A stretch of DNA of 64,000 bases from Eledone cirrhosa (Eukaryota), in contig OZ024753.1 of assembly GCA_964016885.1 (NCBI GenBank), forward strand, positions 868,001 through 932,000, written 5' to 3'. The position numbers and the translations under genes are program-made. Below, in pieces: positions 1 through 64,000 of the stretch. Each line of letters starts with the position of its first letter. Positions within the stretch are counted from its first letter, which is position 1. The notes beneath the pieces were generated by a model. That model had not been told where the DNA came from. It made no database searches and saw nothing but the letters and a program-made list of their open reading frames with translations.

Positions 1-166
1 GTTAAAACTATACTATACTGTAATGTTAAAACTGTACTATACTGTAATGTTAAAACTGTACTATACTGTAATGTTAAAACTGTACTATACTGTAATGTTA
101 AAACTGTACTATACTGTAATGTTAAAACTGTACTATACTGTCTGTAATGTTAAAACTGTACTATAC
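1..166. repeat. 24-bp minisatellite (gttaaaactgtactatactgtaat), about 7 copies, runs off the window start
   Basis: Direct tandem repeat visible in the sequence. Confidence 0.95.
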
Positions 167-654
167 TGACGATCTTACCCTGTGCCCCTGGATAAGTGGT
201 AGGTGTCTCAGTCAGTGACTCTTTTGCGTCTTCCCACATCCGGGATTCTGTGGTTAGGGTGAGAGCTACTGCTTCCATAGCCGAAAGGAACAAAATTATG
301 AAATACTGAGATCTGTAGGTTAACTACCTTTTCCAGCCAGTGGCGGTCGAGACGTTTGGGGAAGTTGGACCGCTAACTGCGAGGTTCTTGTCTTCACTGG
401 CGGTTCGCATAACCGAAGTAACCAGTGGTGGTTGTGAGGGTGCTTGGCTGTTTCAGCGCATCAGCCACGCCATCACCCGAAGTAACGCTGCTAACTTGCC
501 TAAAAAAATATTAGAGAGGTCCCAGTGCTCCTCGCGATATCGTTATCTTTTGTTCTGGCAGCTGTTCGTTTGTCTACTCCTTTCAGTGTTTTTATTTTGT
601 AATATTATTTATACAATTGTGAATAAAATTAAAAAATATATCATTATTTTTTTC
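167..654 (+). mobile_element. 5'-truncated CRE-like (restriction-like endonuclease) non-LTR retrotransposon 3' end
   Basis: Degenerate translation (D)xLTLCPW...AERNKIMKY...PVAVETFGEVGP...GAWLFQRISHAITRSNAA; its 3' UTR is shared with copies at 1.4, 61.7 and 63.4 kb; flanked by an imperfect ~34-bp direct repeat (133-166 / 655-688). Confidence 0.75.
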
Positions 655-1269
655 CTATACTGTCTTTAAAGTTAAAACTGTACTATACGATACGATCTTT
701 AAGAATATACTTCTATCAACAAAGAAATGTGTTTAAAACAAAAAAGTTCAATGAAAAATAGATCTTCCGTTACCTTATTACTCGATGACGATGTGTAAAT
801 ACATACAGGTGTCGTGTTCCATGTAGTTATAGTCAAAAGAAATGTCAGTTTTCATATAGATCTCTTTCGACAGACGACAGAATAAATGTCGTTTTCAATG
901 TATTTGGTGTATTATTATTGTTACTCATTGCTTAGCAACGACACCATTCAAAACATCCGTCATATTTTATCAATATATCCCAGAAATCATCGATATTTGT
1001 AGTTAGCAAGGGACAGAGGAAGCGAGAAATACTTGCTAGTGACATGAATGTGTAGTTAATGTGTAGTTAATTCGTATGTCACACGTTTTACTTTACATAC
1101 AAACAACTGATTGAATTTTATTTACCCATTAACATAATTTATATAATGAATATGATATACAAAAGAAAATTATCAATAAAATTAATCAGAGAGAAAAAAG
1201 AAAGAAAATATAAACAGGAGAATTCTACTGATGTTTAATAAAGTAAATGTAAAAATGTTTATTTTACAC

Positions 1270-2112
1270 AGCATATAAATAAATTTACACATAAATAACA
1301 TTACAAATGCTTAGATAACATTACAAATTGCTCGCAATTCTTTCAGAAAGATATATTCCTTTAATGTTGCAATATTAAAGAAAATGTAAAGGAAGTCGTG
1401 AACAACCGAGCCAACACCAGAGCAAAAGACAGCAGCTTCGCGAGGAGTACTGGGCAACCTCTCTAATAATTTTTGAGTCAAGTCAGCACACTCGTAGCGT
1501 TGCCTCGGGTGATGGCGAGGCTAATGCGCTGGAACAACCAAGCGCCCTCGCGAGCTTCGCCAGTTGCCTCTATTAAGCGAGCCACTCCAACTCGTGGGGC
1601 TCACACACGCGGCTGACCAGCTCAGCGCCTTTGGTGGTGAGTAAGGAGGTAGCCCTGGGGCCGAGGACACCAGAAGTCTCCCCTGCCAGCGGTACGACCG
1701 CAAACCTGTCGGAGAGCGACCGGTATTTGAGGAGTTTGGCCCCCTCAGCCCGACGTGCAGCAGAACTTGGGTCAGTCACAGACTGCACCAGGTTGCGGCT
1801 GCAGAAAGTGTCGGTGCAAGTGGCATCCCAGACGAGGATGTTTGCCACCGCGGAACGGGAAGATGATCATGCCATCTGGCCTTTTGCCGTCCCCTCGATC
1901 CAGCCCCACCGGCTCGAGCTGGGAAGGAAAGCCTGCAGCATTCAAACCATGCTTAATGACCTCGTTGAGGACAGCATGGCGTAGAATGCGGCCGGCACTG
2001 TGGCGACAAGAAAGCGCGTGGAGGCCGAAAGAGTCCACGGTGGAACCGCAGCGACATTAGTGTGGCTGGCAGATTCGGAGGCCGAGCCTCGGGGAAACGC
2101 CGATGCGCAGGC
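1270..2112 (-). mobile_element. CRE-like non-LTR retrotransposon fragment (CCHC knuckle + RLE nuclease), frameshifted
   Basis: [17 protein letters not shown] (CCHC), [39 protein letters not shown] motifs across ORFs 1772-2038 and 1573-1848; the 5' end abuts (TA)n. Confidence 0.85.
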
Positions 2113-2115
2113 TAT

Positions 2116-2206
<91 letters not shown>

Positions 2207-2209
2207 ATG

Positions 2210-2345
2210 TAAAAGGTAAACAGAAATAACAACACAATCGGTACAGTATATGGAAGAAATATATTAGGTTAACGCTTGAAATAGCAGGTAGAGGGTCTTA
2301 ACATTTCGGACGCTAGTCCTTCACCAGAAGAAAGAATGAGAAATT
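2210..2345 (-). mobile_element. Short Penelope pLTR-like repeat with a near-canonical hammerhead (2296-2331)
   Basis: Minus strand reads tctt CTGGTGA a ggac tagc gtcc GAAA tg TT aaga; a homologous copy lies at 33150-33292 (+). Confidence 0.55.
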
Positions 2346-2506
2346 AGAAAGATTGAAGGGATAGGCGGTGTGAAAAAATGTTTGGCAAATTGTAATATGG
2401 TTAGGGTTAAAAGACGAGCTAAACATACAGAGAATAAAAAAATTGAACAGAGAAGAAAAATATTGAGTATCATGGATATTTATCACGAATATGTTCCAAT
2501 AATTTT

Positions 2507-3382
2507 TCAATAGCATGGATAGTGATTACGAATGTGTTCCAATAATTTTTCGAAAATTTCATCCTTAAATTCATACCGCCACATGAATTCGATCAGATCT
2601 CTTCTGTCACAATTCTTAACATGTTCCAACAAACATTCGATGTGGTTAGTTGTGGCAAATGTTACGGGATCAACAAAATTCATAGAATGGTTTGCGGTCA
2701 AATTTTGATAGCCTGGCTGATTAAGCGTATCATAGGAGCGCCAAAGGTCCGAAATTATTGTGGTACCAGGCAATATACGATCTTGTATAATTGCTAAAAG
2801 CGTGTCTGCTGTGCGGTCTACCACTGCCACTAAAATACTTCTTCTGGTATCTCTTTCCAAAGCACCAAACACCCATTGTGTTTTAATCTCATAGCCAACA
2901 TTGAATTTTCTTCTGACGAAGGCGCTCTCGTAAATCTCAACAATTCGGTTTGGCCCCCCAATCTGAATGTTTTGGGCCACATAATATTCGGCGCATATAC
3001 CACGGCAAAAGTTACACCAATCCGCTACGGCCTCCTTCGCAATACCACATTCTTGTGAAATTCCCTTTGCTAAACTTTCATTTGCCCAAAAATACAATAT
3101 GTCAACTATTTGCTGACACTTCAATTTGCTATTTTCTAGAAATGTTCCTTTTCTAATAGACACATTCTTTCTACATGGCCTTCCACATGACCAGATAATG
3201 CCATCTGTCAAATTTTTTTTCTCTATTTCCCTCATCGGTTGACCACATGCAGGGCAGTCCTTGTGAGTATTTAGAAGGCCATGTTGTTTGAGCCAATTAA
3301 TGCAATCTGCTGTAGTAGCGGTAGCGACGACAATATCACGATGCGTAATTTTATTTACGCTGGGGTATAAATTATTACTCAT
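2507..3382 (-). mobile_element. Merlin / IS1595(ISXO2)-family DDE transposase ORF, probably inactive
   Basis: N-terminal CPAC...WSC.RPC zinc ribbon, SIRKGTF, IGGPNRIVEIYES (first catalytic D is Y), QWVFG, PGTTIISDLWRSY, NHSMNFVDP, TNHIE, EFMWR; intronless; ATG at 3382. Confidence 0.9.
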
Positions 3383-4319
3383 TCTAGTTTTCAAGTTGAA
3401 CAGATGGTCAATAGATAAGACGAAAGTCTATTTTTCATACTATGTACAATTCCATGTATTATATCTTTCACTTTACGGATATAAACGACGGGAGGAACTA
3501 TATGCAGGGTTCACCGCTTGCTGAAACGTAAACTTTCTCTTTTGACAGACAAAAACAAACCAATGCTCTTAATTCCATTCTAAAGCTGTTTCTCTTTTTT
3601 TCTTTTGCCTGGAATCCCATTTCATCCTATTTGTTAAAATAAAATAAAAATTCAATTCAAATTCCAACTGTTTTTTTTTTTCGATCTTTCAATCCATAGT
3701 TGAATCACATCCACCTAGTAGTTGAATCCCGTCGAAATTCTTCTTGCTCTGTTGAAATTACTCCACTAAAATCAGTTTGACAAACTCATTAATAACACTT
3801 TTCTCTTTTTTTTAAAGACAAAAAAAAAAAAAAAAAAAAAGAATCCTTGACCTTACGTCGTTTTTCTATTTCATTCCTCTCTCTAAGCAATTTCCATATG
3901 TAATTTATAATATCATCGCTAGTGAAGAAATTCAGTTTCTTAATCCTGCATTTGTTTTACTATTGCACTGGCGGTAATATTTACAATCGTTCGCTGAGTG
4001 AGTTATATGATTTCATATGACAATTAGCATCGAATAAATTAACTGAATTGAAGTTTGTAAAAGAGGTGTTTATAGATATCTGGGCACTACCATGGTATTA
4101 GCTGTCAGAAGTGAAAGTAGAAGAAGGTGACGTCAATCTGACGTCATTCGTCAACCTTCTCAATCGTCAACCTTCGTTTATTTCCGTATCACCACGCGTT
4201 TATTTATGTTTCTTTACGGTTAGGATTAGGGTTGGGGTATGGTTTGGGTTAGTGTTAGGGTTGTAACAGCTAGTGTAGTTTTTAATGCACATGTTAAATA
4301 AGATTGTATATTATCGTTT

Positions 4320-4465
4320 GGACGGTGGATTGGCAGTATCGACAGATTGCCTTTCATTCTTGCGGGATCGATAAAATAAAGTACCAGTCACGAACCGGGG
4401 TCGATTTAGTCGACTATCCCCTTCCCTTCAAATTGCTGGCCTTGTGCCACATGTAGAAACAATTA
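4320..4465 (+). mobile_element. tRNA-derived SINE family A, internally deleted copy
   Basis: Matches the core ttgcctttcatcc..gtcgataaaataaagtaccag and the tail ttgctggccttgtgcc of about 20 other copies. Confidence 0.8.
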
Positions 4466-4861
4466 AATTGAATGCTAAAACAAAACCACAACTATTATGT
4501 TTAACAAAATGTTATTTTACTTTATTTAAAACAGGCTGTGAAAAGATGAAGGGAGCATAACTTGTTAATTTATTTATCTGAAATTCCGCCCTCTTTTTGG
4601 CAAATAAAAAAGAAGAAAAGAAAAAGACAGGGATCTGTATAATCTCTTTAATCACTGATATCATTTTCAGATAAACTGTTAGACCAAAGTACACTGTTTT
4701 ACTGATTTCACTACGACAACCTGCATACGATCTACCCCTTTGACTTTTAGAGGGTCGCAAAGCTAATAGCTTACGTTGCTTTGGTCTAAGACAAACGAAA
4801 ACCAAAACAAGGAAAAAAGAATAGACCAAACAAATAAACAGAAACTACCTTCGGCATAAAT

Positions 4862-7800
4862 ATGAAAATTATAATCATTGGTTCCGTGCTTGTAGCTATT
4901 ATAGCGATATATAGCTACTATAGCCAATACCGAGAAATCAAAAACTTGCCGAAATTCATCGATGGTTTCGTTGACCCACGATTTAAGCAAGTAGAGGATG
5001 CATTCAGGTAAGACCCAATACTTTGAATTCTACTGTCAACGAGTTTAAAACCCACACTGTTACCTTTTATACTGGTTAAACTTAAATTAATCGACGAGAG
5101 TTAGTGTTCTTTGATCTATATTATTACTACTAATACAATCCCGAGCTAATAAGAAATACATCTCTACGTACACGTTCTGGAAATAGCAGCCAGTTTTTCC
5201 TCAAATTACGTGCCCTCTTGTGAGAGATATTATATGTTTGTGGCAGAAGAAAAAAAAAAGAACCAGAATGAACACAGCTAGAGCGCCTATAATCAGCTAA
5301 TCGGGATTTACTGATAAATAACATCTACTATTGCTACTACGCCAATGCTTCGGAAACGCTCGCCCTGCTTGAAACAATAACCAAACACTCTCAAATCACA
5401 CGTCTTATTGTCTTAGGTTAGAACAAGGCCGATTTCTTCCAGAGAACGAGAGAAAGTGGTAAAGAGAGATAGAAGAATCTACTCCATCCAAAAGGATGAA
5501 AGGCAAAGTTGACTTCGGTGGGATATGAATTCAGAGGGCAGAGAGCTGCATTTTTTTTATCCAACACCCATAGGACTCTGCCATTTTATCCGATACCCAT
5601 AGGACTCTGTCATCTTTATCTGACACCCATAGGACTCTGACATTTTGCCAGCTTCTATAGTTCTGGGGTGATCTGGATCCCCAATACAAATTAACAAAAA
5701 TCAATGACAACTACTAGTTTTCGGACTGTGTGTGGTGTGGACTTTAGCTTGATAGAACTCAACGATGGCTCTGTTTATCACAACTGCATGAATAGTATCT
5801 ACAAAAATAACAATAACAATAATAATAATAATTGTTTCTACTTTTGGTACAAGGCCAGCAATTACCCAGTACATTACTGGTACTTTATTGGATATAAGTG
5901 GAAACAAAAAGCTGCAATTAAAATGTTTGCAAAAAAAATGTATATTTGTTTTACTAATTACAGCGTATATATACTGTTCATATTACTGGCAGTATACAAT
6001 AATACTAAATGTAAGTATAGAATGTTAAAATATCTTGTGTTGAAGTATAACCTTATTGCACATAGACTTTAGTAACTCATTAAATTCTATATTAAATGAA
6101 TTTCCACTAATAAAATAAGTCATATTTATTTTTTAAAAAGATAATATATTAGTGCAACTTTATTCAATGTGAGCCTTGTGTTGATGCTGCTCTGCTAGTT
6201 TGGCAATATTCGGCTCCAAGGGCAGTGTATTGATAGTATCGGTAGAGCGTCAGAGAACATGCTTTGTGACATTAAGTTACGCCCTTTATGATCTGAGTTC
6301 AAATCCTGCTGTGGTTAGCTTTGCCTTTCATCCTATGTGGTCGATAAAATAAAGCACCAGTAATGCACTGGGGTCGATTTTAATCGACTTACCCCTCTCC
6401 CAAATTGCTGCCTATAGTAGAAATTATACTGAAATAAATGATGTATATGAAATTACAGAATAGCAAAGTTCAGATTTTTTACGAAACAAATATGCTGACA
6501 ATATAGTTTGCTTGAATTTTCAAACACAAATACCACAGTTGTCAACATTCCACTCATATCTCTATTATTTAGTTACATAAATATTTCACATGGAGATATA
6601 GAATCAAAATGAAAGAGAGTATTATGTCAACTCTTAGTATGTCAATTGGTCACACACAAGAGAGGCAGGAGCCTTACTCTAATACTGTTTGAGGCAAGCC
6701 AAACACACTGGCAGAATTATCACAAGTATTAGTGAGGCTAGGGTACAGGAACAAACAAGCATCACCTGCTACTTCAATAAGGTGAGCTGCCAACGATAAC
6801 ATGGACTTCATTGTCAGTGGCTCAGCTCCTCCAAACATCCCAAACGCCATGGGAGATAATTCTTTAACAGGAGATAACTCTGTTAAATTCACTATTCAAT
6901 AACATGAGTACCAGATTAAGTATCATCGGACAGGCTGTGGCGATTGGAAGTGTGCACCAATATAGCTACAATGGCTAAAACCAATAAAACAATTGAAATA
7001 ATCCAACTTTTTGTTGTTTTTTCTTGTTTCTATTTTTATAGAGAAAATGTCAACAATGAACTCGAGCTTGGCGGTTCCTTTGCTGCCTATTATAAAGGAG
7101 AGTTGGTAGTTGACCTATGGGGTGGCTATGCAAATACAGAATCACCTTGGAGAAATGACACACTGGCTATTATATTCTCCACTTCCAAAGGAGTGGCTGC
7201 AATATTACTGGCTAAATTTGTAGAGAAGTAAGTATCTATTTCAGACATTTCACAATCGAGAATAAATTTGTTTACAGTGAGAGAAAAGTGGAGAATTAGA
7301 AGACTTGTAAGACTGTCAAATAGAATGTTTTGTGTTATTAGGGTTCCTTTTTCTCTGTGATCTGGATAGTCATGGTTGGAATGCCTTCAATCATAAGTCT
7401 AACTCATTATGGTTGATTTGAGGTTTAATGATGTGTCTTGTAGTTGGTTGAACAACAGAATGATTTGTTCATGAAATTAATGGGGATGTTGATCAGCAGT
7501 CCATTGACACATGTACTCTTAACATACTTCTCAAGGAGATTCAGAATGTGACAAAGTTGGCCCTTTGAATTACAAGTACAGTTCACCCAACAGTCTTCCA
7601 AGCAGTCTGCATCTACCCAGTTTCATGGACAAGGCAATGGTAAACCCAGGAGCTAATGATTGTGAAATGATCTTCTCAACTATTCAGTGACCAACAAGTT
7701 GTAACTTCGAACAAGACCGCAAAAGCATTCCCATGGACAATGGCCAGCAACAGCCACCCCACCCCACCAGGCTCCTTCTTCAGATGGACTACTGACATTC

Positions 7801-10800
7801 CGATCTTGTGGAGGAACTCAGCAGTATAGGGTTCAAATATGCCTGAGCTCTCGATGGCGACCAGTGTGAAGAGTAAGTGGCCAGACAATCCCCAGTATTT
7901 GTTTGTCGTCCTTTCCTCTGCATTGCAGGCTACATCCAGTGTCCAACAAGCTGTAACTTCTCGACTATTCAACTATCCTGTGTCCAAGTTGTAACAGCAA
8001 AAAGTAAATAATCAGAAATATCTGTTAACATAGTTATATTGTTGTTATTATTATTTCAGAGGTTATATCGATTATAAACAGAAAGTAAGTTACTACTGGC
8101 CAGAATTTGCTCAGAATGGTAAAGAACACATTACAGTTGAGCTATTGGTTAGCCACAGGGTAAGTTTTTATATCTAGCTAGACATTCTGTTGGATCACCA
8201 AAAGGTTTCATAGTTACTAAGAAAGTTATATTTTTATATTTATTCATCATCATCATCATTTAACATGTTTTCTTTTCTAGCAAGGGTTGACATGAAACTG
8301 GTCAGTATTGGAGCAACCTCACAGATTGGTTGAGTGAGGCTGCATCCAATTTCTCCTGAGGGCTTAGATGAGCCTGGGCCACACATATTGTTCACATATG
8401 TTCTTTCACTTTACCAGGTACATTTTATCAAGACACCAGCACTAGGAAGGTTGTCAGATTTTTGACAGCTAAAAAGTCACCCTACTCTTTGTTTGGCAGG
8501 TTTTCTACTGCTGGTTACCCTTCCTACAGCAATTGGTGAGCAATATTAGTTACAAATTTCCATTAAAGTAATCAAGAGAAACAAGGGAGTGTCTATTGAG
8601 TAATGATACTCCAAAGACCCTTCGGACAAACCCCATTTTAGTTGCTTGTATTCGTAATCGTATTATTTCGATCATTACCCAAGATTCATGACCATAGGAA
8701 TAGCGAATTGAAGATAGCGAGTTTGACTTTTACACCTATCTCCCTTCTTCTGAATGCTGAAGCTGGCGCATTACTGCACCAGCTCCTGCAGTTCTTCTAT
8801 TTAATTCAGTCTCCTGCCTTACATCACTTGTGAACATGGCTCAGAGATACTTGAACTTCTCTACCTGCTTCAGTGGAACTCCATTTACATGCAGAGTGCA
8901 CTGCGCAAGCTTCCTTGAGGAGATGAGCATCTCAGTTTTTGCAGCAGGGATTTTCATTCCAGCCATGCAACACTCAGCATCAAACCTATCGATATACATA
9001 TGTATCATCAACATTATCTCCATTTAATATCCATTTTTCCATGCTAACTTGGTTTAGACAAATTGTCCTGTTGTGAGACAATTCAGATCAGGTGACTATA
9101 TTTTTTCTCATGCAGAACTGTTTCTGGCTTGGATGCCCTTCTCGCTGGATGCCCTTCCTATTGACAACCACATTACACCATGGACTGGGTGCTTCTTATT
9201 GTGGCACCAAAACAACCAATTGACAGTTTGGATTGGGTACTTTTTCATTGTCACCTGCATGACCACCTCACATATATATTAAGTGTTCCTGGTATGGAGA
9301 CCACATATGATGGTAGTACTGAATGCATGTTTAGGTAGTGAGTTGGTATAGTACACCCTAATTTTCAATGAAACACTTTCAGAATTAGGAAAATGTTTAT
9401 GTAAAAAGACATCCTGAAATACGTTCATTGTAAAAGAATCTTCTTCTTCTCTTCTTACTCTTGCTCAATGAAGCCTGGGTCATCTTAAACTAACGATCCC
9501 AAAGGTTTGTCGTGTGTAGAGCTAACCAAGTCCACCAGTGCCCTCCATCATTAGTGATCTCATGCCAGCTCCTCTGCATCTTCCAAGGTGATGTCGAGCC
9601 TCCAGAGATCTTCCCTGATGATATCCAGCCATCTGGTGTGGGGCCTGTCACAGTGCCTCTTCCAGCCTGCAGCTGGAGTCCCCACCTAAAATGTTCTGAA
9701 GTTCCATTCCCCCTCAAGCACTAAAGCCTGGCAATAGGCCTGCAGTGTATTTTGTTTAACCTTCAACTGAATCTACTGCCCACCTGTCCAACCAACATAT
9801 CAAAGAAGAAAAAAAACTGTCTTTAAAAATGTTAAAAAGTCACCAACTAACATTTGTTCTATCTTCACACCTGGTTTCTCTCTTTGTTTTAGGCAGGTCT
9901 AATTGCGTTTGATGAAACTTTGTCATTTTCCATGATGTCTACTGACTATGATAAGTTTGTCTCCATCCTTGCCAAACAGAAACCTTTGTGGACACCTGGT
10001 AATTATACTGCTTTCTATCCCTCCTCCTCCTCCTCACCTAAGTGATATTCAACACAGACACCTGGAAACAGAAACATACCTCCCACAAATCATTATCCAT
10101 TGTCTTAGAGAGGTGTAAGTGTGTAAGGTCGGAATTTATCAAATCGTCCCAGGTTTTTCTGGGTCTGCCTACTCCGTAACTTCTGTCAGTTATGATCGCC
10201 CTGCACTTTTTTATACAGCTGTCGTCTTTCATGCGCATCACGTGACCATACCAACGTAGTCTTCTCTCGAGTAAACATCATCTGATCCCTCTTATACCTA
10301 ATTTCTCACTTAGTTCATTTATGCTTTGCTGTTCCCGTATATTACTATTACACATCCAGCGGAGCATGCATGTATTTTTTTTTTTTGTCCTTGTAAATAG
10401 TTATTTCGCCAAAGTTACTCATACATTTAATCCTGTGTCATTTGTACATATATGCTGAACATTTATATAAGTATAGCTATAGGGTGGACATAGGGTTTAT
10501 ACATGGCTGTTTTGCTGGGGCAGCATTAGTCCACGCCTGTGGCATTTGAGACGTTTGATAGAGTTGGGCCACTGACAGTGAAGTTCTTGTCTTCAATGGC
10601 GGCTCTCCTTACTGAGGTGTCAGGTGATGCCCATGAGGGTGCCTGGTTATTTCAGCGCCTTAGCCTCGCCATCACCTGTGGTAATACTGCAAGCGTGTTG
10701 GCTTGCCTGAAAGTGTGCAGTTAACCCCCAAGGTGTGAGGTGCAGCCTATTGTCACACTTGGTGGTGAATTGCTCTCACCTCTTTTTTTTTTCCTTCCTT

Positions 10801-13800
10801 TTTTTCTCTTTCCTTTATCATTTTTTGTTCATAAATCTATATTATTGTGTTATACACAGTTTAGACATATCTGAACAAATTGAGAGCAATTTTTAATGTT
10901 ATTGTAAATGTTATATAAATGTAAATGTGGTTGGCGTTAGGAAGGGGATCCAGCCAGAAACACCCCTATATGAGCGAGACACAGTCACCCGACACAACTT
11001 GCCTCAAAATAGGACCCGTCTAACCCATGCTAGCGAGGAAGATGGACGTTAATTGATGATGATGCTGATAATGATTTACGTATTTGTTATGTTATTTATG
11101 TATACATTTAAAACATTTGCATCATTATTCTACTGTAATAACATTTATATACCTTCTATTGAATATACACACCTACAAAAAAAAAACTAATAATAAAGGA
11201 ACTAAAGCTGGATATCACTTGATGGCTTATGGTTTATACATTGATGTTTTGCTGGCCAAAGCTGATCCACATGGTCGTCCAATAGAGAAAATCTTCCGAG
11301 AAGAGATTTCAGAACCATATGGTATGTTACCTTTCTATTGATGATGTGTGTGTAGGTGATTGCATGTATGTGGGTAGGAAGGTGTGTAGATTGATGTGTT
11401 TGCGTGTGTGTGTGTGCATGTGTATGTGGGGGTGTCTATGTGATTATGTGTGTGCACCTGTGTGGGTGAGAAGGTGTTTAGATTGATGTGTTTTCATGTG
11501 CATGTGTGTGTCGGTGTCTGTGTGTATGTGCACATGTATGGGTGATTGCGTTTGTGAGTGTGTAATTGTGTATGTGTATGTGCTTGTGAGTCAATGTAAG
11601 GAACAATTATTAGGGTGTTAGATTGGCATAAGTGGTAGAGCATCAGATAAAATGCCATTGCAGTCTTAACATTTGAGTTCAAATCTCTCCAAGGTCAACT
11701 GTACCAGTCAAATACTAGGGTTAATTTAATCAATTTTGCTCATCTCCAGAATTCCATGGCCCTGTCCCGAAATTAACCCTTTAGCATTTACATTGAGCAT
11801 CGGACAACATGCTTAGCGGCATAGAGTTACGGCCCTTTGTGTCCTGGGTTCAAATCCCTCCAAGGTTAGCTTTGCCTTTCATCCTTACGGGGTCAATAAA
11901 ATAAAGTACCAGTCACGCACTGTAGTCGATTTAATCACCCCCCCCCCTTTCAAATTATTGGTCTTGTGCCTAAAGTAGAAATAGTTATTCTATATTTACT
12001 ATTGTATTTTCACATAATTATCTCACACAATATCGAATCTACAAGATTTTGATGTTATTTATCTTGAGAACAATACCTTAATGTAGATGTGAGCGGCCAG
12101 TTACAGCCAGTTTGAACAGAAAGAGGTGAAAGAGTTCTGGTCGGATATGGCAAGTTTAAATGCTAAAGTGTTAAAAATCAGTACATTTAAAAATGTTTGT
12201 ATTTTTTATTTACTTATCTAAATATATATACATTTTTTCACTTTACCAGGAATAGATTTTTACCAAGGGCTACCTTATGACGTACAATATAGAGCTGAAA
12301 CTAGAGTTTACATAAAATCTTTCTGGGACATATATCCTTCTGTTTTCTCAAACACATTCTTAAAACTGAAAATGTCAATGTGGTTCGACAAAAATCAATA
12401 TCTAGCAAAATGTATTTCGTCTTTTAAGGTGAGTTCATTATATTTAGATATTTTATATGGTGAGATTCATGGTGTGTTAGGGTAATCCAACATTTTGTAT
12501 GGTGTGTCTTGAATCATTCTGTGATTACCTCCTCATGTCAGGAAATCCTATCTTGTTGATATTTTGCTGTTCCATATTGTCACTGCTAGTGGACACAGTA
12601 TGGCCAAGTGGGTGAGGAATTCACTTCACAATCATTAGTTTCTAGGTTCAATTCCACTGCATTATATCTTGGACAAGTGTCACTACCCATATCCTCAGTG
12701 ATTTACCTATGCGTTGTGATTAAAATTGGCTAGATAGAAGTTATTTGGAGAACCGATAGATTGCAACTGTAATTTAAAGGCCAACCTTTTCACAAACTCT
12801 GTCACTGAATTTCTTTGAAAATTATGCTAAGGATTTATATGTCAGTAGAATGCTCAGCCGCCTACACGTTAATCTCGTGAACAAGCTGTTCTATTGATTG
12901 AACAACTGGAACAATTATCATTGAAATCAACCAAGGTACATTCCCAAAATTCCAATACTTTGTTTCAAACTACATGTATCCTATATGTACATATCCAGAT
13001 ATAGGATACATGATTGGAAATGAAACTAATCAAAACATTGTGTTGTAAATATTTTTAATACTATTTATTGATGGACGAACGGGCAATATCCATGAGTCTT
13101 TTCAAGGCATTTGAGACTGGTAGGTGGGAGGAAAGTATATTCAAACCTGAGAATTAGCCTGAATGCTTGTTACAGTGTAGGCTCTGATAACAGCACCCAA
13201 GGACCAGGTGGTGGTGCTACTCTAAGCAAAGGATCAAGTCTATCTACCTACCATCTAAATAGGCCACAACTGAATTTGAACAAGGATTTCTATTTTAGGC
13301 ACAAGGCCAATAATTCATGGGAGGGGGGGGGGTTACATTGGCCCAGTGCATGACTGGTACTTCATTTTATCAACCCACATAAGAATGAAAGACAAAGCTG
13401 ACATCAGTGAGATTTGAGCTCAGAACATAAAGGGTCATAACTAAATGCTGCAAAGCATTTTGTCTATTGCTTTAACAATGTTGACAATCCACCATCTTGG
13501 AATGAAAGGCAAAGTTAAAAAAAAAGTGTTTCATCTTTAACCTGTTAGCATTTACATTACTCTATATTTATTATTATATTTTCACGGTAAACACTTTATT
13601 TCACATAATATTGAATCTACAAGATTTTAATATTATTTATTTTGAGAACAATACCTTAACACAAGTATGTGCAGCTGGTTATGATTGGTTTGAACAGAAA
13701 GAGGTGAGAGAATTCTGGCTGGTTATGGCTGGTTTAAATGTTAAAGGGTTAATGAAAAGAGTGATAAAAATAATAATCTTCAAGAAGATTCATGTCTAAT

Positions 13801-16800
13801 TCAATGCAAACTCTTATTTTTATAGATTGATTCATTATATTCCTTAACAGACCGACATATCAAAAGATTGCCATGCTCCAGTTTAAATGGTTATGCTACA
13901 GCACGAGCTTTGGCTAAGTTATATGGAAATATTGCTAACACAGGAGCAAACAAAGATGCAGATATCCTCTCAAAGTCTACTGTTGAAAATATTGATGAAA
14001 TTCTGTCCCGTGAAAATGATGTTGTTCTGAACATTCCCGTGCAGTATGGTCGAGGTCTCACAATTCACACAAATAAAAAGGTTAGTACGTGTATAATGTG
14101 TACACACTTTTATGTATGTGTATACACACACATACACACACACACACACATATATATATATATTAGAATGGATGCAGTAAAAACCAGTTTGACCATTACT
14201 CACCAGAGTACTCGATACTTGGGGTAGTAGAGTGTGGTAATATGAAGGAGTTGGACCCCCAATGGCTGAGCTCCCGCCGTTTCAACAGCTAGTTCCAAAC
14301 AGTAGTTGAAACAGCCAGGAGCTCAGCTGTTGGGGTCACAACTCTTTCATATACACACATATATATATGTATATATATATATATATATATATGGCTTCCT
14401 AATCATTGCAGGAGATTTTTTAATGGACACGTTGGTAAACACCGTGATGGCTTCTATAGAGTCCATGGAGGCTACGGGTTTGGCACAAGAAATGAAGAAG
14501 GCTTCAGGCTTCTGGAATTCTGCGATGCCAATGACATGTTAATATGTAACACAAACTTCAAAAAACCTGACAACCATCTGATCACCTATAGATCAGGGGA
14601 GCATTCTAGTCAGATAGATTTTATTCTCATCAGAGGGCGTGATAGATGGACAGTTGTAAACACAAAAGCCTTCCCTGGTGAGGAATGTACCTCCCAACAT
14701 AACTTAGTTGTCAGCGACCTCACTGTCAAAACTAGACGAACTTGGAAACAGAAGGCAACTTGGAGAAGAAAGATCTGGAAGCTGAAAGACTCCTCAGCCA
14801 GTAACAGATTTAAAGATATTTTACTCGACGCCTATGACAGTAAAGACGAACAGATAGAGACATTCAATGTAGAAGAGCACTGGGAGTTCCTAAAAAATAA
14901 CTTACTAAAGTATTAAAGTAACGGAAAGAGTTATAGCACAGTTGATTAGGGACTGGGAAAAACTAGATGAGATGCAATTTGGGTTTGTACCAGGAAAAGG
15001 CACCACTGATGCCCTCTTCCTTGTGAGGCAGTTACAGGAAAAGTACTTAGCTAAAAGTAAGCCACTCTACCTGGCATTCGTCGATCTGGAAAAAGCCTTT
15101 GACAGAGTGCCCCGTGCTATAATCTGGTGGGCTCTTAGAAAATTAGGAGTAGATGAATGGCTTGTGAAAGCTGTACAAGCCATGTATAGAGGAGCAGTTA
15201 GGAATTTAGCATACAGGTCGATGTCCACCAGGGCTCTATTCTTAGCCCTCTCCTGTTCATTATAGTTTTGCAGGCAATAACGGAGGAGTTTAAGACTGGA
15301 TGCCCATGGGAACTCCTATATGCGGATGATCTTGCACATATAACTGAATCTATGGTGGAACTAGAGAAGAAATTCCAAACATGGAAGTAGGGATTAGAAA
15401 GAAAGGGTCTCAAAGTCAACCTGACAAGGACAAAGGTTCTTGTAAGTAGACGAGAAAACAGAACCCAGATCCCCTCAGGGAAATGGCCTTGCTCAGTGTA
15501 GGAAAGGTGTAGGTAGGAACTCCATCCTCTGCTTCAAATGCAAACAATGGGTACACAAGAGATGTAGTGGGATCTCAAGAAGCTTAACTAAGAATGTAGG
15601 CTTCATATGTAGCAGCTGCGCTGGGACAGCAAGCAGCAAACGGCCACAGGAAACAAGCACCACCAAACTCTGGGAGGGCTCTGTAGAAACAGTAGACATC
15701 TTCTGCTACCTAGGTGACCGAATTAGCAGCGGAAGTGGGTGTTCGGAAAGTACAATAACTAGGGTAAGAACGGGGTGGAAGAAGTTCAGGGAGCTACTGC
15801 CACTGCTAGCTGCAAAAGGCTTCTCCCTCAAAATGAAAGGCAGACTGTATGATGCGTGTACACGAACAGCAATGTTACATGGTAGTGAGACCTGGGCACT
15901 GTCTGTAGAAGACTTGTGTAGATTAGAAAGAAACGTAGCTTGCATGTTCCGATGGATGTGTAATAGTAATATACTCAAACGGCAAAACATAAACGAATTG
16001 AGAGAGAGACTGAGCATAAGAGGAATCAAATACTGTGTGCAGGAGAGGAGATTGCATTGGTATGGACATGTGATGCGTATGAAGGATGACAGCTGCATAA
16101 AAAGGTGCAGAGCACTAGATGTCGATGGAAGCCGCGAAGTGGGGAGACCCAAGAAGACCTGGGATGAGGTGATAAAAGCCGACCTTACCCAATTGCACCT
16201 CTCACGACCCTGACCTCTGGCGTCACGCAGTAATACAGAAGACCCGACTCTCCACAGGTACAAGCCGAAGCTGAAGCATATAGACAATATGCCCCACCCC
16301 CTCCCATTGCAAAGTGGTCGTGGAGGTGCCACGGTAAAAAAGCACCCAGCCCACACTGTAAAGTGGACGTGTAGGCGCCACGGAAAAACAGCACCCAGCA
16401 CTCACTGTAAATGAGGTTGGTGTTAGGAAGGGCACCCAGCTATAGAAATCAAGCCAGAATCAGTTCTCGTATGAGCAAGACGGTCATCTGACTGGACACT
16501 GCCCACAACAGGACAACCCGTCTAACCCATGCTAGCATGGAAGAACGGACGTAAAACGGTGATGATGTTGATGATGATATATATATACAGAATATATTTT
16601 ATAATTAGGTTTTATATATACATATAAAATATATATTGATAAAGTTACTCAACAAAGAAAGCTCAATGAATATTAAGCTCAGAACATAATTTATACAAAT
16701 TTAAATGATATACAAAAAATGCTTCCTATATATATCTAGTTGTTTGGGCAGGTAACTAGTTAATGTAGAGAGTGAGATATATATAGACAAGACCTTAATC

Positions 16801-17878
16801 ACTTACTGATGAATGAACCTTGGTCTTTATGTTGCTTATCACTAAGATCAATAATTGGCGATTCAGTCCAATCATTAAAAGCGGTGAACTTTAGGCAATG
16901 TTGGGTTGATTCTTTCTTAATGCGAGTACATTTGTTATTTGTCGTTCTATTTATGAAAATAACAAACAGGAAAGATGCCAGTAAACACCCTTGGCAGAGT
17001 CCTACCCTCATAGTGAATGGTTTTGATTCAGCACCATTTATCCAAACACAAATACTCAGGTATTTGTATCGAGACATCAGGGCAACAAGATGCTGACCAT
17101 TAAGCCCATACTCCTGTACAGTCTTCCACAGCAGGTCCCGAGGAACACAGTCATATGCATTTTTGAGGTCTACAAAACAGGAATATACCTCATGACAATA
17201 CTCCCATGATTTCTCGAAGACCTGCCACAGTGTGAATATTTGGTCAGCTGTGCTGCATTCAGGGCAAAAATCACAGTGTTCATCAGCTAGCTTGGACTCG
17301 ACAATCTCCCTGCATCTCTTTGCTAGGCATTTAGCATAGACTTTACTGGGGAGACTTAACTAGGAGATCCCTCTATATTTGAAAAAATAATAATAACAAT
17401 AATAATAATTTCTACTATAGGCACAAAACCAGCAATTTGGCAGATGAGGAAAGTTGTTTAAATCGACCCTAGTGCATTACTAATGCTTTATTTTATTGAC
17501 CCCACAAGGAAAATGGTGAAGTTAACCTTAGTGGGATTTGAACTCAAAACGTAAAGGGCCATAACTCTATGCTGCAAAGCATGGCAATCCACTGCCCTTA
17601 TAATAATAATAATAATAATGATAATTTATTTATTAGCTACAAGGGCTTACACATTAATAATATGCATTTAAAAATTTATCATCCATCAGGGCCAGAAAAT
17701 ATTTTGTCATTTGGGATTTGGAGGTCAAGTATCATGTGGAGATAAAGAGAACAAACTTGGTGTTGCTTATATAACCAACCATTTGAACCCAGTGATATTT
17801 GAGCCAGATACTCGATATACCTCCTTGGTAGATGCTGTCTACAGAACTATTGAAAGAATTGAGAAAAAATCCTCATAG
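4862..17878 (+). CDS. Beta-lactamase domain-containing protein (serine hydrolase, family VIII esterase/class C-like), 427 aa, 8 coding exons
   Basis: join(4862-5007,7042-7227,8060-8159,9893-9998,11199-11321,12250-12428,13826-14080,17690-17878); all introns GT-AG with consistent phase, 1284 nt, no internal stop. Hydrophobic N-terminus [17 protein letters not shown]; motifs VVDLWGG, FSTSK (SxxK), [27 protein letters not shown]; AATAAA at 17907. Confidence 0.92.
5565..5650. repeat. ~29-bp tandem repeat (cccataggactctg core), 3 copies
   Basis: Direct repeats adjacent to a SINE fragment. Confidence 0.8.
6225..6422 (+). mobile_element. tRNA-derived SINE family A
   Basis: B-box gagttcaaatcc plus the conserved core and tail. 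Confidence 0.85.
7676..7945 (-). mobile_element. Degenerate CRE-like fragment
   Basis: [22 protein letters not shown]...FL...G...WL..AIVHGNA motif series. Confidence 0.65.
8690..9000 (-). mobile_element. RTE-like LINE RT fragment
   Basis: [30 protein letters not shown]. Confidence 0.7.
9490..9770 (-). mobile_element. Degenerate LINE ORF2 C-terminal fragment
   Basis: Remnants of GHIL / G.R..G.P...W type motifs. Confidence 0.45.
10075..10372 (-). mobile_element. RTE-like LINE (PHD family) 3' fragment
   Basis: [21 protein letters not shown]...[10 protein letters not shown]; similar to 15950-16200. Confidence 0.85.
10535..10925 (+). mobile_element. CRE-like 3' fragment with 3' UTR
   Basis: [13 protein letters not shown]...[16 protein letters not shown]. 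Confidence 0.7.
11777..12170 (+). mobile_element. piggyBac-type MITE interrupted by a family A SINE (about 11795-11988)
   Basis: TTAA|ccctttagcattta ... taaatgctaaagtg|TTAA. Confidence 0.8.
13290..13500 (-). mobile_element. tRNA-derived SINE family A
   Basis: Reverse complement of the consensus. Confidence 0.75.
13541..13748 (+). mobile_element. piggyBac-type MITE
   Basis: TTAA target duplication and cct/ccc..agg/ggg terminal inverted repeats. Confidence 0.85.
14163..14352 (-). mobile_element. Hairpin element (205-bp family), diverged copy in (TA)n
   Basis: Homologous to 46278-46482. Confidence 0.75.
14393..16578 (+). mobile_element. RTE-like LINE, 5'-truncated and internally deleted (APE remnant, RT with an inserted PHD finger, (GAT)n tail)
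   Basis: AGDFNGHVG and SQIDFIL..QH (APE); [65 protein letters not shown]; embedded in (TA)n. Confidence 0.92.
16880..17380 (-). mobile_element. RTE/BovB-like LINE RT fragment
   Basis: [43 protein letters not shown]. Confidence 0.8.
17410..17600 (-). mobile_element. tRNA-derived SINE family A
   Basis: Reverse complement of the consensus. Confidence 0.8.
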
Positions 17879-18966
17879 CATCTGATGAAAAAATAGTATC
17901 ATTTAAAATAAATATCTTTTAACAATCATCTGTTTATTTTTTTTGTTTCATTTTGAGAGAGAGAGAGAGAGATGGACAGACAGATGAAGGGATAGACACT
18001 GACAGAAAGAGATGGTCTAATGAATATGGTAGAGAATAACTATATAAAGCAGGAATCTCGAACAAACGGGCTACACATTATTCTTCTATGGCATATGGCA
18101 GAACAATTTTTTTGACTAATTAAGAAAAATTTCAAACATAATTTTCCCCAAACATTTTATACAATTTCTCATATGCCACTTACTATCATATATGTATTGA
18201 TCTTGAAGAAAGAGAAAAATTGTCCTTGGCCCTAGGGCCACCTCCCTGCTCACCACCATTGGCACTGAGTTAGCTACCCACAGGTGTGAGCCTCGTGTGC
18301 TGGAATTGCTTTGAAAGTAGTACAAAGTCATTGTAATATTTCTATGACAAATATTGATTTCTATTGGAATGTGAGTTAGGGGTGTTGATTTAATCTGTCC
18401 AACTATTTAGTTTGTAATAATTTTATAAACCACAATGAAATTTTAAATTAAAAAAATATCATTATCATCATTTAATGCCCATTTTCCCTGTCAGTAAGGA
18501 TTGAACAGGTCTTCACAATCCAAGTCAGTACTTAATCAGAGCCACTGATCTTTTAGATGGGCCATAAACTCATCTTGCTTACCTATGGTCCTGCACTCTA
18601 TAGAGTGCACTGTGCAATAATTGCACTACACACTAGACAGATTGTCATGTCTCCCTGAGCACCTACAAAGTCAGAAAACAGCACAGCTCCCATGACTTTC
18701 AGAAACATTTTTTCACGCTCAGAGTTGCTGAAGTGTGGAACAAACTACCCGGATCAGTTGTTAGCTGCTGAGACACTGCATCCTTTAAAACCTCCATGCT
18801 TCCTGAAATTCGCCAACACTACACCTGATATCCCCCCTCCATACACATGCACACATGTATATCATGACTCATACACTGTTGACTTTCCTGACATTTGTAC
18901 ATTATTCTATGTACTATACATGCACCCTTGACGAGTTGTAGTGCACCTGAGCACTGTACACAATAA

Positions 18967-19003
<37 letters not shown>

Positions 19004-20221
19004 ACTGAAGAATCCTCTCAATCCTTTGTAGCATGGTTTTTATAGCTGAATGGCCTTCCTATCACCAACCACTTTACAGGGTGTACTGGGTGCATTTTAT
19101 CATGGTATCAGCACTGGGAATATAAGTAAATTACTGCCAAGCAATCTGTCTAGGATTATAAAATTTCTGCTGTTATCCCTTATATCTAGGGACATACCAT
19201 TATTCAGGATTTAAAGAAATGTTTTTTCAAATCTAGACGTGGCATTACCCCACTTGCTGTCATTTTGAAAGTAGAGTGAAATAATTTAAAGACACAATTC
19301 ATTATTGGACATAGCATTATCTAATGTTCCTTTGAAAATAAAGTTAAGTGAATTGAGTGGAAGGCTCACCTGGCTTTAGATGACAGCACCTGAAATGGGC
19401 CTGTATCTAGGGTTATGGAAGCCCTCACCTTGATTTTAAAATACTAGGTTAATTTTCAGTTAGTTTTGAGAAAGTGGGGGGATGAAGCATGAGGCTAACA
19501 CCCTTATCTCCATTAAAGTTGCTACATAGATGAAAAGCCGATAACTGACATGGGAACAAGCCCATGTCAATGGAGATCTCTCATCATCCAATGCTCCCTG
19601 GGGGACCAATGAAATTACAGTATGACCCATCATATGTATGGTAATTTAAGGAGTATATTTTTGCCTTAGCATGTAATGTTGCAGACCATAACAGTGCCCC
19701 CAACCCTCAGTTTCACACTGTAAACATGGTTGGCACTAGGAAGGGCATCCAGCAGCTGTAAAAACCCAGCCCAAACATGACCCCCACTGTGAGAAAGGCA
19801 TGGCATGACCAACTAACCAAACCTCCCTCATAATGGGGACCCCCCCCCCCCCCAGCTCTCAAGATATGGTTCTACTGTGAACAAGGTACAGCACGGTCAA
19901 TTGGTTAGACCCTCTTCAAAATAGTGCCACCCAATTCCACACTGTTTGCGCAAGGTATGGCCTGGCCAGCTGGCCAGATTGTCTCTTAACCCGGATGACC
20001 TGTCTAACCCATTCAAGCATGGAAACATGGTTGTTAAATGGTGGTGATGATGTATAAAGAGGAGGAAAAAGTTTCAAGAAAGAGAGAGAACAAAAGGCAA
20101 ATCAATGCAAAATGGATTTCCCCCAATTTATTTTGAGGAGATTAATTCATGAATCACATTTTAATAGCGAATTCATGAATACAAACCAGCTGCTTTTTAA
20201 CAGCTGATGAATAGAAGAGTT

Positions 20222-20595
20222 ATATGTATGCACACACACACATATACACACACATATACATATACATATATATACAAACATATACATACCCACATGCACA
20301 AACACAAAAACATATACATACATATACTGACATACACACATGTACATGCCCACATGCACAAACACAACATATATACACACATATACTGACATACACACAC
20401 ATGCATAAACATACACACAAATATACATGCATATACATACATACACAAACACACACACACATGCATATGTACAAACATACACACATATACATATGCACAT
20501 GCACAAACACAAAAACATATACACACATAGACATATACACACATAGACATATATATACACACACATATATATACATATGTGTGTGTGTGTATATA
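20222..20595. repeat. Compound (CA)/(TA) microsatellite
   Basis: Low-complexity dinucleotide tract. Confidence 0.95.
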
Positions 20596-20795
20596 AATGA
20601 ATTAAAAAACTATTCCCATTGTGTGGGCTTTACAAAGGATTTCTATCAACATTGATTAATAATTAACATTTGTGGTTTAGCAATTTCTCAATTTCTTCTG
20701 TATTAATAAGATTTGTAAAATCAATATGTAGTGAATCTAAGCAAAGGGATTTGAACTTTTATTGGTTAAATAGATCATGCTGACCTTTTCGTTAA

Positions 20796-20943
20796 CCCTT
20801 TAGCATTTAAACCAGCCATATCTGGCTGGAATTCTTTCAATACTTTCCGCTAAAACCAGCTGTAACTAGCCACTCATACTGATGTTAAGGTATTGTTCTT
20901 AAATTAAATAACATCAATATAAAGAACTGTAGATGCTAAAGGG
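20796..20943 (-). mobile_element. piggyBac-type MITE, internally deleted
   Basis: TTAA|ccctttagc ... gctaaaggg|TTAA. Confidence 0.8.
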
Positions 20944-21037
20944 TTAAAATAAAAATAAAATAAAACAAAAAGTAAGTTAGTGTTAACATATTGTATGGGG
21001 CAAAGGCATGTCAATTTTAATGGTTATACTTTTAGTG

Positions 21038-21155
21038 AAGGTGTGTGGCTGAGTGGTTAGAGAATTGGATTTGCAATCGTGATGTTGTGAGCTGAATTCC
21101 TGGACCAGGGGATGCATTATGTTCTTGAACAAGACACTTTATTTCACGTTGCTCC
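21038..21155 (+). mobile_element. tRNA-derived CORE-like SINE family B head
   Basis: A-box tggctgagtgg and ttgaacaagacactttatttcacgttgctcc core. Confidence 0.7.
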
Positions 21156-21737
21156 TTCTGCCTGGATTTGCAACCGGTAGATAGTATTAGCAATTGGAAA
21201 GACCAATGAAAACATTGTTTCCTTGGTCAGATTTGTTAAGGTCTGGGATCTTGTCAATCGGCTGTCGATACTTTGAATGATCTTTTTTTTTAATGATCAG
21301 TATTTTCATGGTTCTGATTGCCTTACAAATACTCCTTGCCTATTGTGATTATTCAAAAAACACAGATCATCATCATCACATCTTCACCATTTTACATCTA
21401 CTTTCTTTGGTTAGTATTATATATATATATATGTTATCAGTGATAGATAAACCTTTGTTCAAGTTGACACCATTATATGAATAGCTTTCTTTATCATATT
21501 TTTAAGATGCTACTCTGATTTTAAGATAACTTATGTGTAGGGTAATTATTGGCCACAAAGTCCATTGCATTATCATCTTTTCTTTGTCTTTTGAAAGGAG
21601 CAGATTATAGTATAACTGATTTGTATATATATATATGGTTTATTAGTGGGGTAGTTATCAGGTGATTTAGAATCTCTAGTAGATTAAAATTTGTCCAAGG
21701 ACAGAGAGAAGACGTGTCATCTCTAAATACCTAAGAT

Positions 21738-22150
21738 AATTGTTTCTACTTTTGGCACAAGGCCAGCAATTATCCTAGTACATCACTGATGCTTTATTTT
21801 ATTGACCCTGTAAAGATGAAAGGCAAAGTTAACCTCGACGGGATATGAACTCCAAATGTAAAGGGCCGTAACTCTATGTTACAAAGCATCGCATCCGACC
21901 CTCTACCGATACTGCTAATCTACCGCTAAATACCCAAGATAATGCTTTCTTATATAGGCACAAGGCCAGCAATTTTGGGAGAGGGGGAAGTCGATTAAAT
22001 CGACCCCAGTGCGTGACTGGTACTTTATTTTATCGACCCTGTAAGGATGAAAGGCAAAGTTAAACTCGGTGGGATTTGAACTCAAAGGGCCGTAACTCAA
22101 TGCTGCAAAGCATGGCATCCGACCCCCTACTGATACTGCCAATCCACCGC
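21738..22150 (-). mobile_element. Two tandem family A SINEs
   Basis: Two consensus copies, each flanked by ctaaatacc(c/t)aa(g/a)ataat. Confidence 0.85.
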
Positions 22151-22446
22151 TAAATACCCAAAATAATACCATGGAAGAAGGGGAAGTGTTGTATAACTGA
22201 CAAATGTTTTTTTCATCTTGCAATCCTAACTGCATGTTTTTCTGTATGTTTATATATGCTCTTGTTGAGCTAAAATGTTATTTATATGTTTTATTAATTC
22301 TGAGGATTCCAATTATTGGATTATATTATTAATTAATCAATAATTAAGTATATATATTCAATATGATGGGTGAAACATATGTTAATTAAAATATCATATA
22401 ATTAGCAGTGTTTGGTCTTATTTTCAATGTGTATATATATATATAT

Positions 22447-22649
22447 AGGAACAAGTAAGACCCCGACGGCTGAGCTCAAGCCGTTTCGACGGCTAATTCT
22501 GGACATTATTAGCCGTCCAGAATTAGCCGTAGAAACGGCTTGAGCTCAGCCGTCGGGGTCTTACTTGTTCCTATTACCCACTCTACTACACTAAGTATTG
22601 AGTACTTTGGTGCGTTATGGTCCACCTGGTTCCTTACCACATTTCCTTC

Positions 22650-22652
<3 letters not shown>
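22447..22652 (+). mobile_element. Hairpin element (205-bp family) in (TA)n
   Basis: ~130-bp palindrome 22445-22574 plus an ~80-bp tail. Confidence 0.85.
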
Positions 22653-22686
<34 letters not shown>

Positions 22687-22964
22687 TCATTATTTCCATC
22701 TAGTGACACTTCTTCCATGCTTGTATTGGTTAGACAGGTCGTCCATGCTGGGAAGCAAGTCTGTCCATTGTCGCACCTTCGCACCTCCGGCGAGGGTAAT
22801 AAATTTGGCTGGGTATTTTACAGCCCTTCCTAACACCAACCTCATTTACAGTGTGGACTGGGAGGTTTTTACCGTGTTTCCTACACGGCCACCTTACAGT
22901 GTGGACTGTTGTGTCATCGATACCGTGGATGGAATGGGAGAGGGAGGATGTGTGTATATATATA

Positions 22965-23094
<130 letters not shown>

Positions 23095-23110
23095 TGTGTG
23101 TGTGTATATG

Positions 23111-23141
<31 letters not shown>

Positions 23142-23150
23142 ATATATATA

Positions 23151-23195
<45 letters not shown>

Positions 23196-23343
23196 ATATA
23201 TATAAATATGTGTATTTATTTAGGTTTGTTGGTTCACCACTGGATAGAATTGATATCACCGGATTCATACGGAACCCGGTCATTGAAATGATCATAGTAT
23301 AATAAACCTTTCAAGGATTTACACCAGTCCAGCCTCCTGTTAT

Positions 23344-23435
<92 letters not shown>

Positions 23436-23436
<1 letters not shown>

Positions 23437-23639
23437 AACGAAGGAAGTGTGGTAAGGTACCAGATCGACCCCATAACGCACCAGAGTACTCAATACTTAG
23501 GGTAGTAAAGTGGGTAATAGGAAAATGTTTGACCCCGACAGCAGAGCTCAAGCCCTTTCGACGGCTATTTCTGGACTAAATTTAGTCCAGAAATAGCTGC
23601 CGAAATGGGTTGAGCTCTGCCGTTGGGGTTAAACATTTT

Positions 23640-23642
<3 letters not shown>
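23436..23642 (-). mobile_element. Hairpin element (205-bp family) in (TA)n
   Basis: Tail followed by palindrome 23517-23644, flanked by (TA)n on both sides. Confidence 0.85.
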
Positions 23643-23700
<58 letters not shown>

Positions 23701-23740
23701 CAAAATATTAATAAATGAAGACATTCACATAATCAAAATA

Positions 23741-23810
23741 TATATTTTATTATATATATTTCGAAGGTACTGTGCTGTTTTTTCAGTACGTCCTCGTCAG
23801 ATAAAATACA
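23741..23810 (-). ncRNA. Minimal type-I hammerhead ribozyme
   Basis: tgtattttat CTGACGA ggacgtactg-loop-cagtaccttc GAAA tatata TA ataaaatata; 10-bp stem I, intact core, palindromic stem III. Confidence 0.8.
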
Positions 23811-23963
23811 AAAATTGATGCATGACATACTTCAACGGTCTTGATGGTTCAATTCCAGTATTTGAATAATATTAATAACTCCAGAAAACTTCCTTGTAGA
23901 GTGCTTTTAATCTATTGTAAAACTATATTCATTGAGTAATCAATGAACCATATTAATCTTTGG

Positions 23964-24005
<42 letters not shown>

Positions 24006-24009
24006 ATAA

Positions 24010-24188
24010 TAATTGTTTCTACTTTAGGCACAAGGCCAGCAATTACCCAGTGCATTACTGGTACTTTATTTTATCGACCCCGTAAGGATGAAAGACAAAG
24101 TCAACCTCGGCGGGATTTGAACTCAGACTGTAAAGGGACGTAACTATGCTGGAAAGCATGGCGTCCAACTCTCTACCGATACTGCCAA
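24010..24188 (-). mobile_element. tRNA-derived SINE family A
   Basis: Reverse complement of the consensus. Confidence 0.85.
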
Positions 24189-24345
24189 TGAAGACAAAAA
24201 TCCAAAGAGGGCTCGATAAGGATAAATATATATCAAATATATAAGAACCGTAGAGCAAATATTTATTAAAATAACAGATTAAAGTTTAAGCAAAGAATCG
24301 CTGCGATTCTTTGCTTAAACTTTAATCTGTTATTTTAATAAATAT
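24189..24345 (-). repeat. Short dispersed element ending in a perfect 42-bp-arm fold-back (24259-24345)
   Basis: 24189-24304 is the near-identical reverse complement of 51034-51148. Confidence 0.85.
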
Positions 24346-24381
24346 ATATATATATATTAGAATTGATGCTCTGAAATAGCG

Positions 24382-24700
24382 ATATATATGAATGAATATA
24401 TAGTGTATTTTGCAATATACTCTATGCTTAATTAAAAGCATTTCGAAGACCATATGCTATTGTTTTAGAGTAGTGACAGTCTCACTTACTTTAATTTTCC
24501 GCCTGTTTGGCGGAGTACTTAGCTTTGATAAGCGCCAAAAAGTACGAAACAGAGTTCTGTCAGCTTTATCTCCCCTGTTTGCTGAAAATTAAAGTAAGTG
24601 AGATTGTCACTACTCTAAAACAATAGCGTAAGGTCTTCGAAATGCTTTTAATTAAGCACAGAGTGTATTGCAAAATACACTATATATACATTCATATATA
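24382..24700 (+). repeat. Long inverted repeat (~115-bp arms) with a degenerate hammerhead in the loop (24521-24565)
   Basis: Arms 24382-24499 and 24584-24700; loop agct TTGATAA gcgc caaaaa gtac GAAA cagagttctg TC agct. Confidence 0.8.
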
Positions 24701-25319
24701 TATATATATATATATCATCATCATCATCATCATCGTTTAACGTCCATCTTCCACGCTAGCATGGGTTAGACGGGAGTTGTGCTACTTGAGACAAGGTTGG
24801 TCGGGTGACCGTGTCGCGCTCGTATAGGACTATCTGACATTTTCTCGTTGACCTAACACAGAATAGTTGCAAGTGGTGAGAGAGAATGAATGGGGAGAGA
24901 TGACAAATAGTTGGAGTATAGATAGTTATATAGATAAGTATATAAAAGTAAATTGTATGATTTACACATCTATATGACGTAAACTTCTATTTAAATTGTT
25001 TTCAGGTCTCAGACTGCTTATCACAAAAGTGGTGTGTCTATATGGTGTGTAAGAAGGTTGGTTAGATTGTGTCATATCATTATATCCACTGTATGTCAAG
25101 TGACCTCTCTAGAAAGGTAGATGTAATTATATGTGTGTGGCTGTCTAAATGTGTATATGTGCATGTATGCTTTTATATCTGTATTATTTATTGTGCACAT
25201 ATATATGCATGCACATACAGTTGTATTTATGTTTGTATGTTATGGTTTTTTTTTTGCATATACAGATGTATGCCTTTATATATATATATATATATGAATA
25301 TATAAAAGCATTCATATGT

Positions 25320-25356
<37 letters not shown>

Positions 25357-25358
<2 letters not shown>

Positions 25359-25750
25359 CATACACAGGACTCATGCCACCCTCCTACTGTTTTTAGAAAC
25401 TTCATAAATAATATCAATACTAGAATCTCTAACCTCTCCTCTAATAATCCTATCTTTGACAGAGCGGCCCCCTACTAAAACACGGCGTTAGCTAACAGTG
25501 ACTTCTCGCAACCAATTACTTACTCTCCCACTAACAACAACAGCAATAAGAAAAGAAATCGTAACAATAGACAAACTATCTGGTTCTCTCCTCCCTTCTC
25601 ACTCAACGTTAAAACTAATGTAGGAAAAATTTGTTTAGCCCTCTTAGATAGACACTTCCCCATACATCACAAATACCGCTCCATCCTTAACAGACACAGA
25701 GTTAAACTAGGGGACTCCTGCGCTAAGAATATGAAGGCCGACATCACCAA
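25357..25750 (+). mobile_element. Penelope-like element RT thumb/linker fragment
   Basis: DSCHPPTVFRN...RISNLSSN..IFDRAAPY*N.AL..S...IWFSPPFSLNVKTNVGK..L.LLDRHFP.HHKYRSILNR..VKLG.SC..NM; starts at the edge of a (TA)n tract. Confidence 0.8.
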
Positions 25751-26513
25751 CAGTCCTAAGAGTGGCACCCCACCAGGATGCTCTTGCCGAAAGCTTGTCC
25801 AACTTCAACAGCAATGCAACAAACCCGCTGTAGTTATGAAGCTGTGGTCACTCCCAACTGACCAAATCAACCACAGGAGGTCAAATCCTATGTGGGTATG
25901 GCGGAAGCTGATATTGTATTGATATTGTATTGAGATTGTATTACAGAGCAGAAGAAAAGTGGTCTACTACTTAACAAGACTGAGAAACAGATAAAATGCT
26001 TTGTAATATTCGTATCAGCTCTCTGCATTCAGAGTTAAAAACCCACTGAGATCAACTTTGATTTCATGCTTTTGATGTGGATAAATAAAGTTCATGTGTC
26101 AAATTGTCGATAGATGATACATTTGTGTAAAATTATTTCATGGATGTTAATTCTTTACTGAGGAGAAACATTTTTTAGAGAGTTTAAGAAATATATTTTA
26201 ACCGAATATTATTTTTGTTTTATTATTAATAAAATATAAAAATTGCAAATAATGTTCAAATTTTTCTGCGGACCACCAAAATTTTCTCTCAGACCACTAA
26301 TGGTCCACAGGCCACCAGTTGGCAACTGCTGCTCTATATGTAATGAGTGATAGCTATTATATGTCAAGTTCTGGATGAATTAGTCAGTCATGTGAAAAAC
26401 CAGTTGAGTGTTTCTTTACCATTATTGATTCCCCTGAATTAAAGGATTCGAAATGATCAATACATTTATTTCTTAGTTGTCCATTAAAGTTTTTATGAAG
26501 AGACAGATAAATA

Positions 26514-27699
26514 GGTTGTGCATGTATCTGTACATATTGACCAATGGTAACAACATAAACCATATGGCAAAAGGTTGTGCATGTATCTGTACATATTGAC
26601 CAATGGTAACAACATAAACCATATGGCAAAAGGTTGTGCATGTATCTGTACATATTGACCAATGGTAACAACATAAACCAGGTGGCAAAAGGTTGTGCAT
26701 GTATCTGTACATATTGACCAATTGTAACAACATAAACCATATGGCAAAAGGTGGTGCATGTATCTGTACATATTGACCAATGGTAACAACATAAACCAGG
26801 TGGCAAAAGGTTGTGCATGTATCTGTACATATTGACCAATTGTAACAACATAAACCATATGGCAAAAGGTGGTGCATGTATCTGTACATATTGACCAATG
26901 GTAACAACATAAACCATATGGCAAAAGGTTGTGCATGTATCTGTACATATTGACCAATGGTAACAACATAAACCATATGGCAAAAGGTTGTGCATGTATC
27001 TGTACATATTGACCAATGGTAACAACATAAACCATATGGCAAAAGGTGGTGCATGTATCTGTACATATTGACCAATGGTAACAACATAAACCATATGGCA
27101 AAAGGTGGTGCATGTATCTGTACATATTGACCAATGGTAACAACATAAACCAGGTGGCAAAAGGTTGTGCATGTATCTGTACATATTGACCAATGGTAAC
27201 AACATAAACCAGGTGGCAAAAGGTGGTGCATGTATCTGTACATATTGACCAATGGTAACAACATAAACCAGGTGGCAAAGGGTTGTGCATGTATCTGTAC
27301 ATATTGACCAATTGTAACAACATAAACCAGGTGGCAAAAGGTGGTGCATGTATCTGTACATATTGACCAATGGTAACAACATAAACCATATGGCAAAAGG
27401 TTGTGCATGTATCTGTACATATTGACCAATGGTAACAACATAAACCATATGGCAAAAGGTGGTGCATGTATCTGTACATATTGACCAATGGTAACAACAT
27501 AAACCATATGGCAAAAGGTGGTGCATGTATCTGTACATATTGACCAATGGTAACAACATAAACCATATGGCAAAAGGTTGTGCATGTATCTGTACATATT
27601 GACCAATGGTAACAACATAAACCAGGTGGCAAAAGGTTGTGCATGTATCTGTACATATTGACCAATTGTAACAACATAAACCAGGTGGCAAAAGGTTGT
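26514..27699. repeat. 59-bp minisatellite, about 20 copies
   Basis: Unit ggttgtgcatgtatctgtacatattgaccaatggtaacaacataaaccatatggcaaaa with a few recurrent variant sites. Confidence 0.97.
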
Positions 27700-27719
27700 T
27701 ATGTTCCCATTCATCACTC

Positions 27720-27945
27720 TGCTTCTCCAATGTGCAGAACCCCAGGTATAATGAGCAAAATCCATGGTGTATGCTACCTCACAGTCCCCAGCAGAGAAAA
27801 TAGAAAAAGCATCACCCTACAGGATAGTGAAGGAGACACACTGAGAAAGTCATTCCTTCACTCAGAGCCCACTCATGCCTGTGACCAACTCCATACCTAT
27901 AGTAGTGAGTAGGGAGGTGATTCACAGACCAAGAATGACAAAACT
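27720..27945 (-). mobile_element. Degenerate CRE-like 3' fragment
   Basis: Similar to 57180-57405 and 40078-40200. Confidence 0.5.
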
Positions 27946-27950
27946 CTCCA

Positions 27951-28370
27951 CTTCTATAGGTACATGACCAGTTATTTGGGGTCATTTCTAACGAAGGTAC
28001 AAGACTAACAATTTGGGGTCATTTCTAACGAAGGTACAAGACTAACAATTTGGGTCATTTCTAACGAAGGTACAAGACTAACAATTTAGGGTCATTTCTA
28101 ACGAAGGTACAAGACTAACAATTTGGGGTCATTTCTAACGCAGGTACAAGACTAACATTTTGGGGTAATTTCTTATGTAGGTACAGGACCAGCAATTTGG
28201 GGTAAGGGGAAAGTCAATTCTATTGACCCTTGTTCTTTACTAGTACTCAATTTTATTAACCCGAAAAGCTGACCTTGATGGGATTTGAACTCAAAACTTA
28301 AAGAGCCATAACTGAATGCTACAAACTATTTTGTCAGTCGCTTCGCTAATTCTGCCAATCTACCGCCCTT
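27951..28370 (-). repeat. 37-bp minisatellite (about 6 copies) grown from the 3' end of a family A SINE (28175-28370)
   Basis: Unit ggggtcatttctaacgaaggtacaagactaacaattt resembles the SINE end tttctactttaggcacaaggccagcaatttgggg. Confidence 0.8.
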
Positions 28371-28609
28371 TAAACAACACAAAAACAACAACAATTATCT
28401 TACTAACATATTCATCCACACACCCATGAATAAAGAATATTTAGACAATTACATTTAAATTAAGTTAGTCTCGCCATTATATTAAGGAATTTCTTACCGA
28501 TTTGGGTAATTAACACGTGTCATTTAAATTCCATAGAAAAGTCATATAATTATAGTTTAGAGCATTGTGGTTCAGGTCAACTCAAACTAGCAGTCCAATT
28601 GATGGAAGA

Positions 28610-29250
28610 GCTGTTGTTGGTGGTGGTGGTAGTGGCAGTGGTGTTGTTGATGGTGGTGACATTAGTATTGCTGGTGTTGGTGCTGGTGGTAGTGGCAGTG
28701 GTGTTATTGTTGTTGTTGTTGGTGGTGGTGTTGTTAGTGTTGTTGTTGGTGGTCGTCGTGGTAGTGGTGTTGGTATTGTTGCTGGTGTTGGAGTTGATGG
28801 TGGTGGTGGTGTTGGTGTTGGTGGTGTTGTTGCAGGTGGTGGTGGTGGTGGCATTGGTGTTGTTGTTGGTGGTGGCAGTGGTGGTGGTAGTGGCATTGGT
28901 ATTATTGCTGGTGTTGGTGTTGGTGGTATTGGTGTTGGTGTTGGTGGTATTGTTGCTGGTGTCAATGTTGGTGGTGGTGGTGTTGGTGTTGGTGGTGTTG
29001 TTGCTGGTGTCAATGTTGGTGTTGGTGGTGTTGTTGCAGGTGTTGGTGGTGGTGGTGGCATTGGTGTTGTTGGTATTGTTGTTGTGGGTGGTGATAGTAG
29101 TATTGTTGCTAATGTTGGTATTGTTAATGGTGGAAGTGGTGCTGTTGTCACTGTTATTATTGTTGCAGCTGCTGTTGTTGCTAATGTTGTTGTTGTTGTT
29201 GTTGTTGTTGGCTGTGATGGTAATGTTGTTGTTTTTGTTGTTCTTGTTGC
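28610..29250. repeat. Cryptic (GGT/GTT/GCT)n trinucleotide repeat
   Basis: Low-complexity tract that produces spurious G/V- and P/T-rich ORFs. Confidence 0.9.
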
Positions 29251-29719
29251 TTATTACCTACATCAAACCTGACCCAGCAGTTTTGAATAACAATAAGAGA
29301 AGAAACAGACACAGCAGTATGAGCCAACAAAGAAGTCTATGTGGCAACTTGACCTACTAAAAGTAGCAGCTAGCTCTCATTCAAATCACAGCTTTTTGTC
29401 TCTAAAAAATGGAAATATATCTTCAATAATATAGTTCAATACATGTCATGCCTGAATGCTGGTCGTGGCTGGAACACTTTTGATAATTTGCCAGGTCAAG
29501 TTGACACGGTGATAAGTAACATGAAAAACAACACTAGCCAAACAAAGGAACCTCCATGTTGTGACTCAACCTGCTATAAATAGCAGCCAAATATCCTTCA
29601 AAACCCACCTTTCTATCTTTTAAAAGACAGACATTAAATAATACATACATTATATGAAACGATATATTGACATAATTGTTGAAACCTTTGACATTTATTC
29701 TGATTCTTTACATGCTGGG

Positions 29720-30345
29720 TTAAATCACAATGTGGCCAACATTGCACACCACTTCAGATTCCTCTTAAACCCAGTTTCTCCCTCAATTCATCCAAGCTCT
29801 GACTTTCTTTCACATTTACATTGCAAATCCAACGAAGCTTGGTTGCATCATTTTTTTTCCAGTCTACACACGTCCTCTGCAGTCACAGCCCATGTTTCAC
29901 TACCATGAAACATCATACAGTCATCCTTTTGTATGTAGGGAGAAACCTTTAGTTGTCAACAGTGGGAGTAGCTCTCTAAATTTCTTCAATCCTATTCTTA
30001 TTCTAGCTATTATGTTCTCAGAGCACCCTCCTCCATCCTAATTAGGTCACCTAGGTAGCAGAAGCTATCAATTACTTCTATGGATCCTTCATATGATTGG
30101 AAAAGTTTTATATCACTGATGCTCTTCCCATCAATTACCCCTGTGAATCTAGTACATATGAATACTTCCTTTCCTGCTAGTCTACCCGTTATTCCACTAC
30201 ACTTCTTGTATTGTGTACATTGTATAGATTTTCTGCCTACTCCTTATCTACATATTGATGTCTTGTCTTCTTTCCTGCTTATCAATACTTTAGTTTTGGC
30301 TAAGTTTACTCTCAGCCCTTTTGATTGTAAATTGTTTTTCAAAGC
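29720..30345 (-). mobile_element. Degenerate RTE-like LINE (PHD family) fragment
   Basis: [40 protein letters not shown]. Confidence 0.75.
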
Positions 30346-30447
30346 TCTGCAGCAGCTGATAACAAGGCTAAGGCAATGGAATAGCCAAGTACCCTCGTCA
30401 GGAGTGTCACCTGATATGTTGCTAATGCAAGCCACAAATAATGAGAA

Positions 30448-30665
30448 GAACCTCATTGTCACATTGTCAGTGGTCCAGCTCCCCTAAATGTCTTGATTGT
30501 TTGAAGCTGAAAGAACCTCATTGTCAGTGGGCCAGCTCCCTTATATGCCTCGAATGGTTGAAGTTGGCAGAACCTCATTGTCAGTGACCCAGCTCCCTTA
30601 TATGCCTCGAATGCTTGAAGTTGAAAGAACCTCGTTGTCAGTGGCTCAGCTCCCTTAAATGTCTC
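30448..30665. repeat. 57-bp tandem repeat, about 4 copies
   Basis: gaacctc(a/g)ttgtca recurs at 30448, 30513, 30570 and 30627. Confidence 0.85.
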
Positions 30666-30892
30666 TAAATGTACACTAAATAGAAAGACGTCAACAGTAT
30701 ATTCTGTTGGGTGATCACCTTCTCCACTTCAAATATTTGCACCCAATAAAAGTATTTTATCAGCCAAGCTTGATTTAGATTCTTGCTCTGTGTAATTTCA
30801 AATTACTGCTTTTAACAAACTTCAGCATTTGTCTGTCTGAATGTGTATGTATAAATATATATGTTCATGTGTGCATCTCGCCCTTTCCACCC

Positions 30893-30952
<60 letters not shown>

Positions 30953-31011
30953 CTGCACATACATATTTATATATATATACATATATATATATACACACAC
31001 CTGCACATACA

Positions 31012-31049
<38 letters not shown>

Positions 31050-31331
31050 TATACATGATATATGTAATATACACACACATATACCTTGCTAGCAAGGAGA
31101 GCGGATGTTAAATGATGGTGTATGTGTGTGCGTGTGTAAGTCAGTGTGTATGTGTACATATGTATATATGTATGTATATATATATATATGCATGTATATA
31201 CACATATATGTGTGTGTATACAGGCATGCATGCATATGGAGGGAGATGTGCAGATTTATTTCTAGTCTTGGGTGTTTATTCTAGCCTTTTTTTTTTGTCA
31301 GTTGTGATTATTGTTATCATTATTGTTGTTG

Positions 31332-31365
<34 letters not shown>

Positions 31366-31566
31366 AGACCAACACAAATTAAAAACGATGAATAACAAAG
31401 ATATTTTAAATGAAGAATTACTAAGGCATTTAACTTTTCTTTTCCTCTTTCCTTCCTCTCTCCCTCTGTCTTTCTCTTTCTCTTCCAGTTTTTGTTTCCT
31501 TTTTATATTTATTTATGCTTTGTTCTCCAACTGGAAAAAGGTAGGGTGGGGAGGGTCATCTCCATA

Positions 31567-31660
31567 GTCATCAGCAATTTTCTCTTGACCAAGTGACATC
31601 ATAGGTGACCAGTTTTTAGTGACACCTCGAGTATAAATTCTGGTGGAAAGCTCTTCAGTC
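31567..31660 (+). promoter_or_regulatory. Putative omega-crystallin promoter: AT-rich half-MARE (31567-31580, - strand), TGACATCA CRE/AP-1 variant (31594-31601), TATA (31632), TCAGT initiator (31655)
   Basis: Motifs clustered 100-200 bp upstream of the ATG at 31761. Confidence 0.6.
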
Positions 31661-31760
31661 GTCTAGATTCTCACTTGTCACCAAAGACTGTAAGCAAAGA
31701 CTTGGAAGCTTATTTCCGATTTGGTTTTTAAGTGATACAATACAATAACTATTAGTAATT

Positions 31761-33290
31761 ATGGCTGGACTTCCACCACCCACCAAGAACCCTGAGGTTA
31801 AGTTTACCAAGGTATAGTCACTTTGTCTTTAGTCTTTATGTTCTAAATATCTTTACTTAAAAGTTACATCTTATGTTTATATATATATATATATATATAT
31901 ATCATCATCATCATCACCGTTTTACGTCCGTTCTTCCATGCTAGCATGGGTTAGACGGGTTGTCTTGTTGTGGGCAGTGTCTGGTCGGCTGACCATGCCT
32001 TGCTCATATAGGAACTGATTTTGGCTTGATTTCTACAGCTGGATGCCCTTCCTAACACCAACCTCATTTACAGTGAGTGCTGGGTGCTTTTTCTGTGGCG
32101 CCTACACGTCCACTTTACAGTGTGGGCTGGGTGCTTTTTTGCCGTGGCACCTCCATGACCACCTTGCAGTGGGGGGTGTGGGGGAATATTGTCTATATGC
32201 TTCAGCTTGTACCCATGGGAGGTCGGGTACTCTGTATTACGGTCGTGTGTCATCACCTTTGAGAGGTGTAATTGGGTAAGGTCGGTTTTTATCACCTCAT
32301 CCCAGGTCTTCTTGGGTCTCCCCACTCCGCGGTTCCCATTGACTTCTAGTGCTCTGCACCTTTTTATGCAGCTGTCATCCTTCATACGCATCACATGTCC
32401 ATACCAACGCAACCGCCTCTCCTGCACACAGTATTTGATTCCTCTTATGCTCAGTCTCTCTCTCAATTCATTTATGCTTTGTCGTTCGCGTATATTACTA
32501 TTACACATCCATCGGAGCATGCAGGCTTCGTTTCTTTCTAATCTATGTAAGTCTTCCACCTTCAGCGCCCAGGTCTCACTACCATGTAACATTGCTGTTC
32601 GGATACACGCATCATACAGTCTGCCTTTCATTTTGAGGGTTGAGGGAGAAGCCTTTTGCAGCTAGCAGTGGCAGTAGTTCCCTGAACTTCTTCCATCCCG
32701 TTCTTACCCTAGTTATTGTACTTTCTGAACACCCACCTCCGCTGCTAATTCGGTCACCTAGGTAGCAGAAGCTGTCTACTGTTTCTACAGAGCCCTCCCA
32801 GAGATTGGTGGTGCTTGTTTCCTGTGGCCGTTGACTGCTTGCTGTCCCAGCGCAGCTGCTACATGTGAAGCCTACATTCTTAATTAAGCTTCCTGAGATC
32901 CCGCTACATCTCTTGTGTACCCATTGTTTGCATTTGGGGCAGAGAATGGAGTTCCTACCTACACCTTTCCTACATACTGAGCAAGGCCATTTCCCTGAGG
33001 GGATCTGGGTTTTGTTTTCTCGCCTACTCGTCCTACTCGTTCCTATTACCCACTCTACTACCCTAAGTATTGAGTACTTTGGTGCGTTATGGTCCACCTG
33101 GTTCCTTACCACATTTCCTTCGTTACATATATATATATATATATATATTATCTTTTATTTCTAACTCTATCTTCTGATAACGGAGTAGTGTCTGAAACAC
33201 TAAAATTATTTTCCTGTTATTTCAAATGTTAAACTAATATATTTCTTGAATGTACTGTGTTGTTTGCTTTATTATTTCTCTTTACTTTTA

Positions 33291-33325
<35 letters not shown>

Positions 33326-33607
33326 AATATATATATATATAATATATAACACTGGAGGGTTATATCCATAGTTGTAGAGCACTCAGTCCATGGAACAAGT
33401 TTGGTAGAAGTAGTTCTACAACAGTTGCTTCACTATACGGAGAACAAATGTTTCACCTTATGTGGATCTTCGGAAGATCTTATGAAGATCCACATAAGGT
33501 GAAACATTTGTTTTCGATATGGTGAACTAACTGTTGTAGAACTACTTCTTATATACTTTTTCTTATTTGCTAAACCTTGATTATATATATATATATATGT
33601 ATGTATG

Positions 33608-33641
<34 letters not shown>

Positions 33642-34964
33642 TGTATATGTATATATATTGAGAGAGATATGCATTTCCATACATATATACTTACATTCAT
33701 GATTATTGCTTCTTCTTATCAGATGATAGCCATCTCAACATCACCTGAATCATTCATGCAAGTCTACACAGAGGTGACTTTTCTATTCAGTGACAAAAGG
33801 CAAGACAATGACCCACCCCCTTCCCCAGCACTAACAACACTCCAATGTATGACTCATCTGCCCAGATGCCTAGGGAACTATGATTACACTTGTCTATAGT
33901 GAACAATAAGACAATGATCAACTAGTGAGTTTCTATGTGATCATTCAACCTGCAAGAAATAACAGCAAAATCTCCCCGAAACCATATCTGAAAAATGGGT
34001 GTCAGATGTGTGGGCAGGGGCACAATTTCACTGCATGCCATAGGCACTATTTTCCCTAGTTACGCCTCTGCCTGTAGATGATTATGAGGTCTTCATTCAT
34101 TGTCTCAACTGCATAACAGATTATAGATTTCATTTTCAACTCAACAGGGGTTTCATTGGTTAATTAGGGATTAACGTGTTTGTCTTGGTTTCAATTTCAG
34201 ATTTTCATAAACAACCAATTTGTTGATTCTTCTAATGGAAAGACTTATGCTGTGAACAACCCCTGCACAACAAAGAAGATCTGTGACGTACAGGAAGGGA
34301 CTAAGGTAACAACTTAGAAATAACATACATACCTACATATATACATACATACCTACATATATACATACATACATACATACACACATACATATATATATAT
34401 TATGTTGCAATCTTTTGACTTTGGGTGTATCCAGGTAACTTTATGCTTCTTCTTTTGGTGGACCACATTCACAGTGGGACCACATTCCGGATTTGGGAGC
34501 CCAGGACTACCTGATGCAGAGGGACAGGCCTGTTGGCCATGCCAATATATATATATATATACTCATTTTATTAAGGCTAAATAGTGAGTCATGTTAATCT
34601 TGAGTTTTGTCTGTTTATCACAGGGTCACATGGCTTAGTGGTTAGAACATTAGCCTTGCAATCGAAAGGTTATGAGTTCAATTCTCAGACCGGGTGATGT
34701 GTTGTTTCCTTGAGCAAGACACTTTATTTCACATTGCTCCAGTTTACTCAGCTGTAGAAATGAGATGATAGGGACTGGGGTCCCTATCATTCCACTGCAA
34801 AGTGGTCGTGGAGGTGCCACGGCAAAAAAGCACCCAGCACTCACCGTAAATGAGGTTGGTGTTAGGAAGGGCATCCAGCTGTAGAAATCAAGCCAGAATC
34901 AGTTCCCGTCCCACCCTTGCAAGCAGGGAAAAGCAGACGTAAAATGAAATGATGATGATGATGA

Positions 34965-35006
<42 letters not shown>

Positions 35007-38000
35007 CGAAATATCCGAAAAAACAAAAAACAGAAGGAGTAAATGTAACAAATATTATATATATATATAGAGAGAGAGGGATTTGAATAAATGCACAAAA
35101 GAAACAATGGATTGTGGTCCCTTAGATGTGAACACACAAATAGCTGTACATTGCACACCTTGCAGACAGACAGTGAAAAGTAGAGATGAAGAAATGGTGC
35201 AGAGGTGAAGAATTATGAATAAGGTGAGAGACAGGTAGAGAGTTAGGGCTAGGTGTAAGAAATTGTAGAGATATAACATGAAAGGTTGGTGTATTGTCAA
35301 GTAGTTTTGTTATTATATAGAAATTCTATCAATTGTGTTTCTTTTTACAGAGTGACATTGATAAGGCTGTTCAAGCATGTAAAACAGCATTCAAGCGTGG
35401 AACATCATGGAGACGCATGGATGCCAGTCGCCGTGGACACCTTCTATATTGTCTGGCTGACCTATTCGAAAGAGATATAGCATACTTATCAGTAAGTATC
35501 AATCTTGATTACTTTGGTGAAGACAATGATTGCTGGTGAGACCAGCATAACACTGAAACATGTCTAGTGTTGTCTTCTATACTTGCCAGAAAAACAAAAA
35601 CAGTAGTATTATTGGCAGTATTGGTAGAGGGTTGGACACCATGCTTTGCAGCATAGAGTTACGGCCCTTTCCGGTCTGAGTTCAAATCCCGCCAAGGTTA
35701 ACTTTGCCTTTCATCCCTATGGGGTTGATAAAATAAAGTACCAATAATGCACTGGGATAATTGCTGGCCTTGAGCCAAAAGTAGAAACAATTATTGTTTT
35801 TCTTCACAGCATATTTTTTTCTTGTTGTTTATTTAATGTTCTTTGTATTAGATATTGTCCGATTTTATGTTTACATGGGTTGACTAGGTGTTTTCTAGTA
35901 TAACATCCCTGCATTTGTTGTGTTCCTTCATCATCTCCTCTGTGTACTTCAACAATTTGAGATCAGCTTATACCAGGGTTTCCTAAACTTTTTCAAACAT
36001 GGAACCCTTTTTGGTTCAGAAACTTTTGGGGGAACCCGAAAGTCTAATACTGTTATATGGTCGTAATATAAATATACTCCTCTACCTTTTTTTCATGGAA
36101 CCCCAGACACTCTTTTGCAGAACCCTTGGGTTCCACGGAATCCCCTTTGGGAACCACTGGCTTATATCACCTCTACCCAGGTCTTCCTCCACTCAGATTT
36201 CTTGGCACTTCTTTAGCCAATGATAACAATAACTTACCACATGATATATATTTATTTACAAGCAGGCCAGGATGTTAAAAATCTCAGTAGTTTGATTAAA
36301 TGCTCAAATAGTATTTAATTCCATCCTTTATTGTTCTGAGTTCAATTCTCACCATGGTCAACTGTACTCAAGATAATAAGTATCAGTCATATATTTGGGG
36401 TTGGGGAGCAGGGCAGTAATTATACTTGCTATGTTATACCTGTAGTTTCATTGAGCACAATTCCAACACCATGATTGTGCCAAGTCTTAAGTACAAAATC
36501 AACAAATTTGTTGGAATTCAGCTTGCCACTTTCTGTCCATCTGACTTCACTGAGACCCATTATGCTGAGATCATATCGTTTGAATTTATGGCACAACTGA
36601 GCCAATTTTCCGCACTGATACAAAGTTCTTATGTTCGATATAGCCACTTTTGTGAGAGCTTTGATACTAACAATTGGGCTAGAAATTGAGAACTGGCCTA
36701 GTGCAACCTCTCATAATAAAATACATTTGGAAGAGCCCAGGAACATATGCAAGGAAAATGCAAGCTCTCTGACTATCTAGCACAAGGAAATAATGCATAA
36801 TGGTGTGATGTAGGCACCCATCCCTTCTGAGAAATAGGGAAAATGAGTGTTAAATGATTTCATTATTCCTTTACTGTTTCAGTCATTGGACTGTGGACAT
36901 GATGAGACACCACCTTCAAGAGTTTGGTTAATTATATCGACCCATAATACATTTTATTTAATAGTCTGTTATGTAATATTTATTAGGCAAAACAATGAGA
37001 AATGCTATATATATGTATCAAAGTTGAATTATTCAATATATTTTTATATGACAGAGTTTGGAAACTTTGGATACAGGCAAACCATACAAGAGTTCTTACC
37101 AAGATATGGTAAACTGTATCCTGGTACTGCGTTATTATGCTGGTTGGGCAGATAAAAATATGGGACAGAATATTCCTGTTGGTAAGTCATTTTAGCAACC
37201 ATACTAACTTCCACTTATTCCACTTACCCATAACAATATAACTGACAGCTTGCCACAAGGGTTGAGAGGAGAACTATGAAGTTAAATCCTTTTATAATAT
37301 CATTGGAGTGGATGCAGCATTGCCAAATAGTTGAGAAGTTCACTTCACAAACATTAAGAATATGAATATGTTCATTAATGTAAATAACCACAATTTCATA
37401 CTTCAATTCTTAAATCCCTGCATCACATGAAACTACATTAGCAAGACATTCTTGAAAAGTATATGACTACATCACATTAAAGATTAAAGTCTTTATACTA
37501 ATATCCCACACTATCACCACTAATATCACACACTATCACCATGATATGTCTTATATTCCACTGTGTGATATCTTGAGCTAGTTTAATTGACAATAGCGTG
37601 GGTTGACCAATGCCTTGTCATTGAAACAGGGCAGACAGAAATTGTTGGGAAGCCTGTCAGATGGACTGTACCTGTAATTCAAAGGACCAGCCTTATCACA
37701 CACTGTGTCACACTGAATCTCCCTGAGAATTATATTATGGGTACATATGGCTGTGGAAAGCTCAGCCACTTACATGTTAATTTCATGAGCAGGCAGTCTC
37801 GTTGATCAACAATTGGAACATTCATCATAAAAACCATCCATTTTTTTGGAATACTGGAACCCTGGAACATTGGAACACTCATAGAAGCCATCAGAGGTCC
37901 ATCATTTTTCCAGTGGGAAAATTAACTTAGTGCCAATAATTTTGAATGTATGTTTGTTTTTGTTTTTGCTTTCTTTTTAGCTATATTTCAACTGCATTTC

Positions 38001-39582
38001 TTCTCTTTCCATAGATGGTGACTTCTTTAGTTTTACCAAACATGAACCAGTCGGTATTTGTGGCCTACTAGTACCTGTAAGTAGTTCTACCAATCAATCA
38101 ATGCTCATTTATTTATTTTTTTTTTTGTTAGCTCTTAACATCCTGTAATGGATGGTAAATCACTAAAGGAGATAATAACAGGACTTTGCCTGGCCTCTTG
38201 GCACCAGGAAGCTGAACATCATAATGGAAAAAACAACTCTATTAGTTTTACAATGGTTTACTTCAGTGCTTCCGTATCAGTGTGGGAGCTGGACTTTTAC
38301 TGTCAGCATGGAAGGAAGAATCGAGGCATTTGAGTACAAGTGCTTCAAAAAGCTGCTACACATCCCATACACAGAGCACAAGACAAACAACTTTGTTGGG
38401 CAGCAAGTCACCAAATATGTTGACAGACAGGAACCACACATTGTGTTGGTAAAAAGAGGGAAGCTTGCCTGTTATGGTCATGTATTTAGCCATGACTTAA
38501 CTGTCTAAAACCATCCTTGATGACACAGTTAAAAGACTGTGAAGAAGAAACATTTGTGATCTTTCCATACACATATATATATGTATGTGAGCATGTATGT
38601 GTGTAATATTACATATCATTTTCTATTCAATTTTCTTATTTATTTTCTCCAGTGGAACTACCCAATGTTGATGATGACATGGAAAATGGCCCCTGCTTTA
38701 TCATGTGGTAACTGTATTGTAGTAAAACCTGCCGAACAAACACCTCTTACAGCTCTCTATTGTGCATCTCTTGTAAAAGAGGTCAGTAACTTAATACATT
38801 ATGATATGACTGTTGCTTAACCCTTTAGTATTTACATTACTCTATATTTGCTATTGTATTTCCATGGTAAACACTTTATCTCACATAATTATCCCACATA
38901 ATATCGAATCTACGAGATTTTGATATTATATATTTTGAGAACAATACCTTAACATAAGTATCAGCAGCTGGTTATGGCCAGTTTGAACTGAAAGAGGGGA
39001 GAGAATTCTGGCCAGATATGGCCAGTTTAAATGCTAAAGGGTTAAGGCAGTGAATTTTGATTTTAACTTTTTTGTCTGTATTTTGGTAATATGGTAAAGT
39101 AACTGATACCAGTTATGTCTTGGGTCGATTAAATTAATTACACTCCTTCTTCTCCTTCTTTTCCTCCCTTTGTTTCCTCTTCTTCATCCTCTTTATCTTC
39201 TTCTTTATCCTCCTTGGTGTCCTGTCTAGGGGGGAAATCTTGTACTCTCAGTCACTTAAGGATAGGCTGATGAGCCTCAAGCCTTGGGGCAGACTCTAAC
39301 TGGAATGTTATCACACTCATGTTTTATACTATTGTAGATATTTTATAATAATTTCACTTATTAAATTTCCCTCAGTCATTCTCTTCCTGTCTCTTTCTCT
39401 TTAGGCTGGATTCCCTCCAGGTGTTGTCAATGTTGTACCTGGCTATGGTACTACTTGTGGACAGTCAATTTCTTCTCATCCTGACATTAACAAAGTATCT
39501 TTCACTGGATCAACTGAGGTAAGAGTTTTTGACTTCACTGTATTGTGACTTACAGACTCACACATGCGCACACACGCACACA

Positions 39583-39651
<69 letters not shown>

Positions 39652-39761
39652 CTCGCTTGTACTGTAAACCAAACAGGTGTTTTCTCTTCTACCAGTCTTC
39701 TCTTATCATTTGTTCACCCAGGTGAAGCTGGGTGCATTAGCAAGTAGAGTTATAAATTGAC

Positions 39762-39817
<56 letters not shown>

Positions 39818-42800
39818 ATGTGCATCACATACCTAGATCAAATAACCACTCCATTGCAGTAAATCACAAGATTGCCCAAAGAGCCGGCTATTGCCATGTT
39901 TGTTGTTGAAATAAATACTAGCTATTCACTGATGTAGACAGAATCGACTATAACCTTCCTGCCACACACACACACACACACACTCACCCGCACACACACA
40001 CACACACACTCACACTCACACACACTCACAGTCACACCAGAATAAGGCCTTATTCTTCAAGAATTTCAGCCTCACAAGCTACAATGGCTTTTCCAGCATG
40101 TCTCCCTCACCATCCTCCAGAGAAACGCCTTCTCTTTTCTGTCCACCAGGGCTGTGGGGTGGCCAACACGTGGGCCCCCACTTACTCATAATAGTGTGAG
40201 ATGGGGAAAGATGGAGGCAGTGCCAGTGGGAGTTTGGTTTCTTTGTATTTGGACCTGGTGTATATGTATGTTTCACAGACACACACTCATTCTGAGGTAA
40301 ACAAAAACCTATTCATTTCAATACCTTTGTTTATTTACTTCAGGTTGGTAAGCAGGTAATGCAAGCTGCAGGAAGCAGTAACTTGAAAAATTGTTCCCTA
40401 GAACTTAGTGGAAAATGTCCTCTTGTTATCTTTCCTGATACTGATCGTGAGTGAAACAATTTAATATTTAAAATATGTGCGTCCCAACACATAATACTGG
40501 ATTCTGATTTGCACCATAATAATTGTTTCTACTTTTGGCACAAGGCCAGCAATTATCCCAGTGTATTACTGGTACTTTATTTTATCAACCCCGTAAGGAT
40601 GAAAGGCAAAGTTAACCTCGGCGAGATTTGAACGCAGAGTGTAAAGGGCCGTAACTCTTTCCTGCAAAGCATGGCGTCCGACCCTCTACCGATACTACCA
40701 ATCCACCGCCCTTAGGGATTTGCACCATAATAATGGTTTCAGTAATGCACTGGGGTCAATTTAATTGACTTCGCCTCCCCCCAATTTGTTGGCCTTGTCT
40801 AAATCAGAAACTATTATTATTATGATTATTTATATTGGGACACATACATTTTCAATTTCAAATTTTCCCAGAGCTTTAACTGTCTATCAGCTTACTTTCA
40901 TAAATTCATCTCTAAACAGCCACTAATCCTAATTAGAGTCACATCTCACATTTCACATCTAACATCTCGCATCTAGCATCTCACATCCCATATATTACAT
41001 CTCACATCTCACATATCACATGTCACATCTTACATCTCACATGTCACAGCTAACTAATATTGCTCTGAATCAAATTGTTAGAACATCAAACAAAATGCTT
41101 GAGGTATTTAGTTGCATCTTTTTATTTTTTATAGTTCTAATCTCACTTGTGTCAATTTACTGTTTTCTCATTCCAGGGGTCAATAAAATAAAGTACTAAT
41201 CAAGTATACGGGTTGATTTAATATTCCTATTAGTATCCTAGATGTGAATGGAAAAGAGGCCAACTTTGCCTCACATTTTCCCAGAACTCAATAAAAATAA
41301 AGTATTAGTCAAGATTTAATATTCCTATAAAGCATTTTAGATGTGAGTAGAATTATAATAGAAGAAACTATGTTGTTTAACAAGAAATAAGCCCCAGTTA
41401 AGCAGTTCTATTTTAACTGACCATATCATCATTTTGTGTAACTAAGAACACATTATCTAATGTGTTCTTCATTTTTCAAGGCAGTTGAATGTGATTTGAT
41501 AGGGATTTGGCTGCTATTTTTCTAGCAGATCACATGAACACGTTGTAGATTTGATTATATAATATATTTTTTTCTTTCTATTTTTATTCTTTTAGTTGAT
41601 TTTGCTGTGCAACAAGCTCATGAAGCTGCTTTTCAGAACATGGGCCAATGTCGCTGGTCTGGCTCTCGAACTTATATCCATGAGAGTATTTATGAGGAGT
41701 TTGTAAAGCGGTCTGTGGAACAGGCCACTCGCAGGAAAGTTGGTGATCCTTATGAATTGGATACTGAACATGGACCTCAGGTGAGTTCAATAGAGATGGA
41801 AACACGGAGCTAGAGTGAGTTCAGTAAAGGTGGGAAAATAATGTGAAAGTTATTAATATGAAAGTTTGGAGTTGTTAATTATGGATTGCTGTGAAAGTTG
41901 TTAATGAACATTTAGTGTGAAATTATTAATAAAAAATTCATCACTAACAACTTATTAACAACTTCTACACTAATCTGTGACCCACAACCTCCACATTAAT
42001 CAAACAGAAACATTTTCCACACTAATTTCTCATCAACAACTTCTACACTAATCTTTCATTTGCAACTTCCAAAGCCATCTATAGTTAACTACTTCCATAA
42101 TCTTCTTTAATAATATCCACAACAATCTCTCTTTAACCTGTTGACTGCTGCATATATTTTCACAGCTACAGTTGCTCTGCTGGGCTGTTTTTCCAGTAAA
42201 ATGTCTATTTTTTTAAAACAAACATTTATTAACAACACATATCTGAATGATTGGGTGAATTGGCAGTATCGCTAGAGGGTCGGGCGCCATGCTTTGCAGC
42301 ATAGTTACATCCCTTTACGGACTGAGTTCAAATCCCGCCGAGGTTAACTTTGCCTTTCATCCTTATGGGGTCAATAAAATAAAGTACCAGTAATACACTG
42401 AGATAATTGCTGGCCTTGTGCCAAAAGTAGAAACAGTTATATCAATAAATTAGTAACCCCCTCTAGCTTTGAAGTTATGAACTGTTGGAAAAGAGTTCAA
42501 ACATGCTAGCATGAGTTATCTTATCTACAGCACTGAAGAGGTTAATCATTTCCATATTAATCCCTTATTAACAATCTCCATATGAATTTTTCTATTAATA
42601 ATTTCCCACATGTCATCATCATAGACCTTCAACATCATTTTCTTTTATTTTAGATTGATGAGGAACAATACAACAAGGTCATGGACTATATAAAGAGTGC
42701 CCAGGAGCAAGGTGCCAAGCTGAAATGTGGTGGTAACAAACATGGAGAGAAAGGTTACTATATAGAACCAACTGTCTTCTCTGAGGTTACTGACAACATG

Positions 42801-44646
42801 AAGATTGCCAAAGAAGAGGTAAAGAGAGTTTTTATTTCCATTGTTGTTATTATTACCACTATTATGTGGTATGGCAGTGTCGGAAGAGCCTCGGACAACA
42901 CGCTTCGCAGCATAGAGTTACAGCCCTTCATGTTCTGAGTTCAAATCTCCCAAAGTTAGTTTTGATTTCATCCTTATGGGGTCGATAAAATAAAGTATCA
43001 GTAACGCACTGGGTTCGATTTAATCGACTTTTCCCTTCCCCAAAAATTGTTGGCCTTATGCCTAAAGTAGAAACAGTTATTGGTCTTTTCTTTCTTTGTA
43101 TCCTAAAAACCTAATGCAAACATTCTTCTTTTTGCTTCTATCCAGATCTTTGGTCCAGTACAACTGCTGATGAAATTCCGTGATCTTGATGAAGTGATTG
43201 ATCGTTGTAACAACAGTGACTATGGAATGGCTGCTGCTATATTTACCAATGATATTAACAGAACTATGACTTTTACAAATGCAGTTAATACTGGCACTGT
43301 TTGGTAAGTGTCTTACACAAGACCTTTATTTTCTATAATTTGTGTTTTTCATGGGGGTGAACCTCAAACTCAAAGACCACCCCAGGGAGCATAAGCTCTA
43401 ACTGCACTACTGGTTCCAATCAAGACATAACCACTTAAAAGAAATTCAAATAGTTGTGTCTGATTCGATATAGATTTAGCTACTCTTTCTAGCAGAACAA
43501 GCAACTATGTAGAGGCTTTTTCTAAATTGTTTAATGTAACAATGCTAAATTTTAAATATTGCTCTTAATCAAGCAGATTTATGGCCAATGAGCTTCCAGC
43601 CCTTTCTCTCCCATCATTTTTTTTTTCAAGAAAGTAGGTTCTAGTGTGATGAAGATTTGGCTGCTATTGCTAGCAGGTCAAGTGACAAAATAGATTTCCT
43701 CCACCCTCATTGGCTAGAATATCTTCCTTTATGTGCTAACTGCCATCAAGACTTCTGATATCCTGGGTTCCCACACTGCTGTTTTCCTCCACAAAGTCAA
43801 TATTACATAAAATAAATACTTTAATATTTAATGTGATGCAGTCATAGTGTTATTTTGTACTTTACAAGAATGTCTTGCTTATGTGGTTTTATGTGGTAAA
43901 GTATGTTAAAAGTTAAACAATAACAACAATTTATTTTCCCCTTTTTTTATTTACTTCCAGGGTTAATACTTATCATCATTGGTTCCCACAAGCACCATTT
44001 GGTGGTTACAAGACATCTGGAATATCTAGAGAGCTGTAAGTACTTTCATTTTAACCCTTTAGCATTTACATTACTCTATATTTACAATTATATTTTCATG
44101 GTAAAGGCTTTATCTTACATAATATCGAATCTATGAGGTTTTGATGTTATTTATTTTGAGAACAATACCTTAACATCAGTATGAGTGGGTGGTTAGATGT
44201 AGGTGAGAAAGATACATCAGCTCAAAATTTGATATTTATTACAATAAACTGTACATAAGGCTGGATACAATTAAAAAATATATATAAATTCCTCATATGC
44301 AAGTTTAGCCACACTGAATTTGACATTAAAATATATTACCAAACACTGTTAATTATATCCTAATTATGATATAATTAACAATGTTTGCTAATATCTGATA
44401 TATATACAATATTAAATAAATGGAAAACTATATTTATAAAACCATTATATTGTATTTTGTCTGATGAAGGCATAGCATATTGTTAATATGATATCCCCGA
44501 AATATATATAATGAAATAAATATGGTTTTATAAATATAGTTTTCCATTTATTTAATATTGTAAATATACTCCAAATATTTGTCGAGTGCTTTTATATCAG
44601 TTATAAATATTTACTAGTTGTAACCCAACAATTTTAAATATAACTT

Positions 44647-44729
<83 letters not shown>

Positions 44730-44903
44730 GTGAGGTTTTTTTACAAAATAAAAAATAACTGAGGTGTCCTATACGAGTGAAAGTATAAGGAAAAAAGATG
44801 AAATCTGCGAAAGAAGAACTGCGAAACCAGTAAAGGAACCAAATAAATATATATATTTTTTTTAAAATAAGACTTCAGTTGCATTTTAGATTTCATCTTT
44901 TTT

Positions 44904-44937
<34 letters not shown>

Positions 44938-45738
44938 CAAACTTGACAAGCTGTATGCAAATAAGCATTTCAATAAATGTATTATTTGCAAAAATCTATA
45001 TATAAGCTCTCAGTTTATTTCACTCAACACTAAATGAGTAAACATCACTGAAATACTATCCAGTATGGCATCCTCACACAGCTACTCGGTAACTGAACCA
45101 TAATCACAGCTTAAAATACCCACAGCAAGTGTAAATGTAGGCAGTGAATTGTAGTTTCTATATTTCTCTGCAGTGACTGCTACTCCATTATATTAAATTA
45201 AAAAAAATAACTAATCTTCTTTTTCATTATTTCCAGGGGTAAATATGCACTTCGTGAATATACAGAAGTTAAAAGTGTAAGTATTTGGCTTTAATTATAT
45301 TCTAGTGTATAGAGAGAAATTCTCTGTTTATAGTGTATTGAGAGAAATTCTTTGTCTATAGTGTATAGAGAGAAATTCTTTGTCTATAGTGTATAGAGAG
45401 AAATTCTTTGTCTATAGTGTATAGAGAGAAATTCTTTGTCTATAGTGTATTGAGAGAAATTCTTTGTCTATCCATTTTCCTTCTGTTACATCATGCACAC
45501 TGTCATAGAAAGGAAGAAATTCTGGTACTATTACATCATGGCAGCTCCTCTATTTCATTGTATGCCTTCTTGTGGCTCTCGAGCTATTTATCTTTATGTG
45601 ATGATGATGATATCTTATGGTCCTATGAGTTTCTATGAGTTTAAATTTAATTAGTTCATCCACATATCATCTTATAAATCTCTTTGTTTATTCTATTAAT
45701 TACAGATCATCTACAGAATTCCACAGAAGAACTCTTAA
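31761..45738 (+). CDS. Omega-crystallin (ALDH1/2-derived lens crystallin), 495 aa, 14 coding exons
   Basis: join(31761-31811,34201-34305,35351-35491,37055-37181,38015-38076,38653-38781,39405-39518,40344-40446,41596-41780,42654-42818,43146-43303,43961-44035,45237-45276,45706-45738); 1488 nt in frame. [86 protein letters not shown]. Confidence 0.95.
31901..33028 (-). mobile_element. RTE-like LINE (PHD family), 5'-truncated, in crystallin intron 1
   Basis: Intact PHD finger WPCSVC..CPKC...HKRC...CSSC, FCYLGD, C-terminus, 3' UTR and (GAT)n tail into (TA)n; closely similar to 15445-16578. Confidence 0.92.
33029..33125 (+). mobile_element. Tail of the 205-bp hairpin element, fused to the LINE 5' end
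   Basis: Near identical to 46387-46482. Confidence 0.85.
33406..33549. repeat. Inverted repeat with ~65-bp arms in (TA)n, with hammerhead-like words in the arms
   Basis: Arms 33406-33471 and 33484-33549. Confidence 0.85.
34623..34968 (+). mobile_element. Full-length family B SINE (tRNA head + CORE-like body + RTE 3' tail + (GAT)n)
   Basis: A/B boxes; the 3' part matches the LINE 3' UTR (ggtgttaggaagggcatccagctgtagaaatcaagccag); second copy at 50459-50698 (-). Confidence 0.85.
35608..35795 (+). mobile_element. tRNA-derived SINE family A
   Basis: Consensus match. Confidence 0.85.
35974..36159. mobile_element. hAT (Charlie-like) MITE
   Basis: TIRs cagggtttcctaaa / tttgggaaccactg; 8-bp TSD gcttatac / gcttatat. 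Confidence 0.8.
36430..36660 (-). mobile_element. RTE-like LINE APE N-terminal fragment
   Basis: [34 protein letters not shown]...HGVG. Confidence 0.75.
38135..38540 (+). mobile_element. RTE-like LINE C-terminal fragment
   Basis: SWT...[26 protein letters not shown]...KL..YGHV. Confidence 0.75.
38821..39041 (+). mobile_element. piggyBac-type MITE, full length
   Basis: TTAA|ccctttag ... ctaaaggg|TTAA. Confidence 0.9.
40520..40712 (-). mobile_element. tRNA-derived SINE family A with TSD
   Basis: Flanked by gatttgcaccataataat on both sides. Confidence 0.9.
42137..42541. mobile_element. Second piggyBac-type MITE family containing a family A SINE (42255-42440)
   Basis: TTAA|cctgttgactgctg ... 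cagcactgaagagg|TTAA. Confidence 0.65.
42868..43081 (+). mobile_element. tRNA-derived SINE family A
   Basis: Consensus match. Confidence 0.85.
44055..44195 (+). mobile_element. piggyBac-type MITE, 3'-truncated
   Basis: TTAA|ccctttagcattta and the internal consensus. Confidence 0.75.
44451..44518 (+). ncRNA. Minimal type-I hammerhead ribozyme at the apex of a ~40-bp inverted repeat (44405-44562)
   Basis: tattttgt CTGATGA a gg..catatt-gtt-aatatg..cc GAAA tatata TA atgaaata. Confidence 0.65.
45303..45470. repeat. 28-bp minisatellite, about 6 copies
   Basis: Unit tagtgtatagagagaaattctttgtcta. Confidence 0.93.
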
Positions 45739-45879
45739 TTGCTGATGATGTCATCCAAGAAATTATATTGAATGGAGAATGGAAGTAAACAAACATTCCT
45801 GCCATGAAGAAGAGATGATTCCAACAGCAACAACAAGACTATCAGCATAATAAATACTATTGCCACTATTACTACGACT

Positions 45880-46076
<197 letters not shown>

Positions 46077-46199
46077 AAAAAATAAAATAAAAAACTTGCC
46101 ACTGCAATATGTCTTTTGCTAACATTGCTATTATTTTTATTTATTATTTTTATTTTGTATTTTCAAAAATGTTTCAACTGCTAATTCTGTAATATTCAT

Positions 46200-46277
<78 letters not shown>

Positions 46278-46280
<3 letters not shown>

Positions 46281-46479
46281 AAGGAGTAGGACCCCGACGG
46301 CTGAGCTCAAGCCGTTTCGACGGCTAATTCTGGACTAAATTTAGTCCAGAATTAGCCGTCGAAACGGCTTGAGCTCAGCCGTCGGGGTCCTACTCGTTCC
46401 TATTACCCACTCTACTACCCTAAGTATTGAGTACTTTGGTGCGTTATGGTCCATCTGGTTCCTTACCACATTTCCTTTG

Positions 46480-46482
<3 letters not shown>
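46278..46482 (+). mobile_element. Hairpin element (205-bp family) in (TA)n, cleanest copy
   Basis: Near-perfect palindrome 46276-46403 plus tail. Confidence 0.9.
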
Positions 46483-46536
<54 letters not shown>

Positions 46537-47325
46537 CAATGAAATTAAACACAAAACGGTTAATTCATAGTAAAACTCATTATTTTACGATCGTTTCTGG
46601 GGGGTAGTTCCCCGAATGTCCATTCAATTATTGATCTATGTAAAATATTATCTGTGTATATATATATATATATATATTTATGTTTAGTGGTTCATCACTG
46701 GACAGAATTGGTCAGTCTGGCCACCTGTTGTCTTAATCAAACACATATATATATGTGTGTGTGTGTGTATATATGTGTATGTGTGTATGCATGTGTGTGT
46801 ATATACATACACTACAATATGCAATGGAATAAAATATGAAAAATTAACAACCAGTCTTTGTAATAATTCATGTATAACTTCTCTGTATATAAAGACCCAT
46901 ATCAATTATATAACAATACAATCAGCATGGAGTGCTTAATTTGGCATACACTTGGATTAATTGTTTATAATAGTCCAAGCACAACACTCATATTTACCGT
47001 ATATATTTGATTATAACCCAAGGAATATGTGACCAAAAAAATCAATGGTAAAATGGGAGGTTGGCTTATAAACACTGACTCAACAATGTGTTGATTAGCT
47101 GCCTCAGTTTATATTTGGGTTTGGATTTTTGCTTATTTCTCAGACAGAAAATAGAGGGAGGGGTTTATATATACAATAATCTATCATTTCAACAAAGAGA
47201 ATTTGTTATATAGATTATAGAATGGTGTCCCATTAAAGAAAAGAAATGAACCAGAATTCCAGTAAGGTACTCAATATATTAAGTAGACCGGGTATTTTAT
47301 TTCATTATATTGAGAGGTGGCTTTT

Positions 47326-47413
<88 letters not shown>

Positions 47414-48222
47414 GTATATATATATCACCAGAAGATGAGCTGTAAATACAAAGTCCTTCCCTGGTGAAGAATGCATCTGTCAACACAACCTAGTAGTTAG
47501 TGACCTTATAGTTAGGGCTAGATGAATTTGATAAGAGAGGACAACCTGGAGGAGAAGAATGTGGAAGTTGAAGGCTCTCACAGTCACTAACAAATTTAGA
47601 GGTATGTTGCTTGATGCTTTTGACAGTAAGAAAAAGCAAATAGAAACATACAATATAGAGGAGCAGTGAGAATTCCTTAAAGATAACAAATGAAATCTGT
47701 GGTTGGGGCAGGTCTCTGGGGAGAAGGAGAGTGATCTGGTGTTGGAATAGCAGGGTGGACGAGACATTCTAACCACATGCCCACAGTATCAGAGCTGTGA
47801 TCTCTCAATTTGGAGAAGTAGCAGCTCTAACAGAAATGACTCTCTCATCTCCAAGCTATGCACACTATCGAGTAACATTAGTCCAAAGATCCTTTGAGGG
47901 AACCGTATTTTGGCAACTCATATTCACAATCGTTTTTTTTTCAGTCACTACTCATACTAGGTATGGATGGATAGACTTGCATCAGTTTCAACAATGAAAT
48001 TAGCATGAAGTGGCTGAGCATTCCACAGACATTGTACTCTTAACATAATTCTCAAGGAAATTTAACATGAGTTAGTCTGTGACAAGGTCAGGCTTTTGAT
48101 TTACAGGTACAATCCACCCAACAGACTTCCAGATAATTTCCATCTCCCCAATTTAACTCCTAAGGCATGAGTTGATCGAAGTGACTCTCGTCTAAGATGC
48201 CACTAGGTGGTGTCAAACTTAA

Positions 48223-48443
48223 CCCTTTATCATTTACATTACTCTTTATATACTATTCTATTTTCATAGTAAACACTTTATCTCAGATAATCATCCCATA
48301 AAATATTGAATCTATGAGATTTTGATATTATTTATTTTGAGAACAATACCTTAACATAAGTATGGGCAGTCAGTTATGGTCAGTTTGAACAGAAAGAGGT
48401 GAGAGCATTCTGGTTAGATATGGCCGGTTTAAATGCTAAAGGG
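48223..48443 (+). mobile_element. piggyBac-type MITE
   Basis: TTAA TSD and TIRs. Confidence 0.88.
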
Positions 48444-48810
48444 TTAAGACCTAATGATTGTGAAGCAAACCTCTTAACTGCTATTGTGTATCCACTCTAG
48501 TTAAATGATAGCTCCATAAAAACACGGATGTGGCATTTTTCGGTATTTTCTGAATGTAAATTCAGAATCAATTTAAAGATTATCAAAATTTGTACGTCTA
48601 AGAATTATTGATAATATTAAAATCAATAAAAACACTAATATCATTTAACCTCACTTAGGAATGGGAAGAATAGTAATTCCTTTTAACACCTGTTTTTTTT
48701 TTTTCTAAGTGCTATTTGTCATCTGTGGGACTGTTTAAAGAATATCAGACACTGTTAATGCATTTTATTCTTTAGACATTTGGTGTTTGTTTGTTTTGTC
48801 CAGTCAGGTA

Positions 48811-48877
48811 AAATAATTGCTGACATAGAAAAAATTCCTTATAAATTCTGCTTTTCCCCTTTAAGTCATATCATTCA
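48811..48877 (+). promoter_or_regulatory. Putative protease promoter: AT-rich half-MARE AATTGCTGAC (48815-48824) and TATAAA (48840)
   Basis: Directly upstream of the signal-peptide exon. Confidence 0.55.
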
Positions 48878-50386
48878 ATGAAAATGTATTCACTCGTAAA
48901 GAACATCCTACTACTGGCTGTAACAGCAACTATTGCATGTAAGTTTTCAGAATGGTCTTTATTTTATTTCAATAGACAAAAGGAAATTTTAAACTTGTAA
49001 TGTCATGTACCACATGAATCGATATTAGAAAGACAGAACAGTGGCATGACTGCATCACATTACATCACAGTACTGGCCCATGAATCATTTACTCTGCAGA
49101 ATCAACTGAAAGTCACATAAAATAATAGAACACAAGCTATACAAAAATATAGGATGTTAGAAAAGTTTTCTTCAACTCTAAACATTTTGTACAGCATAAA
49201 ACCATTTTAGTAAGACATTCAGGCAAAGTAAAAGCACAGCTCTATGTCTGTATCACATTAAACTGTAAATTCCTTACTCTAATACTGCACATTTTCATTA
49301 AGATCTGTCCACTAGATACTATAAACATTTGAATTAACAGTCATGTTTTCTTTCATTTTTTCTGCTAAAATATTATAAGGGTTAAGAAAAGGTTTGAAAC
49401 ATTTAATCTTGTTCTGTGCAAACTTCTAAATGCTAATCATGAGAAAAAGGGAACATCTAACAAACTTATTGTTGCAAGCTTAGTTTTGTATATCTCTTAG
49501 AATTTGTTATTCTGAAACTTGATAAAATATATATAAACTGATAAAATATATATGGAATCCTAAAAATCATAAGGAAAATTTTACTGTTCAGAAATTGTAG
49601 TTTTACTTTAGTTTCTGGTTTCCCAAGTGTTCATTGTTTATATATAGGAAGGGCATCCAGCTGTAGAAATCAAGCCAGAATCAGTTCTGTATGAGCAAGA
49701 CATGGTCACCTGACCTGGCATTGCCCACTACAGGACAACTCATCTAACCCATGCTAGTGTGGAAGAATGGACATAAAACGGTGATGATGATGATGATGAT
49801 GATATATATATATATAGTAATAATAATAAAATTTATACTTATATATAGCTTATATATAATTATGAATATGGAGGGTAGTACTAAGTACTAACCAGTTACT
49901 GGTAGGAGAAAAGGCTCAATGTAAATTATCAAATGTATTACAGAGCCGAGATACAAGATATAAAACAATCAAATCTTAGTTTAATACATTTAATTGCTGA
50001 CAATTGTTTCTTCCAGATGGATATCTGGAATCATCGGAGCATAGAGAATGTTTAAACAGGTGATTAAAAGCCTAGTCTTCAGAACATTTGTATGGATACA
50101 TAACTATTGCTAGTGTCATTGACATCATATAGAAAAGCAAGGAGTTACAAAAGGATGTTATGCTATGTGTTATCTGTAGCATAACATCCTTTTGTAACTC
50201 CTTGCTTTTCTATATGATGTCAATGACACTGGCAATAGTTATGTATCTATACAAATGTTCTGAAGACTATGTTTTTAATCACCTGTTTAAACATTCTCTA
50301 TGCTCTGATGATTCCAGATATCCATCTGGAAGAAACAATTGTCAGCAATTAAATGTATTAAACTAAGATTTGATTGTTTTATATTT

Positions 50387-50461
<75 letters not shown>

Positions 50462-64000: not shown

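What the first reader, a model, noticed from the sequence alone, without database searches (positions are those of the whole stretch)
46276..46482. 205-bp family that looks like a hammerhead turned into a perfect palindrome
Seen: five copies (14163-, 22447+, 23436-, 33029+ tail only, 46278+), all in (TA)n, each with a ~128-bp palindrome and an ~80-bp tail. The right arm reads long stem II-GAAA-cggc(ttgagctca)gccg-UC-ggggtcc, which is the complete 3' half of a type-I hammerhead with a GUC site. Where CUGANGA should be, there is instead the exact complement of that half. Copy-specific substitutions appear symmetrically in both arms (gagtagg/cctactc, aagtaag/cttactt, aatgttt/aaacatt). Inference: cDNA folds back at stem II during reverse transcription and rebuilds the palindrome at each insertion, or the arms are homogenised. 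The family may also persist as a ribozyme substrate strand cleaved in trans.
Basis: partly seen in the sequence, partly recalled or inferred. Interest (0 to 1): 0.72.

Follow-up and report, generated by a model that had tools for sequence, protein, structure and literature searches.

The report
Stubs of a Penelope-like retrotransposon
This 205-base mirror-image repeat is the shortest and commonest insertion product of a known kind of jumping gene (a Hydra-type Penelope-like retrotransposon), likely made when two short DNA copies of the start of its RNA are joined head to head; the points where the copies stop likely record where that RNA begins and where its self-cutting ribozyme cut it inside the animal.

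Summary
The palindrome-plus-tail is real: at least 9,708 exact copies genome-wide. Right arm and tail match (140/143 nt) the pseudo-LTR of a 3.5-kb Hydra-clade Penelope-like element with an intact 717-aa RT/GIY-YIG ORF. The parent carries the whole type-I hammerhead, mostly with a U3-A8 core (4,543 copies), supported by compensatory changes; the tail is the start of its 5' UTR. Fold-back at stem II is not supported. In 17 simple long head-to-head insertions there is always one tailed and one tail-less arm, and either can be the longer. Symmetric differences are subfamily alleles, not copy-specific; private changes are asymmetric. Best model: both strands of a (TA)n cut prime reverse transcription at two RNA sites 79 nt apart, run off an RNA 5' end and are joined. 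Ends pile up at -64 (likely transcription start) and exactly at the predicted ribozyme cut, -19. The layout is known (Craig 2021; Frangieh 2024), and this scan noted it on other DNA; the end mapping is the new part. No RNA data.

The parts
46240..46276 (.). (TA)n target, left
46277..46340 (-). Left arm: inverted copy of parent positions -64..-1, starting at RT start site 1 (inferred top-strand cDNA)
   Evidence: parents end at the same base directly into (TA)n in 20 of 30 loci
46339..46402 (+). Right arm: parent positions -64..-1; begins at the -64 wall (inferred RNA 5' end, in the loop of hammerhead stem II)
   Evidence: arm plus tail 140/143 identical to parent copy L086; end histograms
46353..46388 (+). 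3' half of the type-I hammerhead: stem II 3' strand 46353-46360, GAAA 46361-46364, stem III 46365-46381, predicted cut between 46383 and 46384, stem I 3' strand 46384-46388
   Evidence: complete ribozyme in parents, covariation, cDNA ends at this cut
46403..46481 (+). 79-nt tail between RT start site 1 and site 2; in full-length parents it runs on ~93 nt to the ATG, so it is the start of the 5' UTR
46482..46531 (.). (TA)n target, right
22446..22652 (+). Stub of subfamily B (parent L057/L360)
23437..23643 (-). Stub of subfamily F (parent L229)
14165..14351 (-). Stub of older subfamily G (parents L425, L443-L450)
33030..33124 (+). One-armed copy (-16 to tail end) joined on the left to a LINE fragment

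Best explanation
The repeat is the shortest insertion class of a Hydra-clade Penelope-like retrotransposon, likely formed when both strands of a cut (TA)n each prime reverse transcription near the 5' end of the element's RNA and the two short cDNAs are joined head to head. Shown: the parent unit is 3,531 bp: tail, 5' UTR, 717-aa ORF, 1.2-kb 3' UTR, hammerhead; insertions end at one of two sites 79 nt apart, each closing on UAU that matches the target. Inferred steps: (1) the GIY-YIG domain cuts both strands of (TA)n; (2) one 3' end primes at site 1 (tail-less arm), the other at site 2 (tailed arm); (3) on a linear RNA both cDNAs run off the 5' end, at -64 (likely the transcription start, inside the loop of hammerhead stem II) or at -19 (the hammerhead cut); (4) the two 3' ends are joined bluntly, by microhomology or with short fillers, giving a palindrome with a new centre each time; (5) long and full-length copies need a template that continues past these ends (circular or tandem read-through RNA, or a template jump). 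The stubs are likely dead ends rather than a self-copying family.
For: Parent identity and ORF. Two ends into (TA)n: 20 tail-less and 10 tailed of 30 parent loci; also as loose (AT)n read ends in three raw DNA runs. 17 of 17 simple long pairs have one tailed and one tail-less arm; tail-less longer by 100 nt or more in 9, tailed longer in 7, equal in 1 (3 complex loci of 20 left out). Short pairs: left longer 20, right longer 18, within 3 nt 19, of 57. Wall at -64: 45 of 90 right arms end at -64..-54 and only 8 pass; ORF-bearing copies also stop there (9 of 67) or at -22..-17 (6 of 67), none between -101 and -64; stop/pass 45/8 vs 9/41, Fisher p 4e-12, so it is not a fixed roadblock. Ends at the predicted cut: both arms within -17..-20 in 22 of 30 loci, about 85 of the first 100 of 163 very short copies of the youngest subfamily by eye, about 24 of 100 in subfamily A. 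One-base fillers are A 7 and T 10 (G 2, C 1), as expected if either cDNA can carry an untemplated A. In vitro precedent: PAc cuts and extends both strands and starts at two internal sites that delimit the tail (PMC11167929, parts 1-2 of 4 read).
Against: No RNA evidence for either 5' end, for circles or for cleavage. In a similarity-ranked set of 14 long pairs the tailed arm was longer in 11, and two loci break the one-tail rule (L120 two tail-less arms; L050 two tailed arms). Post-insertion deletions in palindromes can also scramble centres; about 60 of 100 very short copies are collapses between repeated motifs. Seven of 30 centres are ambiguous through a shared 4-nt word. Rfam does not recognise the hammerhead and Pfam finds nothing in the ORF. 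About 20 of 100 complete ribozymes have an unpaired C3.A8 core, yet subfamily A, where that core is common, also shows -19 ends. The tandem units among the 67 5' ends are not independent.
Confidence: 0.82

Rival explanations
1. Fold-back: one tail-primed cDNA snaps back (at stem II or after run-off), copies itself and stops at site 1.
For: Arms agree in subfamily alleles in 53 of 59 copies vs 39% if paired at random; tailed arm longer in 11 of 14 similarity-ranked pairs; the centre lies at the loop of extended stem II.
Against: Tail-less arm longer by 100-2,400 nt in 9 of 17 pairs; site 1 is a free-standing end of long cDNAs; only 4 of 58 left arms pass -64, so the hairpin's other strand is not copied; blunt and +A junctions; 6 of 59 copies have discordant arms.
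Confidence: 0.08
2. The stubs are a self-propagating non-autonomous family: each is transcribed outward from its centre and re-copied by the parent's protein, regenerating the palindrome.
For: Stubs outnumber full 5' ends about 30-fold (9,708 vs 335); Penelope has an internal promoter (PMC2377424, abstract and passages).
Against: Arm types A, B, D, F and G each have long parents with the same alleles; a parent of type C was not found in my samples. Stubs lack the sequence downstream of the tail, where PAc needs its binding region (PMC11167929).
Confidence: 0.07
3. A DNA element (MITE, Helentron-type, or parvovirus-like rolling hairpin with flip/flop ends).
For: Fixed ends and a long hairpin; an apparent G/G versus C/C flip-flop among the 30 best hits.
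Against: Only 10 genome copies carry that left-arm variant: a ranking artefact. Centres are not inherited (24 forms in 30). The partner encodes RT and GIY-YIG, not a transposase or Rep.
Confidence: 0.02

Closest known systems
Hydra clade of Penelope-like elements, e.g. Hydra-1_Obim of Octopus bimaculoides (Craig et al. 2021, PMC8557442; section 11, passages and supplement passages read)
   Same: Single ORF, RT then GIY-YIG; DKT, RW(R/K), CxCX5C linker, no CCHH, CxxC and CxH around E and N; hammerhead; (TA)n target; inverted 5'-truncated copy with a tail at one end. The 3' end of the Hydra sequence printed just before Hydra-1_Obim carries the same two short tail words as this tail.
   Different: A different family (motifs align by eye, ends and ribozyme differ); unit 3.5 kb rather than under 3 kb; tail 79 nt rather than 30-40; U3-A8 core, long stem II, stable stem III; output dominated by ~200-bp stubs.
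Poseidon PAc of Anolis carolinensis (Frangieh et al. 2024, PMC11167929; parts 1-2 of 4 read)
   Same: Two internal RT start sites near the ORF start that delimit the tail; both target strands cut and extended; hammerhead just upstream.
   Different: Here both sites end in 3 nt matching the target, each insertion seems to use one site per strand, and many copies end at the ribozyme cut. PAc starts without homology, and no RNA-seq reads ended at its cut.
PLE hammerheads (Cervera and De la Pena 2014, PMC4209133; parts 1-2 of 4 read)
   Same: Type I, in the pLTR, short stem I, long stem II, palindromic loop 3, U3-A8 variant (Schistosoma Cercyon), motifs on opposite strands 100-700 bp apart; circular template proposed.
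   Different: Stem III is stable here (monomer fold equals the MFE in the youngest subfamily); the paper states that in vivo evidence was lacking.
Penelope of Drosophila virilis (Schostak et al. 2008, PMC2377424; abstract and passages read)
   Same: Partial tandems, inverted terminal copies of variable size, transcript starting inside the pLTR from an internal promoter.
   Different: Other clade; has an intron; 34-bp tail; no dominant stub class described in the passages seen.
Non-LTR retrozymes (bioRxiv 10.64898/2026.07.22.740005; part 1 of 5 read)
   Same: Short non-coding sequences derived from PLE pLTRs with type-I hammerheads.
   Different: Retrozymes are head-to-tail tandems with a complete ribozyme in each unit; these stubs are head-to-head and hold only the 3' half.

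Membership tests
Penelope-like elements (EN+) | Single ORF with RT and GIY-YIG endonuclease | tested here: met
   Intact 717-aa ORF L371:957-3107 with FDI, YRDD and VIY..YIG motifs; Atlas neighbours at 0.96-0.99 include GIY-YIG and RVT_1 clusters; Pfam itself gave no hit.
Penelope-like elements (EN+) | Partial tandems forming pLTRs, inverted 5'-truncated copy, tail at one end | tested here: met
Penelope-like elements (EN+) | Placement in an RT phylogeny | not tested
   Reference sequences were seen only as supplement text; compared by eye at motif level.
Hydra clade | DKT and RWK motifs | tested here: met
   HSDKTG; RLRWRT (RWR instead of RWK)
Hydra clade | CxCX5C linker, no CCHH, CxxC and CxH flanking E and N | tested here: met
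   CNCPDRSIC; no cysteine pair between VIY and YIG; CNLC..E..N..CKH
Hydra clade | (TA)n target and hammerhead | tested here: met
Hydra clade | Length generally under 3 kb | tested here: not met
   Unit 3,531-3,544 bp because of a 1.2-kb 3' UTR; a tendency in the paper, not a strict feature.
Type-I hammerhead (parent) | Three stems around the core, 3-8 pair, GAAA, NUH | tested here: met
   93.9% of cells paired, 4 pairs with double changes incl. U3-A8/C3-G8 and two in stem II; 0/500 shuffles reach the covariation score (related sequences, so not a probability). C3.A8 in 20 of 100. Rfam: no hit.
Type-I hammerhead (parent) | Self-cleavage | not testable with these tools
   Indirect only: cDNA ends at the predicted cut.
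Type-I hammerhead (205-bp stub) | 5' core strand present | tested here: not met
   Absent on both strands.
Non-LTR retrozyme | Head-to-tail units each with a complete hammerhead | tested here: not met
   Head-to-head, half ribozyme.
MITE / rolling-hairpin DNA element | Inherited interior and a transposase or Rep partner | tested here: not met
   24 centres in 30 copies; partner is RT/GIY-YIG; flip-flop rejected.

The most novel reading that the evidence does not exclude
The thousands of stubs are a fossil run-off assay. They map the element's transcription start inside its own ribozyme (-64) and show that a PLE hammerhead with a U3-A8 core cuts the template RNA in the germline (-19). On this reading linear RNA makes only dead palindromes, productive copies need a ribozyme-made circle or a tandem read-through, and the half-ribozyme at the mRNA's 5' end may be cut by the core strand from its 3' end.
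Probability: 0.4. Interest if true: 0.65.

Novelty: new member of a known kind. Interest (0 to 1): 0.42.

Why it matters
As a repeat it is ordinary: a known insertion layout of a known clade, easily mis-annotated as a MITE. Its value is mechanistic. How PLEs make inverted ends and tails, and whether their hammerheads cut in vivo, are stated as open in the papers read. A young family with intact ORFs and over ten thousand run-off products gives base-exact predictions (two start sites, one per strand; RNA 5' ends at -64 and -19) that RACE and an in vitro reaction can test directly.

Tried and rejected
Flip-flop/parvovirus-like hairpin transfer: rejected by the count. Search for a parent with a canonical CUGANGA joined to the palindromic stem: 11 unrelated hits. 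Arm homogenisation: rejected. Rfam: no hammerhead in the window or the parent. Pfam and PDB: nothing for the ORF. DNA search with the tail alone returned nothing because common words are skipped. Mis-aimed or malformed calls, not used as evidence: 26 (flank instead of parent), 59 (ORF instead of pLTR), 71 (offset error, redone), 73 and 96 (wrong gap lengths). RAD-seq depth is biased by restriction sites, so only the loose ends were used. Literature searches for a prior description of this stub class or of copy ends at a PLE hammerhead cut showed none in the listings; most subscription papers are not covered, hits other than the five papers named were seen as listings only, and supplements of the bioRxiv preprint and of PMC11167929 were not read.

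Full report
Observation. The window (G000:C13:868001-932000; 3.0-Gb genome, likely an octopus by inference from size and from the kinship of its elements to Hydra-1_Obim) holds five copies. Copy 46277-46481 is a 126-bp palindrome with one mismatch plus a 79-nt tail between (TA)n runs (z -18.5). A 33-nt tail word occurs 17,060 times exactly and the two-armed form at least 9,708 times. The 33030 copy is one-armed and joined to a LINE fragment. Positions below are counted from site 1, the outer end of the arm.

Parent. Among the first 30 copies by position, three had a non-palindromic upstream part leading to a GIY-YIG C-terminus. Following it gave a 3,531-bp unit in tandem arrays with an intact 717-aa ORF; neighbouring units differ at 1 of 3,531 bases. 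The ORF has the Hydra-clade marks listed by Craig et al. (section 11): DKT, RWR for RWK, CxCX5C linker, no CCHH, flanking CxxC and CxH. Pfam gave no hit; the Atlas placed it beside ~700-aa eukaryotic clusters and GIY-YIG/RVT_1 clusters. In 335 places the tail runs on into the 5' UTR and ATG, so the tail is the front of the next unit, as for PAc. The window's right arm plus tail matches a parent at 140 of 143 nt.

Ribozyme. Parents carry the missing 5' half: 4,543 complete copies; in the first 100, by eye, 80 have U3-A8 and 20 C3.A8, with position 7 free (G, U, A) (25 and 5 of 30 by script). An older subfamily has a different stem II with compensatory changes and mostly U3-A8 cores, one C3-G8 among 23. 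On 11 sequences chosen to span subfamilies, 93.9% of cells pair and four pairs change on both sides. The three-way junction is the MFE in 3 of the 8 commonest variants and lies 0.7-5.8 kcal/mol above it in the other five. U3-A8 is known from Schistosoma PLEs. Rfam misses the motif. Activity was not tested.

Symmetric substitutions. They are subfamily alleles. The aaacatt arm occurs 4,022 times, and types A, B, D, F and G have long parents; no parent of type C was seen. Arms agree in type in 53 of 59 copies (39% expected at random), but private changes are 88 asymmetric to 3 symmetric, and arms (1.8% at non-CpG sites) have diverged like tails (1.9%). So both arms are usually copied from the same subfamily at insertion and then age separately.

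How the palindrome forms. Parent copies end in (TA)n at site 1 (20 of 30) or at site 2, 79 nt further (10 of 30); both sites close on UAU, and both ends appear in raw reads of three DNA runs. Of 20 head-to-head loci picked by position, 17 were simple; all 17 had one tailed and one tail-less arm, the tail-less one longer in 9, shorter in 7, equal in 1. A similarity-ranked set leaned the other way (tailed longer in 11 of 14), and two loci broke the one-tail rule. A fold-back of a tail-primed cDNA cannot make the tail-less arm longer, and a fold-back at stem II must copy past -64, which 4 of 58 left arms do. Two separately primed cDNAs joined end to end fit the data, as do the 24 centres in 30 copies and the A and T one-base fillers.

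Why 205 bp. Arms hit a wall at -64: 45 of 90 right arms end at -64..-54 and 8 pass. ORF-bearing copies stop there too (9 of 67) and never between -101 and -64, but 41 pass. The stop rate differs strongly between the two groups, which fits a class of RNAs that begin at -64 better than a structural block. The word there resembles a Pol II initiator (recalled, not tested), and Penelope starts inside its pLTR. A second class ends at -19, the predicted cut: both arms within -17..-20 in 22 of 30 loci, about 85 of 100 by eye in the youngest subfamily with 28 blunt joins (the pattern allowed 22 nt of slack), about 24 of 100 in subfamily A, and 6 of 67 ORF-bearing copies. I read these as run-off from ribozyme-cut RNA. 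Near-identical tandem arrays fit the circular template proposed by Cervera and De la Pena but do not prove it.

Known and new. The inverted truncated copy with a one-sided tail, the (TA)n bias and the hammerhead are described for Hydra and other PLEs, and two internal start sites for PAc. Earlier notes of this scan reached the same filing for similar palindromes in this and other genomes, one with a short-end/long-end rule (read after my analysis, unchecked). What I did not find in the listings is the mapping of copy ends to an RNA start inside the ribozyme and to its cut site; Frangieh et al. report no RNA reads ending at the cut. Verdict: new member of a known kind, of moderate interest because it makes open mechanistic questions testable.

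Noticed in passing
window 49951-50391: Spacer-poor palindrome with 215-nt arms, 97% complementary, ending in (TA)n on the right; not of this family.
   Followed up: no
L047 1280-1440 and hits: Another repeat family ending in (TA)n that also forms head-to-head pairs genome-wide; probably a second Penelope-like family.
   Followed up: no
L065 (= L279): Left arm and tail of subfamily C but right arm of subfamily D, as if the tail-primed cDNA changed template at site 1; single case.
   Followed up: partly
L183/L324, L248: A copy starting at -63/-61 is joined directly to the ORF start of an upstream copy: likely a template jump after run-off.
   Followed up: partly
L054 460-1500: GIY-YIG and 3' UTR of a different PLE family fused to this family's arm from -47 and tail.
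   Followed up: no
G000:C1:437200343-437210962, C1:91476614-91487267, C2:320551597-320558711: Tandem arrays of 3-4 or more units with a 3,531-3,544-bp period; intact ORFs in two of the three.
   Followed up: partly
   Followed up: partly
window 2507-3427 (-): 306-aa open frame with an ISXO2/IS1595-like (Merlin-type, name recalled) transposase domain, Pfam E 1.4e-12.
   Followed up: partly
window 14400-16600, 31879-33028: LINE fragments (RTE-like by recall) with a PHD-finger hit.
   Followed up: no
window 26384-27816: Tandem repeat open in three frames on the minus strand.
   Followed up: no
window 13865-14080: Likely host exon just before the 14165 copy; beta-lactamase-like by recall, no Pfam hit.
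   Followed up: partly
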